Positions 1-64,000 of a DNA stretch of 64,000 bases are shown piece by piece (positions within the stretch are counted from its first letter, which is position 1; each line of letters begins with the position of its first letter). The DNA lies in the IMG/VR virus record IMGVR_UViG_3300028590_000013, positions 1 to 64,000 of that record; one strand, 5' to 3'. The stretch comes from a virus. The position numbers were made by a program, and so were the translations under genes. Below the pieces are notes generated by a model, which had not been told where the DNA came from, ran no database searches, and saw only the letters and a list, made by a program, of their open reading frames with translations.

Positions 1-57
1 CCACGTGAGCCGCTCCTCTTCATTCATTTCATTTTTTGTGTCGGGCTGAGGCGGGAT

Positions 58-112
58 GGTGGGAGGGGGGTGGTTGACCCCCTTTAGGGGGGCCACCCCC
101 CTACCTCCCACC
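58..112. repeat. G/C-rich imperfect palindrome (long hairpin)
   Basis: GGTGGGAGG (58-66) pairs with CCTCCCACC (104-112), GGGGTGG with CCACCCC, inner CCCCC-TTTA-GGGGG. Confidence 0.7.
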
Positions 113-205
113 CCAGAGCCTTTGGTGGCAACCGCGGTAGCCTCACTAGCTTTAGTGCGGGCAGGCCTTGCGAAGCTAACGCGCTTGTTCACGTAGCTCT
201 CCTTG

Positions 206-658
206 TCAGGCCGAAGCCGAGCGCACAGAAGAGGCCGGACGATTCCGACGTGCGGCATCGACACCCTTGGAGATCGGCGCCACGTAGCCAGCCTCGCCCG
301 GACGTGGCAGCGGCTTCTTGGCGCGGGCAATGATCTTGGCCAGCTTTCGCGGAGAAGGCTTGCTCACTTGCTTCGTGCGCAGCGCCGACTTCTTCACCAC
401 AGGCTTCGTTTTCGGGCCGGGCTTCGTCGCGTGTTCGGCACCGGGAACGAGGGCGGCGGCATCGACGATGTCGATCTTGTGCGCCTTTGCCCAGCGCTTC
501 ACTTCAGCGGGCTTGAAGAGCACGGCCCGGCTGTCCGTTTCGACGACGGGGAGCGGTTCTTTGCTCGGGCTGCCCTTGCGCCAGGCATGGATGGTCATGT
601 GGCTGACGTCGAAGGCCTGCTGCACGGCTTTGGTGGTGATGGTGTTGCGGGTGGTCAT
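206..658 (-). CDS. HTH DNA-binding protein with Lys-rich tail
   Basis: N-terminal TTKAVQQAFDVSHMTIHAWRK is MerR/excisionase-like HTH; AAGGA RBS; basic C-terminus. Confidence 0.65.
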   Translation of the reverse strand: MTTRNTITTKAVQQAFDVSHMTIHAWRKGSPSKEPLPVVETDSRAVLFKPAEVKRWAKAHKIDIVDAAALVPGAEHATKPGPKTKPVVKKSALRTKQVSKPSPRKLAKIIARAKKPLPRPGEAGYVAPISKGVDAARRNRPASSVRSASA

Positions 659-687
659 GATTGCGTCCTTTCAGATGGTTGATACGC

Positions 688-702
688 GTCGAGATTATAT
701 AA
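688..702 (-). promoter_or_regulatory. Promoter motif TTATATAATCTCGAC (copy 1)
   Basis: Identical 15-mer at 6327-6341 (+); contains TATAAT; upstream of the HTH gene. Confidence 0.65.
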
Positions 703-765
703 GGTTCTGATAAAGATTCGACAGCTCAGTATAATTGAGCGCCACCATCAACCCCGAGGAGCAAC

Positions 766-1500
766 ATGTTCGGCAAAAACCCCATTCGCGGCATCCTCCG
801 CGACCCCCTCAATCTCGCCGTGGAGGACATCTTCTACACGATCCAAGGCGAGGGCCCGCAAGCCGGGCGCCCGGCCCTCTTCATCCGCCTCGCCGGCTGC
901 AATCTCGCCTGTCATTTCTGCGACACGCAATTCGAGAGCAAAGCCGACATGCCCGAGACCGTCGTGGATCTGCTCGAACGCATTTTCGATACCACCACGC
1001 CGAAGCAGCGCGAACTCGTAGTCATCACGGGCGGCGAGCCCATGCGGCAAGATTGGTCGGGGCTTGCCCGCGTTCTCCTCAAGGGCGGCACGGATCTCAT
1101 CCAGGTCGAGACGGCTGGTACTCTCTGGCAGCCGGGCCTCGCCGAGTTCATTGAATCCGGCGACGTTCAGCTTGTGTGCAGCCCCAAGACGCCCCAAGTG
1201 CACCGCCTCATCTCTGAATCCTGCGCGCACTGGAAATACATCATCCGTGGTGGCGAAGTCGATGTCGAAGACGGGCTCCCCAACCGCGGCACGCAGGTCG
1301 CTACGCTTGGCAAGCCCAGCCGCCTCTACCGGCCCTGGGACAGAGGCGCTTGCGATGACTACGGCACCGTGTGGCTCTCGCCTTGCGACGACTACGACGC
1401 TGAGCTGAACAAGGTGAATCTGGAACTCGCACGGGATCTGTGCCTGAAGCACGGCTACCGCTTGAGTCTGCAGATGCACAAGCTCATTCAGGTGCCGTGA
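766..1500 (+). CDS. queE: 7-carboxy-7-deazaguanine synthase (radical SAM)
   Basis: IFYTIQGEG, FIRLAGCNLACHFCDT, ITGGEP, VETAG, SPK, RLSLQMHK motifs; GAGGAG RBS; TATAAT at 730-735. Confidence 0.95.
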   Translation: MFGKNPIRGILRDPLNLAVEDIFYTIQGEGPQAGRPALFIRLAGCNLACHFCDTQFESKADMPETVVDLLERIFDTTTPKQRELVVITGGEPMRQDWSGLARVLLKGGTDLIQVETAGTLWQPGLAEFIESGDVQLVCSPKTPQVHRLISESCAHWKYIIRGGEVDVEDGLPNRGTQVATLGKPSRLYRPWDRGACDDYGTVWLSPCDDYDAELNKVNLELARDLCLKHGYRLSLQMHKLIQVP

Positions 1501-1931
1501 TGAAGGGCGGCAAACTGGAGCCAGGGGCCGTCTGTGTGGTCATCAGTGAGGCCCGTGGCTATGAGCGCAACATTGGGGTTCTCATCACGCTCGTAGATTA
1601 CGAAGTCAGCGGAACCTGGGGCAGCTTGACTCGGCGGGAGCCGGGTGGCGTGCGCGGCACCTGGACCTTCAAAGAGGCCAGCCGGCCCATCCTTGTGGCC
1701 CAGTATCCTGATCACTTCGTGACTAGCAGCGAACCCTATGAGATCGGTGGGGGCTATTTCTTAGTTCCGGCGTTTGCGCCTCACAGACTCTTGCCCATCA
1801 AGGGCGATGGCACAGGGGAGGAGCTTTGGCGAGAGCAGCCTCTTGCCCATGAGAAGCAGCTAGTCACCGGCCCCATGGCGCTGCAGCATTGGAACTGCCG
1901 CTGCGTTGTGCGGCCTATTGTCAAGCCATGA
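1500..1931 (+). CDS. hypothetical protein
   Basis: ATG overlaps the queE stop; its stop overlaps the next start. Confidence 0.6.
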   Translation: MKGGKLEPGAVCVVISEARGYERNIGVLITLVDYEVSGTWGSLTRREPGGVRGTWTFKEASRPILVAQYPDHFVTSSEPYEIGGGYFLVPAFAPHRLLPIKGDGTGEELWREQPLAHEKQLVTGPMALQHWNCRCVVRPIVKP

Positions 1932-2179
1932 GCGGCATCATCTCTGCAAGACGCGTCACCGAAGAGCTGCTTGAAGTCGAGAGCAGCTACTTCGGAGAAG
2001 TCTTCACGCGGCAGCTCTGGGTGCATGGCAAGGCCAGGAAGGCAGCGCGTTGCGCTAAGTCGGACCGCCCCATCTCCACAGGGGACGACATCTACCGGCC
2101 CTTCGGCAACAAAGCCAATCGCTCGATGCGTGCCCTCGCCGTCGAGATTGAGAAGATCCTCCCGAAGGAAGCATCATGA
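1928..2179 (+). CDS. DUF3331-like small protein
   Basis: QLW..GKARKAARCAKSDRPISTGDDIYRP..N resembles the Burkholderiales DUF3331 pattern. Confidence 0.5.
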   Translation: MSGIISARRVTEELLEVESSYFGEVFTRQLWVHGKARKAARCAKSDRPISTGDDIYRPFGNKANRSMRALAVEIEKILPKEAS

Positions 2180-3018
2180 AGAAAGTTCTGCTCTGCGTTG
2201 ACCTGAGCTACCAGAGCTACAGGGCGAGCGCGGCCAACGCCAAGCTCACAAGCCGCCGCATCTTCACGGGTGGCCTCTACGGCTTCTTCATGAGCTTCGC
2301 CGCTGCTGTGCGTGAGACAAGGGCCACACACGTCGCCATCTGCGAGGACAGCAAGCCCTACGTCCGAAGCGAGGAGTATCCCGACTATAAGATCTTTCGG
2401 GCGCGGACCGCGGATCCCGTGCTGAAGGAGAACCACAAGGTCAGCATGGAGATGATCCTCGACACGCTCTATGAGTGCGGCATCAACACGTGGAGCGTCA
2501 AAGGTTTCGAGAGTGACGACCTCATTGCCCACGCCGTCGACATCTATGAGCATCGCTTTGACGCCATCTATGCGCAGTCCAACGACAGCGACCTCTACCA
2601 GCTCTTCGACAAGGAGAACTTCCATCTTTATAACGACGGCATGATGAAGCTCTGGAATGGCAAGCGCCTGGCCAAGGAGCTGGGTATCACGCCGCAGCAA
2701 TACATGATGGCGACGGCGCTCACGGGCACGCACAACGACATCGAGGGCATCCAGGGCGTTGGCATCAAGACTGCGCTCAAGGCCCTCGCTGACGCTTCCC
2801 TCATGCGCAAGTACCGCGACAGCCACGGCCACATCATCGACCGCAACCTCCAGCTTATAAAGCTCCCGCATGCCAGCTTCCCCAGAGGGGAGCGCCTCCC
2901 CCAGCACGACGCCCAGCAATTCAACTCGCGGCGACTCGTCAGAAGCCTCGCGCGATACGACATCGACACGACCAGTGCGATGGTAAACGCCTTTGAGCAG
3001 CTTCTACAGTATAGATAG
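2176..3018 (+). CDS. 5'-3' exonuclease / flap endonuclease
   Basis: VDLS..YR, YPDYK, ESDDLIA, DSDLYQL, H3TH motif NDIEGIQGVGIKTA. Confidence 0.9.
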   Translation: MKKVLLCVDLSYQSYRASAANAKLTSRRIFTGGLYGFFMSFAAAVRETRATHVAICEDSKPYVRSEEYPDYKIFRARTADPVLKENHKVSMEMILDTLYECGINTWSVKGFESDDLIAHAVDIYEHRFDAIYAQSNDSDLYQLFDKENFHLYNDGMMKLWNGKRLAKELGITPQQYMMATALTGTHNDIEGIQGVGIKTALKALADASLMRKYRDSHGHIIDRNLQLIKLPHASFPRGERLPQHDAQQFNSRRLVRSLARYDIDTTSAMVNAFEQLLQYR

Positions 3019-3019
3019 G
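3009..3019 (+). promoter_or_regulatory. Putative phage promoter motif GTATAGATAGG
   Basis: Identical at 18552-18562 (+) and 62582-62592 (-); variants at 29719, 23195, 8547. Confidence 0.55.
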
Positions 3020-3043
3020 GGTAACTACTTCAGAGGTGACCAC

Positions 3044-3289
3044 ATGCCAGAGACGCCCCGCTACTCCCACACGGAGGGCATCCGACTAGGCCGCAAGCAA
3101 GCCATCAGCGTGCTTATCAAGAACGCCGAGGACTTCGAGCAGATGGCGGCCCAGCAACAACAAGAGTTCGAGGCCCGCGCCAAGGAGCGTTGGTTCCAGG
3201 CCGTGAAGAATCGCACGCAAGCCATTGAATACGCCAGCAAGGCCCGCCTCTTGCGCGGCCAAGCAAAACTCATTGAAGAGCTTCCCTAA
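3044..3289 (+). CDS. hypothetical coiled-coil protein
   Basis: GAGGT RBS; fills the gap before the helicase. Confidence 0.55.
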   Translation: MPETPRYSHTEGIRLGRKQAISVLIKNAEDFEQMAAQQQQEFEARAKERWFQAVKNRTQAIEYASKARLLRGQAKLIEELP

Positions 3290-3291
3290 AA

Positions 3292-4743
3292 ATGGACAAC
3301 GACGAGAGACTCAGCGGCACGCTACAGGAGAACATCCTGTCCGTGCTTTGCTTCGACGACAAATTCTGTAAGCTGGTCTGCGCGACGGTGAGCCCCAAGC
3401 TCTTTGAGAGCACGGTCTTCCGCGAAGTCGCAGGCCATGCCATGGACTACATCGAGCAATACGGGGAGCCCATCAAGGAGCACCTCCCCGACCACCTCGA
3501 GTCCATCCTCATGGGCGACGACGCCCGCAAGGCTTCGACCTACAAGCGGCTGCTCGACAACCTCTTCTTGAGCAAGGATGGCGTCAACGGCGCCTACGTG
3601 GTTCAGCAGCTGCACAAGTTCGTGCGGCAGCAGAACATCAAATCCGGCTTGGCTGAAGCCATCGAAGCCGTGAACGACGGCCGCATCGACGATGCCGAGC
3701 TGGCCATGCAGAAGAGCCTCAACACGCAGGCCGTGGCTTTTGAGCCGGGCCTGCGCCTGGATAACGTGGACGACCTTGGCGCCATCCTCGACGATCCAGA
3801 GGAGGAGGGCTTCGACATGGGGATTCCGATGCTCGATGAGCGGGGAATCATCCCCAGGCGCAAAGAGCTTTACATGCTCATGGCCCCGCGTGGCAAAGGC
3901 AAGTCGTGGTTCCTCACGCATTGCGCCAAGCAAGCGCTGAAGAGCCGCTGGAGCGTGCTGATCGTCACCTTGGAGATGAGCGAGCGCCGCTACGCAGCAC
4001 GGATGCTGCAGAGCCTCTTCTCCATCAGCCGCCGTGAAGGCAGCGTCCTCGTGACCCGCTTCAGCAAGGACCGCGACGGCGATCTCCAGAGCTTCATCGA
4101 AGAGAAGATCGAGCGGCCCAGCATGAAGGACGAGGACATCCGCGCCTTCCTCATGCGCAAGGCCAAGAGCCAGTTCATGAAGCGCAAGCGCCTCGTCATC
4201 AAGGCCTTCTCCACGAAGCGCCTGACGATCCCCATGCTCAACGCCTACCTGGACGGTCTGCAGCGCTTCGAGAACTTCACGCCCGATGCCGTCATCATCG
4301 ACTATCCCGACCTCTTCGCCATGGATGCCAAGGCACAGAAGCGCGATGAAGTGGGCCGCATCGTGGAGGAGCTGCGCGGCATCGGCAATGACAGGAATGC
4401 CGCCATGATCACGGTGACGCAGGGCAACCGGGAGAGCGAGAAGGCGACCACGGTGACCGGCGACATGGTGGCCGAGGACATCAGCAAGCTTGCCACGGCG
4501 GACGTGCTGCTCACGTTGAGCCAGACCGCGGCGGAGTATGCCCTGGGCCTGGCGCGCCTCTTCGTGGAGAAGGTGCGCAATGAAGAGGGCAAGATGACGG
4601 CCCTCATTACGCAGGCCTATGCCATCGGTCAATTCTGCCTTGACAGCGTGCGCCTCAGCATCGACTACTGGGAGATGATGAAGGACCGCGGTGAGCGCAA
4701 CGGCCGGCGCCGCAAGCGCAGCGATGACGACGAGGAGGAATGA
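3292..4743 (+). CDS. DnaB-like (SF4) replicative helicase
   Basis: Walker A APRGKGKS, TLEMS, IIDYPD, TVTQGNR, AED, K-x-R finger. Confidence 0.9.
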   Translation: MDNDERLSGTLQENILSVLCFDDKFCKLVCATVSPKLFESTVFREVAGHAMDYIEQYGEPIKEHLPDHLESILMGDDARKASTYKRLLDNLFLSKDGVNGAYVVQQLHKFVRQQNIKSGLAEAIEAVNDGRIDDAELAMQKSLNTQAVAFEPGLRLDNVDDLGAILDDPEEEGFDMGIPMLDERGIIPRRKELYMLMAPRGKGKSWFLTHCAKQALKSRWSVLIVTLEMSERRYAARMLQSLFSISRREGSVLVTRFSKDRDGDLQSFIEEKIERPSMKDEDIRAFLMRKAKSQFMKRKRLVIKAFSTKRLTIPMLNAYLDGLQRFENFTPDAVIIDYPDLFAMDAKAQKRDEVGRIVEELRGIGNDRNAAMITVTQGNRESEKATTVTGDMVAEDISKLATADVLLTLSQTAAEYALGLARLFVEKVRNEEGKMTALITQAYAIGQFCLDSVRLSIDYWEMMKDRGERNGRRRKRSDDDEEE

Positions 4744-4756
4744 TCGTGGGCCTCAT

Positions 4757-6322
4757 ATGCTGATTAGCCGCCGTGCCGTCGCCGAGTACTTGGAGCGCGA
4801 CTTCAATAGCTACCTGTGGATGAAGAAGCTCCCGCTGGAGAAGATCGAGCGGGAGCTTTCCTATCTCAAGGTGCGGCCTCGCTTCAAGACGGTGCCCTGG
4901 CTGCACCAGCTCGTGTGCTTCTACATTTGCCTCATCGAGCCGCGCTTCCTCTTGCTGCTGGACATGGGCACTGGCAAGACTAAGATCCTGCTTGACGTGC
5001 TGACGCAGCTCATCAGGGAGAAGAGGGTGGAGCGCGCCCTCGTCACGGTGCCGCGCATCATCAATATCGACAGCTGGGTGCGCGCCGCCGACCAGCACTC
5101 GAACCTTGAACCTAATCGCATTGACGTCTCCGACATCGAAGAGAAGCGCCACCGCTTGCTCAATCCCATCGGCGAGTTGAGCATCATCGACTATGCGGGC
5201 TTGCGCCTGGCTCTGAGCAAGAAGAAAAAGGGTGGTGGCCTGGAGCGCGATGAGAGCCTTGTGCGGCAAGTGCAGAAGCTCTACAACTTCGTGGCGCCCG
5301 ACGAGAGCCATACGCTGAGCAATCACGACAACCTGCAGTACGGCATCATGCGCAAGCTCGCGCGCCGCGCTGACTATGTCTACGCCGCCACGGGGACGCT
5401 CTTCGGCGCCGACGTGGAGGATCTCTGGAGCCAGTTCTACCTCGTCGACCAGGGCGAGACCTTCGGCCCCAATCTCGGCATCTTCCGCGCCGCCTTCTTC
5501 ACGGAGAAGCAAGACAAGTGGAAGGGCGCCTTGTACCGCTACAACAAGCGGATGGACCACGATCTGCACCGAATGCTGCAGCACCGCAGCATTCGCTACG
5601 AGGATTACGAAGTCAGCGATCTCCCCAAACGCGTGCCCCTGCGCAAGATCTACGACATGGGGGACGAGCAGCGTGAGCATTACTTGCGAGCACTCGAGGG
5701 CCTCATCAATGCCGGTGGCGTGCTCAGCGATCTTGATGCCCAGTGGACGCGCATGCGGCAAATCAGCAGCGGCTACCTGGCGTGGAAGGACAACCTTGGC
5801 GACCACGTGCTGCGCTTCGCACACAACCCGAAGCTGGAGGGCCTCGTGTCCATCGTCAATGAGCTGGGCCGCAAGAAGATCATCATCTGCCACGACTACA
5901 CGGAAACGGGCAAGATGATCGTGGAGCGCCTCAAGAAGGAGGGCAACAAGGTCGAGTGGCTCTACGGGGGCACCAAAGATCGTTCAACCCTCATGAAGCG
6001 CTTCATGACCGATCCCAGCGTCAAGGTCCTGGTGATGAACACCATTGCCGGTGGCACGGGCACAGACGGCCTACAAGAGGTCGCCCATCACCTCGCCTTC
6101 TATGAGACGCCCACGAGCCCCAGCGTGCGCAAGCAGGCCGAGAAGCGCGTGCACCGATCCGGCCAGGAGCGCCGATCCTTCATCATCGACCTCATCATGG
6201 ACAAGAGCCTGGATCAGGGCCTGCTTGACAACATAGCGGCGGGGATCGACTGCCATGAGCGCGTCGTCAACGGCCGGCTGCCACAGAAAAAATTCTTCCT
6301 GACGGCCGCCCACGAGAGGTGA
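4757..6322 (+). CDS. SNF2-family helicase
   Basis: DMGTGKT, DESH, ATGT, QAEKRVHRSGQ. Confidence 0.9.
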   Translation: MLISRRAVAEYLERDFNSYLWMKKLPLEKIERELSYLKVRPRFKTVPWLHQLVCFYICLIEPRFLLLLDMGTGKTKILLDVLTQLIREKRVERALVTVPRIINIDSWVRAADQHSNLEPNRIDVSDIEEKRHRLLNPIGELSIIDYAGLRLALSKKKKGGGLERDESLVRQVQKLYNFVAPDESHTLSNHDNLQYGIMRKLARRADYVYAATGTLFGADVEDLWSQFYLVDQGETFGPNLGIFRAAFFTEKQDKWKGALYRYNKRMDHDLHRMLQHRSIRYEDYEVSDLPKRVPLRKIYDMGDEQREHYLRALEGLINAGGVLSDLDAQWTRMRQISSGYLAWKDNLGDHVLRFAHNPKLEGLVSIVNELGRKKIIICHDYTETGKMIVERLKKEGNKVEWLYGGTKDRSTLMKRFMTDPSVKVLVMNTIAGGTGTDGLQEVAHHLAFYETPTSPSVRKQAEKRVHRSGQERRSFIIDLIMDKSLDQGLLDNIAAGIDCHERVVNGRLPQKKFFLTAAHER

Positions 6323-6341
6323 ATCTTTATATAATCTCGAC
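6322..6341 (+). promoter_or_regulatory. Promoter motif AATCTTTATATAATCTCGAC (copy 2)
   Basis: Shared with 688-702 (-) and 21977-21991 (+); AT-rich island with TATAAT before an AGGAG RBS. Confidence 0.7.
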
Positions 6342-6359
6342 ATCTCTAGGAGCATCCAC

Positions 6360-6605
6360 ATGTCCAAACCCAGTCCGACAGGGCGCCTCAGCGAAAGCAA
6401 GCCCGAGCTTCAGGAATTGCCGAGTACCCCTTATCGCCGCAAATTCGCCCTCGTGTCGGCGCTGCTCACACGCCCGGAGGGGAAGAGCTGGCTTGTTCAG
6501 CGCCTCTATGCTGAGCGCTTGCGCCTGCTGGCTGAACAGCGGCAGCTCGGGCAGCTTGCCATTAAAAAGGCCATCGCGGCTTTCCTCGCCTCCTTCAAGC
6601 GCTGA
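6360..6605 (+). CDS. hypothetical protein
   Basis: AGGAG RBS; basic 81-aa ORF. Confidence 0.6.
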   Translation: MSKPSPTGRLSESKPELQELPSTPYRRKFALVSALLTRPEGKSWLVQRLYAERLRLLAEQRQLGQLAIKKAIAAFLASFKR

Positions 6606-6607
6606 TC

Positions 6608-7624
6608 GTGGCGCGCGTCTTCGATTGGGAGAAGCTGCTCCGTGAGCGGCGCATCCCTTACGCCGAGAGCGGACCCAACATAAAGCGGGGCGAGATAGGC
6701 ATTCGCTGCCCCTTCTGCGGCAGCGCGGATCCTTCCATGCACATGGGCCTGAGCCGCGAGACAGGTTGGTATTCCTGCTGGCGCAACCGCAAGCAGCACA
6801 GCGGCAAGAGCCCTCTGCGCCTCATCATGAAGCTCCTTGGCGTGCCATACGGCATGGCCAGGGAGATTGCGGGGCTTGGCGATGACTACGTAGACCCCGA
6901 AGGCTTCGACGCCATCGCCGCCGCCTTCATGGGGCGCATGGGGGGCACAGGCCGCAAGGAGGAGGTCCAACGACGTCGCCTGCATCTGGACCCGGAGTTC
7001 CAGGTGATCGAGGCACGTGGGCGAACAAGACGCCATCACGAGTACCTCGTGGAGGACCGCGGCTTCAATCGACCTGGGGACGTCGATCTCCTGGGCCGCC
7101 TCTACGGCATCTGCGCTGGCGTGAATGAAGCCTGGCGTGACCGCATCATCTTGCCCTACTACCTCGATGCCCAGCTCGTGACCTGGACGGGGCGCGCCAT
7201 CGGCAAGTCCTACATCCGCTACCGCGATCTGGAGATTGAGGAGAGCGTGCTGCCGCCCAAGCTCACACTCTACAACCACGACTGCGTGAGCGCAGGCGGC
7301 AAGGCTTTGATCCTTCAGGAAGGCCCCTTTGATGCCTTGAAGGTGGACTTCTATGGGCGGCGCTTCGGTGTGCGCTCTATGGGCCTCTCAACGAACTCCT
7401 TGCAGGATGCTCAGGCCTTTCTCCTGCAGGAGGCTGCCGACCGCTTCGAGCGGATAGTCGTGATGATGGACAATGCCAACAAGCTGGCTGTGATGGATTC
7501 CCTCAGGATGCAGCAAGAGCTTGCATTCCTCCCCAACGTAAAGATCGCCCCTGTGCCCTTCAAGCGCAAGGATGGGGGCGAGCTGTCCGCCGATGAAGTA
7601 GAAGAATGGGCGCAAGCCCTTTAG
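6608..7624 (+). CDS. DNA primase (Zn finger + TOPRIM)
   Basis: CPFC...H..C zinc-binding motif, RIILP, GRAI, QEGPFDA, MMDN, KDGGE. Confidence 0.85.
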   Translation: MARVFDWEKLLRERRIPYAESGPNIKRGEIGIRCPFCGSADPSMHMGLSRETGWYSCWRNRKQHSGKSPLRLIMKLLGVPYGMAREIAGLGDDYVDPEGFDAIAAAFMGRMGGTGRKEEVQRRRLHLDPEFQVIEARGRTRRHHEYLVEDRGFNRPGDVDLLGRLYGICAGVNEAWRDRIILPYYLDAQLVTWTGRAIGKSYIRYRDLEIEESVLPPKLTLYNHDCVSAGGKALILQEGPFDALKVDFYGRRFGVRSMGLSTNSLQDAQAFLLQEAADRFERIVVMMDNANKLAVMDSLRMQQELAFLPNVKIAPVPFKRKDGGELSADEVEEWAQAL

Positions 7625-7632
7625 GAGAGCCC

Positions 7633-7998
7633 ATGGCTAATTGGAAGACATACATGAACAGCGACTTCGCGGGATGCCGCTTGCTCGCCTATGCGCACGA
7701 CAACTGCCGCAATCGCGACGTGCGCCTCTACCTCATCCCCGGTGAATGGGAAGCCGTCGGCGTCACCGATGGCGTCGACAAGTGGGTGGCCCCGGCTGTG
7801 CGCGACATCATGAGCGTCGACATTCCGAAGCTCTTGAGAATGCTACAGGCCGGAGATGACATCCCCAAGCCCACGCCGCTTGTGCGCCGTCAGCGCGAAG
7901 CTCTTGTCGTCGAAGAAGAGCCCCAGCCCAAAAAGCGCCCCCGCGTTGTCATTGAAGACCAACCCCAGCCAAGGAGAAGCCGTGTCCAACTCGTATGA
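7633..7998 (+). CDS. hypothetical protein
   Basis: AGGAG RBS; in operon order. Confidence 0.6.
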   Translation: MANWKTYMNSDFAGCRLLAYAHDNCRNRDVRLYLIPGEWEAVGVTDGVDKWVAPAVRDIMSVDIPKLLRMLQAGDDIPKPTPLVRRQREALVVEEEPQPKKRPRVVIEDQPQPRRSRVQLV

Positions 7999-8524
7999 AC
8001 CCATCTTCAAAGGCCCCATTGAGGGATTCGTTGTCAATTCGCTGAAGACCAACTTCTGGCGTATCGAGGCCTCGTGTACGATGGATGATGCTCTTCAGGA
8101 GGCCCGCTGCGCCTTCTTGCGCGTGGCACACAAGTACCCAGGCGTGGAAGCCCCCCAGTTCATGGCGCTGTTCAAGATGGCATGGCACAACAAGCTCACA
8201 GACCTCGCGAACGACGACACGAAGCTGCGCGCCATGGTGCCCCTACTTGCGCGCTCCGAGGACTCAGACTATGAAGTCGACACCGTGGGCGAGCTGGACA
8301 ACGAAGGCGCCCTCGGCGTGGCGATACGTCAGGCGCCCAAGGAAGTGCAGGCAGTCATCAATCTCTTTCTGTCTGCTCCCCAGGAGATCCTGGATCTCGC
8401 GCTACGTGGCTGGAGCGCCAAGGGCCGCCGCAAAACGGACGGTAGCCGCCGCATCTGCCGTTTGTTGGGCCTGGACGAGAATCTCGACGTGCTCGCTCTT
8501 GTGGAGGATCACTTCACGAAATAG
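7982..8524 (+). CDS. sigma-70 region-2-like transcription factor
   Basis: DDALQEARCAFLRV...F...F...WHNKLTD resembles sigma region 2; AAGGAG RBS before GTG. Confidence 0.5.
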   Translation: MSNSYEPIFKGPIEGFVVNSLKTNFWRIEASCTMDDALQEARCAFLRVAHKYPGVEAPQFMALFKMAWHNKLTDLANDDTKLRAMVPLLARSEDSDYEVDTVGELDNEGALGVAIRQAPKEVQAVINLFLSAPQEILDLALRGWSAKGRRKTDGSRRICRLLGLDENLDVLALVEDHFTK

Positions 8525-8606
8525 AGAGACACAGCAAAATTCCCCCGTATATTTCCACAGCCATTTTGGCTACCCAACCCGCTTTAACTAACGGAGCACA
8601 CAGCAA

Positions 8607-9611
8607 ATGAAGAGCGCAATCTATTCCGAACTCAGCAAGGCCGCAGGCATCAAATTCAAGACCGGTGAAGACCTGCAGGCTTACTTCATCGAACTCCTGA
8701 AGGGCATTGCCAGCCTCAAGGATCCCGAGTGGGACGCCCTCAGCGTCGAAGCCCAGGACTGGTACAACGCCGCCGCCAAGGCGAAGAACAAGAAGGAGCC
8801 CATCGTCGACTTCCCCGACCTGGAAAAGGAGAAGGAAGAGGAGGAAGCTCCCCGCCGCTCGCGCCGCAAGGCCGAAGAAGAAGAAGACGACAAGGGCAGC
8901 GAAGAGCTGATGCTCAAGGTGGGCGACGAAGTCACCGTGGTGAACGCCAAGGGCAAGGAACGCGTGGGCACGATCGTCGAGCAGGACGCCAAGATGCTTG
9001 TCATCAAGGACAACGGCGACGGCGAAGAATACGAATACACGCGCGCCACGCTGCAGTCGATCACCAAGAAGAACGGCGACGTCGAAGAAGACCAGCCGCG
9101 TCGTTCGCGCCGCAAGGCCGAAGAAGAAGACGAACCGGCCGTGCCCGAGATCAAGAAGGGCGACAAGGTCGTGGCCGTCACCAAGCGCGGCAAGACCATC
9201 AAGGGCGTGGTCGAGAAGATCAGCGACGACATGGTGAGCATCGACGACGGTGACGACGTCTGGGACTTCGAGAAGGAGCGCCTGGAAAGCCTGCTGCCCG
9301 ATGGCGTCACCAAGACCGTGAAGAAGGAAGAAGACGGCGACGAAGCCCCGCGCCGTGGCCGCACCTCGACCAAGGAAAAGGAAGAACCCAAGGAAGAAGG
9401 CGCGCGCACCCGCTCCAGCAACAAGGAAGGCGTGAGCATCGGTCAGCGTATCCGCGAGCTGATCGCCGAAGACCTCGACATCACCGAAGAAGCCATCGGC
9501 AAGCAGCTCAAGAAGGAAGGCATCGACTTCAAGGAGAATACGCTGAACCTGAACTACAAGGAATCGATGAAGTTCATCGCCATCCTGAAGGCAGCGAAGC
9601 GCCTGAAGTAA
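8607..9611 (+). CDS. Highly charged protein with two KOW/SH3-like repeats
   Basis: LKVGDEVTVVNAKGK..VGTI and IKKGDKVVAVTKRGK..KGVV repeats with PRRSRRKAEEE linkers; followed by a terminator. Confidence 0.7.
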   Translation: MKSAIYSELSKAAGIKFKTGEDLQAYFIELLKGIASLKDPEWDALSVEAQDWYNAAAKAKNKKEPIVDFPDLEKEKEEEEAPRRSRRKAEEEEDDKGSEELMLKVGDEVTVVNAKGKERVGTIVEQDAKMLVIKDNGDGEEYEYTRATLQSITKKNGDVEEDQPRRSRRKAEEEDEPAVPEIKKGDKVVAVTKRGKTIKGVVEKISDDMVSIDDGDDVWDFEKERLESLLPDGVTKTVKKEEDGDEAPRRGRTSTKEKEEPKEEGARTRSSNKEGVSIGQRIRELIAEDLDITEEAIGKQLKKEGIDFKENTLNLNYKESMKFIAILKAAKRLK

Positions 9612-9635
9612 GCCGCGGCTTCGGCCGTTGACTCG

Positions 9636-9668
9636 AAGGGCCCCGGTATATATGCCTGGGCCCTTTTT
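9636..9668 (+). terminator. Rho-independent terminator
   Basis: AAGGGCCC...GGGCCCTT stem then T run; preceded by a C-UUCG-G hairpin at ~9615-9628. Confidence 0.75.
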
Positions 9669-9694
9669 CATTTCCCCATCAAGGAGTTTCCAGA

Positions 9695-10555
9695 ATGAGC
9701 ACCAAAATCCTCGTCGTCCTCAGTGGCGGCCAAGACTCGACCACCTGCCTTGCCATCGCCATGCAGATGAAGGCCACCGGGCAGGTCGACGAAGTCCATG
9801 CCCTCACCTTCGACTACGGCCAGCGCCACCGCCGCGAAATCGACGCCGCCTACCAGATCGGACGGCTTGCCGGCGTCGACAGCCATGAGTTCCTCGAAGT
9901 CGGCGCCATCCTCAAAGGCACGAGCCCGCTCACGGATAGCAGCCAAGAACTCGAGCAATACGCGGACCACGACAGCATGGCCGCCATCATCGGCGACCGC
10001 GTGGAGAAGACCTTCGTGCCGATGCGCAACGCCCTCTTTCTAACCCTCGCCGCGAATCGCGCCGTGGTGATGGGGGCCAAGGCGATCATGACCGGCGTGT
10101 GCGAGGCCGACAACGCCAACTACCCGGACTGCCGCTATGACTTCATTAGCGCCCAGCAGGCGGCCATCAACGAGGCCTTGGGCTTCAGCGGCGGTGACGA
10201 TGGCTACATCGACATCATCACGCCGCTCATGTTCCTGAGCAAGGCGCAAAGCATCAAGCATCTGTTGAACATCGGTGGTGCCGAGCAATTCGCCTGGCTT
10301 GCCTTCAGCCACACGGCCTACGACGGCCAGTATCCGCCCCTGGGCAAGGATCACGCCACGGTGCTGCGTGCCCATGGCTTTGAAGAGGCTGGCTACCCGG
10401 ACCCCCTTATCTTGCGTGCCGTGATGGAGGGAGCCATGCCACGCCCCACCACGAAGAACTACGAGCGCGTGCCCCACGGCGTGATGCGCGCCATCGACGC
10501 TCACATCGCGACCAGCCTGAGCTGGTCGAAGGAAGGGGTGAAGAGCAATGGCTGA
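9695..10555 (+). CDS. queC: 7-cyano-7-deazaguanine (preQ0) synthase
   Basis: SGGQDSTT, FDYGQRH, TFVPMRNALFL, YPDCR, TPLMFLSKA. Confidence 0.95.
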   Translation: MSTKILVVLSGGQDSTTCLAIAMQMKATGQVDEVHALTFDYGQRHRREIDAAYQIGRLAGVDSHEFLEVGAILKGTSPLTDSSQELEQYADHDSMAAIIGDRVEKTFVPMRNALFLTLAANRAVVMGAKAIMTGVCEADNANYPDCRYDFISAQQAAINEALGFSGGDDGYIDIITPLMFLSKAQSIKHLLNIGGAEQFAWLAFSHTAYDGQYPPLGKDHATVLRAHGFEEAGYPDPLILRAVMEGAMPRPTTKNYERVPHGVMRAIDAHIATSLSWSKEGVKSNG

Positions 10556-11156
10556 AAGCAAGGGCCCCTACAAGCGTTTCCAGCCCATGGTGGGTGGTGC
10601 CATCGACAGCGCCGCCTACGCCACGGAAGGCCTCTTGCGGGCCATTGGCGAGGATCCCACGCGCCCAGGCTTGCGTGAGACGCCGATGCGCGTTGCCAAA
10701 GCCTGGGCCGAGTGGACGAGCGGCTACAGCCAGGATCCCGGTGAGATCCTCAAGACGTTCGAGGATGGCGCTGAGGGCGTGGATGAGATGGTGGTGGTCA
10801 AGGACATCGAGATCTACAGCCACTGCGAGCATCACATGGCGCCCTTCTTCGGCGTGGCGCACATCGCCTACATCCCCAACGGCAAAATCGTGGGCCTCTC
10901 GAAGCTCGCTCGCCTTGCCGACATCTTCGCCCATCGCCTGCAGGTGCAAGAGCGCCTAACTAACGACATTGCCAATGCGCTGGTGGAGCACCTGAACCCC
11001 GTGGGCGTGGGCGTCGTCGTTGAAGCCCGCCACTTTTGCATGTGCTCGCGCGGCATCAAGAAGCAAGGCTCCTCCACGATCACCTCCGCGCTCCGCGGTG
11101 CCATCAAGGACAAGGCCGAGGCCCGCGCCGAGTTCATGGCCTTTGTGAAGGGCTGA
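10548..11156 (+). CDS. folE: GTP cyclohydrolase I
   Basis: GLRETPMRV, SHCEHHMAPF, GLSKLAR, RLQVQERLT, HFCMCSRG. Confidence 0.97.
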   Translation: MAESKGPYKRFQPMVGGAIDSAAYATEGLLRAIGEDPTRPGLRETPMRVAKAWAEWTSGYSQDPGEILKTFEDGAEGVDEMVVVKDIEIYSHCEHHMAPFFGVAHIAYIPNGKIVGLSKLARLADIFAHRLQVQERLTNDIANALVEHLNPVGVGVVVEARHFCMCSRGIKKQGSSTITSALRGAIKDKAEARAEFMAFVKG

Positions 11157-11157
11157 A

Positions 11158-11283
11158 ATGAACACGTGGATGGCCGGGGGAGATAACAGCACTTGGGCCT
11201 TCAAGGCTCGCCTGGAGGGCGACCATCCGCGCACGCTTCTCTCTTTCCATTACCTCTCTCTCTCTCTCTGGGCACGAGCATGA
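11158..11283 (+). CDS. 41-aa N-terminal module of the DpdA-like protein (not in the ORF track)
   Basis: MNTWMAGGDNSTWAFKARLEGDHPRTLLSFHYLSLSLWARA; starts 1 nt after the folE stop; ATGA overlap with the next gene. Confidence 0.7.
   Translation: MNTWMAGGDNSTWAFKARLEGDHPRTLLSFHYLSLSLWARA
11254..11269 (+). repeat. (CT)8 simple sequence repeat
   Basis: CTCTCTCTCTCTCTCT at the junction between the module and the DpdA-like ORF. Confidence 0.95.
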
Positions 11284-12080
11284 TTGATCCCTCCGAGTTT
11301 TCTTTCTTCCTCGACTCCGGGGCCTACTCGGCATGGAGTCGAGGCACGGCCATTGACATCGACGAGTACATCGCATTCATCAAGGCCAACATCGAGCACA
11401 TCGAGGTCTACGCCTGCCTTGACGTGATCCCTGGATCACCAGGGAAAGCGGCCACGGAGCGCGAGCGCCAACAAGCCGCAGAGGAGACGTGGAAGAACTA
11501 CCTCTACATGAAGGCTGAGGGCCTCGATCCCCTTCCCGTCTATCACTACGGAGAGGACTACGCCTTCTTCCAGCGCATGCTGGACTACGGCTGCGACTAT
11601 GTCGGCATTGGAGGCCTCGTGGGCGTTCCTGGAGCGATGCGCAAGTATTGGCTGGATCGCCTCTTCAAGCGCATCACCGATGCCGACGGAAAGCCGCAGA
11701 TCAAGACGCACGGCTTTGGCATGACGTCTGTCTCTCTGATCTTTCGCTATCCCTGGTATAGCGTAGACAGCACGAGCTGGATCCAGGCCACGGCCAATGG
11801 TGGCATCCTCTTGCCTGCAATGCGTGGCGGTGAGTTCGTCTTCAACGAAACTCCGATGACCGTGGCTGTGTCCAATCAGAAGGGCACCACTCAGCTGAGC
11901 CCAGCCATGCGCAGCATCGTTGATCGATGGCTGGCGGTGTGCGGCAAGACCTATGCGGAGGTCAGCGAGCACTACTACCACCGCGCCGTGTGCAATGTGA
12001 CCTTCTTCAAGATGGTCAGCGAAACCAAAGCCGCCTCGGGATTCAAGCCCGATGGCATCCGTAAGCAAAGCCTCTGGTAA
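11280..12080 (+). CDS. dpdA: TGT-fold DNA transglycosylase (DpdA-like), lacking its N-terminal part
   Basis: FLDSGAYS, LDVI, PVYHYGE, VGIGG, HGFG, SVDSTSW motifs; directly follows queC-folE. Confidence 0.75.
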   Translation: MIDPSEFSFFLDSGAYSAWSRGTAIDIDEYIAFIKANIEHIEVYACLDVIPGSPGKAATERERQQAAEETWKNYLYMKAEGLDPLPVYHYGEDYAFFQRMLDYGCDYVGIGGLVGVPGAMRKYWLDRLFKRITDADGKPQIKTHGFGMTSVSLIFRYPWYSVDSTSWIQATANGGILLPAMRGGEFVFNETPMTVAVSNQKGTTQLSPAMRSIVDRWLAVCGKTYAEVSEHYYHRAVCNVTFFKMVSETKAASGFKPDGIRKQSLW

Positions 12081-12090
12081 GGAGACCACC

Positions 12091-12642
12091 ATGGCAAAAG
12101 GAAACGTCAGCCCCCTTGCGAAGCGCTGTAAGGCCGACTATGAAAAGCTGGGCCGCCTCCACGCCCGCACAGGCGCCGCAAAAGTCCCCTTCCCCCGTGA
12201 TGCCAGTTCCTGGCAGGCAAAAGCCTATTGGGCCGCATACGACGCTGATAAGGCTGAAGAAGAGAAGACACGCGAAGCCTTCGGAACCGGTGAAGAAGAT
12301 ACGGCCCAAGCTGAGGAGTTCTTCGGCGTCATGGACAAACAAATAGGCCGCATTGCCGAGGCTGCGGGACTGAGCAAAGAAGAGCTGGTTGGGCAGCAGA
12401 AGCCTGCCAAGATCAGCGCGGTCGTGAAAGTGACCACGAACCTCCAGCCCAGCGGTGTTTTCGATTTGGGTCTTCTCTTCGGGATGGATCTGAGCGAACT
12501 GCCTCCAGGTGCACGCGAGCACGTGCGCGTCCTGCGAGTGGCCGTGCTTAAGGAGACCAAGCCCCAACGCAAACAGCGGCTCAAGGCGGCCATAACCCGT
12601 ATAGCCCTGCGCCACACCCCAACCGTCAAGGCGGCAAGCTGA
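12091..12642 (+). CDS. hypothetical protein
   Basis: AAGGAG RBS; coupled to the next ORF. Confidence 0.6.
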   Translation: MAKGNVSPLAKRCKADYEKLGRLHARTGAAKVPFPRDASSWQAKAYWAAYDADKAEEEKTREAFGTGEEDTAQAEEFFGVMDKQIGRIAEAAGLSKEELVGQQKPAKISAVVKVTTNLQPSGVFDLGLLFGMDLSELPPGAREHVRVLRVAVLKETKPQRKQRLKAAITRIALRHTPTVKAAS

Positions 12643-12857
12643 TGCGCGTCTACCTTGCATCAGGCAACGCGAACTATGCCAGCGAAAATGATGGCTATGA
12701 GAAAGCGTTGCGGATGGCAGAGCACAAACACACCCTCTATAGTTTTATCTGCTTAACAGGCCTCCAGCGCCTCCCCATATATGAAAGTCTTTCTGGTAGT
12801 CGGAGCAGCGAACTCGTGGCACTCAAGCGGGTGGGGAGCCGCAGTAAGAGCGGCTGA
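12642..12857 (+). CDS. Free-standing DpdA N-terminal-like module M1
   Basis: MRVYLASG...HTLYSF pattern. Confidence 0.55.
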   Translation: MRVYLASGNANYASENDGYEKALRMAEHKHTLYSFICLTGLQRLPIYESLSGSRSSELVALKRVGSRSKSG

Positions 12858-13062
12858 AGTCGACCGCGTGCTCGTGAGCTTCGTGGAGTACGTCAAGAGC
12901 CAACGGCAAGCCATGGCTATTGAAGTCCCCTCAGGAGCCTATGCCCCAATCATCAACCGTGACGCTCGCGCCGTTGAAGAGTTCGCAGGCCTCTTGAACC
13001 TGGGGCGCAATCTTCGGGAGACCTTGGAGGGTGACGATGAAGATCTTCCTCGCCGGGCTTGA
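12781..13062 (+). CDS. Free-standing DpdA N-terminal-like module M2
   Basis: MKVFLVVG...RVLVSFVEY pattern. Confidence 0.55.
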   Translation: MKVFLVVGAANSWHSSGWGAAVRAAEVDRVLVSFVEYVKSQRQAMAIEVPSGAYAPIINRDARAVEEFAGLLNLGRNLRETLEGDDEDLPRRA

Positions 13063-13216
13063 TGCCAGCCACCTTGCAAGCAGGACCAACGGCTACACCC
13101 AGAGCGCCCACGTCTTCCCCCACGTTCTCGTTTCATTCTTTTTCTACGTCGATCCACAGAGTCATGCGCGGCAGAGCCCGCAGAACATCATCCCACCCGT
13201 GAAGGAAACCAAGTGA
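13037..13216 (+). CDS. Free-standing DpdA N-terminal-like module M3
   Basis: MKIFLAG...HVLVSFFFY pattern; GGAGG RBS. Confidence 0.6.
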   Translation: MKIFLAGLDASHLASRTNGYTQSAHVFPHVLVSFFFYVDPQSHARQSPQNIIPPVKETK

Positions 13217-13617
13217 ACAAGAAGCTCTATCTCTGCGGCCCCATTCATGGGCTTAGCGACGCCGAGTGCAACAACTGGCGCAAGTATGTCACCGCCAAGT
13301 GGAGCGGCGGCGTGATCGATCCCATGCGCCGTGATGCCCGCGGTCGCATGCACGAGCCGGGCGTTGCCAAAGAAGTCGTGGAGGCCGACAAGGCGGACAT
13401 TCTCGAAGCCTCGGCGGTCATCGTTTACTACGCCTTCCCCAGCGTGGGAACGAGCATGGAGATCCTCTTCGCCTGGGAGCAGCACAAGCCCATCATCGTC
13501 GTCAATGCCTCCATGCAGTACGACAAGGATCTCAGCCTGTGGCTGCAGTACCACGCCACGGTGATCGTCACCGGCCTGGACCCAGCTCTCCGCTATCTCG
13601 AAGCCGCTTACAACTGA
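13213..13617 (+). CDS. Nucleoside 2-deoxyribosyltransferase / RCL-like N-glycosidase
   Basis: LYLCGPI, VIDP, D..DI..A, SVGTSMEI..A...KPI. Confidence 0.8.
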   Translation: MNKKLYLCGPIHGLSDAECNNWRKYVTAKWSGGVIDPMRRDARGRMHEPGVAKEVVEADKADILEASAVIVYYAFPSVGTSMEILFAWEQHKPIIVVNASMQYDKDLSLWLQYHATVIVTGLDPALRYLEAAYN

Positions 13618-13628
13618 AAGGAAAAGCC

Positions 13629-14723
13629 ATGCCCACCATCAAACGCGAACTCATCCTGAAGACAGCCAACCTCGTGCGCCCAGCCCTGGCCACGGCGGCC
13701 TACATCCCAGCGCTGACGCACATCAGCTTCGACGGCGAATACGCGACGGCCTACAACGACATCTCGGCCATCTCGGTGCGCTGCAAAGCTGACGTGGGGC
13801 GCTGCGTTCCCGGTGACCTGCTCATCCGAGGCCTTGGCAGTTTCGGCGGCGACGAGATCGCTCTCCAGACCGGACCCAACGAAGAACTGGTGATGTCGAG
13901 CGGGCGCGGCGCCAAAGTCAAGCTCCCCACCCTCAAGCTCAAGGACTTCCCCTACCAGCCGCCTGAGGTCAACGCAAAGAAGGATGCCCCCATCACGATT
14001 GATGCAAGCATCCTCAAGGGCATTGAGCGATGCCTCATGAGCGTTAACAACGACCCCACGCACCCCGCGCAGATGGGCGTCACCCTGGACAGCGACGACA
14101 ACGGCGAAGCCCTCCTCTTCAGCACGGACAACTTCACGATCAGCCGCTATCAGACCAGCAGCGAGATCCGCCTCCCCGGCGACACGCCGGTGATCCTGCC
14201 CCGCTTCTTCTGCGAGCAGCTCATCAGCCTCTCGCGTGCCTTCCCCGCCGAGAAGATCCAGCTCTTCCTGCTGGGCGGTGCCCTCTTCGCCACCTTCGGC
14301 GAAGCCGCTGAACTCTTCAGCAAGACCCCCGTGGATCTGGAGCCCCTCGACTTCCCCACGATGATGGGCAAGCACGTGAAGCTCAAGGGCCTCAAGGATC
14401 AGCTCTTCCCCATCCCCGACTCCTGGGAGTCCGCCTTTGGCCGCGCCATGCTGGTGCTCGGCAGCGAAGACGACAAGGCCGTGAAGGTCACGCTCGGCGT
14501 CGACACGATCCAGCTCCTCTCGACTTCTCCGATGGGTGAGGCCGACGACGAGATGAAGTACGAAAGCGGCGACGGTGACCCTGACAAGCCCTTTCACGTC
14601 GACCCGGCCCTCATCATCCGCGCTTCCAAGAGCTGCGCGCTGCTGGGTTTCACGGATCGTGTCGTCATAATGGCCGACAAGGATCTCGCCTTCACTCACA
14701 TCGTTGCGCACTGCTCGAAGTAA
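13629..14723 (+). CDS. DNA polymerase III beta-clamp-like sliding clamp
   Basis: ~365 aa; IPALTHISF, GVTL..STDNFTIS, VILPR, DFP pattern of DnaN. Confidence 0.75.
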   Translation: MPTIKRELILKTANLVRPALATAAYIPALTHISFDGEYATAYNDISAISVRCKADVGRCVPGDLLIRGLGSFGGDEIALQTGPNEELVMSSGRGAKVKLPTLKLKDFPYQPPEVNAKKDAPITIDASILKGIERCLMSVNNDPTHPAQMGVTLDSDDNGEALLFSTDNFTISRYQTSSEIRLPGDTPVILPRFFCEQLISLSRAFPAEKIQLFLLGGALFATFGEAAELFSKTPVDLEPLDFPTMMGKHVKLKGLKDQLFPIPDSWESAFGRAMLVLGSEDDKAVKVTLGVDTIQLLSTSPMGEADDEMKYESGDGDPDKPFHVDPALIIRASKSCALLGFTDRVVIMADKDLAFTHIVAHCSK

Positions 14724-14727
14724 AGCC

Positions 14728-17358
14728 GTGAGCTTCTTCTACAACGAGACGAAGACCACCAAGAAGCCCAAGGCGGCGAGCGGGAAGAAGGCATCCGCTG
14801 TCATCCCTATCGCAAGCCTTCAGCAGCTTGGCTGCTCTGTCTGCCAACACAACGACAATCCCGACCTCATCACGCCGAAGATGGAGCCTAGCGGCGCCAA
14901 GAGCCCGCTGATCTATCTTCTGGGCGCCGCGCCCAGCGAAGAAGAGGACGAGGACAACAACCACTGGACCGACAAGGCGGGGGATCTGATCTACTCGAAG
15001 TTCGGCGCCAAGGTGATGCGCAAGGATGTGCGCTCCAACTTCATCACGCAGTGTCGAGGCGAGCAGACGGTCAAGGAGATCGAGTGCTGCCGCCCCCGCA
15101 TCGTCGCCGACATCGAGGCCACAGAGCCCGTGGTCATCGTGACGATCGGGGATGCCCCCTTCAAGTGGGTGACCGGCTCGACGTCGAATGCCATCCCGCA
15201 CCGCGGATCCGTCTTCCAGGTGCAGATCGGCAAACACGTTTGCTACTGCGTGCCCACCCTCTATCCGAACTTCGTCTTCAAAAAGAAGTCGTTCGGCAAG
15301 AGTGAGTATGAACTCGCCATCGAATTCGACGTTGCCAAGGCTCTGCAGCTGGCCAGCGACGTGGAGAGCGGCGAGCGCAAGCCTGCCAAGGTCTATCGCG
15401 CACCCTACGATGACGGCATTGAGATCATCACGGGGAATGAGCAGGGAGACATGGGGCGCCTGGAGCGTGCTCTCGCAGATCTCGCAAGTGAGAAGCACTC
15501 GGCACTTGACCTGGAGACGAGCGGCCTGCGGCCTTACTTCGTGAAGAAGCCGCTGATCTACATGGCGGCTGTCGGCACCTTCAAGCGCACCGTGGCCTTT
15601 GCCATCGATCACCCCGAGGGCTGGGGCACCGACGCTCGCCGCAAGAAGGTCAGTCAGCTCTTTGGCGAGTACATCATGGCGAGTGGACGCAAGCGCGTGC
15701 ACAACCTCGCCATGGAGCTGGAGTGGCTCTACTTCATCTATGGCGAGCCCATCCTCTGGTTGACCGAGTGGGATGACACTATGGCGATGGCGCACACGCT
15801 TGACGAGCGCAGTGGCACCAAGGGCCTGGGCATCCAAACGCTGATGCACTTTGGCTTCGACGTGAAGAAGCTCAGCAATATCGACGTCAGGCGCATGCTC
15901 GAGTACCCCATCAAGCAAACGCTGAAGTACAACGGCCTGGACACGAAGTGGACGGACAAGCTGGCTGATCACCTTGAGCCCATGGTGAACGCAGAGAATC
16001 GCCGTGAGTACGACCGCAAGGTGCGCCTGGCTCCGGCGCTCATTGCCACCGAAGCCAAGGGCTTGCCAGTCGACTTCAAGTATGCCCAGGCTATGAGCGA
16101 CAAGCTCGAAGACGATATCGACAAGATCGAGGCCAAGCTGCGCCGCACTCCTGAGATCCAGCGCTTCATGGAGCGCAAGGGCACGTTCCAGGCGAGCAAC
16201 CCTGACCACGTGCTCTACCTCATGGACAAGATCCTTGGCCGTCCCGAGGTTCGAGTCGAAGAGCGGGGACGTGAGGGCTACCGCATGACGACGGACGAAG
16301 AAGCGCTCTCGAAGATACCGGCGAGTGAAGTGCCCAGTGCGCCCCTGGTCCTAGCCCATCGCGGTGCCTCCAAGCTCAAGAGCACCTACATCGAGCCGGT
16401 GCTGGGCCGCCGCATCGTTTGCCCGGACGGCAAGATCCGCAGCAAGTACAGTTCCATGGTGGCCGAGACCGGGCGCCTGGCTAGCGAGGATCCCAACGTC
16501 CAGAACTTCCCGAAGCGCAAGCACAAGGAAGTGCGGGGCATGATCTACGCGCCTGACGGCCACATCATGGCGGCGCTCGACTACGGCCAGATTGAGTTCC
16601 GAGTCGTGGGCATGGCGAGCGAGGATCCTGAGCTGGTCAAAGCCTGCTGGACTGGCTACGACGTTCACCAGTTCTGGGCCCAGCGCATGGTCGACCTCTA
16701 CCCAGAGATCAAGGATTACATCGTCGAGGCCTTTGAAGTGGATTGGGATGAGAAGGGATTGAAGACGCTGCGGCAAGAGGCGAAGAATGGCTGGGTGTTC
16801 CCTCAGCTTTTCGGATCCTCTGTGCGCTCGTGTGCCGAGCAGCTCCACCTGCCCGAAGACGTCGCCGAGGATCTCGCCAGCGAGTTCTGGGACACGTTCC
16901 GCAAGGTGAAGAAGTGGCAGGAGGGACTCATGACGAAGTACTCCAAGACCCTCTACGTGGAAACGCTGGGAGGCCGCAAGCGTCGCGGCCCCATGACGAA
17001 GAACCAGATCATCAACCACCCGATCCAGGGCACGGCCTTCGACATCGTGGGCGAGGCCATGTGCGTGCTCAGCGAACAGGCCACGGCAGAGGGCGATGCC
17101 TACAAGCAGCCTGAGCTGAATGTGCACGATGACTTGACTTTCATCTTGCCCCAAGCTGACCACCTGGAGCGCATCGACGTCATCGCCCGCGAGATGTGCA
17201 AGCCGCGCTTCGACTACATCAACGTCCCACTTATCGTGGAGGCTTCGACGGGCCCACGCTGGCACGAGCTGAAGGAGATCAAGGTCTACCGCAGCCACGA
17301 GCTGTTCAACACCCCCAATCCCTACGAGAAGGAGCTGCGCCGCGCTGCGGCCCGCTGA
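14728..17358 (+). CDS. Family A DNA polymerase with N-terminal UDG family-4-like domain and 3'-5' exonuclease
   Basis: CxxC..GAAPSEEED (UDG-like), DLETSG, HN, YNGLD (exo), TGRLAS.DPNVQN, DYGQIEFR, NHPIQGTA, VHDD. Confidence 0.92.
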   Translation: MSFFYNETKTTKKPKAASGKKASAVIPIASLQQLGCSVCQHNDNPDLITPKMEPSGAKSPLIYLLGAAPSEEEDEDNNHWTDKAGDLIYSKFGAKVMRKDVRSNFITQCRGEQTVKEIECCRPRIVADIEATEPVVIVTIGDAPFKWVTGSTSNAIPHRGSVFQVQIGKHVCYCVPTLYPNFVFKKKSFGKSEYELAIEFDVAKALQLASDVESGERKPAKVYRAPYDDGIEIITGNEQGDMGRLERALADLASEKHSALDLETSGLRPYFVKKPLIYMAAVGTFKRTVAFAIDHPEGWGTDARRKKVSQLFGEYIMASGRKRVHNLAMELEWLYFIYGEPILWLTEWDDTMAMAHTLDERSGTKGLGIQTLMHFGFDVKKLSNIDVRRMLEYPIKQTLKYNGLDTKWTDKLADHLEPMVNAENRREYDRKVRLAPALIATEAKGLPVDFKYAQAMSDKLEDDIDKIEAKLRRTPEIQRFMERKGTFQASNPDHVLYLMDKILGRPEVRVEERGREGYRMTTDEEALSKIPASEVPSAPLVLAHRGASKLKSTYIEPVLGRRIVCPDGKIRSKYSSMVAETGRLASEDPNVQNFPKRKHKEVRGMIYAPDGHIMAALDYGQIEFRVVGMASEDPELVKACWTGYDVHQFWAQRMVDLYPEIKDYIVEAFEVDWDEKGLKTLRQEAKNGWVFPQLFGSSVRSCAEQLHLPEDVAEDLASEFWDTFRKVKKWQEGLMTKYSKTLYVETLGGRKRRGPMTKNQIINHPIQGTAFDIVGEAMCVLSEQATAEGDAYKQPELNVHDDLTFILPQADHLERIDVIAREMCKPRFDYINVPLIVEASTGPRWHELKEIKVYRSHELFNTPNPYEKELRRAAAR

Positions 17359-17360
17359 CC

Positions 17361-17621
17361 ATGCCTAAGCAACTCGCCCTCTGGGAAGTCCCTCTCCGCA
17401 AGGATTGGGACCTCATCGCCAAGTGCACCACCGCCATCCCCATCGTGGAGAAGACGAGTCGCCGCGTCGTGATGACGACGGCTGACCGCTCCGACGGCAT
17501 GCTCAAGCACGCCCGCACCATCACCAGCAACCACAATGCCCACGTCCGGGCCGAAAGGAAGAAGAATGCCAAGAGAGAAACTCGAGCCCGATTCATCAGC
17601 AACTACGGGGGCACCCAGTGA
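17361..17621 (+). CDS. hypothetical protein
   Basis: Small basic ORF right after the polymerase. Confidence 0.5.
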   Translation: MPKQLALWEVPLRKDWDLIAKCTTAIPIVEKTSRRVVMTTADRSDGMLKHARTITSNHNAHVRAERKKNAKRETRARFISNYGGTQ

Positions 17622-18549
17622 GCCCATCCACACGAAGTATCGGCCCCGCAAGCTCTCGGCTGTCGTCGGCCAGAAAGCCATCGTCAAGAGCATTGAGGCC
17701 GCGCTGAAGAGCAAGGCCCGCCCTCACGCCTATCTCTTCAGTGGTGGCGCTGGTACTGGCAAGACGACGCTGGCCCGCATCATTGCCGCCGAGTGTGGCT
17801 GTGATGCCATGAACCTAATCGAAGTCGATGCGGCAAGCGAGAGCGGCGTCGACGATGTGCGCAGCCTGACGTCGAGCCTCCGCTACAACGGCTTCGGCGC
17901 CAACCCGAGTAAAGCCGTCATCATCGATGAGTGCCATCGCCTGAGCAAAAACGCCTGGGACGCCCTGCTGAAGATCACCGAAGAGCCGCCGCCGCACGTC
18001 TTCTTCTTCTTCTGCACGACTGACCCAGGCAAGGTGCCCAAGGCCATTGTGACGCGCTGCTCGGCCTACAGCCTGGCGGCGCTGAAGCGCGACGACATCA
18101 TCGACGTCCTCGAAGATGTTTGTGACAAGGAGCGCTACGAGACCAACGAGCGGATCATCGACCTCATCGCTGACTCCTGCGAGGGAAGCATGCGCGGCGC
18201 CCTGACGATGCTCGCCAAGGTGCACGACTGCGACGACATCAAGGAGGCCGCCGAGCTACTGCAAAGCGCCCTGGAAAGCCCGGAGATCTTCGAGCTTTGC
18301 AAGCTGCTTTGCTGGGGCCGTCCGAACTGGGGCGAAGTCGTGGGTCTCCTTGGCGCCATCGAAGATGCACAGCCGGAGAGTATCCGCATCATGGTCACGA
18401 CCTACGTGTCCGCGGTGCTGCTGAAACCGAAGAACAAGCAGGACGTGCCCAGGCTCCTCGACGTCCTGGGTGCCTTCAGCAAGCCGTGCAATCCCACCGA
18501 CAAGATGGGCCCGATCCTCTTGGCCTGCGGCAAGCTCCTCTACGACTGA
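17566..18549 (+). CDS. DnaX (gamma/tau)-like clamp loader ATPase
   Basis: KYRP, HAYLFSGGAGTGKTTLARI, EVDAAS, IIDECHRLS, LLKITEEPP, TRC, GSMR. Confidence 0.9.
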   Translation: MPREKLEPDSSATTGAPSEPIHTKYRPRKLSAVVGQKAIVKSIEAALKSKARPHAYLFSGGAGTGKTTLARIIAAECGCDAMNLIEVDAASESGVDDVRSLTSSLRYNGFGANPSKAVIIDECHRLSKNAWDALLKITEEPPPHVFFFFCTTDPGKVPKAIVTRCSAYSLAALKRDDIIDVLEDVCDKERYETNERIIDLIADSCEGSMRGALTMLAKVHDCDDIKEAAELLQSALESPEIFELCKLLCWGRPNWGEVVGLLGAIEDAQPESIRIMVTTYVSAVLLKPKNKQDVPRLLDVLGAFSKPCNPTDKMGPILLACGKLLYD

Positions 18550-18562
18550 GCGTATAGATAGG
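18548..18562 (+). promoter_or_regulatory. Putative phage promoter (GAGC)GTATAGATAGG
   Basis: Extended identity with 62582-62597 on the - strand; precedes an AAGGAG RBS. Confidence 0.6.
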
Positions 18563-18577
18563 ACGAAAGGAGCCTAG

Positions 18578-19102
18578 ATGCCAACGATTCAACAATACCG
18601 CTCGATGCTAGTGCTGAACAAGCACCGCCTCGACGATGAGCTGGAAGCTCAGGCTGACGTGCAAGAGCGCATCAGCCGGGAAGTCGTGCTCCTCAACTCG
18701 GCAATGCTCGCTGCCAAAGACAAGCTTGCGCGGGTCGAGGGGCGCCTTGGCGAAGAGCTGCGCGAGGATGAGCCCAAGTTGACGGTTGAATTGCGCGCCG
18801 CCAAGGTGGCCCGTGATCCCGCGCGCATCGCCTCATGGGAGGCCTACCAGAGCGCACGGGCTCAGCATGAGGAATGGTCGAACTTGCTGGAGGCCTGGAG
18901 ACAGCGGGGCTACAGTATTAAGACCCTCGCCGACCTCTACGGCTCCCAGTACTTCAGCCTGCGCTCTGCCGTGGCCAGGAGCCCTCAGGAACGCCGAAGT
19001 GAGTCCCGTGGCGACCGCAACGCACAGAGGGCGCTGGACTCGATCAAAGAGGCCGCGCCCACGGACACACCAGTTCGTAGCCGCAGAAGAACGGGGGATT
19101 AA
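18578..19102 (+). CDS. UvsY-like recombination mediator
   Basis: Helical protein (LNKHRLDDELE...AWRQRGYSIK) upstream of SSB and RecA, as in T4-like clusters. Confidence 0.55.
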   Translation: MPTIQQYRSMLVLNKHRLDDELEAQADVQERISREVVLLNSAMLAAKDKLARVEGRLGEELREDEPKLTVELRAAKVARDPARIASWEAYQSARAQHEEWSNLLEAWRQRGYSIKTLADLYGSQYFSLRSAVARSPQERRSESRGDRNAQRALDSIKEAAPTDTPVRSRRRTGD

Positions 19103-19232
19103 TGTCCTTCATTGAAGTTTGCGCCTACTCAGTCCTCGGGCTGGGTGCGCTTTACCTAGGCGTGCGTCTGTGCAGCGCCGCCTATTTCCGCTCGAAGCAC
19201 GAATACGAAACCCGAATGAAAAGGAAACAGCA

Positions 19233-20606
19233 ATGAGCCGCTACAGCGAACGCGATACGGACCGGGGATCGCGCCGGTCGCGCGAAGAGGACGACGACCA
19301 ACCCCGGCGCCGCTCCCGTGAAGAAGACGAACCTCGTAGCCGCTCTCGTGGCCGCGACGAGGATGATGACCGCGGCAGCCGCTCCCGCAGTCGCGATGAC
19401 GATCGTGGTGGCCGCCGCAGTCGCGATGATGACGATGATGACCGTGGCTCGCGGCGCTCTTCGGGATCCTCCAGCGGCTACAGCTACGAGCGCCGCGATC
19501 CCGAGGCCACCAAGCGCCGCAGCCAGCGGGGAAACACGGACTTTGACAAGTACCTGGATTCCAAGCTCAAGACCTTCAAGGTGAATGCCGGCGATAACCG
19601 CGTGCGCATCTTGCCGCCGACCTGGAAGGGCGCGGATCACTACGGCCTTGACCTCTACGTGCACTATGGCGTGGGCGCCGACAGGCAGACCTATATCTGC
19701 CCGAACAAGCAGAACGGCGCGGGGCTCCCCTGCCCGATCTGCGAAGAGCGCGCACGTGCCCGTGACGATGGCGACGACGAGTACGCAAAGGAACTCGAGC
19801 CCAAGCGCCGCACGCTGGTCTACGTGGTCGACCGCGACAAGCCCAAGGAAGGCGTGCAGGCCTGGGCCATGCCCTGGACCCTGGACAACGACATCATCAA
19901 GGTCAGCCAGGACAAGGGCACGGGGCAGGTGCTGGAGATCGACCATCCTGAAGAAGGCTTCGACGTCGAGTTCGAGAAGAACGGCACGGGCCTGAAGACG
20001 AAGTACGAAGGCGTGGCTATTGCGCGGCGCGAGAGCCCGCTGGGCAAAGCTGAATGGCTCGACTACGCCATGGACAACCCGCTCCTCGATCAGCTCGTCA
20101 TCTTCAGCTACGACGACATTGCCAAGAGCTTCGGCGCGAAGACGGCGCAGCGCAGCAGCCGCCGCGATGACGATGAAGATCGTCCGCGTGGCCGGGGTCG
20201 TGATGACGATCGGGACAGCCGCTCCAGTCGCCGCCCTGAGCGCGATGACGATGACCGCGGCAGCCGCTCGCGCGGCGACGATCGTGGATCTCGTGGCCGC
20301 AACGACGAGCCCGAAGAACCGACGTGGGAGAGCGTGCATGAGATGACCAAGTCGGAACTCGAGGATCTCATCGAAGACAAGGATCTCGACATCAATCCCA
20401 AGGATGCCAAGGACACCGAAGACCTGGCCGACTGGATCTGCGAAGAAATGAAGCTCAAGAAGAGCGAGCGGCGTGAGCGCGTGAAGGACGATGAAGATCG
20501 TCCGCGTGGCCGGGGTCGTGATGACGATGACGACAAGCTGGGGGAGATGCGCCGCCGTCGCGAAAGCGATGACGAGGATCGCCCCCGCCGTCGTCGGGAG
20601 GACTAA
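19233..20606 (+). CDS. gp32-like ssDNA-binding protein with long Arg/Asp-rich disordered regions
   Basis: Core RVRILPP..HY..YICP..CPICE..G.D; RD/RE low-complexity flanks. Confidence 0.75.
   Translation: MSRYSERDTDRGSRRSREEDDDQPRRRSREEDEPRSRSRGRDEDDDRGSRSRSRDDDRGGRRSRDDDDDDRGSRRSSGSSSGYSYERRDPEATKRRSQRGNTDFDKYLDSKLKTFKVNAGDNRVRILPPTWKGADHYGLDLYVHYGVGADRQTYICPNKQNGAGLPCPICEERARARDDGDDEYAKELEPKRRTLVYVVDRDKPKEGVQAWAMPWTLDNDIIKVSQDKGTGQVLEIDHPEEGFDVEFEKNGTGLKTKYEGVAIARRESPLGKAEWLDYAMDNPLLDQLVIFSYDDIAKSFGAKTAQRSSRRDDDEDRPRGRGRDDDRDSRSSRRPERDDDDRGSRSRGDDRGSRGRNDEPEEPTWESVHEMTKSELEDLIEDKDLDINPKDAKDTEDLADWICEEMKLKKSERRERVKDDEDRPRGRGRDDDDDKLGEMRRRRESDDEDRPRRRRED
20169..20528 (+). repeat. 42-bp exact direct repeat inside the SSB gene
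   Basis: GACGATGAAGATCGTCCGCGTGGCCGGGGTCGTGATGACGAT at 20169-20210 and 20487-20528. Confidence 0.9.
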
Positions 20607-20609
20607 GCC

Positions 20610-21731
20610 ATGGCCGCAGCAGCAAAGAAAGCTGCGGCTAAAGTGCCTGCTCGCAAGAGACAGGCACTTGCCGCTGAGCCCACGCCCAAGAAGCGCGAGC
20701 GCATCGATATCGACGAAGGAGATCTGCCCCCCACGCCCCCCAACTACTTCGCCTCCATGGACAAGGAGGGCGTCGACTTCATCAGCAGCGGCGCCCAGCT
20801 CATCGACTGCGCCCTCGGCGGTGGCTACGCCGAGGGCCGTGTGGTGAACATCGTGGGGGATCGCAGCGCCGGCAAGACACTCCTCGCCATCGAAGCCATC
20901 ACGAACTTTTGCATGCGCTACGCCAAGGGTGCGGCGCGCTACGCGGAGTCCGAGTCGGCCTTCGATGAGAACTACGCCGAGGCCCTGGGCTTGCCCCTGG
21001 ATCGCGTGGAGTTCAACAAGAAGGGCGTGCCGCTTCGCACCATCGAAGATTGGTACAAGGACATGGTCGAGTTTCTTGACAAGAACAAGGACGTGCCTTC
21101 CATCTACGTGCTCGACAGCCTGGATGCGCTCAGCGATGACGCCGAGATGGAGCGAGGCATCGACGAGACGAACACCTACGGCACGCAGAAGGCCAAGAAG
21201 CTCGGCGAACTTTTCCGCAAGCTCGTGGAGCGTATCGAGAGCCAGCGTTGCATCCTGATCGTCGTGAGCCAGCTGCGCGACAAGATCGGCGTCACGTTCG
21301 GCGAAACGAAGACGCGCAGTGGGGGCAAGGCCCTTGACTACTACGCCTCCCACATCCTGTGGCTGCGCGAGAAGAACAAGCTCAAGCGGACCATCCGTGG
21401 CGTCGAGCGCGTCATCGGCATGGACGTCGAGTTGCGCGTGAAGAAGAACAAGGTGGGCCTGCCCTTCCGCAGCGCCGACTACCCGGTGATCTTCGGCTAC
21501 GGCATCGACGACCTGACAGCCGGGGTGGAGTGGCTTCTCAGCGTGGGCCTTGCCGACGTGCTGGAAGCGGAACTCGACATGAGCAAGGCTGGCTACAAGC
21601 TGCGGCTGCAGAAGCTGCGCAACGTAGGCGGCGATGAGATGCGCGAAGTCCGCGTGCAGCTCAACAAGATCTTGAAGCGCGAATGGTCGCGCATTGAGAC
21701 GGACTTCCTCCCCAGGGCACGTAAGTACTAG
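20610..21731 (+). CDS. RecA/UvsX-like recombinase
   Basis: ISSG..D.ALGGG..GRVVNIVGDRSAGKT, VLDSL, SQLRDKIG, SGGKALDYYAS, KKNKVG.PFR. Confidence 0.93.
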   Translation: MAAAAKKAAAKVPARKRQALAAEPTPKKRERIDIDEGDLPPTPPNYFASMDKEGVDFISSGAQLIDCALGGGYAEGRVVNIVGDRSAGKTLLAIEAITNFCMRYAKGAARYAESESAFDENYAEALGLPLDRVEFNKKGVPLRTIEDWYKDMVEFLDKNKDVPSIYVLDSLDALSDDAEMERGIDETNTYGTQKAKKLGELFRKLVERIESQRCILIVVSQLRDKIGVTFGETKTRSGGKALDYYASHILWLREKNKLKRTIRGVERVIGMDVELRVKKNKVGLPFRSADYPVIFGYGIDDLTAGVEWLLSVGLADVLEAELDMSKAGYKLRLQKLRNVGGDEMREVRVQLNKILKREWSRIETDFLPRARKY

Positions 21732-21741
21732 GAGATGAGCC

Positions 21742-21951
21742 ATGACCAAGGACATCCGAATCAATCAGCAATGGCGAACCCGAGATGGCAGCGTTGTTCG
21801 GGTGGCCTTGGATCGTGGCCCAGGCGCCTTTGATGGCTGGCGGTGGGTGCTCAGCAATGGCTTTGTGGCCCACGAGGATGATGGCCGCGTCATCTTCTTC
21901 GAGGGCAAGGAGGGGCCCAGCGACCTCGTTGAGCCTGTGGCGGATCCCTGA
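21742..21951 (+). CDS. hypothetical protein
   Basis: AGGAG RBS; WRTRDG...DLVE small phage protein pattern. Confidence 0.6.
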   Translation: MTKDIRINQQWRTRDGSVVRVALDRGPGAFDGWRWVLSNGFVAHEDDGRVIFFEGKEGPSDLVEPVADP

Positions 21952-21976
21952 AGAAATATTTACGTGCACTTCGTAA

Positions 21977-21991
21977 AATCTTTATATAATC
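21977..21991 (+). promoter_or_regulatory. Promoter motif AATCTTTATATAATC (copy 3)
   Basis: Identical to 6322-6336. Confidence 0.65.
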
Positions 21992-22020
21992 GAGCCATCG
22001 CAATCAACGAGGGCTACGAG

Positions 22021-22221
22021 ATGGGACACCGGAAATTCAAGCACACGGACTTCGGAGACTTCAATGCTCCACCGTTTCGCTACGTGAGCAAGCAAGAGAA
22101 GAAGCAGGACCACGGTCCCTGGTGGACGTGGGTTGTCACCCGCATCTTGGCGGGCACGCTCTTCATGACGATGCTGGCCTTCTTCGCCTTCGAGGCCTAC
22201 TACAAGCACTTCCTGCGCTGA
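22021..22221 (+). CDS. small membrane protein
   Basis: One C-terminal hydrophobic segment. Confidence 0.5.
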   Translation: MGHRKFKHTDFGDFNAPPFRYVSKQEKKQDHGPWWTWVVTRILAGTLFMTMLAFFAFEAYYKHFLR

Positions 22222-22223
22222 GC

Positions 22224-22264
22224 GCCCAGCGCAAAGCCTTCCATCCGAGGGCTTTCCGCTGGGC
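22224..22264. other. intergenic stem-loop
   Basis: GCCCAGCG/CGCTGGGC plus AAAGCCTTC/GAGGGCTTT. Confidence 0.65.
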
Positions 22265-22299
22265 AATTCCGCTTGGCTCTACATCTGGAGAAGTGCATC

Positions 22300-23175
22300 A
22301 TGAAGAAGATTCTTTGTTTCGCGGCGCTCGCCTTTGCCCTCGTCGGCATGGCCAGCGCAACGCCGGGCAACAACGGTGGTGGCAATGGCGGCTGTGGCGT
22401 GGGCCAGCAAACCAACGGCTGCGGCTCCACGGGCGGCAGCGGCGGCGCTGGTGGCACCGGGGGTGCAGGCGGTGCCGGTGGAACTGGCGTGGGCATCGGC
22501 ATTGCAGGGGCCGCTGCGCAAGCCGCAGCCAATGCAGCCGCACAGGCCAATGCAGGCGCCGCGGTGGTGGGCTCGGGCAATAGCTCGAACAACATCAAGA
22601 ACACGAACAACATGGCTCAGGGCCAGCAGCAAGGCCAGGCGCAGGGGCAGAGCCAGTCGGCGCGCAGCAATGCCACGGGCGGCGCATCCAACGCGAACTC
22701 GATGAGCGGCGGTAACTCCCTCAGCGGCGGCGCCGTGACAGTCTCTGTCGAGGGCGCCAAGGGCGACGTCTACGTGGCCCCAGCTCAGGAGCGCAACCCC
22801 GTTGCCACGGCCTATGCGGCGCCTCTGACATCGACGAACGGTACCTGCATGGGCTCTTCCAGCGGCGGTGGCCAGGGGGCAGCCATCGGCATCAGCTTTG
22901 CCACCACATGGACGGACAACAACTGCGACATCCGCTATGACGCCGAAGCCCTCCGTGCCGCCGGTCTTGCCGATGCTGCCCGCGCCCGCCTCTGCCAAAA
23001 GCCGGAGATCAAGGCCGCCATGGAAGCCGCAGGAACGCCTTGCCAGGACAAAGGCTCGGCCAAGCGTGCCGAAGCTGCCCTGAGTGGCACTTCCGTGGCA
23101 TCGGCTGAAGTCGCCAAGCCGCAATACACGGACCCGATCGTGCGCGCCCGCCTCGGCCTGCCACCGCTGAAATAA
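22300..23175 (+). CDS. Exported Gly/Ala/Asn/Gln-rich protein with Cys-containing C-terminal domain
   Basis: Sec signal MKKILCFAALAFALVGMASA; low-complexity middle; four C-terminal Cys. Confidence 0.75.
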   Translation: MKKILCFAALAFALVGMASATPGNNGGGNGGCGVGQQTNGCGSTGGSGGAGGTGGAGGAGGTGVGIGIAGAAAQAAANAAAQANAGAAVVGSGNSSNNIKNTNNMAQGQQQGQAQGQSQSARSNATGGASNANSMSGGNSLSGGAVTVSVEGAKGDVYVAPAQERNPVATAYAAPLTSTNGTCMGSSSGGGQGAAIGISFATTWTDNNCDIRYDAEALRAAGLADAARARLCQKPEIKAAMEAAGTPCQDKGSAKRAEAALSGTSVASAEVAKPQYTDPIVRARLGLPPLK

Positions 23176-23202
23176 GCAAGAGCTTCGCGCTTGCGTATAT
23201 TT

Positions 23203-23229
23203 AGGGGACTTCGGTCCCCTTTTCTTTTC
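23203..23229 (+). terminator. Rho-independent terminator
   Basis: AGGGGAC-TTCG-GTCCCCT followed by TTTCTTTT. Confidence 0.85.
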
Positions 23230-23240
23230 TGGAGAACCTC

Positions 23241-23570
23241 ATGCCCAAAGCCAAAACCAAGCTGCCGACTATCGAATACTACTGGTCAACTCCCACGCGT
23301 GTCGTAGGAGGCACTGGCGAGATCGGGAATCCCTTCCGTTACGCCGATGGCACGCCCGTGGTGAATGTCCGCATCATGGCGGCCAATGGCTTGCTCGTCG
23401 CTCAGATCACGCAGGGCTTCAGAGACAAGCATGATGCACGGCGCGGAGTCGAAACTCTAGCCGCTTGCTTCCGCGCCGTTCCAGACCCTCACCTCCTCTC
23501 TGACTTGGTCGCACTGAAGGCCCTCAAGGAGGTCGGCCCTGGACCGAAGCCCAAGGCCCCGAAGGATTGA
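23241..23570 (+). CDS. hypothetical protein
   Basis: GGAG RBS. Confidence 0.6.
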   Translation: MPKAKTKLPTIEYYWSTPTRVVGGTGEIGNPFRYADGTPVVNVRIMAANGLLVAQITQGFRDKHDARRGVETLAACFRAVPDPHLLSDLVALKALKEVGPGPKPKAPKD

Positions 23571-23571
23571 C

Positions 23572-24219
23572 ATGCAAGACCACTACGAAGTCCTGGGCAT
23601 CGAAGAAAGCGCCACGCTCGGCGAGATCAAGGCGGCGTGGCGTCGCGCTAACAGCCGGGCACACCCGGATCGCGAAGGCGGCAGCCACGAGGCCCAGGCG
23701 CGCGTTAATGAGGCCTATCGCATCCTCAGCGACCCGGAGGAGCGGGCGGCCTACGACAGCGGCCTGGAGAGCGCTATTGCCGACCCCAAAATGGCGTGGG
23801 CCCGTGAGTTCCTTGCCACGGTCTTTCTTGCCGTGCTGACTCAAGCGCCCGAGGGCTTGAACCTCGTAGAGGATACGTTCCGCATGCTGGCCGAGCATCG
23901 AGCCGAGCACGTGCGAAGTCTCACGGAGCAGCGCCGGACGCTCAGTCAGCTCGTGAGGCGCAGCAACGCGTTGCTGTTCAAGGGACAGGGCATCGACTAC
24001 CTCAAGGCAGCTGTGGAGCAGCGCATGAGCCAATTGCGCGAAGCCATTGAGGCCAACACGAAGATGATCGAGCGCATCGATGGCGCCCACGAGATCCTGC
24101 GCGACTACGAGTTCAAGGTGGCCGCTGGTGGTCAAGCTCCTACCATATGGGACCAGATCGACCGGCCTAAAGCCATTCCCGCCCGCCGCTTTGCCATCCA
24201 GTGGCCGGAGGGCTCTTGA
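23572..24219 (+). CDS. J-domain (DnaJ-like) protein
   Basis: DHYEVLG..EIKAAWRR..HPDREGG..VNEAYRILSDP..RAAYD. Confidence 0.9.
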   Translation: MQDHYEVLGIEESATLGEIKAAWRRANSRAHPDREGGSHEAQARVNEAYRILSDPEERAAYDSGLESAIADPKMAWAREFLATVFLAVLTQAPEGLNLVEDTFRMLAEHRAEHVRSLTEQRRTLSQLVRRSNALLFKGQGIDYLKAAVEQRMSQLREAIEANTKMIERIDGAHEILRDYEFKVAAGGQAPTIWDQIDRPKAIPARRFAIQWPEGS

Positions 24220-24917
24220 TGAAAGTCAAAGGACTCAGTATCGACGTGGGCTTCACCAACATGGGCTTTGCCTTTGTCGAGGTGGATCTCAGCCTCGGGG
24301 GCCTCAAGAGCATTGAATGCATCGGCCTGGGACTGGCACAGACCGCCAAGGATCAGGGGAAAGCCGTGCGGGTGAGCAGTGACCGCCTGAGGCGCGCTCA
24401 GGAGCTTCACGAGGCCCTCCACGAAGCCATTGGCCGCTACGGTGCTCAGGTGGCCTTCGCTGAGATCCCAGGAGGCAATACCCAGAGCGCCACGGCTGCC
24501 TATTCCTTGGGAATCGCCGTAGGCGTCTTGGCCTCCTGCTCCATCCCCATCATCGAAGTGAGCCCCATGGAAGTGAAAGCGGCCGTGGCTGGGCGCAAGG
24601 TTCAGAAGGGGGCTAGCAAGGCCGAGGTCATAGCCTGGGCAGAAAAACATTGGCCTGAGGCCCCATGGATGCGAGCCACTGGCCGCGCCACTGTGAAACG
24701 CCCACTCGCCCCTGGGAGCAAGGAAACCATCACGGTCAGCCTTCCAGCGGGGCGCCTCACTAATGACAACGAGCACCTCGCTGATGCCATGGCTACCGTA
24801 GCTGCTGGGATCGACACGCCAGCCTTCAAACAACTTCTTGCCATCCACCAACATGCAATACCCATGTCTGCTCACCAGCGACCTGCACCTCGTCGCGAGC
24901 GAGTCAACCTCCTATAG
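24219..24917 (+). CDS. RuvC-like Holliday junction resolvase
   Basis: SIDVGFTNMG, AE.P, VSPMEVK, SKAEVI, EHLADA. Confidence 0.8.
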   Translation: MKVKGLSIDVGFTNMGFAFVEVDLSLGGLKSIECIGLGLAQTAKDQGKAVRVSSDRLRRAQELHEALHEAIGRYGAQVAFAEIPGGNTQSATAAYSLGIAVGVLASCSIPIIEVSPMEVKAAVAGRKVQKGASKAEVIAWAEKHWPEAPWMRATGRATVKRPLAPGSKETITVSLPAGRLTNDNEHLADAMATVAAGIDTPAFKQLLAIHQHAIPMSAHQRPAPRRERVNLL

Positions 24918-25863
24918 GTTCTCTCTCTTTCCCTGGTTGATCGAGGAAGCGAGGGCGGAGAAGGTGAAGAGCCTCTACATCCTGGGCGATCTCACCGATG
25001 CCAAGGACAACCACAACGCGGATCTTGTGAATGCCATCGTGGAGAACCTGTGGAAGCTCTCCCAGGTGGTGCCGGACATCAAGATCCTCACGGGGAACCA
25101 TGACTGGCTGCTCGATGGCCAGGAGTACTTCCGATTCCTCGACAAGCTCGACGGTGGCCGCGTGAAGTTCATTACGACGCCCTTCGAGGATCCAGACGTC
25201 AAGGGCCCCTCCGCCTTCTTCCTGCCTTACAGCAAGCAGCCTGCCAAGGACTGGGCGGGCTTCGACTTCAGCCACTACGAGTTTCTCTTCATGCATCAGA
25301 CCGTGAAGGGCTCCGTGTCCAGCAACGGCCAAGAGATGGAGGGCGAGGATCTACCAGCCTTGAATGCTGGGAAGGTCTACAGCGGCGACATTCACGTGCC
25401 CCAGACCATTGGCAACGTCGAATACGTGGGGAGCCCTTACCACGTGCACTTCGGCGATGCCTTCACCCCACGCTGTGTGCTGCTGGAGCGCGGCGGCAAT
25501 CCGGTGAACCTTTACTTCAAGACGCTGCAGCGCGTCACGCTGGTCGTGCGTGATCGGCTCGTGGCTGGAGATCTCGCTCGCGCCAAATTGCGCAAAGGTG
25601 ATCAGGTCAAGCTCCGCATCAAAATGAGCGAAGCCGACAAACATGGCTGGGCAAAGATCCGCCGCGATGCCGTGGCGATGCTGCGGGACTACGAAGTCGT
25701 TATCGCCGGTGTTGAGCTGATCGTGGAGAAGGTGGAGCGCAGTCTCAGCTCAGCTGCGCGGCAGGCCACCTACAGCCCCTCCCAGGCCCTCACGCGCTTC
25801 GTGGAAGCCGAGGAATTGGGAGGCCTCGCCCTTGAACTCGGAATGAAGGTGATCGAATCATGA
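24853..25863 (+). CDS. SbcD/Mre11 (gp47)-like nuclease subunit
   Basis: SDLH, LGDLTD, GNHD, MHQ, SGDIH, YVGSPY. Confidence 0.85.
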   Translation: MQYPCLLTSDLHLVASESTSYRFSLFPWLIEEARAEKVKSLYILGDLTDAKDNHNADLVNAIVENLWKLSQVVPDIKILTGNHDWLLDGQEYFRFLDKLDGGRVKFITTPFEDPDVKGPSAFFLPYSKQPAKDWAGFDFSHYEFLFMHQTVKGSVSSNGQEMEGEDLPALNAGKVYSGDIHVPQTIGNVEYVGSPYHVHFGDAFTPRCVLLERGGNPVNLYFKTLQRVTLVVRDRLVAGDLARAKLRKGDQVKLRIKMSEADKHGWAKIRRDAVAMLRDYEVVIAGVELIVEKVERSLSSAARQATYSPSQALTRFVEAEELGGLALELGMKVIES

Positions 25864-26207
25864 AGCTCTACGCTATCCGCCACGTGGCTACGAAGGAACT
25901 CATGCCGGAGACTCACGGCCACTACACGAAGTGGGAACCTACGGCCAAACTTGACCGCTGGGGAGACCCAAAGAAAGAGCTGCCACCTCGCATGTTTCTG
26001 TCGAGGAGAACGGCCGTTTTGGCCGCAGCCGCTTGGGTACGCGGCATCTACAAGACTGCCATCGAAAGTGCCAGTGAGGGTTGGGAAAGCCCAAACTCAA
26101 ACTATGACTACCAGACCGAACCTCAGCTCCACTCTCCAGCGATCCCGAGAAATAAGGGCGATCTCGTCGTCGTAGGGTTCAACTTATTTGAGGATGTGAA
26201 GTTATGA
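25860..26207 (+). CDS. hypothetical protein
   Basis: ATGA-coupled ORF. Confidence 0.55.
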   Translation: MKLYAIRHVATKELMPETHGHYTKWEPTAKLDRWGDPKKELPPRMFLSRRTAVLAAAAWVRGIYKTAIESASEGWESPNSNYDYQTEPQLHSPAIPRNKGDLVVVGFNLFEDVKL

Positions 26208-26554
26208 AAGACGGGCCTAAGTACTTCGTGCGCAACGCGGACCGGTTCTACTGGGTAGGCGAGGTGTGGCGGGTCTGGTGGCAGCGGCTCAAAGGGCCCG
26301 GCGTGAGCGTGGATCGCATCCGCGCAGAGCTGACGGCCTTCGATCATTTCTATCTCGCTGTGCAAGCCTCTGTGGCCCTCCTCATGCGCTGGGAAGCCCC
26401 TGAGCTTTGCGCCTACGAAGCCTGGGAGTGGGGCATTGAGATCGCCTGGCGTGAGATCGGCGCCTATGAACTCGACGGCGACATTGGCTACGCCTTCGAC
26501 TACCTCCGCGTGCGCGGCTTTCAATACATCATTCAATCGGACGGAACACTATGA
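26204..26554 (+). CDS. hypothetical protein
   Basis: ATGA-coupled ORF. Confidence 0.55.
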   Translation: MKDGPKYFVRNADRFYWVGEVWRVWWQRLKGPGVSVDRIRAELTAFDHFYLAVQASVALLMRWEAPELCAYEAWEWGIEIAWREIGAYELDGDIGYAFDYLRVRGFQYIIQSDGTL

Positions 26555-26790
26555 CAATCAAGAGCATCCACATTGAGGTCATCGGCAACGCAGGACGCTA
26601 CCGCACGGTGGTGGTCGAAACGCCGACGACCATGGGCAATCTCCGCTTCGAGATCCAGGTCGACCTGGGTTACACGGCTTCTGCTTTGGCCGGGTCCGAG
26701 GCATCGCCCATCACTGCGAAAGCACGCGTGCAAGATGCCGTCGTCAAGGCTCTTGCTGAGGTCGTCAAGCATCCGGCGTTTGGGCTATGA
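26551..26790 (+). CDS. hypothetical protein
   Basis: ATGA-coupled ORF. Confidence 0.55.
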   Translation: MTIKSIHIEVIGNAGRYRTVVVETPTTMGNLRFEIQVDLGYTASALAGSEASPITAKARVQDAVVKALAEVVKHPAFGL

Positions 26791-27659
26791 CTCTTGCCAT
26801 TGCAGGGCCGCTCGAAGCCTTCCCCATTCGCAAAACGTACTCACGCATTCTTGTGCCCGTTAGTGGGGGCAAGGATTCTCAGGTCTGCCTGGCCCTAGCG
26901 GTTGACCGCTTCGGCGCCGACAGAGTTCTGGGCGTCCACCAGAGAACGAACTTTGATCACTCGCTGACCTATGCACACATGAAGTACATGGAAGAGCGCT
27001 ACGGCGTGAAGATCATCGACATCCATAGTGAGCAGTACGAGGACGTCCCGGACGTGATGCTGCAGAACTCCATGCTCCCCAGCCGCCAGGCCAGACTCTG
27101 CACTCGACAGCTGAAAACCGGGCCCTGGTTTCGCTGGCTGGCCCGACAAGAAGACAAGGATCACCTCCTTGTCTATCTGGGAATGCGGGCAGCCGAGAGC
27201 AATGATCGCCGCAAGAATTACGGGCATCTGGAGAACAACGATCTGTATGAAATGGGCGACGTCAGTGGTGAGTGCCCCAAGAGCTGCGCCAAGGTTTCCG
27301 TCCAGCTCCCTATTGTGAGCATGAGCACATCAGCGATCTTTGAGTTCGCACGCAAACGGGGAGACAAGCTCAACCCCCTCTACAAGATGGGGCACAAGAG
27401 GGTCGGCTGCTTCCCGTGCGTATTGGCAGGGCCACGTTCAATGAAGATGACCGCAAGGGATCCAGAAGGGCGGGCAAACCTCGCACTGCTTGGCGAGATC
27501 GTGCAGGTCGTGAAGTGGGCTCGGCCAGATCAAGATCTGAGCCAGTTCTGGCCGCACGACGTCGACGCCATTCTTAGCGGGAAAGACGACCTCGATCCAT
27601 TTGGCTGGAGAGACCAGCAAGAAGACAATGCAGGTGGCTGCTCATGGTGCAATTTATGA
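26787..27659 (+). CDS. PAPS reductase-like (PP-loop) protein
   Basis: SGGKDS, RLCTRQLK, GMRAAES..R, NPLY..G.KRVGCFPC. Confidence 0.85.
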   Translation: MTLAIAGPLEAFPIRKTYSRILVPVSGGKDSQVCLALAVDRFGADRVLGVHQRTNFDHSLTYAHMKYMEERYGVKIIDIHSEQYEDVPDVMLQNSMLPSRQARLCTRQLKTGPWFRWLARQEDKDHLLVYLGMRAAESNDRRKNYGHLENNDLYEMGDVSGECPKSCAKVSVQLPIVSMSTSAIFEFARKRGDKLNPLYKMGHKRVGCFPCVLAGPRSMKMTARDPEGRANLALLGEIVQVVKWARPDQDLSQFWPHDVDAILSGKDDLDPFGWRDQQEDNAGGCSWCNL

Positions 27660-27859
27660 GAGAAGCCCTCCTCATCGAAGAAGAGCCCGACGATCTCCTG
27701 CCTCAGATGGCGGGAGTCTTTCGTTGGAAAGCTGACGGCTCCTGGTGGTGCGCCAGGCTCGCCAATAGCCATCACCACGGCCAGGGCCCCACGCCTGAGG
27801 CCGCAATGCGCGCTGCCATCGCAGCCGCTCAGCCCAGGAAGAGGGAGAGGCTCGAATGA
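27656..27859 (+). CDS. hypothetical protein
   Basis: ATGA-coupled ORF. Confidence 0.5.
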   Translation: MREALLIEEEPDDLLPQMAGVFRWKADGSWWCARLANSHHHGQGPTPEAAMRAAIAAAQPRKRERLE

Positions 27860-29724
27860 TCCCCGTCGCATTACGCATTACCAATTTCCGCAGCTTCAAG
27901 AAGACTGCGGAGTTTGTCTTTCCCCAGGCCCCTGGTCTCTACTTCATGCAGGGACTCAATGAACGCGAGCCCCAGCTCGAAGGCAACGGCGCCGGTAAGT
28001 CATCCCTCTGGGAGGCGCTTACTTGGTGCATCTTCGGCAAGACCAGCCGGGGCCTCAAGGCAGGCGAAGTGGGAAACTGGGATGCCGCCAAAGGCACGCG
28101 GGTCGAGTTCGACTTCATCACGCCCAGCGGTGAGGAGTGCACCCTCATGCGCTCGTGGAAGCCCAATCAGTGGCGCCTCTACTCCACCGCCAACCCTGAC
28201 GACTTCGAGGATCTCGACAAGGCCAAGCGTAATTTCTTCATGGGCTGGTTGGGCCTGGACTACGATCCGTGGCTGAGCGCGATCATGATGGCGCAGAACC
28301 AGCCCATGTTCTTGGATCTCAAGGCCGAGCCCAAGGCGGCGCTCTTCTCTGCCGTCATGGGCCTGGACTACTGGCTTGATGCATCTGGCAAAGCCTCGAA
28401 GATGGCCTCCGCCGAAGACACGGAGATCCGCCAACTCGAGCGCCGTGAGTCCGAAGTCGAGGGCGCCCTCGCAGCGCTGGAGCGCACGGACTTCAAGGCG
28501 CAGCACAAGGAGTGGCTGAAGAGCACGGCAAAGCGCCTGGATGAGCTACGCAGCGAATGGGCGGCCTATGAGGAGTACTCCACCCTCAAGGAAGATCTGA
28601 CCGCCGCCGAGAAAAAAGAGCGCAAGGCCCGCGAGGATCTCAAGAGCCTTGTGGACGCCAGCCGCGATGAGCAAGACGTCTCCCAGCGCGCAGAGCGTGA
28701 GCTGGCCGAGATTGACCGGGATCTCGCCAAGGCTGAGCAAGACGAGAAGCATGCCGAGGATCATGTCGTCGCCATCGAAGACAACGCAGCATGCTCCCAG
28801 TGCGGGCAGAAGCTCGACGCAAAGACGCGGGCGAAGCACTTGGCAGATGCTGAGGCCATCTACGTCAAGGCGAAGCGCCGAGAGGCTGATCTGAGCGGCC
28901 TCTACGAGGACAAGAGGCAAGAGGTGCGTGCGAAGCAGGATGCATTCTTCGCGGCACAGACTCACATTGAAGATGCACGTAAAGCATTGCGCCAGGCCGA
29001 AGACGCTACCGCGGGCCTGCGCCGCGACAAGCTCGCCGAGGACAAGAGACTCGATGCTATTGAGGATGAGGCCGAAAAGCTGGAGAAGGCACGCAGCCCT
29101 TTCGCCGACATGATTGAGAAGAGCAATGAGCAGGTAACAGAAATGGAGGGGGAGCTTGTGAGGCTTCACAAGAGCCTTGACGCGCGGCGGCACAACCAGA
29201 GCATCTATGGCTACTGGGTGCGTGGCTTCAAGGAGCTTCGTCTGCAGCAGATCGCCGAGGCATTGACGGAACTGGAGATCGAAGTGAACAGCGCCGTGGC
29301 GGCACTGGGATTGATCGAGTGGGAGCTTCTCTTCCAGGTTGATCGGGAAACGGCAAAGGGGACTCTTCAACGCGGCTTCAACGTGGCCGTGATGAGCCCG
29401 CACAATGAGAAGCCCGTGCCCTGGGAGGCCTGGAGTGGTGGAGAGGGGCAACGGCTGCGCATCGCCGGTAACATGGGCCTTGCGGATCTCATCCGCAACC
29501 GCACGGGCACGACGCTGAACCTGGAAGTCTGGGATGAGCCTACGCAAGGCCTGAGCCCTCGCGGAGTCGCGGATCTACTCGAGAGCCTGGCTCAGCGGGC
29601 TCGGAATGAGTCCCGTCAGATCTGGATCGTTGACCACAGAAGCTACGACTTCGGCGGCTTTGCGGGGACGGCCACGATCGTGAAGAGCCCGAGCGGCTCG
29701 CGTATCAGACAATCCACGGTATAG
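27856..29724 (+). CDS. SbcC/Rad50 (gp46)-like ATPase
   Basis: NFRSF, NGAGKSS, coiled coil with CSQC hook, SGGE, VWDEP, VDH. Confidence 0.92.
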   Translation: MIPVALRITNFRSFKKTAEFVFPQAPGLYFMQGLNEREPQLEGNGAGKSSLWEALTWCIFGKTSRGLKAGEVGNWDAAKGTRVEFDFITPSGEECTLMRSWKPNQWRLYSTANPDDFEDLDKAKRNFFMGWLGLDYDPWLSAIMMAQNQPMFLDLKAEPKAALFSAVMGLDYWLDASGKASKMASAEDTEIRQLERRESEVEGALAALERTDFKAQHKEWLKSTAKRLDELRSEWAAYEEYSTLKEDLTAAEKKERKAREDLKSLVDASRDEQDVSQRAERELAEIDRDLAKAEQDEKHAEDHVVAIEDNAACSQCGQKLDAKTRAKHLADAEAIYVKAKRREADLSGLYEDKRQEVRAKQDAFFAAQTHIEDARKALRQAEDATAGLRRDKLAEDKRLDAIEDEAEKLEKARSPFADMIEKSNEQVTEMEGELVRLHKSLDARRHNQSIYGYWVRGFKELRLQQIAEALTELEIEVNSAVAALGLIEWELLFQVDRETAKGTLQRGFNVAVMSPHNEKPVPWEAWSGGEGQRLRIAGNMGLADLIRNRTGTTLNLEVWDEPTQGLSPRGVADLLESLAQRARNESRQIWIVDHRSYDFGGFAGTATIVKSPSGSRIRQSTV

Positions 29725-29752
29725 ATTGACGGAACGAACTGAAAGGAAAGCA

Positions 29753-30199
29753 ATGACTCAGCAATTGGAAATGGACCTCCCGCGCAAGCGGGTGGCACTG
29801 GCAGAAGACGTCGACGCAGCTCCGAAGGGAGAGGCAACGTTGCCAAAGACAAAGAGGTGGCGCCTGCGGCTTCTGCAGACGGAGCCCCTCGTGATCGACA
29901 GCGAGACAGGCCTTGGCTACTCTTCGTGGTTCATCCACCAGATCCCGCCTTGTGGTGGCTACTGGGACACGCGGGTAGACAAGACGAGTGAGCACCAGCG
30001 CCTCTGGTTTGCTCCCAGCGATGATCCCGTGACGGGAGGCGGCATGTGGTACGAGGAGCGGGCAGGCGGCCTCAAGTTCGTGGGCTCCCATGGGGAGCTG
30101 GGCGGCGCTCTGTGGTGGCGCGGCCTCTACCGCCCGCACCCCGATGGCTACACCTGGGTGGTGCCTGGCGCGAAGCGCAAGCGCGTGGGGTTGGTATGA
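29753..30199 (+). CDS. hypothetical protein
   Basis: AAGGA RBS; GTATAGATTG motif at 29719. Confidence 0.55.
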   Translation: MTQQLEMDLPRKRVALAEDVDAAPKGEATLPKTKRWRLRLLQTEPLVIDSETGLGYSSWFIHQIPPCGGYWDTRVDKTSEHQRLWFAPSDDPVTGGGMWYEERAGGLKFVGSHGELGGALWWRGLYRPHPDGYTWVVPGAKRKRVGLV

Positions 30200-30378
30200 G
30201 CTGGGCCGCATTGGGCCCCATCCTACTAGCCCTGCTTTGCGTGATCGTGGTCTTCGTCTTCCCCGGGCTGTGGGATGCCATGGAACGCAAGCACATGCGC
30301 GATTCCATACGCGAGGCCGATGACATGATGGAACGCGCGCACCCAGGCTGGCGTAAATCCCGAGGACGGCGGGATTAA
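30196..30378 (+). CDS. small membrane protein
   Basis: N-terminal TM segment; last + strand gene before convergence. Confidence 0.5.
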   Translation: MSWAALGPILLALLCVIVVFVFPGLWDAMERKHMRDSIREADDMMERAHPGWRKSRGRRD

Positions 30379-31223
30379 AGCGGCAGATCAGGGCGCCCCT
30401 CATACCACGTCAAATACGTGGAAACCCGCTGCGCATCCGTGGGATCGGTGCTGGTCAACCTGAGGAGGTAGGTCGTGCTGGGGGCAAGGAGTCGTTCCTG
30501 CCCAGCCACTGAGTAGGCGCCTTGAACACTCTGGCCCTGGAGGTCGGAGCCGATAGCGAAAGTAGGGGCGCCGAACTCCACGCCCGCCGCTGAGACCGCG
30601 GCGCCGCTCAGGGCTTGAACCGTGCTTGCCACGGGATTTATCTCGTTGAGGTTGTAGATCGGCACTGGAGTGCCACCCGTATAGGTGGGCCCCCGGTAGA
30701 CACGAGCGGTCAAACCCTTGCCGTCAAAAGCAAGCTGCCGCGCCTTGACGATGACTGGCTTCAAACCAGTGATGAAGATCGTATCCACGGTGGCGCCCGC
30801 CGCAAGCGCTGCCACCAAAGCACTGGCCTCGAACTGCACTCCGTTCTTGACATTGGCTTCCGTGTAACTTTGCGCGGTCAGGGCACGCGTGCCGCTGAAG
30901 GCTCCCTGCGGGAAGCTGAGGCCCTGCAGATCAGACCACCATGCCGAAAGGCCCGAGCCCCCAGAGATTCCCGCGAGGGTCAGGCGGTACTGGGCCACGG
31001 CCCCGTAGTTGAAAATGACCTGTGGCCCCTGTAGGGGCAGATTCACTCCCCCTGGGACTGGCGACCAAACATTCGAGCCCATCAAGCGAGATTCGAGGGT
31101 TGCCGTGCCGGAGCCAGGATAAGTGTCGCACGTCAGCACCACCTGCTGATTCGTACCGGGGGCACCAGCTATCAAAAAGGTTTGCTGGCCGTTAGCGAGG
31201 TTCAACGGGTATTGCTGGTTCAT
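30375..31223 (-). CDS. hypothetical beta-rich protein (possible virion protein)
   Basis: GAGGAG RBS; last gene of the late operon. Confidence 0.65.
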   Translation of the reverse strand: MNQQYPLNLANGQQTFLIAGAPGTNQQVVLTCDTYPGSGTATLESRLMGSNVWSPVPGGVNLPLQGPQVIFNYGAVAQYRLTLAGISGGSGLSAWWSDLQGLSFPQGAFSGTRALTAQSYTEANVKNGVQFEASALVAALAAGATVDTIFITGLKPVIVKARQLAFDGKGLTARVYRGPTYTGGTPVPIYNLNEINPVASTVQALSGAAVSAAGVEFGAPTFAIGSDLQGQSVQGAYSVAGQERLLAPSTTYLLRLTSTDPTDAQRVSTYLTWYEGRPDLPL

Positions 31224-31725
31224 GGCGGCTCCTCAGGGCTTCAATGGCGGCTTGGGCTTCGGCGTATTGCTTGTAGCAGGTATCTCGTTGCAGTCGGACG
31301 TGCTGCCAGAGAGCAGCCTTCCCCGCAAGAAACAATCCATCGTCACGGTATAGTCCGGCTCCTGTTGACCAACCGCTGGTTCCAAGGCTGGGAACCGCGG
31401 CAGGGCTGGTCGGCTCGGCTGGCCGCTGGGGACGCTTTGACAGCTCGCCAACAACAAGCTGAAGACGGCGATTGATGTCTGTAAGTAGCGCGGCATTGCT
31501 CTTCCTTTCTTCATCGGCTTTCGCCTGAAGTTGATCACTGACTTCACGAACCCTCTCGGCATCGCGCAGAGTGGCCTGCGTGCGCTTGAGTTCGACTTGA
31601 TTCCAGAGGCTTTGCACGCCCTCTGCGCCATTTTTAGAGCCCAACCCATAGCCGCCCCCACCCACGGCCACAAACGCGGCTACGAGGCCCAGTAACACCC
31701 AGGGGTTGAGTAGGCCGAGGTTCAT
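31192..31725 (-). CDS. i-spanin (Rz-like)
   Basis: N-terminal TM, coiled coil, follows endolysin, contains an embedded lipoprotein gene. Confidence 0.75.
   Translation of the reverse strand: MNLGLLNPWVLLGLVAAFVAVGGGGYGLGSKNGAEGVQSLWNQVELKRTQATLRDAERVREVSDQLQAKADEERKSNAALLTDINRRLQLVVGELSKRPQRPAEPTSPAAVPSLGTSGWSTGAGLYRDDGLFLAGKAALWQHVRLQRDTCYKQYAEAQAAIEALRSRHEPAIPVEPR
31233..31496 (-). CDS. o-spanin (Rz1-like) embedded lipoprotein
   Basis: MPRYLQTSIAVFSLLLASC lipobox, Pro-rich, nested out of frame in the i-spanin. Confidence 0.7.
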   Translation of the reverse strand: MPRYLQTSIAVFSLLLASCQSVPSGQPSRPALPRFPALEPAVGQQEPDYTVTMDCFLRGRLLSGSTSDCNEIPATSNTPKPKPPLKP

Positions 31726-32360
31726 TTCAACGCTCCCACGATACGGGCCTTAATGGCCTTGACGTCTTCGAGGCCGATCTGCCCGCCGTTGATCACCTTG
31801 CGGATGGCGCGTGCGTCGCCGATGATGGCATCGGGCACACGGCCTTCCCAGTAGTCCAGGGCGAACCCCAAAGCGAAGTGCGGCTGCGCGGCGAGATCTG
31901 GAATGCCCACGAGATCCTGACCGCTGCGTTCCCCCTGCCAGGCATAGTTGGCCTTGCCCGTGAGCATGATGAGACCACGCCCCGGATAGAGGGCGCCATC
32001 ACCAGGCAAGTTGTTGCCCAGGCGCCCCCCGTACACAGCCTCGAAGAAAGCCCCCTCGTTGTAGGCCAAGGCATCGGCGCGCGGCACGAGGGAGCGCCAG
32101 CGGCTGCCCGGGGGCTGGCTGTTGCCGATCTCGCGGATCCGCGCGGCGCTGTACTTGCCGTTCTCTTTGAGGGTTTCCAACTTGCCGCACTCGTGCAGCG
32201 TGGTCGAGAGGAAATCAGGCAGCTCCTCGGCGCCCTTGCTGAAGCTTTCGGCGCGAATGGTGTTTTGAAAGATGGGCCCCCATAGGGCAGCCGTGAGGGG
32301 GCGGCAACCCGCCGCCTTGAGCAGGGCTTCCCACTCGCCCGGCGATTGCGGAAATTTCAT
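31722..32360 (-). CDS. Endolysin, glycoside hydrolase family 19
   Basis: FL....HECG.L..L.EN, YGGRLGN...GDG..Y.GRGLI.LTGK.NY, INGG..GL. Confidence 0.9.
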   Translation of the reverse strand: MKFPQSPGEWEALLKAAGCRPLTAALWGPIFQNTIRAESFSKGAEELPDFLSTTLHECGKLETLKENGKYSAARIREIGNSQPPGSRWRSLVPRADALAYNEGAFFEAVYGGRLGNNLPGDGALYPGRGLIMLTGKANYAWQGERSGQDLVGIPDLAAQPHFALGFALDYWEGRVPDAIIGDARAIRKVINGGQIGLEDVKAIKARIVGALK

Positions 32361-32536
32361 GGCGTTGCTCCTGCGCATTGCGCGTAGAGTTGGATAACGA
32401 TGGCGTAGTGGTTCGCGCGGTCGGCCTCAGTGGCGCGTTGCGCGAGTTCAGGCAGAGGCGGACAACGGCGAGGTGGGGCTTCCGGGGGAACCGCGGCGCA
32501 CCCTGCCAACAAGAGGACAAGCAGCGTAATTCTCAT
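32357..32536 (-). CDS. Small Pro-rich lipoprotein (second o-spanin-like; not in the ORF track)
   Basis: MRITLLVLLLAGCAAVPPEAPPRRCPPLPEL...QCAGATP; LAGC lipobox; ATGA overlaps on both sides. Confidence 0.7.
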   Translation of the reverse strand: MRITLLVLLLAGCAAVPPEAPPRRCPPLPELAQRATEADRANHYAIVIQLYAQCAGATP

Positions 32537-32985
32537 CGGCTGTGTTCCCGCAGCTTCTCATTTGCCTTGCGGATCTCGCGATTGACGACCTCTGGTTGCA
32601 CAGAAGCCGCTGGGGGCGGCGAGGCCTTGGCCGCAACAACTGCGGCCTTCTTGGCCGCCTTGTCAGCCTTGCTAGCAGCCTCTGCCGCTTTGTCTGCTGC
32701 TTCGTTAACAGCTGCGGTTGCTTCTACCGCACTGCCGGTTGCCTGGCGGGCGGTGTTGACGCACATCTGCGCCTGGCCGAGCACGGCGTCGAGTGCCACC
32801 TTGTTAGCCTTCTGCAGGCGGTCCAGTTCGGCGAGGTGGTTGGTGCGCTCGATCTGCACGGCTGCGTAGTAGCCAAGAAAGGCGCCTCCCCCGGCCAGGC
32901 CACAAAGCACCATCACAGACTCGAAGCCCCGCCGCAGATGGGTTCGCATGGGCGTTTTGCGGACTTCGCCCTCATTGTTTTGCAT
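32533..32985 (-). CDS. Single-TM coiled-coil lysis-cluster protein (i-spanin-like)
   Basis: One TM followed by an Ala-rich coiled coil. Confidence 0.55.
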   Translation of the reverse strand: MQNNEGEVRKTPMRTHLRRGFESVMVLCGLAGGGAFLGYYAAVQIERTNHLAELDRLQKANKVALDAVLGQAQMCVNTARQATGSAVEATAAVNEAADKAAEAASKADKAAKKAAVVAAKASPPPAASVQPEVVNREIRKANEKLREHSR

Positions 32986-33346
32986 TTCCGTTCCCTTCCA
33001 TGGCAGCGACCTTTTTCTGCAGCTCTGCCAGTTGTTTGGTTAAGAGTTCGACCTGCCCCGTCAGCACCCACACCTGCTGCAGCGCCGCGTTCCGCTCTTT
33101 GGCGATCTCATCGGCGCGAGCTTCGGCGGCAAGGCGGGCGGTCCTCTCGTCGTCGGCGCGCTTAGCGTTTTGGGCCGCAATCTCCTTCCAGCTGTTGATG
33201 GCGCCGACCGTGCCCTCGGCGTTGGCCGTGTTCACGGCGTCGGCGTTGCGTTGACGGAAGAGGTACCAACCGGCTGCGGCGCCGACGGCGAGTGTGGGGC
33301 CCAGGTATTCCTTCAGCAGGCCGAAGACTTTGAGGAAGTCATCCAT
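32972..33346 (-). CDS. Putative holin-like membrane protein
   Basis: N-terminal hydrophobic helix plus coiled coil; first gene of the lysis cluster; AAGGAG RBS. Confidence 0.5.
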   Translation of the reverse strand: MDDFLKVFGLLKEYLGPTLAVGAAAGWYLFRQRNADAVNTANAEGTVGAINSWKEIAAQNAKRADDERTARLAAEARADEIAKERNAALQQVWVLTGQVELLTKQLAELQKKVAAMEGNGNAKQ

Positions 33347-33379
33347 CGCGGGAGTCTCCTTTTGTTATAGCCTGGCGGG

Positions 33380-35362
33380 TCACACTACGTTCGGCACGGT
33401 GGGCTCGATCAAGACTTTGGTCGCACCAGTGTTCGCGAACGCCCCGAAGTTGCGAACGGTAATCCCAGCAATGGCAGTCGGGTAGACGCCAGAGACCGCA
33501 GAAAGCAGCACGCGCACCGAAGTGGCCGCTGCTTGAGAGATGAATGGCAAGCTGACCAGCGCCCATCTTCCGTTGAGTTCCGTTGCCAGGGTGGTGTTAG
33601 GCGCGCTGCCCCGCAAATGAACTCCGCTCTCATTGCGCACGTACATGCCGAGGGATCCCGGAGTGGTCTCACTGGCCCGCATGAGGATGTTCACGCAAAC
33701 CAAATCACCAGCAGCCACTGCCATGCTGACAGCCAAGTTCGTACCACCCGGCGTCACGTTCCTGACGCCGAAGGGCGTCATGTCTGTGGTGCCCGCCACG
33801 GGAAGCCCGTGCGTCCAAGCTGCGGCCCCGTCCGCCAAATTAACAAACTCCCGATGAACCAACTCGTTGAGGTACGAGGCGCCCATTGCTGGCGTTTGCA
33901 CGGGGTTCGTGGGATCGTTCGACAGCTGCAGTACCTCGTAGCCCCGCGTGTTGGCGTTGTACGGCACCGATTCGTAGTGCATGCGCAAGCTGGAGTTCTT
34001 CAGCGTGAACGGGTAAGGATCCTTGTTAATGAAGACCACGCCGCCCGTGCTCCCTTCGAGGAGCACGTAGTTCGCAAAGGTCTGCGCGCCTGAGATGAAG
34101 TTCGGCCCCACCTCCAGGTAAGAGCGCGTCGCATTGCAGCGAAAACGCAGCACGAACTCCCCAGTGTTGGCCTCCAAGTAATTGCGAGCGAACAGGACGG
34201 CGGGGCGGTTGCCCGTCACGGGCGGAATGTCAAACGACACCACCCGCGCTTGACCTTCGAGCATGTTGTCGGTGATCGTCACCGGGCCGTTGATTGACCC
34301 GTTGATGACCGCCATGCCGGCGTCCGGCGCATTCTGCTCCCCTTGGACGCCAACCATTCGCAAGCCGAACAGCATACCCTTGGCGTTCAAGATTGATCGG
34401 TTGCTTTGGAAAACGCCACCCTCAATGTTCAGGGTGGCCAGGACCGTCGCAATGTCTGGGTTCTCCACGGTGATGGCATCGCGCAAGCCAATAGCCGAGA
34501 TATCCCGGATCGTGGCGCCACGATCCGGGCCGTTAGTGCGCGCGGTGAAAGCGATCCCGTCGATGCTTTTAGCTGCAACGCCCACTGCCTGCTTGAAGCT
34601 CAGGCCGTCTACCTGCCAGTTGTCGGCAGGGTTGCCCGTCGTGCGCGAGGCGCCGAGGTCAAAGAATCGCGTGAGCCCAGCCTGCCCAATGAGCCAACCG
34701 TCTTTCCCGGTGCCGCGGTTGTAGCTCCCGCCTTGGTCGCCGTAGATGCGCACGCCCGGGTTAGTGAAAGTGACTGTTGAGCCCCAATTGAAGGATCCGT
34801 CCCAGTTGGAGATGTGCAAATAGCGCTTCTTGCCGGAGTCACAGAGCGTGGCAATGGCTTGCGCAATAGGCGCCACGTCGATGACGCCGTTGGAGATGTC
34901 GCCGCCCGCCCAAGCGAGGTCAACGGTCCCCGCCTGCTGGCGCTTCCAACGGCGCCCCGAGGCGTCCACGATGACCGTGATGCCGTTGTCGGCGCTCGTG
35001 ACGTCGGCCGCGTCCCGGAGGAAAACGCCACCGACGCCCAGCGCCGTGAGCCGAACACCGAGGGCGCGCCCCGTGTACGCACGCAAGGCAGTGTAGCCCT
35101 GCATGGGCAACGCGTTGTCCACGATGCTCTGGACCTCGGCAGCCGTGAAGGCCCAAGCAGCCACCGTAGAAGCCGCACTGAGGTCTGCCGTCTTCACGCT
35201 GGCCGCGAGCACAGTTGCCGCCTCCGCCGCGCTCTCCCCGGCGTCCGTAGCGTATTGCTGCGCCAGTGTGATTGCGTTGTTGGCCGCCGTCACCAGCGCG
35301 GCGTTGGTCTGCGTGAGCAGGGCGACCTGCTGGGCGAGGTCGGCGATTGGATTGGTTGCCAT
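33380..35362 (-). CDS. Tailspike / receptor-binding protein (beta-helix-like)
   Basis: N-terminal coiled coil, DNG.TVIVDASGRRWKR module, beta-helix-like body. Confidence 0.75.
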   Translation of the reverse strand: MATNPIADLAQQVALLTQTNAALVTAANNAITLAQQYATDAGESAAEAATVLAASVKTADLSAASTVAAWAFTAAEVQSIVDNALPMQGYTALRAYTGRALGVRLTALGVGGVFLRDAADVTSADNGITVIVDASGRRWKRQQAGTVDLAWAGGDISNGVIDVAPIAQAIATLCDSGKKRYLHISNWDGSFNWGSTVTFTNPGVRIYGDQGGSYNRGTGKDGWLIGQAGLTRFFDLGASRTTGNPADNWQVDGLSFKQAVGVAAKSIDGIAFTARTNGPDRGATIRDISAIGLRDAITVENPDIATVLATLNIEGGVFQSNRSILNAKGMLFGLRMVGVQGEQNAPDAGMAVINGSINGPVTITDNMLEGQARVVSFDIPPVTGNRPAVLFARNYLEANTGEFVLRFRCNATRSYLEVGPNFISGAQTFANYVLLEGSTGGVVFINKDPYPFTLKNSSLRMHYESVPYNANTRGYEVLQLSNDPTNPVQTPAMGASYLNELVHREFVNLADGAAAWTHGLPVAGTTDMTPFGVRNVTPGGTNLAVSMAVAAGDLVCVNILMRASETTPGSLGMYVRNESGVHLRGSAPNTTLATELNGRWALVSLPFISQAAATSVRVLLSAVSGVYPTAIAGITVRNFGAFANTGATKVLIEPTVPNVV

Positions 35363-35415
35363 GTGCGTGGTCCTTCGATGCGGCCCCACGTGGGGCCCGT
35401 GTTGATTCTCAAGGC

Positions 35416-35440
35416 AAAAGAAAACCCGCCGAAGCGGGTT
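35416..35440 (-). terminator. Rho-independent terminator
   Basis: On the - strand AACCCGC-TTCG-GCGGGTT followed by TTCTTTT. Confidence 0.85.
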
Positions 35441-35462
35441 GGGTGGTGGCGGTCATGCGCAA

Positions 35463-35885
35463 TCAGAGCGATGCAGCGTGGATAAAAAGTTGATCCAGCG
35501 ACGCCTCATCGAAGCCAAGCTCTGAAGCGAGCACAGACGCGATGAGAGAAGTTCGCTCCACGCTCGTGGCGAATTCCCATTCGATTTCGACGGCTTCCTT
35601 CTGGGGGCTGGGTAGAACAGCGATGGCGGCACTGATGGACTGAAGCTTCCCGACAGCCAGCAACGCGAGGCGCGCCTGGCGCATGGTCACGGTCGTAGGT
35701 ATGGGAGAAACTGGCGGCTCGTGAGGCGAATTTTCAGAGTGGTAGGGCACGAGCGACGCGATGAATTCTGGTGTGTATCGATCGGCCATGGGCACGAGCA
35801 CGGCGTCGACACCCTCCCCCGAGACTACGTATTCAGGGACGATGTCGGTCATGCGACCGTTGATGATCGAAGCGAACTGTTTCAT
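35463..35885 (-). CDS. Tail-fibre-associated protein (paralog of 38022-38423)
   Basis: VTMRQARLALL...IEWEFATSVERTS...LDQLFIHAASL. Confidence 0.7.
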   Translation of the reverse strand: MKQFASIINGRMTDIVPEYVVSGEGVDAVLVPMADRYTPEFIASLVPYHSENSPHEPPVSPIPTTVTMRQARLALLAVGKLQSISAAIAVLPSPQKEAVEIEWEFATSVERTSLIASVLASELGFDEASLDQLFIHAASL

Positions 35886-35902
35886 TGCATGGTCTCCAAA
35901 AC

Positions 35903-37990
35903 TCATCGGGCCAAAACGGAAAACCTGCATTGCCGAATCGAAATCACATCGGCGTTTGCAGCACCCGTGATCGTGATTGCGGGGCTTAGAGAGATGATCT
36001 TCTTACCCCCGATTAAGGAGGGCAGAGGTAGCGTGTAGAAGATTCGCTTCCAGCCAGCGGACGCGCTGTAGTAGGTCGGCGATGCATAGGTCGCCGGGGC
36101 CGGCGAACTGAAGGTCCCGTCAGCGTTCCGTGCCCCGCATGTGAGGGAAAGGGTCGTGCCTGCGTTGGAATGCCACTCGACCTCGCACAACAGGAACAGT
36201 TCGCGATATGCGTTCGGCAGGGCAGGCATGAGCGCCAGTCGATCTACCGTAAGGTCGTTCGACTGCATCGACGTGGTGCCGCCTGCACCAACGGTGAACT
36301 GCTCGGCATAGTTGTCACCAACGAGTGCAAAGCCGGTGCGCGTGAGGTTCGTCTTGAGCCAGTAGGCGTTTGAAAAGTCGGGGAAAGCAATTTGCTTGGT
36401 ATTGGCGAACGACCCACTCAGATCGATCAACCCGCCACCACCAAAAAGATCCGAGAAACGGGGCGCCAACCAAGCATTGCTAGTCAACGTTGCGCCGGCG
36501 TCAACAAGCCATGTGTTCAGTTCGTAATAGCCACCGGAAATCACAACGTCGGTGCGGCCCTTGAATCGGAATCCGCGCGAGGCGAAGTCGAGATACGGCG
36601 TGGTCGGATCGACCTTCTTGCAGATACCCTCTGCCGAGCAGCCAATCAAATTGATCGTGCAGTAGGCGACCGTGCCAATCGGCGCCTGTACGAGGAAATA
36701 TCCATCGACTGTGCTGTCGCAGCGGAAGTAGGTTTGAACATACGTTTCGTCCGTGACGTGATCTAGATTGCACACCGAATAAGTGCAATTCAAGAAGCCG
36801 CAGTAGTTGAAATGTTTATAAGCGCCGGCCCATCCGGGCGGGTTTGCCAGAGGTGTTGGGCTGACTCCAAGTTTGCCAATGTCGAAACCAGTGAACTGGC
36901 AGTTTTCAAAGCGGCCACGCGACAGGCCATCCTGAAAAACAAGTGCGGCATTGCCGAACGTGCGCAACGCTGGATCGGAAGCCTCAGGATTGATTCCACC
37001 CACCTTCATGCCATCGATCCGCAAGTTCCGAATGTCGAAGAGGTAGGCGTTCTGAGTGAAGCTGAAACCACTGCAATTCTGAAAGAAGATGCGCGGCGTG
37101 GTCTGGCTGTTGAGTGCTCGGCCCTGACCTTCGCCCACGATGGTGATGGGTCGATCAATCGTGATCGGTGCCGTGCAGAGATACGAGAGTTGCGTGTTCT
37201 CGATGTGCAGCGGAAGTCCAGTCAGCACCTTCGTGTCGGCCGGCACCTCTGTCACCGACAGGTTCTTGCAGGCGTTGACGGCCGCTTGAATGGCGGCGGT
37301 GTCATTCGTGCCGGTCGTCCCGTTCCAGTCGCCCTTCGCCTGGAACCAACTCAGACGCACAACCTGGTCGAAGATGCGTTTCCATCGGCGTGCGGAAGCA
37401 TCCACAATGATCGTGCCGCCGTTGTCGGCGCTCGTCGTGTCGGCGGCATCTCGCTGGAAGGTGCCCGCGATGCCCGGCGTGGTGATGCGAACCCCGGCCG
37501 CCCGGCCTGTATAGGCGCGAAGGGCGGTGTAGTTCTGCATTGGTAGCGCGTTGTCGAAGATGCTCTGAGCCTCGGCAGCGCTGAAGGCGTAGGCCGGCAC
37601 CGTGGCAGGCGTCGAAAGCTCGTCCTGCTTCACCCGCCCATCCAGCGCATCCTGCACTGTGCCCCCCTCGGCAACGCCCACCTCGGTGGCACCAGTGGGA
37701 AGCGCGAGTCCGTTCTTATTGGCGATGACTTGCGCGGCAATGTCGTCGACGGCAATGCCCATCTGCACGAAGGCCGCGTTCATGTCGTCGTAGATGGCCG
37801 CTGCCGCCACGGCTTGATCGCGCGCCTCCTCGGCCGTAACAGCTGCCGCTTCGGCGTCGATCACGGCCTGGTTGATCGTTCCGATCTGCTGCCCCACCTG
37901 CTGCAGACCGTCGTTGAGTTCCGAAAAATTGCCGTCGAGTTCCGCCCAGGTCAGGGGCCGTCCGATGTTGCGGCGCAGTGTGATGGTCAT
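35903..37990 (-). CDS. Tailspike with pectate-lyase-like beta helix
   Basis: AKGD...NDTAAIQAA beta-helix entry motif; shares a module with 33380-35362. Confidence 0.8.
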   Translation of the reverse strand: MTITLRRNIGRPLTWAELDGNFSELNDGLQQVGQQIGTINQAVIDAEAAAVTAEEARDQAVAAAAIYDDMNAAFVQMGIAVDDIAAQVIANKNGLALPTGATEVGVAEGGTVQDALDGRVKQDELSTPATVPAYAFSAAEAQSIFDNALPMQNYTALRAYTGRAAGVRITTPGIAGTFQRDAADTTSADNGGTIIVDASARRWKRIFDQVVRLSWFQAKGDWNGTTGTNDTAAIQAAVNACKNLSVTEVPADTKVLTGLPLHIENTQLSYLCTAPITIDRPITIVGEGQGRALNSQTTPRIFFQNCSGFSFTQNAYLFDIRNLRIDGMKVGGINPEASDPALRTFGNAALVFQDGLSRGRFENCQFTGFDIGKLGVSPTPLANPPGWAGAYKHFNYCGFLNCTYSVCNLDHVTDETYVQTYFRCDSTVDGYFLVQAPIGTVAYCTINLIGCSAEGICKKVDPTTPYLDFASRGFRFKGRTDVVISGGYYELNTWLVDAGATLTSNAWLAPRFSDLFGGGGLIDLSGSFANTKQIAFPDFSNAYWLKTNLTRTGFALVGDNYAEQFTVGAGGTTSMQSNDLTVDRLALMPALPNAYRELFLLCEVEWHSNAGTTLSLTCGARNADGTFSSPAPATYASPTYYSASAGWKRIFYTLPLPSLIGGKKIISLSPAITITGAANADVISIRQCRFSVLAR

Positions 37991-38021
37991 TGAACTGAAC
38001 TCCTGTTTTGTTGTTGGCGCG

Positions 38022-38423
38022 TCAGAGTTGCGCAGCCTGGATGAAGAGCGCGTCGATGGCGGCGCTGTTGAGGCCCACAGACGCCCCCATGCTCGCCACG
38101 AAAGCCGAGGTGCGCTCGTAGGTGGCGGCGTCCCATTCAATGCGCGCGCGGTCCCTTGCCGGGCCTGCCAGCGCTTCGATGGCGTCGATCACCGCTTGAT
38201 ACTTGCCGGCGTCCAGCAAAGCCAGGCGCCCCTGCCGTTTGGTCACGCTGTGGGGCACGGCAACTGGCGGCGCGTAAGCAGCCCACTGACCGCCCACGTA
38301 CTTCCACTTGCCGGGCTCTTTGTTGAAGTCCTCGGCCACTTCCACGAGCTGATCGTTGTTGTTGGAAGCTGCATAGCCGTGCGAGGTCAGAATGCCACTC
38401 GCGTTGATGAATGCGTTTTTCAT
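38022..38423 (-). CDS. Tail-fibre-associated protein
   Basis: VTKRQGRLALL...IEWDAATYERTS...IDALFIQAAQL. Confidence 0.7.
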   Translation of the reverse strand: MKNAFINASGILTSHGYAASNNNDQLVEVAEDFNKEPGKWKYVGGQWAAYAPPVAVPHSVTKRQGRLALLDAGKYQAVIDAIEALAGPARDRARIEWDAATYERTSAFVASMGASVGLNSAAIDALFIQAAQL

Positions 38424-38428
38424 GCTGT

Positions 38429-39448
38429 TCACTCGCCTCCGTTGGGATTTTGGTACGCGTTCACGTGGTGGGTGGATGAGACGGGATTCGCAGCACCGGT
38501 TGCCACCAGGTAAAAGTATTGCTGACCGATATTCGGCATCGGGTAAAGTTGGCCGCCGGTGGTCTCATTGAAAGCGGATTGACCGGTGCCGCCAAAACCA
38601 AGTCGGAAAGTGCTCTCGGTTGCTGTGGGGGCGAGTGTCTGCGTCACGTCGAAAATACCCGTTCCGGCTGCTGGGGTGCAGACAAAATCGCGGATCAGCA
38701 CATTGAAGCTCAGTGCATTAGGCGGCACCAGCGCTGCCACGTTAACGGCAGTCATCGACGTCGCCGTGCCGTTGGTCAGCACGACCTGGCTTGAACCGTA
38801 AGTCGACATCGACCCCTGGAAGCGCACGTTGGCCAAAGTGCCAGTTCCGAGGCGTGCGGCCCCGATGTAGGCGCTTGCCGTGTATCCGGCTGGCAACGTT
38901 GGCGCGGTTGCCGACAAGCTGCAGAGCGTTTGAACCAGCGTCCCGTTGGTGATGAAGAAAAAGTGCACCCAGGTATTGTTCCCGAATGCCGCCGCCTGAT
39001 CGCGACCATTGATGATCGGGCCCGCCGCGTTGATATTGCAGGCGGGCGGCGCGACGGTCGAGAACAGGTATGACGCGCCGCTCGCGGCATCGCGCAGCAA
39101 CACTTCAGCCGCCGTGAAGAGGGCCGTTGTGAAACCGGCGCCCACGGTATTTCCCACGAGGCCCTTCACCCGTGAGCCAGCCGAGGGTTGCGCAGCGGAC
39201 AGAATCGCCGCAATCGCAGCCGGCGTAAGGGTGTCGTCGATGTTCGCAGCCTGGCGGGCGGCGGCCCATTCGGCGAGGCCTGCGGCCATCAACGAGGCCT
39301 GCCGCAGCGCCTTGTTGACGAGGCGCGACGAAGCGACCCCTGGCTTGTTGCCGCTGATACGGCCGCTGTCGGCCAGGTACTCGGCATCGGTGAGCAGATT
39401 CGTACCCAGGTCAGTGGGTACGAATTTTTGAATATTGCTAGAGCCCAT
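38429..39448 (-). CDS. Baseplate-anchored tail fibre protein
   Basis: N-terminal G...GVASS..VNKALRQAS.MAA typical of fibres following DUF2612. Confidence 0.75.
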   Translation of the reverse strand: MGSSNIQKFVPTDLGTNLLTDAEYLADSGRISGNKPGVASSRLVNKALRQASLMAAGLAEWAAARQAANIDDTLTPAAIAAILSAAQPSAGSRVKGLVGNTVGAGFTTALFTAAEVLLRDAASGASYLFSTVAPPACNINAAGPIINGRDQAAAFGNNTWVHFFFITNGTLVQTLCSLSATAPTLPAGYTASAYIGAARLGTGTLANVRFQGSMSTYGSSQVVLTNGTATSMTAVNVAALVPPNALSFNVLIRDFVCTPAAGTGIFDVTQTLAPTATESTFRLGFGGTGQSAFNETTGGQLYPMPNIGQQYFYLVATGAANPVSSTHHVNAYQNPNGGE

Positions 39449-39463
39449 GATTTTGTCCTTCTG

Positions 39464-40189
39464 TTACGGTGAAATTTCCTGCGCCCAGCGCCCGGTGTCC
39501 CAGCCCTGAAGCTCGGGGCTATCTGCATCCCATGCGAAGAGCGGTCCGGTATCAATGGGGATGGCGTAAAAACGGATACGGACGCCCGAAGGCTTCAAAG
39601 GGAAGTAGCCCCCCTCCAAGAGTGCGCGCTGCACAGCGTTGAGGGGATTCCCCACAAAGCCCAGCGTCATCGTCATGTCCTGGTTGTCTTGAACGATGAT
39701 GGTCTGGGCCCCAGCAAAAACAATACCCCAGATGCGCTCTGCCCCCTCCATGGTCCCATCCCACGCATTGGCAGCGATCTTTGCGCGAATGAGCTGGCGA
39801 TAGTCCTCATCACCAAGCTCTGCAAGCCCTGAATCGGGATCGAACAAGCCCTGCCATACCCCAGAGTCCCAGCCCAGAAGTGGCGTGGCATCCCAGCTGA
39901 AGTAGACGTTCTCCAAGGGGATCGGAATGCGGCGGCTAATGCCCACCCACTCGCCGTCAATGTCGAGTTGCTTGCCCACAGCCACGTCCAGGTTGAAGCC
40001 TGAGATCATGTCCTGGCAGGCGAGCTGCATGTCAAGGGCGGGATTCGTCAGAGCCTCCACGGTTGCCATGAACCGTGGCTTGTCGCGATGCTCGCTGGTG
40101 ATGAGTCCTGAGTAGTCGACGCCAATATCGCCGTAAGCGTAGCCCGGTGGCATCCAGTACCCGGGCACACTGTAGGTGCGCCCGCTCAT
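39464..40189 (-). CDS. Baseplate protein (DUF2612-like)
   Basis: LITSEH..KP.F, AVGKQLD..GEWVG..R, YR.LIRAKI..N.WDG, QDNQDMTM. Confidence 0.85.
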   Translation of the reverse strand: MSGRTYSVPGYWMPPGYAYGDIGVDYSGLITSEHRDKPRFMATVEALTNPALDMQLACQDMISGFNLDVAVGKQLDIDGEWVGISRRIPIPLENVYFSWDATPLLGWDSGVWQGLFDPDSGLAELGDEDYRQLIRAKIAANAWDGTMEGAERIWGIVFAGAQTIIVQDNQDMTMTLGFVGNPLNAVQRALLEGGYFPLKPSGVRIRFYAIPIDTGPLFAWDADSPELQGWDTGRWAQEISP

Positions 40190-41415
40190 GGCACGACCAC
40201 CAGCTCAACGTCTTCGGGATCGCAAACAGCGCGGGCATTGAATGCGATGGTGACGTCAGCATCAGCAGGGACCGCGGGGTCAATGGCGAGCAGAACCTCG
40301 TTCACCTCGAAGGTCCGCGCCTGGGCGGCGAGCAAGGGATCAAAGATGTTCGTCACCGGATCCATGCCGAAGTAGAACTGCGCGGGCCCGTAGATGCGGC
40401 CCTGATCCACGCGCCCACCAATCTCCAGGCCGGAGATGTAGGCCGCCACCATAGTCTGGATTTGCAGGCCAATGGCGGTCGTGTAGCCACTGCGCGCCTT
40501 GACGGTGATCTTGACCTTAATCCGCGTTGCATCTGCCACGAAGTAGCGAATGAAATAGAGAATCCCCGTGGCGCTCGTGACTTCGACCACCGTGGTGCCA
40601 TGCGTGTAGGCCCCCGGTGTCTTCTTTCGCAAGTAGGTGTTGGCGATCTCCTGCGGATCACCACCCACGGTCACGATGGCCGTCGAGTGCTCAGGCAGCC
40701 CGTTGCCATCAGTGGTGTCGGTGTCATTCTCATAGCCCTTGACCTCTTGCACCCCTGGAAGGTTGGCGATGGCCCCCACAATGCCGTCAAGGACGGTCTG
40801 GGAGGGCAGGGCCGTGCTCATGGTTTGGCGGCGACGTAGGGCCGCGTCTGTCTCCACAGGAGCCCCTGGGGTAGCAGCTGCTGGATTGGTCACGCTTTGC
40901 CAGCCCAGTGTGGGTGTGGCGATCTGCGTGATGGTTCCCGCCTCGGCCTCGATAGCGCCCTCGTCGGCGGCCGTGGCGAGCACGTTCACAAAGCCTGCAG
41001 GAGGAATGACGACAAAGACCGGGAGGTTCCAACGTCGGCCTTGGTCATCCGTGGCGACGCCGCCCGTGATCGTGGCGCCGACATTGCCCTCGATCACCAG
41101 GGTGGCCGTGCTCCGGCTCGCCACTTGGCGGGCGATGCCATTGAGCTTCACGTTGTTGCTCAGCGCCGTGAACTGCCCAGTGCTTGGCGAGAAGCTGTGG
41201 AAGGTGGCGATGATCGAATCGTTGGCATCGCTGAAGCCCTTGGCAACCACGGCGAGGAGCTGGCCGTCCTGGCTGTCGGGAGCGATGTAGGCGTCCGTGC
41301 CATAGATCTGCTGGAAGCTCGTTTGCAAGGACTCATAGATCTCGGCATAGGTCGGTGCCACGGGGCCGCTGGGCGTGAGCGTGACGGCCAGAGAGGGGAG
41401 GGGATAGGCTGGCAT
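40186..41415 (-). CDS. Baseplate J-like protein
   Basis: DSQDGQ, GWQSVTN, ETDAALR.R, YENDT, V.GG. Confidence 0.88.
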   Translation of the reverse strand: MPAYPLPSLAVTLTPSGPVAPTYAEIYESLQTSFQQIYGTDAYIAPDSQDGQLLAVVAKGFSDANDSIIATFHSFSPSTGQFTALSNNVKLNGIARQVASRSTATLVIEGNVGATITGGVATDDQGRRWNLPVFVVIPPAGFVNVLATAADEGAIEAEAGTITQIATPTLGWQSVTNPAAATPGAPVETDAALRRRQTMSTALPSQTVLDGIVGAIANLPGVQEVKGYENDTDTTDGNGLPEHSTAIVTVGGDPQEIANTYLRKKTPGAYTHGTTVVEVTSATGILYFIRYFVADATRIKVKITVKARSGYTTAIGLQIQTMVAAYISGLEIGGRVDQGRIYGPAQFYFGMDPVTNIFDPLLAAQARTFEVNEVLLAIDPAVPADADVTIAFNARAVCDPEDVELVVVP

Positions 41416-41762
41416 TAGAAGACCTTATCGAGGTTAATGGTTGTCGGCCCATAGATGGTGTCGATGGCTGCCACCACTCTGAAGTTGCGCACCTCGACGG
41501 TGCTGTAGTACTTGGTCAACCGCGTGACGCCCGGCGTTTCGAGGATGCGGGTCTTCACCGCGATATCTCGAGTCAGCGCCGTGCGGTTGCCCAGGATGCG
41601 CTGCAGGTTCAAGCCTTCGCGAGTATCGAGGAACCACTCGTCTGTGAAGAGGCGCAAGCGCGTGAGGACGGCTTGCGCCACCGTAGCCGGGCTGTTGATG
41701 AGGAAGCGCGAGTTCCCGAAGAACTGGTAATCGCCGTTCGCATCCATGGCTCTGTATCGCAT
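41415..41762 (-). CDS. Baseplate wedge protein
   Basis: MRYR.MD.NGDY.F...VAQAV.TRLRLF..EWFLD...IL.TPGV...TIYG. Confidence 0.75.
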   Translation of the reverse strand: MRYRAMDANGDYQFFGNSRFLINSPATVAQAVLTRLRLFTDEWFLDTREGLNLQRILGNRTALTRDIAVKTRILETPGVTRLTKYYSTVEVRNFRVVAAIDTIYGPTTINLDKVF

Positions 41763-41771
41763 AGGGCCTCC

Positions 41772-42629
41772 TTAATTGACCACGGCCGTGCTGTCACCGC
41801 CAATGGTGACTCCGCCATGGGTGTGCGTGTCCGTGAGGTTCTTGCCGTTGTAGGTGAAGGTGCCGCCGACATAGGCCGTTGCCACGTTGCTGTAGGCCAT
41901 GGAGCCGCCGCTGATGCTCATGTTCATGTTCGTCATGGTCACCGTGCCAGCGCCGCCGCCAACCCCCAGCCAGCTCATGTTGCCCAGGAAGGCAATGATG
42001 GGCGATGCCACGCCGAAGCTGGTGGCCGCCGTGCTCTGGATGACAGGCGCCTGCAGGTCGATCCGCGTGCCGCTCTTGATGAGCACGTCGTCATCGGCAT
42101 CCGCCTCGAACTTGCCACTCGTCTTGACGCGCACCAAGTGACTCTCGGGGTCGATCTCCACAAAAGCCTCCCCGTCGTTGCTACGGAACTGAGCGCGCGT
42201 TGTCGAGATATCCGAGATGACGCGAGGCACCGAGGAAACGCCCACAAAGGCGAAGCCATCGCTGAGGTCGTGCATTCGGATGTCAGCCTGAACCTGAATA
42301 CCACCACTTTGCCACCAAGCATCAATGCAGCGATTAGCGAAGACGACGAGGGCCTCATCTCCGCTCTTGATGGGGAAGGTCATGGTGACGCCACCGCCCT
42401 CAGGGAAGTGCACAGGTAAGTCCACGAGGAGGGGGAGGGCGATCCACTGGAAGCTGCCATCCGGGTTTTGCGCCTGGGCCTTCACAACGGGCTGGGCCGT
42501 CACCGTGCGCTTCTCAGGGTTGAAGCTCTGGATGAGGGCAGGCATGCTCGTGTAGATCTCCGACTGCATGCCCTGGAAGGCGGCAAGCAATGCGGTCTGT
42601 TGGCTGGCGCTTCGTTCTCGCCTATCCAT
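41772..42629 (-). CDS. Baseplate central spike (Gp138/gpV-like)
   Basis: PVHFP.GGG, GDE.LVVF..RCID.WW, RMHDLSDG, C-terminal HTHGGV. Confidence 0.85.
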   Translation of the reverse strand: MDRRERSASQQTALLAAFQGMQSEIYTSMPALIQSFNPEKRTVTAQPVVKAQAQNPDGSFQWIALPLLVDLPVHFPEGGGVTMTFPIKSGDEALVVFANRCIDAWWQSGGIQVQADIRMHDLSDGFAFVGVSSVPRVISDISTTRAQFRSNDGEAFVEIDPESHLVRVKTSGKFEADADDDVLIKSGTRIDLQAPVIQSTAATSFGVASPIIAFLGNMSWLGVGGGAGTVTMTNMNMSISGGSMAYSNVATAYVGGTFTYNGKNLTDTHTHGGVTIGGDSTAVVN

Positions 42630-43575
42630 AGGGTTTCACCTTTTTCGTAACGAGGTCGACGGCTAGGCAGACGAGGTCAACATACCACTCGGGGCCTCGC
42701 GTGTCGCCAACAAACTCAGCGCTGTAGATCCGATAGATGCCGTCGTCCGCGATGCTCGCGAATTGCTGAACTCCAGCCCAGCGGTCGTAGGGCACTTGGC
42801 CGCCGACGATGGCAGCCTCGGGGCTGTTCTCCGTGCGGTTGATGCTTCTGTTGTCGATCTTCACGAGGGCACCGATGACGAGCTTCGGGTTGATGAGCGC
42901 GCGACAGCGCATGCCGTCCTCTGTTTGCTCCACGCGGCCAATGAGGCCAGAAGCCGATGTGAGCACCACGGCCTCACTGGGCAGGTAGCCATCCAGGGGA
43001 ATGACATTCACTCGCCCGTTGGAGATCGTCCAGGTGGCACCTTGGGCCGCAGTCTCCTGCCGCAATGCAGCCCGAGCCAGGCCGAAGAGCACCTTCCCAC
43101 GGGGCAGCACGCCTCCCGTGCTGGGGACGAGCACCTTGCCGCTCTCTACGCCCTGTGGGGCCATAGCCCCGATCATTGCGCCGAGGCGCTGTGCGGGCGT
43201 GCTTCCCGAAGCCAACGTGGCATTGACCAAGGAGAAGTTGTACGCCATGTCGCCATCAGCCGCGAGGATGTCCAGGTACGTCGAGATGCCCGTGGGATCC
43301 TTGACGTCGCGGAATTGCTTGATGGTGCCCTGGAAAATGACGCCGAAGGCGCTGTTCTCGTAGCCTGCCTGGAGCACGACCTTGCTGTATTCGCCCTTTA
43401 CCTGGTTGACCGTGTCCTCGCTGAGATTGAAGACGCGAATGGCGCAGTTGTCCGGGCTCTCCTCGTCGGCTTGCCGCGTGGAGAACTTGAACTGCATCTC
43501 GCTCAGGTCAAGAGCCTTCTCACCCTCGACAAGGAGCAAGGAGGCCTTGCGCAGGTATTGGCTATCGGGTTCCAT
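42622..43575 (-). CDS. Baseplate hub protein
   Basis: VFNLS, LQAGY, IFQG.I, AADGD, GLIG, LINP, GDTRG.EWY. Confidence 0.8.
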   Translation of the reverse strand: MEPDSQYLRKASLLLVEGEKALDLSEMQFKFSTRQADEESPDNCAIRVFNLSEDTVNQVKGEYSKVVLQAGYENSAFGVIFQGTIKQFRDVKDPTGISTYLDILAADGDMAYNFSLVNATLASGSTPAQRLGAMIGAMAPQGVESGKVLVPSTGGVLPRGKVLFGLARAALRQETAAQGATWTISNGRVNVIPLDGYLPSEAVVLTSASGLIGRVEQTEDGMRCRALINPKLVIGALVKIDNRSINRTENSPEAAIVGGQVPYDRWAGVQQFASIADDGIYRIYSAEFVGDTRGPEWYVDLVCLAVDLVTKKVKPYG

Positions 43576-43576
43576 G

Positions 43577-43894
43577 TCAGTCCTCGACTACAAAAAAGAG
43601 GCGCCCCGCGGTGCCCAGGTTCTCCAGCGTTGGAACGGCATCGGTGTCGCCATCGGTTTGCACGATCAGCATGCCGCCAAACTTCATGTAGGCGTACTGG
43701 CCAAGGAGGTCAGCGCCCGTCACCAGCGGGATACCAGAGAGCATTGCCACGCGGTCCTGATCGGCAATGTCCAGGCTCCAGCAGCTCCCCGTGATGTTCC
43801 AGCGCAACGTGAGGAAGTAAGTGACCCCCGCCAGCTGGATGTTGAAGAGCTGCGGCTGTGCACTGAGAGGGATCTCGTAGGCTGTGCGGCTCAT
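43577..43894 (-). CDS. Baseplate/tail protein
   Basis: EIPL...PQ.F.I.L.G..Y, W.LDI, GIPLVTG.DLL.QY. Confidence 0.7.
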   Translation of the reverse strand: MSRTAYEIPLSAQPQLFNIQLAGVTYFLTLRWNITGSCWSLDIADQDRVAMLSGIPLVTGADLLGQYAYMKFGGMLIVQTDGDTDAVPTLENLGTAGRLFFVVED

Positions 43895-44562
43895 GGCGTG
43901 ACTCCTCCCGTAGCCGAGGCTGCGGCACTTGCTTCACCTGCCGTCGCGTTGTACTTGTTGCCATCGGCGAGCTGCTTGGTGCCCTTCTCGACGACTGGTG
44001 CCGTAGACTCGGGCTCCTGCTGGGCTTCGGGAGGCGCGCCCACTGCCACGACCTGCGTGGTGACGATCTGGACTTCGCGGCACTCGATGGTCAGCACCAT
44101 CGAGTTCTCATTCTCCTTGTCCGAGAGCGTGTCCATACTACGGATCAGCATGTTCTTGTAGATCCGCTTTCCCGTGAGGATCTCGAAGGGGATTCGAGAG
44201 GCTTGGAGCTGCCGCATGTTTTCGTACATGTCCCGCAAGGAACCCACGCCCTCACCACTGGTCATAGAGGTGAGGCCAGAAAGGCCATCGAAGGCGCCGC
44301 CGTCATCGAGCAGGGAACCCACGTCGGAGTCTCCCCCCGGGCTCTCACTCCAACCCGCACGGATAGTCACGCTGCTAGGCAGCATGAAAGCGTGGTCGCT
44401 GATGACGGCGCCGCTCTCCACCGGGTGGTCCGTGATGACCATCTCATCACGGTGGCGCTCTTCGATGGTGACCTGTGCGGTGAAGGGGCCAATCATGCGC
44501 ACAGGCGTCACTTGGATGACCTGCTCGCCGGCGTCAAGGCCCGGGTTCAGGAAGCCGATCAT
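43891..44562 (-). CDS. Tail tube initiator / Dit-like protein
   Basis: EE.H.D...ITDHPVE.G..ISDHA, TGKR.Y.NMLI. Confidence 0.75.
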   Translation of the reverse strand: MIGFLNPGLDAGEQVIQVTPVRMIGPFTAQVTIEERHRDEMVITDHPVESGAVISDHAFMLPSSVTIRAGWSESPGGDSDVGSLLDDGGAFDGLSGLTSMTSGEGVGSLRDMYENMRQLQASRIPFEILTGKRIYKNMLIRSMDTLSDKENENSMVLTIECREVQIVTTQVVAVGAPPEAQQEPESTAPVVEKGTKQLADGNKYNATAGEASAAASATGGVTP

Positions 44563-46205
44563 TACTGTACCCTCGGTTTCATGTTGCGCACCACGTCAGA
44601 GTTGGCGTTGTTGATCTCCGCCCCCACGGCCTTCGCGGCTTGGTTGGGATCGCTGACACCGCTGATGCTGATGTGATTGGTCTGAGTGAAGCTGCCTGCG
44701 GCTTGGCCGCCGCCACCGGCGATAGCCGCCATGTAGCCGCGCGTCTCGGCGGGGGCGCGCCCCAGGCCCTTGCGGTCCACGTTGCCTTCACCCCAGTTGT
44801 AGGCAGCCGCCGCCTTGTTCTGGTCGCCGTCGTACTTCTTAAGCAGATTGCTATACATCTTGGCGGCAGCCGTGGCGCTCTGGTCGAGGTCGTTGGGATC
44901 CGAGAGCCCATACTGCTTGGCCGTGGCAGGCATGAACTGGAAGTGCCCTTGTGCCCCCGCACTCGAGAGCATGGATCCACCGCGGCGGCTCTCCTGGGCC
45001 CAAACGCGGCCCAGCCACCCCTTGGGCAGCCCATACTGCTTCTCCAGCTTGGCGAAGAGGGGCGCCGCCTTTTCGGCAGCCGCAGCCTGGCGCGCCACCT
45101 CGGCTTTGCTTGCCTTGGGGCCTGGAGCGGGGCCGCCATCGGCCAACGTGCCACCAGAAGGGGCCGCAACGGGCGCAGAGGAGGGCGCAGCCACGGAGGG
45201 AGGGGGAGTGCCTCCCGTCTTGAAAGCGGCGTCGTCCTGGGCCGTATCCACGCTCGCTTCGTTGGCGATGGGCCGCGCATACTTCTTACTCCCTGCAGAA
45301 CGCATGAAGTCCTCGTACTTGCCGCGAATCCATCCGGTAACCCCGGTACGAGCTGCTGTGCTCTCGCCTTCACTGATGCCAAGGCGCTCCTTGCTCTCCT
45401 TGCTCATCTCCACGCCGCCGCCCGTGGGCTTCAGGCCCACGCCTTCTAGCAGCCGTGACCAGATGTCGCCCTGCTGGACGATCTTGATCCAATCGCTGAG
45501 CACCTCACGGCTCACTGCGCTCACCTCCAGCAACTTCGGGAGGAGGGCGATGGCGAGAGTGTCCTTGAAGAGGCCGAGGACTTCATACGTCTCGCGCCAG
45601 CTGTTGGCGATGTCCACGCTCGCCTTGGCTGCCTTGTCTTGATCTATGCCAAAAGCCGCCGCCATCTCCTTGCGCTGAGCATTGGCCGCCTTCAGCTTGT
45701 CCAGGCCATCCTGCAACATGAAGAGGGTATCTGGGTCAATGCCGAAGAGGTTGGCGTACTTCTCAGCCACGAAGAATGGCATCTTCTTCAGCTGGGTGAC
45801 GAGGTCTACCAGCACGTCGCTCTTATCGCGGCCCTTCACTTGCACGCCGAGGCTGTTCAGGAGGCCCGTGAGACCTGGGTTGCTCCGCAGGTTGCGGGCC
45901 ACGGCTTCAAGGCTCTCCTGAACGTTCTTGACGCCTACATTGCGCGCCGCGTAGTCCAAGGCCCTCATGCTCCCCACAGCGCTATCCGTTCTCCGGCTAG
46001 CGTAGTAGAGTTTCTCCATGCTGTAGGCGAACGTCGAGACCATGGCGACCGCTGCCGTGCCAACGCCAATGAGGGACTTGCCGAGCTTATCGGCGCGCTT
46101 GTCCCAGTTCTTCAGCCCATCGTCGAACTTCTTGCCTTCCTTCTCATCGACCTTGAAGCCAAGGCTGATGAGGTACTCACGCAAGATTGTCGAATTGTCG
46201 GCCAT
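44562..46205 (-). CDS. Tape measure protein with C-terminal lytic transglycosylase
   Basis: EYLISLGF N-terminus; QES, GAQG.FQFMP.TA, AAYNWGEG, ETRGY. Confidence 0.88.
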   Translation of the reverse strand: MADNSTILREYLISLGFKVDEKEGKKFDDGLKNWDKRADKLGKSLIGVGTAAVAMVSTFAYSMEKLYYASRRTDSAVGSMRALDYAARNVGVKNVQESLEAVARNLRSNPGLTGLLNSLGVQVKGRDKSDVLVDLVTQLKKMPFFVAEKYANLFGIDPDTLFMLQDGLDKLKAANAQRKEMAAAFGIDQDKAAKASVDIANSWRETYEVLGLFKDTLAIALLPKLLEVSAVSREVLSDWIKIVQQGDIWSRLLEGVGLKPTGGGVEMSKESKERLGISEGESTAARTGVTGWIRGKYEDFMRSAGSKKYARPIANEASVDTAQDDAAFKTGGTPPPSVAAPSSAPVAAPSGGTLADGGPAPGPKASKAEVARQAAAAEKAAPLFAKLEKQYGLPKGWLGRVWAQESRRGGSMLSSAGAQGHFQFMPATAKQYGLSDPNDLDQSATAAAKMYSNLLKKYDGDQNKAAAAYNWGEGNVDRKGLGRAPAETRGYMAAIAGGGGQAAGSFTQTNHISISGVSDPNQAAKAVGAEINNANSDVVRNMKPRVQ

Positions 46206-46209
46206 GCGG

Positions 46210-46488
46210 TTACCTCCGTTTGTTCAGTGCTTCGAGCTTCTCAGCCTCAGCTTTGTTGAAGCGATAGAGGTTCTCGTCCTCTACGTCAATCGCCTCGTTA
46301 AGCAGCATGACACGGCCCAACGAGATGCTGCCGTCGTAGAGAGCGGCCTCTGGGAGGACGCGCCGCATGACAGGGCGGTACATCTGGTCCTCGCCCTCCA
46401 CCATGCCGATAGTCTCTACGCTGCTGGAGCCTCGGGACTTGCTGAGGAGCTTCTCGATTCGACCTGCGCGAGAAGCTCCTTGAAAAAA
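46210..46488 (-). CDS. Tail assembly chaperone, -1 frameshift extension (GT-like)
   Basis: -1 frame open from the slippery site; GED..YRPV...LYDGSISL....LNEAIDVEDEN. Confidence 0.65.
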   Translation of the reverse strand, partial: FFQGASRAGRIEKLLSKSRGSSSVETIGMVEGEDQMYRPVMRRVLPEAALYDGSISLGRVMLLNEAIDVEDENLYRFNKAEAEKLEALNKRR

Positions 46489-46880
46489 TCCTCCAGATTG
46501 ACCTGGAGGACGGCCACCACGATAGCGATCATGTGCTGCATCTTGATGTCCTCGTACTGCAGCGCCGCGCCCGTGCTGACAGGCGCCCACATGTCTTTGC
46601 CACCGGGGCCCTTCTCGGCCCGCTTCACCACGCCCAAGCAAGTGGCGAAGATGTAGTCAGTCTGCTCGTCACTCATCGTGGAGAGCACTTGGCTCACCGG
46701 GCCCAGCACAGGCATGAGCTGATCCACGTCAATGCTGCGATGCTGCAGGATCGTGGCAAAGCTAATGCCCATGGTGGCGAGGAGGGGGGCGATGCGGCGA
46801 CTCACATGGAATTGCTGCATCGCGTTGAGCTGGCCGATCTGGTACTTGTGGCCGCCGATGACGGGTTCGGGATTGATCAT
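46416..46880 (-). CDS. Tail assembly chaperone (G-like)
   Basis: Y.IGQLNAMQQFHVSRRIAP; lies between tube and tape measure. Confidence 0.8.
   Translation of the reverse strand: MINPEPVIGGHKYQIGQLNAMQQFHVSRRIAPLLATMGISFATILQHRSIDVDQLMPVLGPVSQVLSTMSDEQTDYIFATCLGVVKRAEKGPGGKDMWAPVSTGAALQYEDIKMQHMIAIVVAVLQVNLEDFFKELLAQVESRSSSASPEAPAA
46482..46488 (-). other. -1 programmed frameshift heptamer T TTT TTC
   Basis: In-frame GAT TTT TTC near the end of the chaperone; -1 frame open to 46210. Confidence 0.7.
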
Positions 46881-46904
46881 TTATTGGTCTCCTGGGGATT
46901 AAAC

Positions 46905-47345
46905 TTACACGCCGAGGTTGGCGTCGCAGCGCACGACGTCGAACTCCCACGACACGATGCCGCCTTCCTTGGCGTAGGTGAGATCGGGCACCTTGGAGAA
47001 GGCGGTCTGACGGCAGGAGATGCCGTCATTGCGGCTCACGTCAGCGATGACCAGCGTGTTCTGGCCGTGGAGGGCGCCACTCGAACGCTGGAAGTTCGCC
47101 ATCTGCATGAGCTTCGCATTGGTAGGCGAAGTCTTCAGCAGGTTGACGGTGACCTTGGCGCTGCGGTCAGCGAAGAGGCTGTGCATGCCCTCGCCGTCCG
47201 CACCGATGGTCATGCCGTTGAAGGGGCCCGTGGGCACGATCGTGATGCCTTCCTCACTGTTGCCGGCACCGGCACCGATGGAAAAGGCCCCACCGGGGCC
47301 CGTGATCGATGCCGTGACGTCGAGGAAGCTGTAGGTCTTGCTCAT
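46905..47345 (-). CDS. Tail tube protein (DUF3277-like)
   Basis: TYSF.DV..SITGP, EEGITI, MTIGADG..MHS, LLKTSPTN. Confidence 0.85.
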   Translation of the reverse strand: MSKTYSFLDVTASITGPGGAFSIGAGAGNSEEGITIVPTGPFNGMTIGADGEGMHSLFADRSAKVTVNLLKTSPTNAKLMQMANFQRSSGALHGQNTLVIADVSRNDGISCRQTAFSKVPDLTYAKEGGIVSWEFDVVRCDANLGV

Positions 47346-47372
47346 TGCTCTACTCCTGAAGTTGCTTTGGGT

Positions 47373-48857
47373 TTACTGATTGACCGTGACAGCGATGTCG
47401 ACGTGGTGGATGGCGCCTGCCAGCTTGGCGGCGATCTGGATGGGCACGGCAAGGCGGGCCGCACGATCGGCGGGGTCTTGCGTGTCCACGTTGGGAGCGT
47501 AGACGTAGTAACCCTTCTCCAGGTAGGAGCCCTGGGTGATGGTGCCGAAGCCGTTGCTGTTCCACACGCCCGGAGCCAGCAGGCCATTCACCACGGCCTG
47601 GGCACAGACAGCCTCGCACGTGGTCGTGAGGAGCTGCATGCCAGCATTGGTCTGCGGGATCTTCGTGGGGCTCGTGTAGAGCAGGTTGTAGACGCGCTGC
47701 TGCAGCTCGACGGCAAGCCAGTCGGTGCCCGTCACGATGTCCACGAACGTGCCATCGGTCATCACGCCTTGCTCGATGATGGCCGTGTCGTTGTTGTAGT
47801 TCACGAAGATGTTGGCGTTCTTCGCTTCGGCTGCATCGGCTTGGTTGCTGTTCAGCGATTCCGCCACGACGCCAGGCTCCTGCTTGAACTTCAGGGTCAT
47901 CACCGTGTTGTTGCCGTTGAAGTCCGTGGTCAGGATCCGGCCTGCCGCACTGAAGGCGGCAAACAGATCGCTGCTGGAGAACTGCACGAACGTACGGCGG
48001 TAGTTGAGCTGCGAGAGCAGGTAGGCGATATCGGTGGTGGACACCGTCGAGAGCACGCCCGCTTCGTTGGTCGTGAGCCAGTAGGTGTGCTTCGTGTTCG
48101 TGCCTTCGATGAAGCCAGCAATGGCCAGGTGATCGGCATTGGCAGCAGAGGGCACGCCCACGCCATACCACTTCTGGCCCAGCATGGCATCCATGAGCTG
48201 CACAGCGGCCACCGCGGACTCGGCAACCTGCCCCGTGAAGAGGTAGGCGCCACTCGAGGCCGCCGTCATGCCGATCAGCGTGGAGATGTCGGTGCCCGTG
48301 GCGGCAGCCTGCATGAAGCTGATGGCCGAGGCAGCGCCGGTCGTGTTGCTGGTGATCTCGAAGCGCTGGTAGTTGGCGTTCCAGATCACCGTAGTGCCGA
48401 CAAGGGCCGTCTGGATGATGGCCGCCACTGCGTTGAGGTTCGCGGCAGCCGAGAAGTCCAAGCCCGTGATGTCAGCAGCGGCTGCGCCATCCTTGGCGAT
48501 CTTGAAGGAACCCGTGGTGATGGCGTTCCAGGTGGCGATCAGCTGACTCGAAGAGGGCAGCGTGGCACCGCGGATGCCGCCCTTGCTTGCCGCATTCACC
48601 CAGCGGGCGATGAGCATCTCGGTGGGCTGGGGCGACTGGCTGAACCAGCGCTGTGCCGCTTTGTATTCCTCGGCGAGCAGGCCGAAGTCATTGGCGACGT
48701 CCGTGAGGTCCGTGTAGCTGCGGTAGCGCTCCACCGGGTCAATGATGGCTGAGGTGCCCATGACCAGCATGTTGGAAAGGCTTTGCGCCTGGGCGCCGGC
48801 TTGCGTCAGGAAGACGCTGACGGCGACGACACGCGAAACGGAAAGGGAGGGCTTCAT
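47373..48857 (-). CDS. Tail sheath protein (DUF3383-like)
   Basis: DFG...EEYKAA..WFSQSPQP, TLKFKQEPGV, KIPQT..G, KLAGAIH. Confidence 0.9.
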   Translation of the reverse strand: MKPSLSVSRVVAVSVFLTQAGAQAQSLSNMLVMGTSAIIDPVERYRSYTDLTDVANDFGLLAEEYKAAQRWFSQSPQPTEMLIARWVNAASKGGIRGATLPSSSQLIATWNAITTGSFKIAKDGAAAADITGLDFSAAANLNAVAAIIQTALVGTTVIWNANYQRFEITSNTTGAASAISFMQAAATGTDISTLIGMTAASSGAYLFTGQVAESAVAAVQLMDAMLGQKWYGVGVPSAANADHLAIAGFIEGTNTKHTYWLTTNEAGVLSTVSTTDIAYLLSQLNYRRTFVQFSSSDLFAAFSAAGRILTTDFNGNNTVMTLKFKQEPGVVAESLNSNQADAAEAKNANIFVNYNNDTAIIEQGVMTDGTFVDIVTGTDWLAVELQQRVYNLLYTSPTKIPQTNAGMQLLTTTCEAVCAQAVVNGLLAPGVWNSNGFGTITQGSYLEKGYYVYAPNVDTQDPADRAARLAVPIQIAAKLAGAIHHVDIAVTVNQ

Positions 48858-48868
48858 TTTGGCTTCCT

Positions 48869-49444
48869 TCAGGGGGTGGGAGGGCTGACGATGATGGGAG
48901 TGATGTAGTGCTCGTTGTCCAGGCCGATACCGGCGCTGTTGATCGAGGCACTCTTGTAGACGCGGCGAATGCGACGGCGCAAGAGCACAGGGAGGTCATA
49001 GCGCTGCTGATAGACCTCCTTCACCAGAGAGGGTAGGTGGCGCTCTCGCGCCGTGTTGACGAGCTTGATGCCTTCACGGCCAAGGGCGAAACGGTTCTGC
49101 TCGATCTGCAGGCCATCCTTGAAGATGCCGCACACGCGCTGCGAGTTCGGCCCATAAAAGGAAGCCAAGAGATTGATCTCTTGGTCACGCTCCAGCTCGA
49201 TATCCGTTTCGTTGACCTGCCGGATGAAGGCGAAGGCATCGGCGTCGCTCGTGTTGATGAGCAGCGCCACCCAGTTCACCGAGAAGTCGGGAAGCAGGGG
49301 TGGATTGGGTTGAGCCGAGGGCCGCACCAGCGTAGGGAGCAGACCAGTGATGCCAACCACCGTTTCTTGGATGACGTCAACTAGGACGTCATCCTCCAGA
49401 ATAGCGGGTAGGGCCTCTGGTAGCACAAAGGGGACTGTTGCCAT
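48869..49444 (-). CDS. Tail terminator / neck protein
   Basis: GITGL...LVRP, SFYGP, GLQIEQN, RYD; upstream of sheath. Confidence 0.7.
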   Translation of the reverse strand: MATVPFVLPEALPAILEDDVLVDVIQETVVGITGLLPTLVRPSAQPNPPLLPDFSVNWVALLINTSDADAFAFIRQVNETDIELERDQEINLLASFYGPNSQRVCGIFKDGLQIEQNRFALGREGIKLVNTARERHLPSLVKEVYQQRYDLPVLLRRRIRRVYKSASINSAGIGLDNEHYITPIIVSPPTP

Positions 49445-49452
49445 TGCTTCTC

Positions 49453-49884
49453 CTATTGCGGGACGTCCACGGCCTTCTGGGACGATGCCACGACCTCGTA
49501 GACGCCTTGCCCGTAGCGGCCATAGGGCAGCACTTGCTCAACGACGTAATCGGTGGCGCCGAAGGCATCGGCCCCGGCTGCAGTGACCGGCCAGCGGATA
49601 ACGTCGGGCTGGTAATGCGTCAAGCCATCGGGGCTCACGCTTGCGCCACGAAAGGCGAAGACGGAGGCCACAAAGATCTTGCGAGGCACGTGCACCTCGG
49701 CTTCCCGCTTCATGATGTCGGCGGGATCCTGCTGCGTGACGACGCCCAACAGACCCACGAAGGTTTCCGTGGTGGGGGCCGTCATGCGGCCATGCACGTC
49801 GAGCACCTCTGTGCGGCGGCGCACACTGAAGCTATCGGTGAGCATGGGGTCTTGCGTCACGAAACTAACGTCAAGTAGCGGCAT
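49453..49884 (-). CDS. Head closure / head-tail joining protein
   Basis: MPLLDVS.V..DP...D.F.V.R; position in the neck cluster. Confidence 0.65.
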   Translation of the reverse strand: MPLLDVSFVTQDPMLTDSFSVRRRTEVLDVHGRMTAPTTETFVGLLGVVTQQDPADIMKREAEVHVPRKIFVASVFAFRGASVSPDGLTHYQPDVIRWPVTAAGADAFGATDYVVEQVLPYGRYGQGVYEVVASSQKAVDVPQ

Positions 49885-50521
49885 TTTCGCCCTCCTGTTT
49901 CTTCTTCCTGCTACGAATCACGAAGGTCACGGCGTTGCGCATCTGCGCGGTGTCGACGAGGGGCTTCGCGTATTCAGTGCTGGGCTCTTCACCGGCCCAG
50001 CGGCGATCCAGCTCCTGCGCCGCACCCTTGCGGGCACCACCGCCGTTCTTGCGCCCCTTCTTCATGCGCTGACGCAACGTGAAGTCGGAGAGGGGAGGGG
50101 GGATGCCCTCGTTGATCGTGCGCTTGATGCTGTTGGCCGCCTTGAAGCCGACCTGCGTGAGGCCCGCCATAGCCTTCTCGGGGCCGCCACCGGCGAGAAC
50201 CGCCTTGGCCGTTTTGGAGAGCAGCTCCGTGACGTCATCGAGCACGGCCTCCACGCCTGGCGTCATGAACTCGCGCTGTGGGATGTTGGCCTCAGGCGCG
50301 CCGTTGTCGTGGATGTAGCCGAGCACGGCATTCGTGAGGTCGGTGTCGACGGGCTTGCCGTTCTCGTCCAGGGCGGGCTTGCGGTCGCTCGTGTCGTCCG
50401 GGAAGCCCACTAACACGCGGGCATCAAGGAGGATCTCCAGCCCAGCTAGGAGATCCTGCAGCTCGCCTTTGAAGCTGATCTTCTTGACGCCTGTATCCCC
50501 AAGGCCACGCTTGCTTGCCAC
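49871..50521 (-). CDS. Neck / tail completion protein
   Basis: VLVG.P, NA.LGYIH..G.P..NIP.R.F, KPLVDT.QMRN. Confidence 0.7.
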   Translation of the reverse strand: MASKRGLGDTGVKKISFKGELQDLLAGLEILLDARVLVGFPDDTSDRKPALDENGKPVDTDLTNAVLGYIHDNGAPEANIPQREFMTPGVEAVLDDVTELLSKTAKAVLAGGGPEKAMAGLTQVGFKAANSIKRTINEGIPPPLSDFTLRQRMKKGRKNGGGARKGAAQELDRRWAGEEPSTEYAKPLVDTAQMRNAVTFVIRSRKKKQEGENAAT

Positions 50522-50991
50522 TACTGCACCGGCTGGGGGAAGACGACTCCAGGCCACGCAAGGCCGGGGTCGTAGTTGCTGCCGCCTTCGGGGACGCCTA
50601 CCTGAACGGGACCGGCGCCGACCATCCGCACGAGCTGGATGTAGCGCAGGCCATACGAGGTGAGATTCCAGTGGCCGTTCTTCGGATCCATGGCAACGCC
50701 TGGATTGCGCGAGTAGCTGACCTTGTCGACACTGCCCGAAGTGAGGGGGCCCACAATGGCCCCAGGCGTGCCACCGCCACCAGAGCCTGTGCTCATGGCT
50801 TCGAGGGCGAGGTTGTGGGCTACGAACAGCATGATGCCGTAGCTCTGCAGATCTCCCCAGCGGTAAGCGTTAGCCACGAGGAGGTTGCCGAGATTGATCC
50901 AAAAATTGATCTCGGCATCGGGGTATTTGGTGACGTCCGAGAACGCCGGGAATGCCGCCCTGAATTCGGCCACGGTGACGGGAAGAGCCAT
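50521..50991 (-). CDS. Head-tail adaptor (DUF4054-like)
   Basis: FRA.FP.F.D...YPD, LFVAHNL, SVDKVSYS, WNLT.YG. Confidence 0.85.
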   Translation of the reverse strand: MALPVTVAEFRAAFPAFSDVTKYPDAEINFWINLGNLLVANAYRWGDLQSYGIMLFVAHNLALEAMSTGSGGGGTPGAIVGPLTSGSVDKVSYSRNPGVAMDPKNGHWNLTSYGLRYIQLVRMVGAGPVQVGVPEGGSNYDPGLAWPGVVFPQPVQ

Positions 50992-51017
50992 GTGGCCTCC
51001 TTCTTTAAGGGTGGGGG

Positions 51018-51527
51018 TTACTTGATGACGACGCCATTGGCCTCGGCGTACCAGTGCTCGGCGTGCTCCTTCGGCATGCGCGTCGTGCCGACCGGGTAGA
51101 CGTGCATCTGGTGGTTGTCGTCGAGCATCTGGAAGTGCTTGGTCGTGGGCTCGACTTCCACTTCCTCGTCGCTGGCCAGCTTGGCGCGCTTGCGCGGGCC
51201 CACGGTCGTGCCGCCGAGGGTGGCCGCATTGGCCAGGCCACCGGCGCCCGGATGCTTGTTGGCATCTTCGAGGTCGTTGTTCTGGTTCGGCGTGGGAGCT
51301 GCCGCCACGACTGCATCGGCAGCGCGCACGGCGTCCGTGGCTTCCTTGTCGACGGCGGCATCGACGGCGGGATCGCGCGTGTTGTCGGTGCCAGCGTCAT
51401 TGCCGTCACGAGGATCGGCGCTGACTCGGGGGGAGGGGGCACGCTCAGGGGTGAGGGGCGTGCGTTTGACTGCCGGCGCGGCGGCCTTCGTGGCGGATGC
51501 GGCGGGTTTCTTGTTGGCTGCTGCCAT
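51018..51527 (-). CDS. Capsid-associated hypothetical protein with disordered N-terminus
   Basis: AAGGAG RBS; C-terminal MP.EHAEHWYA..NG. Confidence 0.65.
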   Translation of the reverse strand: MAAANKKPAASATKAAAPAVKRTPLTPERAPSPRVSADPRDGNDAGTDNTRDPAVDAAVDKEATDAVRAADAVVAAAPTPNQNNDLEDANKHPGAGGLANAATLGGTTVGPRKRAKLASDEEVEVEPTTKHFQMLDDNHQMHVYPVGTTRMPKEHAEHWYAEANGVVIK

Positions 51528-51558
51528 GGTGTGCTCCTTGAAAGGGATGGGATGAAGT

Positions 51559-51590
51559 AAGCCGCCTCGACGGGATTGCCGAGGCGGCTT
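51559..51590 (-). terminator. 11-bp hairpin after the capsid gene (weak terminator or RNA stabiliser)
   Basis: AAGCCGCCTCG/CGAGGCGGCTT; poor U tract. Confidence 0.55.
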
Positions 51591-51626
51591 GCGTTCCTCA
51601 CTCACAGGCCTTGCGGCCCTCGCGGC

Positions 51627-52820
51627 TTAGAAGCCGTCGCGGTATGCGATCGTCTCGGGGTAGACGACTTCGACGACGCCCAGGCGGCAGAAGTACGTCG
51701 ACTTGTGGTAGATCGAGTCGTACTGCACCGGGGTGCGCTGCAGCGGGGTCATGGGGAAGCGCAGGTACTTCTTGTCCTTGCGGTACGCCACCATGCGGTC
51801 GGCACCGCTCACGCCGATGTTGCCGCCGACGCCCGCGCCCACCAGCCACTTCGCCGGAGCGATGACGATGTTACCCAGGCCCTGCGCCACCAGCAGGTTG
51901 TTCTCCATGATGAACTTCAGGATGGAGCCCGTGCCAGCCGAGGTGACCGGCGTCGAGTTGATGTAGCCGAACTTCAGCGGCGGCAGGAGCAGCCGGTTGG
52001 GCAGCACCGCGTAGGCCGAAGCAGCCCAGGCCGAGAAGATGATCTCGTTGATGTCCGCGAGGATCTCGTTGGGCGTCTTGTTGCTCCACAGGGGGGAGCC
52101 ACCGACGCCGTTGGGCACGTTGGCGATGTTGGTCACCAGCGCGTTGTTCACGAGACCGCCGACGGCCAGCGTGGCATCACCCACGTAGACCTGCTCATCG
52201 GTGTCCATCTGCAGCTTCAGCTGGAGGGCTTCGTACTTCTGCGCGTCGATGGGGCGGCCCATCTTCGCAGCGCTCTCGAGTTCGAGGATGGAGTACTTGA
52301 TCTCCAGACCCCACGGGGTCAGCGGGTTCGGGATCTTGCCCGTGTCCACGCCGACACCGGAGATCTGGTCGGTGGCCTTGCCGATCCAGGCCTTGCCGTT
52401 GCGCACGCCGTTACCCGTGCCCAGCGAGCCCTGGCTACCGAAGGCCGTCAGCGTGAAGCTGGAGACTTCGTCGGCGATGGTCACATCCTCGCGCAGCTCG
52501 ATGTCGCGGCTCCAGGTCACAGCCGCGAGCGGCGTGTTGATGGTCTGGTCGAGGCGTTCGAGTTCGCCGATGAGGAAGGCGCCCGTGCTGTCCACGGTGC
52601 GCTTGCCGTCCCAGGTGCGGTAGCTGTGGTCCAGCACCTTGCCGCGCATGTTGCCGTAGCCGTCGAGCGGCGTGAAGGGCAGCATGGCGTTGTCGAACGT
52701 CAGCGCCGTGTCGCGGGTGCGGGCACGGATGATGGCCGGCGCACCGGGGAGCACCAGAGGGCTTGCGCCCATGGCGACCAGTGCTGCAGCTGCCACGTTG
52801 GAGGAGAAGAGGCGTTTCAT
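51627..52820 (-). CDS. Major capsid protein (DUF2184-like)
   Basis: DSTGAFLIGELERLD, TWSRDI.LREDV, GRPID.QK, VYVGD, VEVVYPETI.YRDG. Confidence 0.92.
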   Translation of the reverse strand: MKRLFSSNVAAAALVAMGASPLVLPGAPAIIRARTRDTALTFDNAMLPFTPLDGYGNMRGKVLDHSYRTWDGKRTVDSTGAFLIGELERLDQTINTPLAAVTWSRDIELREDVTIADEVSSFTLTAFGSQGSLGTGNGVRNGKAWIGKATDQISGVGVDTGKIPNPLTPWGLEIKYSILELESAAKMGRPIDAQKYEALQLKLQMDTDEQVYVGDATLAVGGLVNNALVTNIANVPNGVGGSPLWSNKTPNEILADINEIIFSAWAASAYAVLPNRLLLPPLKFGYINSTPVTSAGTGSILKFIMENNLLVAQGLGNIVIAPAKWLVGAGVGGNIGVSGADRMVAYRKDKKYLRFPMTPLQRTPVQYDSIYHKSTYFCRLGVVEVVYPETIAYRDGF

Positions 52821-52878
52821 TTTGTCGAGTCCTTGAATCTGTTGAAGGATGGTTAACCGGTCTGACGTTGGCCTTGGC

Positions 52879-53481
52879 TTACGCCAGCGGTGCCGCCACC
52901 TGGATTTCGGTCACGCCGCCTGCATCGGTCGGGCCGTTCCACTTCGCGTTGGTGATCGCGATGGTGTTGGCACCGTTCGCCACGCTCTCGAAGCCGCCCT
53001 GGACGTGAGCGCCGCTGGAGGCCGTCACCCACACGAACACGGCGCCGCCCTTGGTGGGCTGCTGAGTCGCGAAGTTGTTGCAGCGCGCCATGATGAAGCC
53101 CTCGTTGAGGACGTCGATCACCTGGTTGCCCAGGGGACCAGGAGCCGCGCCGAGAGGCGAGGCCATGCCGCCCGTTTGCTGCTGGGTGGGGTAGGGGCGC
53201 ACGAGGATGCCGTCGATCTTCGTGACCGCGGTATCGCTGGCCAGCACAGCACGGTAGCTGTTCGTGGCCGTGTCGATCAGCACGGGGTCGCCGTAGAGGC
53301 GCGGCGGGTTCGTGGGGTTGCTCAGGCCCGGCAGCACCGAGAAAGGATGCGTGCGGTTCGGGTCACCGGGGAAGCCTGCGGGCATGCGCAGGTTGTAGGC
53401 AACGTCGCGGGTCTTGGCGCGCACGCCCGAAGAAGCGAGAGCCAGAGCAGCAACGGCGTAGGCGATGAGAGACTTTTTCAT
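52879..53481 (-). CDS. Head decoration / cement protein
   Basis: RMPAG.PG..., GILVRPYP, between protease and capsid. Confidence 0.75.
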   Translation of the reverse strand: MKKSLIAYAVAALALASSGVRAKTRDVAYNLRMPAGFPGDPNRTHPFSVLPGLSNPTNPPRLYGDPVLIDTATNSYRAVLASDTAVTKIDGILVRPYPTQQQTGGMASPLGAAPGPLGNQVIDVLNEGFIMARCNNFATQQPTKGGAVFVWVTASSGAHVQGGFESVANGANTIAITNAKWNGPTDAGGVTEIQVAAPLA

Positions 53482-53542
53482 TTCGTAGTCCTGTTCAGGA
53501 AGTTGAAGATTGGGATGCTGGGTTGTGGTCGGGCTTTTCGTC

Positions 53543-54958
53543 TTATTGGCCCTTCCAGAAGTCATCAGCAGCCTTGTTGAAGTCGGCCGGGCTGGGGAGC
53601 TTCGGCGCGCCGACGTCGAGGATGCCCGTGGGGGCGCCCATCGTCTTGCTGTCGCGGGTTGCCGTGGCGTTGTTGGCCGCAGCCTTCATGCCAGCCGCAG
53701 CCGTGAAGAGCGTGGCGCAGCCCGCGCAGTCCATGCTCAGCAGATCCACGGCGTTGCCACCGTTGGCAGCGAGCAGCATGACCGCGCCTTCGGGAGTGGC
53801 GCCGAAGGCATCGAGCACCTTGCGGCGCACGTTGCACATGCGGTCCACGGTGGCGGCGCGCGTGATGGCAGCGTCGAAGGTCGGCACCTTGAAGCCAGGC
53901 TGCAGGATCTCGGCCTGGCTGGCGAGTGCCGTGTAGCTCGTGGCGAGTGCCGCGCTGTCGCCGGTGGAGGCCTTGGCTTTCTTGCGCTTGCCGCCCTTGC
54001 CGTCGTCTTCCATCTCGTCGTCGTCCTCTTCGGTCGCCGCGTCGATGGTCTTGCCGGCCTTGAGCAGGGCCTTGATCTCTTCGATGCCGCCTTCGAGCTT
54101 CACGAAGCGCTCCTCGGTGGCAGCGGCGTCCAGGGTCTTGGCGTTGCCTTCGTTGGCGGGGCCGCCGTAGTTGTGCACGTGGACATGCGTGGCCAGGCCG
54201 CCGTCTTCTTCGCCCTCACCTTCGAGGGCTTCGAGTTCGGCCTGGGCATCACGCACCTTCTGGCGCGCGGCTTCTTTGCTGGCTTCGTCGACGAGTTGAA
54301 CGCGCGCATTGCGCAGGGGAGTACGGGATGCCATGGGAGTTTCCTTTAGTGGCGTGGGTGGAACAAAGAAAGCGTTGTCGCCGATTGCGCAGCGAGGACC
54401 ACAGCGGCCTTTTTCGACCAGTGCGATGTGGTTGCCGATGATGTTGGATTGACGGCCGAAGCCATCACCGAGATCGATGTAGTCGGCGTCGTAGCCGGCG
54501 CTAACTTCGATCTTGCCCTTGTCGATGGCCTCGATAAGAGCCTTGTTGGTCACGACGAGATCCGCGAGGAGCACGTCCTGATCGTCGCCCGAGCCCTGAC
54601 GTACGTTGATGGCGAAGCCACCGGCGATGCCATTCCAGTTGAGCGGCGTCACGTCGTCGGGCGGATGGTCGTTCGTCAGCGCTGCTGCGTTGAAGCTCGA
54701 CATCGTCAGGGGGTTGAAGAGGTCTTCGGTCTTGCGCTCGATGTAGACGATGCCATTGGCACCGGGCTTCACCGGCACTTCACCGGGGCCATAGAGGAGC
54801 CAACCACTCCGGGCAATGGGGACGGCCGTGCACAGCAGATTGCCGTTGGGCAAGAGCTGGCGGTTGGGGCCGATCTGGTGGACGGTGTGCACCGCCATCA
54901 CTTTCTCTTGTGTTGGCGGCCCACGGTCGAGGGTCGCACGTCGAATAGGGGTCTTCAC
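53543..54958 (-). CDS. Prohead protease/scaffold (DUF2213-like), with likely internal scaffold start at 54334
   Basis: PIAR.G...Y, T.DHP, EVSAGY, GNHIALV..GRCG.RC.IGD; AGGAGG RBS at the GTG; AAGGA before the internal ATG. Confidence 0.88.
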   Translation of the reverse strand: MKTPIRRATLDRGPPTQEKVMAVHTVHQIGPNRQLLPNGNLLCTAVPIARSGWLLYGPGEVPVKPGANGIVYIERKTEDLFNPLTMSSFNAAALTNDHPPDDVTPLNWNGIAGGFAINVRQGSGDDQDVLLADLVVTNKALIEAIDKGKIEVSAGYDADYIDLGDGFGRQSNIIGNHIALVEKGRCGPRCAIGDNAFFVPPTPLKETPMASRTPLRNARVQLVDEASKEAARQKVRDAQAELEALEGEGEEDGGLATHVHVHNYGGPANEGNAKTLDAAATEERFVKLEGGIEEIKALLKAGKTIDAATEEDDDEMEDDGKGGKRKKAKASTGDSAALATSYTALASQAEILQPGFKVPTFDAAITRAATVDRMCNVRRKVLDAFGATPEGAVMLLAANGGNAVDLLSMDCAGCATLFTAAAGMKAAANNATATRDSKTMGAPTGILDVGAPKLPSPADFNKAADDFWKGQ

Positions 54959-54971
54959 TGGATCCTCCTGT

Positions 54972-55391
54972 TTAAGTTGCGATGGTCCCGGACGTGCGGA
55001 GGGCCGCAAGCAGGGCGTTGAGTTGCGTGACGGCGCTTGCCTCGTCCGTGGCATCGACGACAGCTACGCCTTGGAGCACGAGGCCCCGCGTGGCGGCGCC
55101 GGCATTGGGCGGCGCGTAGTCACCAGCCTTGGCCGTGACGCTGGTCGTGCCAATGGCAAGGCTGCTCGTGCCCGCACCGATGGCCGTGCGTGCTGCCGCC
55201 TGCGTGGCGCCAGCTGCGATGACGGCCGGCTTGCCCGTGATGTCATCCCAGGCTACGGCACCAGCGGAAGGCGTGTAGGCGCTGCCGTCGGGCAAGAGGA
55301 TAGTGGTGTTGTCCTCGCTCACGCGAAGCACGCCGAGGGCCAGCAGATCGCGCAGGATGGGTGACGTCTGCGCGCGTGGAGTGGTTGCCAT
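54972..55391 (-). CDS. Head fibre-like protein
   Basis: WDDITGKP..., A....RG.V.Q..AV.D....QLNALLAALR..G.I. Confidence 0.65.
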   Translation of the reverse strand: MATTPRAQTSPILRDLLALGVLRVSEDNTTILLPDGSAYTPSAGAVAWDDITGKPAVIAAGATQAAARTAIGAGTSSLAIGTTSVTAKAGDYAPPNAGAATRGLVLQGVAVVDATDEASAVTQLNALLAALRTSGTIAT

Positions 55392-55403
55392 TGCTTGTCC
55401 TTT

Positions 55404-56153
55404 CTAGAGTTCGGGGAAGATGGGCTCCGCATAGCAGCGGCAGTTAGGGCCGCAGCCTGCGTGGTAGGGGTCGAGGTTCTTGTCCGTCTTTGGCGGCGAG
55501 TCCCAGCGAATGAACTTGCCGTTCTGTGCCTTGTGGGTTTCGCGCACGTCGCTATCCTCACTCGTGCGCCAGATGTAGCCCTCGCTGCCGACTTGCATGG
55601 CGCGGGCCTGATGGAAGTTCGCCGACGTGCGGGCCACCTCCGTGCGAGCGATGAGGCGGGCACGGCTCTTTGTCACGCCCGTGCTTGCCTGGATCTCGCG
55701 GCTGATGCTCTCGGCCCGGCGCCCCGTGGAGAGGGCCTCTGTGGTGAGCTGGTGCACGCGCTCGCCCGCCTTCGTGGGGATGCTCTTAATCAGCTCCACG
55801 TTCTCGGCCATCATCTCGCGGTACACCACGCCTTGGGGACTGGTGGCAAGCTCACGGCGGATCTCGCGGCCCATCTCCTTCCCCACGCGCTTCCAGATCA
55901 CTTCGTTGCGCCGGTTGACGTCAGCCACCATCGAGTTAGCCACGCTGGTGGCCCAGGGCGTGATGAGGGCGCTGTAGCGGTTGAGCATGTCGAGGAGGGC
56001 ACCCATGTCGGAGACCACGCCATTGGGGGCCATGGCGTCAATCATGGCCCCCACCTGCCGCGCTACCGTGAGGAGCCTACTCTGATACGAGCGCTCGACG
56101 CCGCTGGCCACCTCCCACTGACTTCGCTTTCCCGTTCTGTCCAGTCGTGCCAT
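55404..56153 (-). CDS. Mu gpF / SPP1 gp7-like minor head protein
   Basis: RARLIARTE, YIWRTS.D..VR..H, HAG...NCRCYAEP. Confidence 0.9.
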   Translation of the reverse strand: MARLDRTGKRSQWEVASGVERSYQSRLLTVARQVGAMIDAMAPNGVVSDMGALLDMLNRYSALITPWATSVANSMVADVNRRNEVIWKRVGKEMGREIRRELATSPQGVVYREMMAENVELIKSIPTKAGERVHQLTTEALSTGRRAESISREIQASTGVTKSRARLIARTEVARTSANFHQARAMQVGSEGYIWRTSEDSDVRETHKAQNGKFIRWDSPPKTDKNLDPYHAGCGPNCRCYAEPIFPEL

Positions 56154-57690
56154 CGTCGTCCCCCGGTAGTGAATTGTCCTCCTCGCCTGTGGCCCCCTTG
56201 GCCTTGGCAGTGGCCTCGGTGATCATGAGCTGCTGGTCGAGTTCGCTGATGGGAGGCTGCACCTCGTCATCGGCTGCCTCAATGGCCTCGCTCGTGATCT
56301 TGCCGAAGATGCCGGTCGTGCGGCTGCTCTGGCGAAGTTCCTGCATGCCGGTCTGCTGAGTGACAAGGCCTGCGTCGAGGGCCTTCGTGACGGCCTCTGC
56401 GACCTTGCCTGCCACCTCGGCCTTCTTCTCGTCGTTGAGCTGCTGAAGGCTTGCGAAGTCCAGGGCGAAGGTGGGCGGCAGCACAATCGACTTGCTGGCT
56501 GCCGTGAGCTTGTAGGTCATCAGCACGCCCTGGGTCATCTCCTTGCGCTGCTTCTGCTGGATGCTGTCGTGGTACGTGCGCATGCCGCTCTCGTCGTCCG
56601 TGCTCAAGCCACCGGGGGCCTGGCCGAAGAGGCGAGTCATGGGGATCTGCAGGGCACCACTGACTTGCATGGCGAGCTGCGTGATGACAGAGTCCACGCC
56701 CGAGAAGGCACTGGTGGCCTGCACCTCGAACTCGTCTTCGCCATCGATCAGAGTCATGCCCTCGATGCCCTGGAAGCGCCGCATCATCTCCGTGTAGGCA
56801 AGGAGGCCATTCAGCACCTGCCCACCTGCGGCCACGATCTCCCGCAGGTTCGGGATCTTCAGCGTGCGCAGGTGCGCCTTGAAGACCAGCTGCGCGGCTC
56901 CCGTGCTCGCCGAGTCAAAGGCGATGAGCCGGTCGTAGAGGCGCTCGAGTACCGAGATGCCCCAGAGGTTTTCTGTCATGGCCTGCTGATAGGGCAGCTT
57001 GATACCGACGTGGCGCAGCACCACCCGGCTGTGGTGGATGACTTGCCCGCGCAGGGCAGGGGCGTTGCTCTGCACCTTGTAGTACTTCGGCAGCCCCATG
57101 TGGGGGCCGTAGTCCGTGACGAGATCCTCCAGGCTGGGCTCCACCATCCAGCGGTCGAGGACGGTGAGGCCCTTGAACTGGTCGGGGCCCACGCTCTCCA
57201 GGCGCAGTGGCGTCTTGGGGTCCTGGCCATCGATCAGCGCTACGACGATGGAGCCCCCGTAGAGGCGCCCCCATTGGATGCCCTCGTTCAGGCTGTCCCA
57301 CACGCCGAGATTGGTGATCTCGTGTTCGAGATCCTCTTGGTCGCTGGCGTCCATCTCCGTCATGAAGTCCACGCCAGCGCGGGTCATGTCGTCGGCAATG
57401 ATGTCGATAGCCACGCCGCCCAACCAGGAGCCGCGGTGAATCCACTCGAGTAGCTGGCGGTTGCGCGTGATGGGGTTGAAGCCATAGCTGCCAGACGTCA
57501 GGGCGTTGTCGGCTCCCACGCCGAGCTTGTGGGCGAAGTTCACGAAGCTGTCGAACGTAGCGCTCCCCACGAGCTTCTTGCCGTGCTCCGGCGTCTTGTA
57601 GCCACCGGCGATGGTAAGGGCCTTGCGGGCACTTACGTCTTCGCGCTTGGCATCGCGCACGGCTGCGCGGACTGATAGCTTTGCAGCCAT
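56077..57690 (-). CDS. Portal protein (DUF1073-like)
   Basis: SWL....D..ADDMTR.G, WGRLYGG, WG.SVLE, IP.TRLFG..P.G. Confidence 0.9.
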   Translation of the reverse strand: MAAKLSVRAAVRDAKREDVSARKALTIAGGYKTPEHGKKLVGSATFDSFVNFAHKLGVGADNALTSGSYGFNPITRNRQLLEWIHRGSWLGGVAIDIIADDMTRAGVDFMTEMDASDQEDLEHEITNLGVWDSLNEGIQWGRLYGGSIVVALIDGQDPKTPLRLESVGPDQFKGLTVLDRWMVEPSLEDLVTDYGPHMGLPKYYKVQSNAPALRGQVIHHSRVVLRHVGIKLPYQQAMTENLWGISVLERLYDRLIAFDSASTGAAQLVFKAHLRTLKIPNLREIVAAGGQVLNGLLAYTEMMRRFQGIEGMTLIDGEDEFEVQATSAFSGVDSVITQLAMQVSGALQIPMTRLFGQAPGGLSTDDESGMRTYHDSIQQKQRKEMTQGVLMTYKLTAASKSIVLPPTFALDFASLQQLNDEKKAEVAGKVAEAVTKALDAGLVTQQTGMQELRQSSRTTGIFGKITSEAIEAADDEVQPPISELDQQLMITEATAKAKGATGEEDNSLPGDDDGTTGQNGKAKSVGGGQRRRALVSE

Positions 57691-57700
57691 GGGCACTCCT

Positions 57701-58261
57701 TCATGTTTCTAGGTCGCTTTGCGAGAGGATCGGACTTCTCGTTTCTGCGGCGAGGGTGATGGGCTCATCGTAGACGGGGATGAGATCCTCCGATGTCGGT
57801 CCCATGAAGCCCATGTCGTAGGCCAGCGTGATGTGAGGGCGGTAGCTCGGGTAGTCCCAGCTCGCCCCTGCCTTCACGTAGTCGGCATGCCGGGCGTGCA
57901 GCTGTGGGCAGTCCAGGCACAGTACGATGGCCTCGCCAAAGCGCTCGATGCTTCGACCGCCTGGGTGAACGATCATGCCTCCGCTCATCTTGGGCACGCT
58001 GCTTGCCTTGATGGGCTTGCGCGTGTAGGCCACCGTCACGTGCGGATCCATGACGAGGGGGATGCCCCAGGTGGCCGCCCATCCAGCCAGGGCATCTGCG
58101 CTCACCTGGGAAAGAGGGTAGGCCGCATAGAGGGGCGTGGCCTCTTCCTTCGTGCCGTGCACATAGGGTTCGAGCTGGGCGGCGAGCATGTCGCGCGTCA
58201 GCCCTCGCTTCGTTGTCCTGCCCTGCATGAGCTGATGCAAGTGGACGTAGGCGCGGCTCAC
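57701..58261 (-). CDS. Acb1-like 2H phosphoesterase (anti-CBASS candidate)
   Basis: Two HxT motifs: PHVTVAYT and GASWDYPSYRPHITLAY, as in T4 57B/Acb1. Confidence 0.75.
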   Translation of the reverse strand: MSRAYVHLHQLMQGRTTKRGLTRDMLAAQLEPYVHGTKEEATPLYAAYPLSQVSADALAGWAATWGIPLVMDPHVTVAYTRKPIKASSVPKMSGGMIVHPGGRSIERFGEAIVLCLDCPQLHARHADYVKAGASWDYPSYRPHITLAYDMGFMGPTSEDLIPVYDEPITLAAETRSPILSQSDLET

Positions 58262-58602
58262 AGCTTGCCTCGCAGGTAGTCGAGGGCCTCCGCCTTGTAG
58301 GCCGCCACGCTGGGGTGCGCGCGGTTCGTGGCAATGGCTTCGATCTTCTCGATGCCTGCCGCCACGGCCTCGGGGTGCCGGCTGTAGAGGGCGGCGGCGA
58401 GATGCTCGCGGATGGCCGTGACCACCTGGGGGCTGTTCCCGCTCACCGCCTTGGGAGCCGTAGGAGCCGTGCGACGGTGCTCCGTGGGGGGATGGGGCTG
58501 CGCCTGGCTTTCAGGGGCTTGCTGCTCGATCTGGGCGTCTTCCTGCGGCTCTTCTGCGGCGAGAGCTTGGGAAGTCTTAGCCTTCTGCTTGTTCGTTGCC
58601 AT
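58258..58602 (-). CDS. hypothetical protein
   Basis: AAGGAG RBS. Confidence 0.55.
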   Translation of the reverse strand: MATNKQKAKTSQALAAEEPQEDAQIEQQAPESQAQPHPPTEHRRTAPTAPKAVSGNSPQVVTAIREHLAAALYSRHPEAVAAGIEKIEAIATNRAHPSVAAYKAEALDYLRGKL

Positions 58603-58921
58603 TTCGGGCTCCTTTCTTGATGAGGTAGGGGCGGATGCTCCAGAGATCGCCCACGCGTTCGTAGAAAACGAGGCACCCGATGCGGGCCTGCTGCACGGCA
58701 CCAACGCGCATGTAGCGCAGCAGGCCGAGGTTCAGCAGGGCATGGCCCTCGTAGGCCACGTAGACTGTTTTGCCGAAGAGCTTGCAGTTGCTGCGCGTTC
58801 CCGCACGTGCCCAGCGCAGTCCAGGCATGGTGAAGCGCGCGAGGTCCGGGCCCGGGTTCTCCCAGTGGAACAGCAGGAAGCTCCAGCGCCAGGCAAGCAG
58901 CCTGCGAATCGATGCCATCAT
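58577..58921 (-). CDS. hypothetical protein
   Basis: AAGGAG RBS after terminase. Confidence 0.5.
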   Translation of the reverse strand: MMASIRRLLAWRWSFLLFHWENPGPDLARFTMPGLRWARAGTRSNCKLFGKTVYVAYEGHALLNLGLLRYMRVGAVQQARIGCLVFYERVGDLWSIRPYLIKKGARNGNEQAEG

Positions 58922-58931
58922 GTTCTCTCCT

Positions 58932-60425
58932 TCAGGTTGTCGTTAAGCCGCGCTGTGGCAGGCCCGCATTGGCTTGGCCCAGGCGCTCCCACATGCCCAT
59001 GGCCCCCTGGCGTTGGATGTAGCCATCTAGGCCGTAGCGCACGCCATCCCAAGTGTGGTCATGCTTCTGCACGAGGATAGGCAGCACGAGGGGTTGTCCC
59101 TTCTCGTCGACCTGCTTGGGGTCCACCTTCCAGCGCCACAGGAAGGCCTCGCGGGCATGCTGCACGCAGCGCGTGTGGATCACTATCTTGTTGAAGCTAC
59201 GCAAGGTCTGGATGCCGTCCTTGACGCTGCCCTCCCACTTCTCGGCTGCGCTCATGGCATAGCCCTTGCGCCGGATTGCGCTAATGGTCTCGGGGCGAGC
59301 GCCGTCAGCCTTGATGTGCCAGTCCTTGCTATCGGGCACGCTGCCATAGAACTCGTCGTACTCGTCGGTCTCTACGTGCGAGCCATAGGCCTCGTGGCTG
59401 ATGTAGAGGTCGTCTCCACGTGCCCCCGCCTCCCTAACGTTGGCGGGGAGGATGAACATGCGGCTGAGCGTCGAGGGATCCTGACTGTAGCCGAAGTCGG
59501 CGCCGAAGAGCAGCCGCGGTGCTTGCTTCCACAGCTCGTCGTCGAACTCCATGGTGACGTACTTCTGGTTGAGCACGATAGCCGAGGAGATCTTCTTGGG
59601 CATGCCAAGCCAGATGTGCTCGTAGAGGTGGAAGTCGGCTTCCCGATCTGCTTCCATTTCCTCCCGCAAGACCGACGTGAAGAAGGGATTGCGGTCGTAG
59701 TTGACCTTGTGCACGATGCTATTGGGCCGCTTGGGCTCACAGAGCGTCTCGCGCGGATCCGTGGGCGGCGCCTTCACGAAGCGTTGGTATGTGGCGTCGT
59801 TCTCGTCGATCAAGTTGAAGCTCACCCAGACCTCGGAGCCCTCCTTACGCATGGTGGGGGTCAGGCTCTGCCAGCTATTGGCCGTCACGGTCTGGGCTTC
59901 CTCCACCCACACGATGTCCACGCCTTCCATGGAACGTATGCCATTCTCGGCGCCATGTAGGCCCTTGAAGATGAACTCCGAGCCGATGCGCGAGTGGATG
60001 CTGTTCGCCGTGACAACGAACCAGCTATCCATGCCCAGGCGAGTGATCGTGTCCTTGAGCAGCTTATGTGAGCTGTCCTTGATGCTGATCTGGAACTCGC
60101 GAGTGCACAGAATACGTAGCGGGATCTGGCTGGCTAGCCGGACGAGGGCCTCAGCGAATGCCCAGGACTTAGCGGAGCCACGTCCACCCCAGTAGACTTT
60201 GTTGCGTGCCTTCTTGTAGTAGAGGTCGCTTAGCGGGTGGTTCTTGTCGAGGACAAGGCTCGGGCTGTTCTTGAACTCGGGGCGCAAGTCCCCGTGGTCG
60301 CTAATCCTCTCTGTGGCGGCGAGGCGACTCGCTTTGATCTTCTCCCTCCTCGCCTTCTCCGTGAGCGCCAAGATCAAAGCCTGCTTCGGCGGCAGCGCGC
60401 GCAATGATTGCGTCAAGTTCGTCAT
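58932..60425 (-). CDS. Terminase large subunit (PBSX/SPP1-like)
   Basis: WGGRGSAKS, CTREFQ.SI.DS, WVEEAQ, SFN, GADFGY..DP, DH..DGVRY. Confidence 0.95.
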   Translation of the reverse strand: MTNLTQSLRALPPKQALILALTEKARREKIKASRLAATERISDHGDLRPEFKNSPSLVLDKNHPLSDLYYKKARNKVYWGGRGSAKSWAFAEALVRLASQIPLRILCTREFQISIKDSSHKLLKDTITRLGMDSWFVVTANSIHSRIGSEFIFKGLHGAENGIRSMEGVDIVWVEEAQTVTANSWQSLTPTMRKEGSEVWVSFNLIDENDATYQRFVKAPPTDPRETLCEPKRPNSIVHKVNYDRNPFFTSVLREEMEADREADFHLYEHIWLGMPKKISSAIVLNQKYVTMEFDDELWKQAPRLLFGADFGYSQDPSTLSRMFILPANVREAGARGDDLYISHEAYGSHVETDEYDEFYGSVPDSKDWHIKADGARPETISAIRRKGYAMSAAEKWEGSVKDGIQTLRSFNKIVIHTRCVQHAREAFLWRWKVDPKQVDEKGQPLVLPILVQKHDHTWDGVRYGLDGYIQRQGAMGMWERLGQANAGLPQRGLTTT

Positions 60426-60711
60426 CGGGCACTCCACTAATCACTTCAACAGTACTGATCTTTGGCGCGTAGTAGGGCGCTGCCGCCTTCATGGCATCCA
60501 CGCGGGTCTGGAAGTCGTAGGGCTCTGGCTCTTCGATGACAAGGCCACGCTTCACCACGACTCTATGCATGGGCTCTCCACGTGCTACCTGGAGAAGCAG
60601 CTCGTGTGGCAGCAAGCCCTGCAGCTTGGCTTGCTCGATAGCCTGGGCTGCCAGCTTGTTCATGCTGCCTACAGGCCTGCCACCCTTGTTCTTTGGCTTT
60701 GGTGTTTCCAC
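60301..60711 (-). CDS. Terminase small subunit
   Basis: GGRPVGS.NK, P.E.LL, R.DA.KAAAPY..PK; AGGAG RBS; overlaps the TerL start. Confidence 0.75.
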   Translation of the reverse strand: METPKPKNKGGRPVGSMNKLAAQAIEQAKLQGLLPHELLLQVARGEPMHRVVVKRGLVIEEPEPYDFQTRVDAMKAAAPYYAPKISTVEVISGVPDDELDAIIARAAAEAGFDLGAHGEGEEGEDQSESPRRHRED

Positions 60712-60754
60712 GGTATTTATCTCCTATGCCCACGTTGAGGCGCTGACGCACGAA

Positions 60755-60789
60755 AGCCTACGTAAGGCTCGTTAGGTCTTACGTAGGCT
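60755..60789. other. 12-bp perfect hairpin upstream of terS
   Basis: AGCCTACGTAAG / CTTACGTAGGCT with an 11-nt loop. Confidence 0.8.
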
Positions 60790-60798
60790 ATGTGAATA

Positions 60799-61350
60799 GT
60801 GGGGGCCACCAGAGGCTGCTTCGCCTGTCATGCCCAAGAGGGTGAGTGCACCCGTGCAAGAGAAAGCCTCATGGCTCCCGCTGATGCATATCCTCTGGTG
60901 GCTTATCTGGGAAGGGCCTCTCAGCCCCTCTGTCTCGTTGCCTGCCTAGGTTCCCATGGCTGTCGCCAAATTCCAGGGCTTACGGCATTCGCGAACGCAG
61001 GGTCTAGCGTGGTGCCGCGCATATGTCAGCTGGGGCATTCAAGGAGCCGAGCTGCTCCTCTGTTAGTGCTGGTTACGTTATCCAGCTCGTGAGGCATCGA
61101 CGTATGACGTTCATCTGCACATGCTCTTGTGCTTATCCCTTGCTTACGCGAAGAGAAGGCCAGGCGCTTCTTAGCTATAGGCCATCGCGGCTCATTGCCC
61201 ACATAGGGGCCTATCGCCCACAGAGCTTGTGGGCACACGTGGGCAAGGGTTGGTTGCCTTGCGCCTCTCGTGAATGGTGGGAAGGCCATGCGGCTAAGTC
61301 ATGGCTCAAGCTGGAGTAGCGCGCTGACAGATCCATCGCCGGAGGATGGG
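60799..61350 (+). ncRNA. Candidate large structured ncRNA A
   Basis: No credible ORF; many nested stems, several with + strand G-U pairs. Confidence 0.45.
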
Positions 61351-61385
61351 TGCCCCGCTTCGCCTCACTTGCCTCTAAGGCCTGG

Positions 61386-61601
61386 CTACAGGCTTCTTCC
61401 CTTATTCGTTGGCTGCATTTCACGTGCACTGATGATCAGCACTCCAGGCTTCTCCCGCTCCAGCACGTAGCCACTCACCAGATAGTGCTTCACCGTTCTT
61501 CCAATGCTCACTCTCATGTGGGGATCATCCACGATCTGCTGCGTGAGTTCGAGGAGATAGGCTGGTGTGCCCTGGATGACCAGCTTGGATTCTTCAGGCA
61601 T
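61386..61601 (-). CDS. hypothetical protein
   Basis: GGAGG RBS; coupled to the upstream ORF. Confidence 0.5.
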   Translation of the reverse strand: MPEESKLVIQGTPAYLLELTQQIVDDPHMRVSIGRTVKHYLVSGYVLEREKPGVLIISAREMQPTNKGRSL

Positions 61602-61956
61602 GGCAGCCTCCCATGAGCCAATCAATCTGTCGTGGCTCGTAGCCCATGTCGACGAGAGCCAACACAGTGCGCGCCACGTTCTCCGCCATCCTGCCACGTG
61701 CAAGGCGTTCATTCCGCAGAGCACGCAGATCCACGTCGTTGTAGAGGATCTCTTCAGCCGTGAAAGCGCGCTGCAGATGGCAGCCCACAGAGATCTCCTT
61801 GGGCAGTGACGTGATCTCCATTTCTGGGAGCACGTCGAGCTTCAGATCAACGACAAGAGATCCGTGTGGGCCATTGCGAATGGGGCCCACGACAACGCAG
61901 CCCACCTTTTCGCCGCGCTCATTGCGAAGATCCACGCCATCGATGTGTAAGCTCAT
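61594..61956 (-). CDS. hypothetical protein
   Basis: AGGAG RBS. Confidence 0.55.
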   Translation of the reverse strand: MSLHIDGVDLRNERGEKVGCVVVGPIRNGPHGSLVVDLKLDVLPEMEITSLPKEISVGCHLQRAFTAEEILYNDVDLRALRNERLARGRMAENVARTVLALVDMGYEPRQIDWLMGGCHA

Positions 61957-62017
61957 TTCTTTCTCCTGGGAGGGCATCCGACTAGTAGCCCGGGTGGGGC
62001 TACTAAGCTGAGGCTCT

Positions 62018-62485
62018 CTAGAACCTTGCATCGCCGTGACGTTGCTTCCACAAGGTCATCGGGCTCATCTTCTGCCGCATGGCCTCGCCCACGAAGAATG
62101 GGCTCGTTGGTGCCAGCATCTGCGCGTTGTGCTCGCCCTTGTTCAAGGCAAGCAGTGGTTCGTTGAGCGTGACTTCCAGCTTGGTGACGTCATCGGAGCT
62201 AAGGAAGGCTTCGATGCTGAACTCGTCGCTTGTCGTGTGGAGCAAGCTGGGTTCAGCCTGCCGCCACGCCTCAAGCGCCCTGGAGAGCGCTTCATTCACG
62301 CTCCTCAGGCCCTCGGCATCGGCTTTGAGGCGGAGCTGCTGGTGGAGCGCCGATGTCATCTCATTGTGAATGACGGCCATGAGGCGCGTGAAGCAACTCA
62401 TCTGCAGCAGGGCGTTGTTCTCGGCCTGCCACTTGATTTGCGCGGCCTCGCGTTGCGCCAGGCTCATGGTGAAGAAGCTCACCAT
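62018..62485 (-). CDS. hypothetical protein
   Basis: AGGAG RBS; GTATAGATAGG motif upstream. Confidence 0.55.
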   Translation of the reverse strand: MVSFFTMSLAQREAAQIKWQAENNALLQMSCFTRLMAVIHNEMTSALHQQLRLKADAEGLRSVNEALSRALEAWRQAEPSLLHTTSDEFSIEAFLSSDDVTKLEVTLNEPLLALNKGEHNAQMLAPTSPFFVGEAMRQKMSPMTLWKQRHGDARF

Positions 62486-62548
62486 GGTCTCCTAAAGGCT
62501 CGGACGATGTGCCGTCTGGGCTGCTTGCGAATGACCCGCGGTCGCACT

Positions 62549-63097
62549 CTACGCATGTTCGTTTCCTTGCAGTGGTTGGAGCCTATCTATACGCTCAAGG
62601 GCGTCCCAGAGCCGTAACCCTGCGAGGCGCGCAATGTCAATGACTTCATGCGGCAAGAGCTTCTCCGCATCCCTGTTCGGCTTTGAGCGGCGCCATGACG
62701 CAATGCTGGCTCGGCCTGGACTCCCGGAGGCCAAGAGAATGCCCGAGGCCGCTGGAACGAAAGCCGCCAGCTCAGGTGTCCAGACCTCTGTTGGGATCAG
62801 GTAGTAGTGCTTCCAGATCTTGGGCGGCCATTCCCTGGGGCTAGGCTCACTAGGCCTGCGGCTGCGGGACCAAGGCCGCTCTCGCCACCACTTGTCCTTC
62901 TTGGCATCAGCCTTGAAGTCGCTGCGGCTTATCTTCATCTCCACGTCTATCAGACGGCAATCCTTGCTGACGACGAGGAGGTCGGCCTCGTGGCCTGTCC
63001 AGCCGCAGCAGGGCACAGCCAGGACTGAGTTCTGAAAGAACTGGCGGACGAGAGCTTTGGTGAGGCTTGCCTCACTCCATGGCATGGGCTTCTTCAT
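62549..63097 (-). CDS. MmcB-like PD-(D/E)xK nuclease-fold protein
   Basis: EADLLVV...DVEMKISRSDFKAD..K, YY..P, GIL. Confidence 0.7.
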   Translation of the reverse strand: MKKPMPWSEASLTKALVRQFFQNSVLAVPCCGWTGHEADLLVVSKDCRLIDVEMKISRSDFKADAKKDKWWRERPWSRSRRPSEPSPREWPPKIWKHYYLIPTEVWTPELAAFVPAASGILLASGSPGRASIASWRRSKPNRDAEKLLPHEVIDIARLAGLRLWDALERIDRLQPLQGNEHA

Positions 63098-63103
63098 ATC
63101 TAT

Positions 63104-63515
63104 TCCCTTTTCTGTGCCTTGAGCTGATCCAGCCATGCCGTGAAGCTGCTGGGGCCACTCATATCGCATAACGAAGCCTGCTAGGTCAAGCCTAGTGGTG
63201 CAACGAAGGGGTTTGTGGGTGGCAACCCGCCCAAGCCTCAAGGCACAGAAAAGGGAGATGGTCAAGTCCACTGCGGCGGCTCACATGGGGCAGTGGGGGA
63301 GACATGGAAAGGGCTTTCTCTTCAGAGCAACCAACGGCGCCAACCCGTTGGACCCCGAGTAGGGACTCAACCATCACAGGAGCGCCTTCGGCAAGCGGCA
63401 GTGAAGGTTTCTTAGGCCTCGTTGCCATTATTAGGGAGCCGGGTTCACCGCTACCTACTCTCCGAAGACTCTCCTGTGATGGCTTAGAAAGAAGCCCGGT
63501 CCGACGCGGGCTTCT
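63104..63515 (+). ncRNA. Candidate large structured ncRNA B
   Basis: 20-bp and 12-bp perfect long-range stems enclosing multibranch hairpins with + strand G-U pairs. Confidence 0.55.
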
Positions 63516-63823
63516 CCACTCAAGCATCTCGGAGCAATTGCGCTACATATAGCCTCCAGGTGGTCACCGCATGAGAGGCCCCCACCGCGGGGGCGCCGTG
63601 CAGCTCGGCATGCCAATCTATACGCCGCTAAAAAGGATCCCCGGAGGCTCCGGCTGTGGCCTCCGGGGAGCTGGGCAGAAATGCGAGGAGGGGCAACCCT
63701 TCCCAACGTTGAAAGGGCCCTGACTTGCGCCTTGTGGCGGGGCTCCGGGAGACTGGCGGCGGCCCTGCCCTGCGTCCTCCATGCCTCTCGATGGCGCCCA
63801 GCCACCACGCGATTTCTCCAATG

Positions 63824-63847
63824 AAAAAGCCCGCTTGTGGCGGGCTT
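63824..63847 (-). terminator. Rho-independent terminator
   Basis: On the - strand AAGCCCGC-CACAA-GCGGGCTT followed by TTT. Confidence 0.7.
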
Positions 63848-64000
63848 CCCGTTGCGGTGGCGGAACTTCCACCACTAGCAAATTGCTGCGCATATTAGCT
63901 TGTTTTCACCAAGCCAACAAACTTTTGCGTTTTGCCCACAAAAAGCCACTAGCCCTCCCCAGTCTCTGCCTGCACAGCGAGGGCTGCGCTCTTGGTCAAG

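What the first reader, a model, noticed from the sequence alone, without database searches (positions are those of the whole stretch)
12642..13216. Array of three free-standing paralogs of the DpdA N-terminal module: possible swappable barrel pieces
Seen: three small overlapping ORFs share the pattern of the 11158 module, a short hydrophobic strand followed by G, a variable 17-22 aa spacer, then [RH]-[TV]-L-x-S-F: MRVYLASG..HTLYSF, MKVFLVVG..RVLVSFVEY, MKIFLAG..HVLVSFFFY versus MNTWMAGG..RTLLSFHY. Strands are conserved and spacers are divergent; each ORF is in a different frame. Inference: these are alternative beta1-alpha1-beta2 units that could complement the N-truncated barrel in trans, or be recombined in. 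In tRNA TGTs this part of the barrel is near the nucleotides flanking the target G, so four modules could give four sequence contexts for modification. With the CT switch, this would be an undescribed modular DNA-modification system.
Basis: partly seen in the sequence, partly recalled or inferred. Interest (0 to 1): 0.88.

Follow-up and report, generated by a model that had tools for sequence, protein, structure and literature searches.

The report
Split DpdA enzyme with spare barrel pieces
Three small overlapping phage genes encode stand-alone copies of the first two strands of the DpdA DNA-modifying enzyme's barrel, and this enzyme's own gene lacks exactly those strands, so the enzyme appears to be assembled from separate pieces.

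Summary
ORF1 (12642-12857), ORF2 (12781-13062) and ORF3 (13037-13216) share a strand-helix-strand pattern with the 41-aa ORF at 11158. Each lies +1 to the one before.

They are homologues of the DpdA N-terminal beta1-alpha1-beta2 segment: profile-profile probability is 96% against N-fused modules and 92% against integral DpdA N-termini, but 2% against the neighbouring deoxyribosyltransferase N-terminus. All three evolve under purifying selection in their own frames.

The DpdA gene at 11280-12080 encodes only six barrel strands, which I map to beta3-beta8 of TGT. In all 15 related loci from the window's clade, 1-3 such small ORFs follow dpdA. Among 49 distant loci, 14 of 17 with a core-only dpdA have a free-standing module downstream and 2 have it fused to the C-terminus. 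Only 1 of 32 with an integral N-terminus has one.

A complex model places ORF2 strand 1 against core beta8 and strand 2 against core beta3 (score 0.88, best control 0.01).

Best reading: a naturally split, permuted DpdA whose small subunit has multiplied to four copies per single core. Whether the copies change target specificity is untested. Swapping by DNA recombination finds no support. I found no description of this in print.

The parts
9695..10555 (+). QueC (7-cyano-7-deazaguanine synthase)
   Evidence: PF06508, E 8e-48
10548..11156 (+). GTP cyclohydrolase I (FolE)
   Evidence: PF01227, E 1e-73
11158..11283 (+). module0: a 41-aa free-standing beta1-alpha1-beta2 module ORF. Its TGA stop (11281-11283) overlaps the ATG of the DpdA core (ATGA).
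   Evidence: HMM of N-fused modules, E 1e-10. HMM of integral DpdA N-termini, E 3e-6. Sequence read.
11254..11269 (+). (CT)8 tract encoding LSLSL at the end of module0. One unit fewer would fuse module0 in frame to the core.
   Evidence: Sequence. Homologues with an in-frame module carry SLSLS at this position. Switching was not shown.
11280..12080 (+). DpdA core (266 aa): a transglycosylase barrel with six strands, which I map to beta3-beta8, starting just before the FFLDSGAYS motif.
   Evidence: phrog_887, E 1e-50, matching from profile position 57. AF2 of homologue P0038 shows six confident barrel strands, and the top Foldseek hit is TGT 2pot at E 1.9e-4. 2504 homologues found.
12091..12642 (+). 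Conserved hypothetical protein between dpdA and the module array (the longest ORF starts at 12052).
   Evidence: No Pfam or PHROG hit. ORFs with a similar N-terminal sequence are seen by eye at the same place in ZHS, L003 and L004.
12642..12857 (+). ORF1 (71 aa). The module is 12642-12755. The tail overlaps the ORF2 start and is unconstrained.
   Evidence: Leave-out HMM, E 6e-7. Module pN/pS 0.44 against 1.2-1.5 in the other frames; tail dN/dS 0.7-1.3. Orthologues in L016, L018 and L031.
12781..13062 (+). ORF2 (93 aa): the type found in every locus of the clade, and the predicted small subunit of DpdA.
   Evidence: Leave-out HMM, E 2e-16. pN/pS 0.10-0.65. Complex model 0.88 against a best control of 0.01. 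66 cluster representatives, nearly all 54-114 aa.
13037..13216 (+). ORF3 (59 aa), with GGAGG 6 nt upstream of its ATG. Its stop overlaps the GTG of the next gene.
   Evidence: Leave-out HMM, E 1.6e-3. pN/pS 0.14-0.58. Orthologues in ZHS, L016, L018 and L032. Four database proteins.
13213..13617 (+). Nucleoside 2-deoxyribosyltransferase-like protein (not the source of the modules).
   Evidence: PF05014, E 9e-8. hhalign of its N-terminus against the small-ORF profile gives probability 2%.
13629..14723 (+). Sliding clamp (DNA polymerase processivity factor). The gene order dpdA - module(s) - clamp recurs in distant phages.
   Evidence: phrog_947, E 9e-33. Synteny.

Best explanation
ORF1, ORF2 and ORF3 are translated small proteins. 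Each is a stand-alone copy of the beta1-alpha1-beta2 segment that begins the TIM barrel of canonical DpdA, the phage 7-deazaguanine DNA transglycosylase.

In this phage lineage the dpdA gene encodes only the rest of the barrel (beta3-beta8, carrying the catalytic DSG and VDS motifs). The missing two strands are supplied in trans. Strand 1 of the small protein pairs with beta8 of the core, and strand 2 pairs with beta3, which closes the barrel. The system is therefore a naturally split, circularly permuted enzyme whose small subunit has multiplied: four modules (11158, 12642, 12781, 13037) for one core in the 72-kb genome. ORF2 belongs to the type present in every locus of the clade and is the most likely obligate partner.

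Shown: homology, purifying selection, linkage to core-only dpdA, and the existence of fused permuted forms.
Modelled: docking of ORF2.
Inferred: that the complex forms in infected cells and is the active enzyme.
Open: what ORF1, ORF3 and module0 add, whether redundancy, timing, or altered DNA or substrate contacts.
For: Homology:
- hhalign of the small-ORF profile (32 sequences) against N-fused modules (49 sequences) gives probability 96.4% and score 36.7 over the full 31 columns.
- Against the integral N-termini of 17 distant DpdAs it gives 91.5% and score 29.7.
- Controls: the Ndt N-terminus gives 2% and the reversed profile 0.2%. Of 200 column shuffles, 197 scored 13.0 or less.

The core lacks two strands:
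- Distant DpdAs read MKIFLAGG..helix..ILYSYYY..helix..FFLDSGAF in one chain, whereas the window's core starts 8 residues before FFLDSG.
- AF2 of homologue P0038 shows six confident barrel strands in the core.

Translation:
- In all 13 pairwise comparisons the annotated frame has the lowest pN/pS (0.10-0.65, against 0.79-7.4 off-frame). Fisher p<0.05 in 12 of 13.
- GC by codon position fits the annotated frames.

Linkage:
- 15 of 15 loci of the window's clade (14 related loci plus the window) have 1-3 free-standing modules downstream of dpdA on the same strand.
- Among 49 distant loci, 17 have fewer than 45 open codons before DSG. Of these, 14 have a free downstream module, 2 have the module fused to the C-terminus, and 1 has neither.
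- Of the 32 distant loci with 45 or more open codons, 1 has free hits. Fisher p = 1.4e-8.

Natural fusion:
- 67 of the 120 best relatives of the L041 DpdA are 333 aa or longer. The roughly 60 whose C-termini I printed mostly carry a C-terminal KxIFTLTTSPxHSxIL..RLLTYYYF module.
- AF2 of one of them (P0121) gives mean pLDDT 91.6 and pTM 0.89. Its module strands 299-303 and 321-325 have pLDDT 90-98, making eight strands in all.

Docking:
- Core plus ORF2 scored 0.88 (runs 0.90, 0.76, 0.88) against a best control of 0.01. That mark was reached by 58 of 80 solved complexes and 2 of 110 mismatched pairs.
- The runs share at least 44% of their contacts. Partner pLDDT is at least 47.
- The lowest-error pairs are core 8-12 with ORF2 29-32, and core 160-163 with ORF2 2-4.

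Family and genome:
- 66 representatives at E<=1e-3 in 1.84 billion proteins. Nearly all are 54-114 aa and match from residue 1.
- The genome holds exactly four modules and one DSG core.
Against: - AF2 of an N-fused homologue places its module with low confidence (pLDDT 53-65 for residues 1-40).
- The partner's own fold in the complex is uncertain (pLDDT 48-57). In addition, the halves of a split TIM barrel may score high through likeness to solved TGT and TIM-barrel structures. The pass therefore shows structural compatibility, not binding.
- Only ORF2 was modelled. ORF1, ORF3 and module0 were not.
- Sequence-to-profile links from canonical DpdA N-termini to ORF1-3 are weak: no hit at E<=10 with the N-fused HMM, and E 0.33-0.5 with the integral HMM.
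- ORF2 has no Shine-Dalgarno motif and starts inside ORF1.
- ORF1-type (4 loci) and ORF3-type (window plus 4 distinct loci, and 4 database proteins) are narrow, perhaps young, duplicates.
- One core-only-like locus (L076) has no detectable module.
- Many loci in the counts are near-duplicates, so the Fisher p overstates independence.
Confidence: 0.7

Rival explanations
1. Alternative specificity subunits. The four modules compete for the same site on one core. Because the beta1/alpha1 and beta2/alpha2 loops sit on the DNA-facing side, each complex would modify G in a different sequence context or accept a different 7-deazaguanine base.
For: - Four modules for one core.
- The strands are conserved, while the loops and tails differ by type and are conserved within each type.
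- All types are under purifying selection.
- Some ORF2-type tails carry a Cys-rich, zinc-site-like motif.
Against: - Nothing here tests specificity.
- Many relatives manage with a single module (L020, L022, L025, L028).
- Only ORF2 was docked.
- ORF1's conserved part is only 38 aa.
Confidence: 0.2
2. One working partner plus leftovers. Only the ORF2-type subunit functions. ORF1, ORF3 and module0 are by-products of the repeated 5'-end duplications that produced the permutation, and are decaying or merely tolerated.
For: - The ORF2 type is present in every clade locus, while the others are patchy.
- Locus L033 has an array of four in which two copies look degenerate.
- Tandem partial duplications of strand 1 occur inside integral DpdAs (L073, L078).
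- The ZHS-type module0 has lost the otherwise near-invariant Ser (LAPF).
- The ORF1 tail is unconstrained.
Against: - The ORF1 and ORF3 modules show pN/pS of 0.14-0.58 in their own frame, with start codons kept, across phages whose DpdA cores are only 79-91% identical.
- ORF3 has a strong ribosome-binding site.
Confidence: 0.25
3. DNA-level cassette swapping or phase variation. The modules would be silent cassettes recombined into the dpdA 5' end, with the (CT)8 tract as an on/off switch.
For: - Dinucleotide repeats lie at or near the module0/core junction in three genomes: the window's (CT)8, which is out of frame; L022's (GA)5, also out of frame; and ZHS/L017's (AG)6, which is in frame.
- One repeat unit more or fewer would fuse module0 to the core.
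Against: - No DNA repeats link the modules. They share protein pattern only.
- No inverted or direct flanking repeats typical of shufflons or diversity-generating retroelements turned up in 11000-13700.
- In the out-of-frame state, module0's stop overlaps the core's start codon (ATGA), which looks like a designed two-gene arrangement.
- No read-level variation could be examined.
Confidence: 0.05
4. Small proteins serving another partner in the replication module (clamp, Ndt-like enzyme), with the resemblance to DpdA only ancestral.
For: The modules sit immediately upstream of the clamp or Ndt genes, often overlapping their starts. The order dpdA-module-clamp makes the two linkages hard to separate.
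Against: - In several loci the module starts at the dpdA stop codon (L025, L027, L028, L038, L042).
- Free modules occur almost only where dpdA lacks its own N-terminus.
- Fusions are to DpdA.
- In the complex control that kept ORF2 and replaced the core with an unrelated protein, the score was 0.00.
Confidence: 0.05

Closest known systems
Phage DpdA (7-deazaguanine DNA transglycosylase; PHROG 887; DpdA1-type of Hutinet et al. 2019, PMC6884629)
   Same: The core matches phrog_887 at 1e-50. It carries the DSG and VDS motifs and sits with QueC and FolE (QueD lies elsewhere in the genome). Distant members hold the same beta1-alpha1-beta2 unit as an integral N-terminus.
   Different: Here the unit is missing from the enzyme's own chain. 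It is encoded as separate small ORFs, mostly downstream of the core, in four copies. The passages I read of PMC6884629 and PMC10516641 (term searches) mention no split, truncated or permuted DpdA.
Bacterial DpdA (Salmonella Montevideo crystal structure, PMC10164549) and tRNA-guanine transglycosylases (PDB 2pot, 1iq8)
   Same: (beta/alpha)8 barrel with a catalytic Asp after a DSG-type strand. The top Foldseek hits of the model are TGTs (E 1.9e-4). The beta1/alpha1 and beta2/alpha2 loops lie on the substrate face (passages read).
   Different: Those enzymes are single chains of about 350-400 aa or more with a Zn site, and TGTs also carry an N-terminal lid. There is no sequence-level match to any PDB chain. 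The window's enzyme is a 266-aa six-strand core plus 41-93-aa pieces.
   Same: The barrel tolerates new termini and assembly from fragments. The window's clade even carries modules on both sides of the core, which resembles an intermediate of permutation by duplication.
   Different: Those cases are either single permuted chains or laboratory constructs. A natural enzyme whose two-strand piece is a separate gene present in several paralogues is not among the cases I recall.
Nucleoside 2-deoxyribosyltransferase (PF05014), the adjacent gene
   Same: It also begins with a hydrophobic strand followed by Gly (MNKKLYLCGP).
   Different: hhalign probability is 2% over 6 columns, and no Pfam or PHROG hit of ORF1-3 to this family was found. 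The ORFs are not fragments of it.

Membership tests
DpdA/TGT barrel, N-terminal beta1-alpha1-beta2 segment | Sequence-profile similarity to the N-terminus of bona fide DpdA proteins | tested here: met
   hhalign gives 96.4% against N-fused modules and 91.5% against integral N-termini, with low controls. Sequence-to-profile hits are weak.
DpdA/TGT barrel, N-terminal beta1-alpha1-beta2 segment | Genomic linkage to a dpdA gene that lacks this segment | tested here: met
   15 of 15 clade loci have downstream modules. Among distant loci, 14 of 17 core-only loci have one, against 1 of 32 integral loci.
DpdA/TGT barrel, N-terminal beta1-alpha1-beta2 segment | Occupies the beta1 and beta2 positions of the barrel, between beta8 and beta3 | tested here: met
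   Tested for ORF2 only, and by model only. Core 160-163 pairs with ORF2 2-4, and core 8-12 pairs with ORF2 29-32. Score 0.88 against a best control of 0.01. The natural C-fused form folds with the module at pLDDT 90-98. ORF1, ORF3 and module0 were not modelled.
DpdA/TGT barrel, N-terminal beta1-alpha1-beta2 segment | Required for transglycosylase activity | not testable with these tools
   Needs biochemistry or genetics.
DpdA (enzyme as a whole) | TGT-like fold with a catalytic DSG Asp and a second Asp, in a 7-deazaguanine synthesis gene cluster | tested here: met
   phrog_887 at 1e-50. D12 and D163 are invariant in the alignment. Foldseek hits TGTs. QueC, FolE and QueD are present.
Nucleoside 2-deoxyribosyltransferase fragments | Similarity to PF05014 or to the N-terminus of the adjacent gene | tested here: not met
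   No Pfam or PHROG hit at E<=1. hhalign probability 2%.
Recombination cassettes / phase-variable switch | DNA repeats shared between the expression site and the cassettes; length variation of the repeat tract | tested here: not met
   No shared DNA repeats. Tract variation could not be examined, because only contigs of the probable source run cover it.

The most novel reading that the evidence does not exclude
A single DpdA catalytic core is retargeted by interchangeable two-strand subunits. Module0, ORF1, ORF2 and ORF3 each complete the barrel, but each presents different beta1/alpha1 loops and post-beta2 tails to the DNA. One phage would then write 7-deazaguanine into several sequence contexts, or insert different bases, from one enzyme. 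Dinucleotide-repeat slippage at 11254-11269 would toggle whether module0 is fused to the core or free.
Probability: 0.15. Interest if true: 0.92.

Novelty: new variant of a known kind. Interest (0 to 1): 0.78.

Why it matters
DpdA is the signature enzyme of 7-deazaguanine DNA modification, which shields phage DNA from restriction. How DpdAs choose their target motifs is an open question.

This work points to three things:
- A large part of the family appears to be split or circularly permuted, with a 40-90-aa subunit that annotation pipelines leave as 'hypothetical' or miss altogether. This may bear on failures to reconstitute activity when only the annotated dpdA gene is expressed; I did not test that.
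- A natural TIM-barrel enzyme assembled from a six-strand core and a two-strand peptide gives protein-evolution studies a living example of fragment complementation and permutation by duplication.
- The multiplication of the small subunit offers a directly testable handle on the specificity of DNA modification.

Tried and rejected
Fragments of the adjacent Ndt-like gene: rejected (hhalign 2%; no PF05014 hit).

One frameshifted longer gene across 12642-13216: rejected. Each unit has its own conserved start and is an independent ORF in ZHS, L016 and L018. L031 does fuse ORF1 and ORF2 in frame.

Cassette recombination: no DNA repeats.

Direct detection of ORF1-3 with the N-fused module HMM: failed.

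tblastn of ORF2 and ORF3 against 50,697 phage records: only Edwardsiella phage ZHS matched.

PDB sequence search with the core: only chance antibody hits.

AF2 of an N-fused homologue: the module came out at low confidence, so it is uninformative about docking in cis.

Column-shuffle null for hhalign: 3 of 200 shuffles returned scores of about 130 over 6-28 columns. I take these to be numerical artefacts, because they exceed what so few columns can give. I did not resolve them.

Expression: no RNA holder was listed for the stretch.

(CT)8 variation: of the four runs laid, only the contig of X1 (the probable source) covers the tract, and it shows the same sequence. X2 laid nothing, and X3 and X4 cover small parts elsewhere. 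There is therefore no evidence either way.

A regex classification of the loci misassigned several integral N-termini, so I classified by the length of the open frame before DSG instead. A second Fisher test used guessed de-duplicated group numbers and is not cited.

Supplementary files of the DpdA papers were not seen. They hold the alignments and gene lists and could mention short or split DpdAs.

Literature searches for a prior description: 'DpdA'+'TIM barrel'+'split' found 0 papers. 'DpdA'+'circular permutation' found 1 unrelated paper. Term searches inside PMC10516641 and PMC6884629 found nothing relevant.
Full report
**What is there.** The window is the first 64 kb of a complete 72,232-base phage record. 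Around the finding it is 80% identical in DNA to Edwardsiella phage vB_EpM_ZHS. The neighbourhood is a replication and DNA-modification module. It holds a 5'-3' exonuclease, a DnaB-like helicase and an SNF2 helicase. Then come:
- QueC (9695-10555) and FolE (10548-11156)
- a 41-aa ORF (11158-11283)
- a DpdA-like gene (11280-12080; phrog_887 at 1e-50, no Pfam hit)
- a conserved hypothetical gene (12091-12642)
- the three small ORFs
- a nucleoside 2-deoxyribosyltransferase-like gene (13213-13617)
- a sliding clamp and a DNA polymerase

QueD lies outside the window.

Each is shifted +1 from the previous one and overlaps it. All three begin M-[KR]-[VI]-[FY]-L, have a 20-21-aa spacer, and then [RH]-x-L-[VY]-S-F. 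The 11158 ORF has the same pattern with a 16-aa spacer.

**They are real genes.**
- ZHS keeps ORF2 (77% identical) and ORF3 (81% identical) as ORFs. Metagenomic relatives L016 and L018 keep all three in the same overlapping layout.
- In all 13 pairwise comparisons of the 37-codon modules, the annotated frame has the lowest pN/pS (0.10-0.65). The two other frames give 0.79-7.4. Fisher p is below 0.05 in 12 of 13; the exception is ORF3, window against L018, at 0.067.
- Nei-Gojobori dN/dS is 0.04-0.50 for the modules, against 0.07-0.16 for the DpdA core. The ORF1 tail, which overlaps the ORF2 start, is unconstrained at 0.7-1.3.
- GC by codon position fits the annotated frames.
- ORF3 has GGAGG 6 nt before its ATG. 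ORF2 has no such motif and starts inside ORF1.

**What they are related to.** Of the 120 best DpdA homologues, about half are 274 aa and start M-I-x-P-x-x-F-x-FFLDSGA. The others are 311-316 aa, with one extra N-terminal unit MxxW[LM][GA]G...[YL]LGSF. Three proteins carry two or three such units in tandem. Every unit begins with Met, and the core keeps its own Met.

More distant DpdAs carry the unit as an integral N-terminus, followed by a second helix and then FFLDSGAF. An example is MTTVFLAGGEIEKLSLTLFECGVKNILYSYYYL... in L083.

Profile-profile comparison links the small ORFs to both sets:
- 96.4% probability (score 36.7, all 31 columns) against the N-fused modules
- 91.5% (score 29.7) against the integral N-termini
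- 2% against the N-terminus of the Ndt-like neighbour
- 0.2% against the reversed profile
- 197 of 200 column shuffles scored 13.0 or less; three gave anomalous values near 130 that I treat as artefacts

Plain HMM searches are weaker. The N-fused HMM does not find ORF1-3. The integral-N-terminus HMM gives them E 0.33-0.5, though they are the next-best hits in the genome. A leave-out HMM, built from clade small ORFs without the window or L016-L018, finds exactly the four modules and nothing else below E=1 in the 72-kb genome.

**The core lacks two strands.** By recalled TGT motifs, FFLDSGAYS corresponds to TDSGGFQ, YACLDV to FDEC, DYVGIGGL to GYAVGGL, THGFGM to YLMGVG, and YSVDSTSW to DMFDCV. 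On that mapping the 266-aa core is beta3-beta8. The AF2 model of homologue P0038 shows six confident barrel strands in the core. Its best PDB matches are TGTs (2pot, E 1.9e-4). In that model the N-fused module itself is placed with low confidence (pLDDT 53-65).

**Comparative genomics links the small ORFs to core-only dpdA.**
- In the 14 related loci of the window's clade plus the window itself, 15 of 15 have 1-3 free-standing modules downstream of dpdA on the same strand. In several the module starts at the dpdA stop codon.
- Among 49 more distant loci, 17 have fewer than 45 open codons before the DSG motif. Of those, 14 have one free-standing module ORF between dpdA and the clamp gene. Two (L040, L041) carry the module fused to the C-terminus of DpdA. 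One (L076) has neither.
- Of the 32 distant loci with 45 or more open codons, only L037 has free-standing hits. Fisher p is 1.4e-8. Many loci are near-duplicates, so the true number of independent cases is smaller.
- All 68 hits of the general HMM at E<0.01 lie on the dpdA strand.

**The C-fused form is a large family.** 67 of the 120 best relatives of the L041 protein are 333 aa or longer. The roughly 60 whose C-termini I printed mostly end in KxIFTLTTSPxHSxIL..RLLTYYYF. AF2 folds one of them (P0121) at mean pLDDT 91.6 and pTM 0.89. The C-terminal strands 299-303 and 321-325 have pLDDT 90-98, giving eight strands in all.

**Docking.** One complex job was available. I spent it on the core (alignment of 64 sequences) with ORF2 (alignment of 15), because ORF2 is the type present in every clade locus.
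- The score was 0.88 (runs 0.90, 0.76, 0.88). The best of three controls scored 0.01. That mark was reached by 58 of 80 solved complexes and 2 of 110 mismatched pairs.
- The runs agree in at least 44% of their contacts. The partner's pLDDT is at least 47, so its own fold is uncertain.
- The lowest-error contacts are core 8-12 (FSFFLD) with ORF2 29-32 (RVLV), and core 160-163 (YSVD) with ORF2 2-4 (KVF). This is the order beta8-beta1-beta2-beta3 expected for barrel closure.
- The two halves of a split barrel resemble solved single-chain barrels. The pass may therefore reflect that likeness. It shows compatibility, not binding in a cell.

**Mechanism proposed.** DpdA in this lineage is a two-piece, effectively circularly permuted enzyme: a catalytic core plus a small subunit that supplies beta1-alpha1-beta2.

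The window carries four such subunits for one core. Module0 is a separate 41-aa ORF whose stop overlaps the core's start codon (ATGA). It ends in a (CT)8 tract, and one unit fewer would fuse it to the core. Relatives show both the fused and the unfused state, and L022 has a (GA)5 tract at the same junction.

What the extra copies do is open. In Salmonella DpdA, the beta1/alpha1 loop helps form the DNA-binding surface and the beta2/alpha2 insertion flanks the active site (PMC10164549, passages read). Those are exactly the parts that differ between ORF1, ORF2 and ORF3, so alternative specificity is plausible but untested. The rival view is that only ORF2 works and the others are tolerated duplicates. 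It draws support from degenerate arrays such as L033 and from the patchy distribution of the ORF1 and ORF3 types.

**Novelty.** In the library searched I found no paper describing a split or permuted DpdA (supplements were not seen). The small ORFs match no Pfam or PHROG family. The ORF2-type family has 66 representatives among 1.84 billion proteins, nearly all of them unannotated 54-114-aa proteins. I file this as a new variant of a known kind: DpdA, but split, permuted and with a multiplied small subunit.

Noticed in passing
window 11254-11283; L022:4470-4510; L017:4440-4455: Dinucleotide repeats lie at or near the module0/core junction in three genomes: (CT)8 in the window and (GA)5 in L022, both out of frame with the core, and (AG)6 inside an in-frame module0 in the ZHS-like L017. 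In the window the module0 stop overlaps the core start (ATGA). A change of one repeat unit would fuse the two genes.
   Followed up: partly
L040:4471-5610, L041:4480-5598; proteins P0121-P0240: A large DpdA subfamily (67 of the 120 hits are 333 aa or longer) appears to carry the beta1-alpha1-beta2 module fused to the C-terminus, which would be a natural circular permutation of the barrel. AF2 of P0121 gives pLDDT 91.6 with a confident module.
   Followed up: partly
L033:1255-1970: An array of four small module ORFs lies between a core-only dpdA and the clamp gene. Two look degenerate: one keeps only strand 1 and the other only strand 2.
   Followed up: no
L031:952-1455; L025:5322-5660; L028:5322-5591: In L031, ORF1-type and ORF2-type modules are fused in frame (167 aa). 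The ORF2-type proteins of L025, L028 and L031 have a Cys-rich tail (HPCx3CQYA...CPRx2CHY) that looks like a zinc site.
   Followed up: no
L073:4132-4504; L078:2906-3203: Tandem partial duplications of strand 1, each with its own Met (MNFYAAG twice; M[ND][IL]FL[AS][GA] three times), sit inside the N-termini of integral DpdAs. This suggests recurrent 5'-end duplication in this gene family.
   Followed up: no
window 12091-12642: A 183-aa protein between dpdA and the modules has counterparts with a similar N-terminus in related phages, with the shared motif ...PFPRD..SWQAKAYWAAYD (by eye). It has no Pfam or PHROG match, and its function is unknown.
   Followed up: no
L037:2638-2805: A 55-aa ORF reads like a truncated second DpdA N-terminus that runs through strand 3 (…HFFLDSGAFFCLE) and then stops. 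It lies upstream of a full dpdA.
   Followed up: no
G000:C1:66942-67253 (-), outside the window: QueD (PF01242, E 1.8e-14) lies about 55 kb from the QueC-FolE-DpdA cluster on the opposite strand. QueE was not looked for.
   Followed up: partly

Follow-up and report, generated by a model that had tools for sequence, protein, structure and literature searches.

RNase III processing sites in phage transcripts include those of the lambda N leader and the T7/T3 intergenic sites, and a 20-bp duplex is a good substrate for the enzyme. The lambdoid late leader leads from pR' through a short 6S RNA to tR' and is controlled by Q antitermination. In phage T4, as PMC3014915 describes it, early transcripts of genes e, soc, 49 and I-TevI sequester the Shine-Dalgarno sequence (SD) or the AUG in a helix, and late transcripts are made without the 5' strand of that helix. 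For adhE and lambda cIII, PMC5371410 describes RNase III cleavage that unmasks an occluded ribosome-binding site.

The locus described here was originally predicted to encode a large novel structured RNA, made opposite to the flanking genes and either of GOLLD/ROOL-like scale or of a new class. We propose that the element is instead the gene-proximal half of a modular, hairpin-rich 850-nt late-operon leader or inter-operon region on the minus strand, in which the part next to the gene (block A) would serve as a translation lock or an RNase III processing stalk; we regard this reading as evenly poised between right and wrong. The main value of the analysis is that the 'large element' was resolved into a mosaic of independent modules, one of which is a testable element in a cultured phage.

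Genome context of the gap

The window, i.e. the whole 64,000-nt stretch that was analysed, covers the first 64 kb of one phage contig of 72,232 bp from a soil metagenome. The contig is that of a tailed phage, and its ends overlap by ~170 nt with two mismatches (window 1-200 versus genome 72063-72232), which points to a short terminal repeat or else to an assembly that is circular or permuted. In a crude ORF map, the minus strand carries every gene from 30375 to the contig end, with major capsid, baseplate and tail genes following the portal gene on that strand. The first 30 kb carry, on the plus strand, DNA polymerase A, a DnaB-like helicase and a 7-deazaguanine (queuosine-precursor) gene set. 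The latter, composed of radical-SAM QueE-like, QueC, GTP cyclohydrolase I and QueD-like genes (window 766-1500 and 9695-11156; genome 66819-67319), suggests modified DNA.

The non-coding gap at 63098-63948 (850 nt) was among the largest gene-free gaps of the crude ORF map, flanked by a nucleotide-metabolism gene block on one side and by a nuclease-terminase-portal-capsid-tail operon on the other. It lies directly 5' of the MmcB-like nuclease gene that heads the minus-strand terminase/portal/capsid/tail string (Table 1), and the gene for TerL starts ~2.7 kb downstream of the element on the same strand. The nuclease gene matched phrog_2776 (E 7e-21) and, with 18.9 bits and hence under the cut-off of 22, the Pfam family PF06319 (MmcB-like). 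Its homologue in Edwardsiella phage vB_EpM_ZHS (hereafter ZHS) bears the annotation 'MmcB family DNA repair protein', and the N-terminus M-K-x-x-x-W-(S/T)-E-A was common to the four lineages in which related DNA was found. An N-terminal extension of the nuclease was considered, as the frame is open to 63271 with an in-frame ATG at 63138 in both phages, and was discarded because the homologues use the downstream ATG, a 1-nt indel separates the two phages within hairpin H3, and no SD precedes the ATG at 63138.

Table 1 Features of the gap and of the neighbouring late genes. Positions are those of the window.
Feature	Position	Strand	Remarks
Portal gene	56077-57696	-	Pfam/PHROG searches of ORFs
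TerL (large terminase) gene	58932-60437	-	Pfam/PHROG searches of ORFs
MmcB-like (PD-(D/E)XK-type) nuclease gene, 182 aa	62549..63097	-	First gene downstream of the gap; ATG 63097-63095
P1 closing-helix arm with Shine-Dalgarno AAGGGA	63104..63123	-	Ends 6 nt before ATG
Branched interior, 113 nt	63124..63236		Includes hairpin H3 (~63172-63205)
P1 partner arm, 'anti-SD' strand	63237..63256	-	133 nt upstream on the gene strand
7-bp hairpin CCACTGC...GCAGTGG	63268..63296		This phage only; paired in both-strand folds
7-bp hairpin CCAACGG...CCGTTGG	63330..63352		Uncertain counterpart of a hairpin in the other lineages
Long hairpin, 122 nt	63366..63487		This phage only; on the minus strand 12 bp, one mismatch, 8 bp including one G-U
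Hairpin with U-rich tail UCUUUCUA	63485..63515 (hairpin 63490-63515)	-	Weakly terminator-like; this phage only
Conserved spacer downstream of T2	63541..63637	-	GACAACCTGGAGGCCATATG-like motif; conserved in three to four lineages
T2: 11-bp G+C-rich hairpin, then UCCUUUUU	63630..63669	-	-25.3 kcal/mol; sub-hairpin flagged by stock scan
Structured domain between T1 and T2	63670..63820	-	Part of 70-pair minus-strand structure
T1: hairpin GCCCGC-CACAA-GCGGGC, then UUUUUCAU	63821..63845	-	UUUUUCAUUGG invariant in four lineages
Most conserved non-coding stretch, 74 nt	63852..63925	-	Near-invariant in four lineages; occurs once in genome

Four ORFs of 82-117 aa within the gap matched no Pfam or PHROG family. 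The GC content of the ORFs inside the gap was flat by codon position (GC3 0.52-0.73, GC2 0.52-0.64), compared to GC3 values of 0.83-0.91 and GC2 values of 0.37-0.47 in six reference genes, and indels among relatives in the gap had lengths that were not multiples of three. The gap ORFs were ruled out as genes by their codon-position GC and the absent family matches. These two lines of evidence, together with the folding z-scores below, bear out the original prediction in describing the stretch as non-coding and strongly structured.

Among the ORFs scanned, we recognised no antiterminator (Q-like or other), RNase III, phage RNA polymerase or reverse transcriptase; a retron, considered because inverted repeats flank the element, was rejected on the last of these counts. 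Elsewhere in the late region, the ORF at 57701-58261 (minus strand), located between portal and terminase, matched the anti-CBASS nuclease Acb1 family PF23474 (E 1.7e-26). A GTG-initiated 136-aa ORF at 60301-60711 (minus strand), which overlaps the TerL start and is well conserved with ZHS but unannotated there, is likely the small terminase. A perfect 12-bp hairpin at 60755-60789, 44-78 nt upstream of the start of this ORF, is kept in ZHS, with UUUCGUGCGUC after it on the minus strand. Beyond this hairpin, ~600 nt extending to ~61385 showed no conservation with ZHS; they probably correspond to the 'element A' of the original prediction.

Folding strength and mosaic make-up of the gap

Every inverted repeat that had been listed for the element was found where it had been placed. 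The 20-nt arms at 63104-63123/63237-63256 were 100% complementary, and the perfect 12-bp stem at 63371-63382/63471-63482 lay inside a 26-nt, 85% complementary pair (63366-63391/63462-63487) that also held CTTCGG/CCGAAG. The 9-bp stem at 63490-63498/63507-63515 was present, as was, among the further hairpins downstream, a perfect 11-bp stem at 63638-63648/63659-63669. CCACTGC/GCAGTGG (63268-63274/63290-63296) and GGCAGTGA/TCGTTGCC were readable in the sequence and paired in the computed fold.

The comparison with dinucleotide shuffles that had been suggested as a check came out in favour of structure. The stretch 63098-63530 beat its shuffles on both strands, with a minimum free energy of -190.4 kcal/mol (z -5.30) on the plus strand and -191.7 kcal/mol (z -5.39) on the minus strand, and 0/100 shuffles were as good in either case. 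When sub-blocks were each compared with 60 shuffles, 63098-63262 gave z -6.7 (plus) and -5.2 (minus) and 63366-63520 gave z -4.7 (plus) and -5.6 (minus), while the 107 nt between them (63259-63365) folded like shuffled sequence (z +0.45 plus, -0.18 minus). Across ~2,184 windows of the whole 72-kb genome, the 165-nt window at 63097 ranked 1 on the plus strand and 2 on the minus strand after GC correction; 63366-63520 ranked 7 (minus) and 14 (plus).

We searched for relatives of the gap in several collections. The sole related record in the phage collection was ZHS, whose TerL is 87% identical; the other 35 records (E up to 10) matched over only 26-41 nt around the terminator at 63824-63850. Of 46 IMG/VR loci that encode a relative of the nuclease, only four share DNA with the gap: L005, which is identical to ZHS in block A; L004, a separate lineage; and L002 and L003, which form one lineage also recovered by a metagenome scan. 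Pattern scans with block A, block B and the conserved flank over IMG/VR, a metagenome collection and 185,579 species genomes returned only these four known lineages, the window phage among them. Public sequencing runs with the stretch comprised four of soil-metagenome DNA and none of RNA; in the former, one identical contig spanned the stretch and the remainder were short unrelated pieces, with no variants and no joints. The phage group is a rare, ~70-kb, myovirus-like one, of which ZHS is the only cultured member.

Three blocks of the gap could be told apart by their distribution. Block A (63100-63258) was common only to the window phage and ZHS/L005, at 87% identity, and was absent from L004 and L003. 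Block B (63259-63540) was found in the window phage only, with no counterpart anywhere in the relatives' genomes and with ~50 nt in its place in ZHS. Block C (63541-63925), which lies beyond the coordinates of the original prediction, was present in conserved form in each of the four lineages. When a covariance model of block A was run over 49 sources (430,766 bases), it recovered the window, ZHS and L005 only, with one copy each; neither the complete L004 genome nor any of the remaining 40-odd nuclease loci gave a match, and three extra hits at E 1-4 were noise. Leader length ranged from ~90 nt to ~440 nt among the lineages. Given this mosaic distribution of blocks, there is therefore no single conserved RNA of GOLLD/ROOL scale; the gap looks like a patchwork of independent modules in which the number of hairpins differs between related phages. 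Comparative support comes from two distinct sequences for block A and from none for 63259-63540, and by this comparison only ~150 nt of the reported element has evolutionary support. The proposed large novel RNA thus holds as far as structure is concerned and fails as a conserved single unit, with compensatory changes within the element confined to 63104-63256.

None of 4227 Rfam families reached its gathering score, whether in the window, in the remainder of the genome or at the loci of three relatives. A permissive search (E up to 10) of 62900-64000 gave eight matches, all of them noise and none to GOLLD or ROOL; the best was to a plant miRNA model and scored 23.5 bits, where the gathering score is 150, and the remaining matches were terminator look-alikes at 63821-63917. 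The locus resembles GOLLD and ROOL in its phage setting and in its hundreds of nucleotides of dense secondary structure, but differs from them in giving no covariance-model match up to E 10, in showing no conservation as a unit and in having no tRNA genes nearby (ARAGORN, window). The GOLLD/ROOL-like part of the original prediction was accordingly abandoned, while its observation that no tRNA or tmRNA signature is present agrees with the 0 genes reported by ARAGORN in the window. A riboswitch was also set aside, there being no Rfam aptamer match; two sequences are too few to define a ligand-binding core.

Block B may be fast-evolving and largely non-functional filler that at most stabilises or terminates RNA in a general way, with only block A and the flank being of consequence. 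No relative has 63259-63540, the segment 63259-63365 folds like shuffles and the leader varies severalfold in length among lineages, all as this explanation would have it, but the z-scores and genome ranks of 63366-63520 would be hard to obtain by drift alone, and we consider it distinctly unlikely. The hairpins of block B are lineage-specific additions, probably terminator or stabiliser modules or else elements without a specific role. The long hairpin at 63366-63487 was unmatched in relatives. The hairpin at 63490-63515 (stem AGCCCG...CGGGCU, -9.8 kcal/mol) was caught by our own terminator scan and missed at the stricter threshold of the stock scan.

At the position of block B, the other lineages carry a hairpin with a UUUGGACGR loop (L005:3808-3846, L004:3912-3948, L003:3775-3813), the stems of which are fully different in sequence in each lineage with pairing kept. 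It looks like a protein- or RNA-binding hairpin. The hairpin at 63330-63352 may, with some uncertainty, be its counterpart in the window phage; MAFFT did not align the loop of this hairpin with the UUUGGACGR loops of the three lineages.

The 20-bp helix and the start of the nuclease gene

In both phages, block A has a single copy and adjoins the start of the nuclease gene. Its closing helix (P1) has a promoter-distal arm that reads CTCAAGGCACAGAAAAGGGA on the gene strand; after six more nucleotides comes the nuclease ATG, so that this arm contains the SD. All 20/20 pairs of P1 are Watson-Crick in the window phage; in ZHS, the helix has 20/20 pairs with one U-G when read on the plus strand, or 19/20 on the minus strand.

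The window phage and ZHS differ at ~22 positions in block A, twelve of which make up six double, pair-preserving changes. Two of these compensatory pairs are in P1 (CCTTGAG/CTCAAGG changed to CTCTGAG/CTCAGAG in ZHS) and four are in H3 (CTAGG/CCTAG versus CCGAG/CTCGG in ZHS, plus one flanking pair). The 54 (plus) or 49 (minus) pairs of block A were all standard in both phages, and none was broken on either strand. A control in which partners were slid by 1-3 columns gave zero double changes, and the observed result was reached by 9/500 (plus) or 5/500 (minus) shuffles, close to the floor of 1/64 that applies to two sequences. P1 and H3 are therefore under selection to pair. The remaining helices of block A differ between strands and show no covariation. 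A 27-nt stretch at 63123-63149 is identical in ZHS.

We then compared the accessibility of the nuclease start with that of other genes by folding a 200-nt stretch of upstream RNA per gene, for 82 genes in all. Opening positions -17..-6 of the nuclease gene costs 22.1 kcal/mol, which ranked 1/82; the next value was 14.5 and the median 5.15. By mean pairing over -15..+3, the nuclease start ranked only 23/82 because the spacer and the AUG are unpaired in the fold. The SD itself is occluded. Pairing of codons 4-8 with 63133-63145 was also considered and was rejected because ZHS does not preserve it. Searches within block A turned up no promoter-like or repeated motif, and by-eye candidates for an internal sigma-70 promoter (TTGACC..., TTCACG...) were either mis-spaced or unconserved in ZHS.

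A structure closed by a perfect inverted repeat could also act as DNA, for instance as a pac or replication signal, a cruciform, a protein-binding site or a 153-bp MITE-like insertion with 20-bp terminal inverted repeats. Its location ~2.7 kb upstream of the TerL gene in one of the largest gene-free gaps would suit such an element, and its patchy presence (block A in 2/4 lineages, block B in 1/4) resembles insertion or deletion. In size and terminal repeats, block A may also resemble Correia-type elements. We nevertheless consider a DNA-level element very unlikely, since selection on single-strand folding is indicated both by the tolerated G-U and by the compensatory changes in H3, four in number. 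A replication origin was rejected for want of iterons, the only repeats found being weak two-copy direct repeats with no tandem repeats, and a MITE was rejected since no target-site duplication was seen at the flanks and the element has a single copy per genome. Exact 22-25-mers found nothing in 185,579 species genomes and only the ZHS twin in IMG/VR.

Block A could, in a more novel reading, be a ~150-nt stand-alone RNA of a new class, so far seen in ZHS-like phages only. Such an RNA could be an antisense transcript, or could be freed from the late leader by a cut at the 20-bp stalk, much as rRNAs are freed at their processing stalks; the interior with the 27-nt stretch would have a trans-acting role on a target in the phage or the host, and the cut would also switch on the nuclease gene. 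We give this version little credence.

Terminators, transcribed strand and relation to known leaders

Upstream on the gene strand, block C forms a minus-strand structure in which 91.9% of cells are paired, with 12 compensatory pairs; shuffles gave 4.2 +/- 1.6 (0/500 reached 12) and slid controls gave 2-4. It has 28 G-U cells versus 6 if read as plus strand, although prediction on the minus strand biases this comparison. T1 and T2 are kept in all lineages, and the stems of T2 are perfect yet different in sequence in ZHS, L004 and L003. A ~135-nt domain inside 63670-63820, closed by the 7-bp helix GCUGGGC/GCCCAGC, shows several compensatory changes across the four lineages and matches no Rfam family.

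Signals for transcription were sought with a stock scan and by inspection. The stock scan found no sigma-70-like promoter in 60300-64000, and its two terminators, against 3.1 +/- 1.6 expected, were no excess; it missed T1 because the stem was extended into the U-run. Within the most conserved stretch, the minus strand carries a promoter-like TTGTTG (63920-63915) and, 17 nt on, TAATAT (63897-63892), followed by a 7-bp hairpin and then T1. This pair of boxes fits the consensus at 7/12 positions and is absent from the stock scan list. It could be a weak promoter for a short terminated RNA (~65 nt), a gated start of the late operon, or the end of the upstream operon. The conserved spacer at 63541-63637 is a possible start region of the late leader and may serve as its promoter.

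Hairpins followed by a T-run were polarised in our own scan, with 3 on the minus strand versus 1 on the plus strand in the window, in ZHS and in L004, and 1 versus 0 in L003; the one at 63490-63515 is among the three of the window. The long hairpin region at 63366-63520 and block C folded somewhat better on the minus strand. Block A folded better on the plus strand, both in the window (z-scores above) and in ZHS (z -5.4 versus -2.9), and its plus-strand consensus fold (57 pairs, -75.2 kcal/mol) exceeded the minus-strand one (49 pairs, -68.1 kcal/mol). The single one-sided change in the 20-bp helix of ZHS leaves a U-G pair if the plus strand is read and C-A if the minus strand is; three other one-sided changes give G-U pairs within helices that are predicted for the minus strand only, and the six compensatory pairs fit both strands equally.

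These data bear on the claim that G-T pairs on the plus strand imply an RNA made opposite to the genes. The G-T pairs exist, but they do not settle the strand because the minus strand also has wobbles of its own, for example in the long hairpin at 63366-63487. An RNA opposite to the genes is unproven, with no promoter or terminator found on the plus strand and with hairpin-plus-U-run signals that point along the minus strand in all lineages. Block A, perhaps with neighbouring hairpins, might still be read as a plus-strand antisense RNA over the nuclease ribosome-binding site or as a new small structured RNA. Such an RNA would account for the better plus-strand folds in both phages, with their additional consensus pairs and lower energy, for the ZHS substitution in the 20-bp helix that is a wobble on the plus strand only, and for block A being the best-folding 165-nt plus-strand window of the genome. 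Yet the plus strand has no promoter-like site at the 5' end of the nuclease gene and no hairpin with a U-run after block A, two absences that speak against a cis-antisense phage RNA of the sar/OOP type. The compensatory pairs are strand-neutral and the three G-U changes speak for the minus strand; no Rfam family was matched, and the neighbouring hairpins are not conserved with block A. We consider a plus-strand RNA unlikely. Gene context tips the balance for block A towards the minus strand.

If block A is part of a minus-strand late leader, the conserved promoter-like element and the two tandem intrinsic terminators at 63541-63925 suggest gated transcription into the late genes. The gate might be opened by antitermination or bypassed by a promoter just below the second terminator. 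In transcripts that carry both strands of P1, the nuclease translation start would be blocked. Two routes of release can be envisaged: RNase III could cut the 20-bp duplex and so open the nuclease ribosome-binding site, or a late transcript could start inside the block A domain and lack the upstream P1 strand.

The lambdoid late leader is the closest parallel for the distal part of this arrangement, which lies outside the coordinates of the original prediction. The likeness consists of a promoter-like element, a hairpin and a strong intrinsic terminator within ~70 nt and a second terminator after it, and of the placement of the tandem terminators upstream of packaging and morphogenesis genes, on the gene strand. 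The differences are that no Q-like antiterminator was recognised among the scanned ORFs and that the candidate promoter is weak by consensus. For block A, comparison with RNase III sites is apt. Known phage sites are compact hairpins with internal loops, whereas here a stalk would close a 113-nt multi-hairpin domain. The likeness to the cases in PMC5371410 is that a ribosome-binding site is occluded by a perfect untranslated duplex some two helical turns long.

The hairpins of T4 described in PMC3014915 share with this locus the burial of a phage gene's SD by an upstream strand, and the gene here also encodes a nuclease, like gp49 and I-TevI. As in the T4 cases covered there, long read-through transcripts would be translationally silent. 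T4 hairpins are short and have the late promoter TATAAATA in or at the 5' strand, and there is no sequence relationship to the present locus. Here the strands are 113 nt apart, with a branched domain between them in which no internal promoter was found. Because block A has no promoter-like or repeated motif, the T4-type version of the mechanism would lack its defining late promoter. If our reading is correct, control at the RNA level would set the timing of a nuclease that could be dangerous, and perhaps of the packaging operon as a whole, in a rare phage group; the device, a 20-bp lock on a 113-nt domain behind two tandem terminators, would be unusually large. Rather than a new class of giant RNA, it would be a further variant among controls of the T4 and RNase III types.
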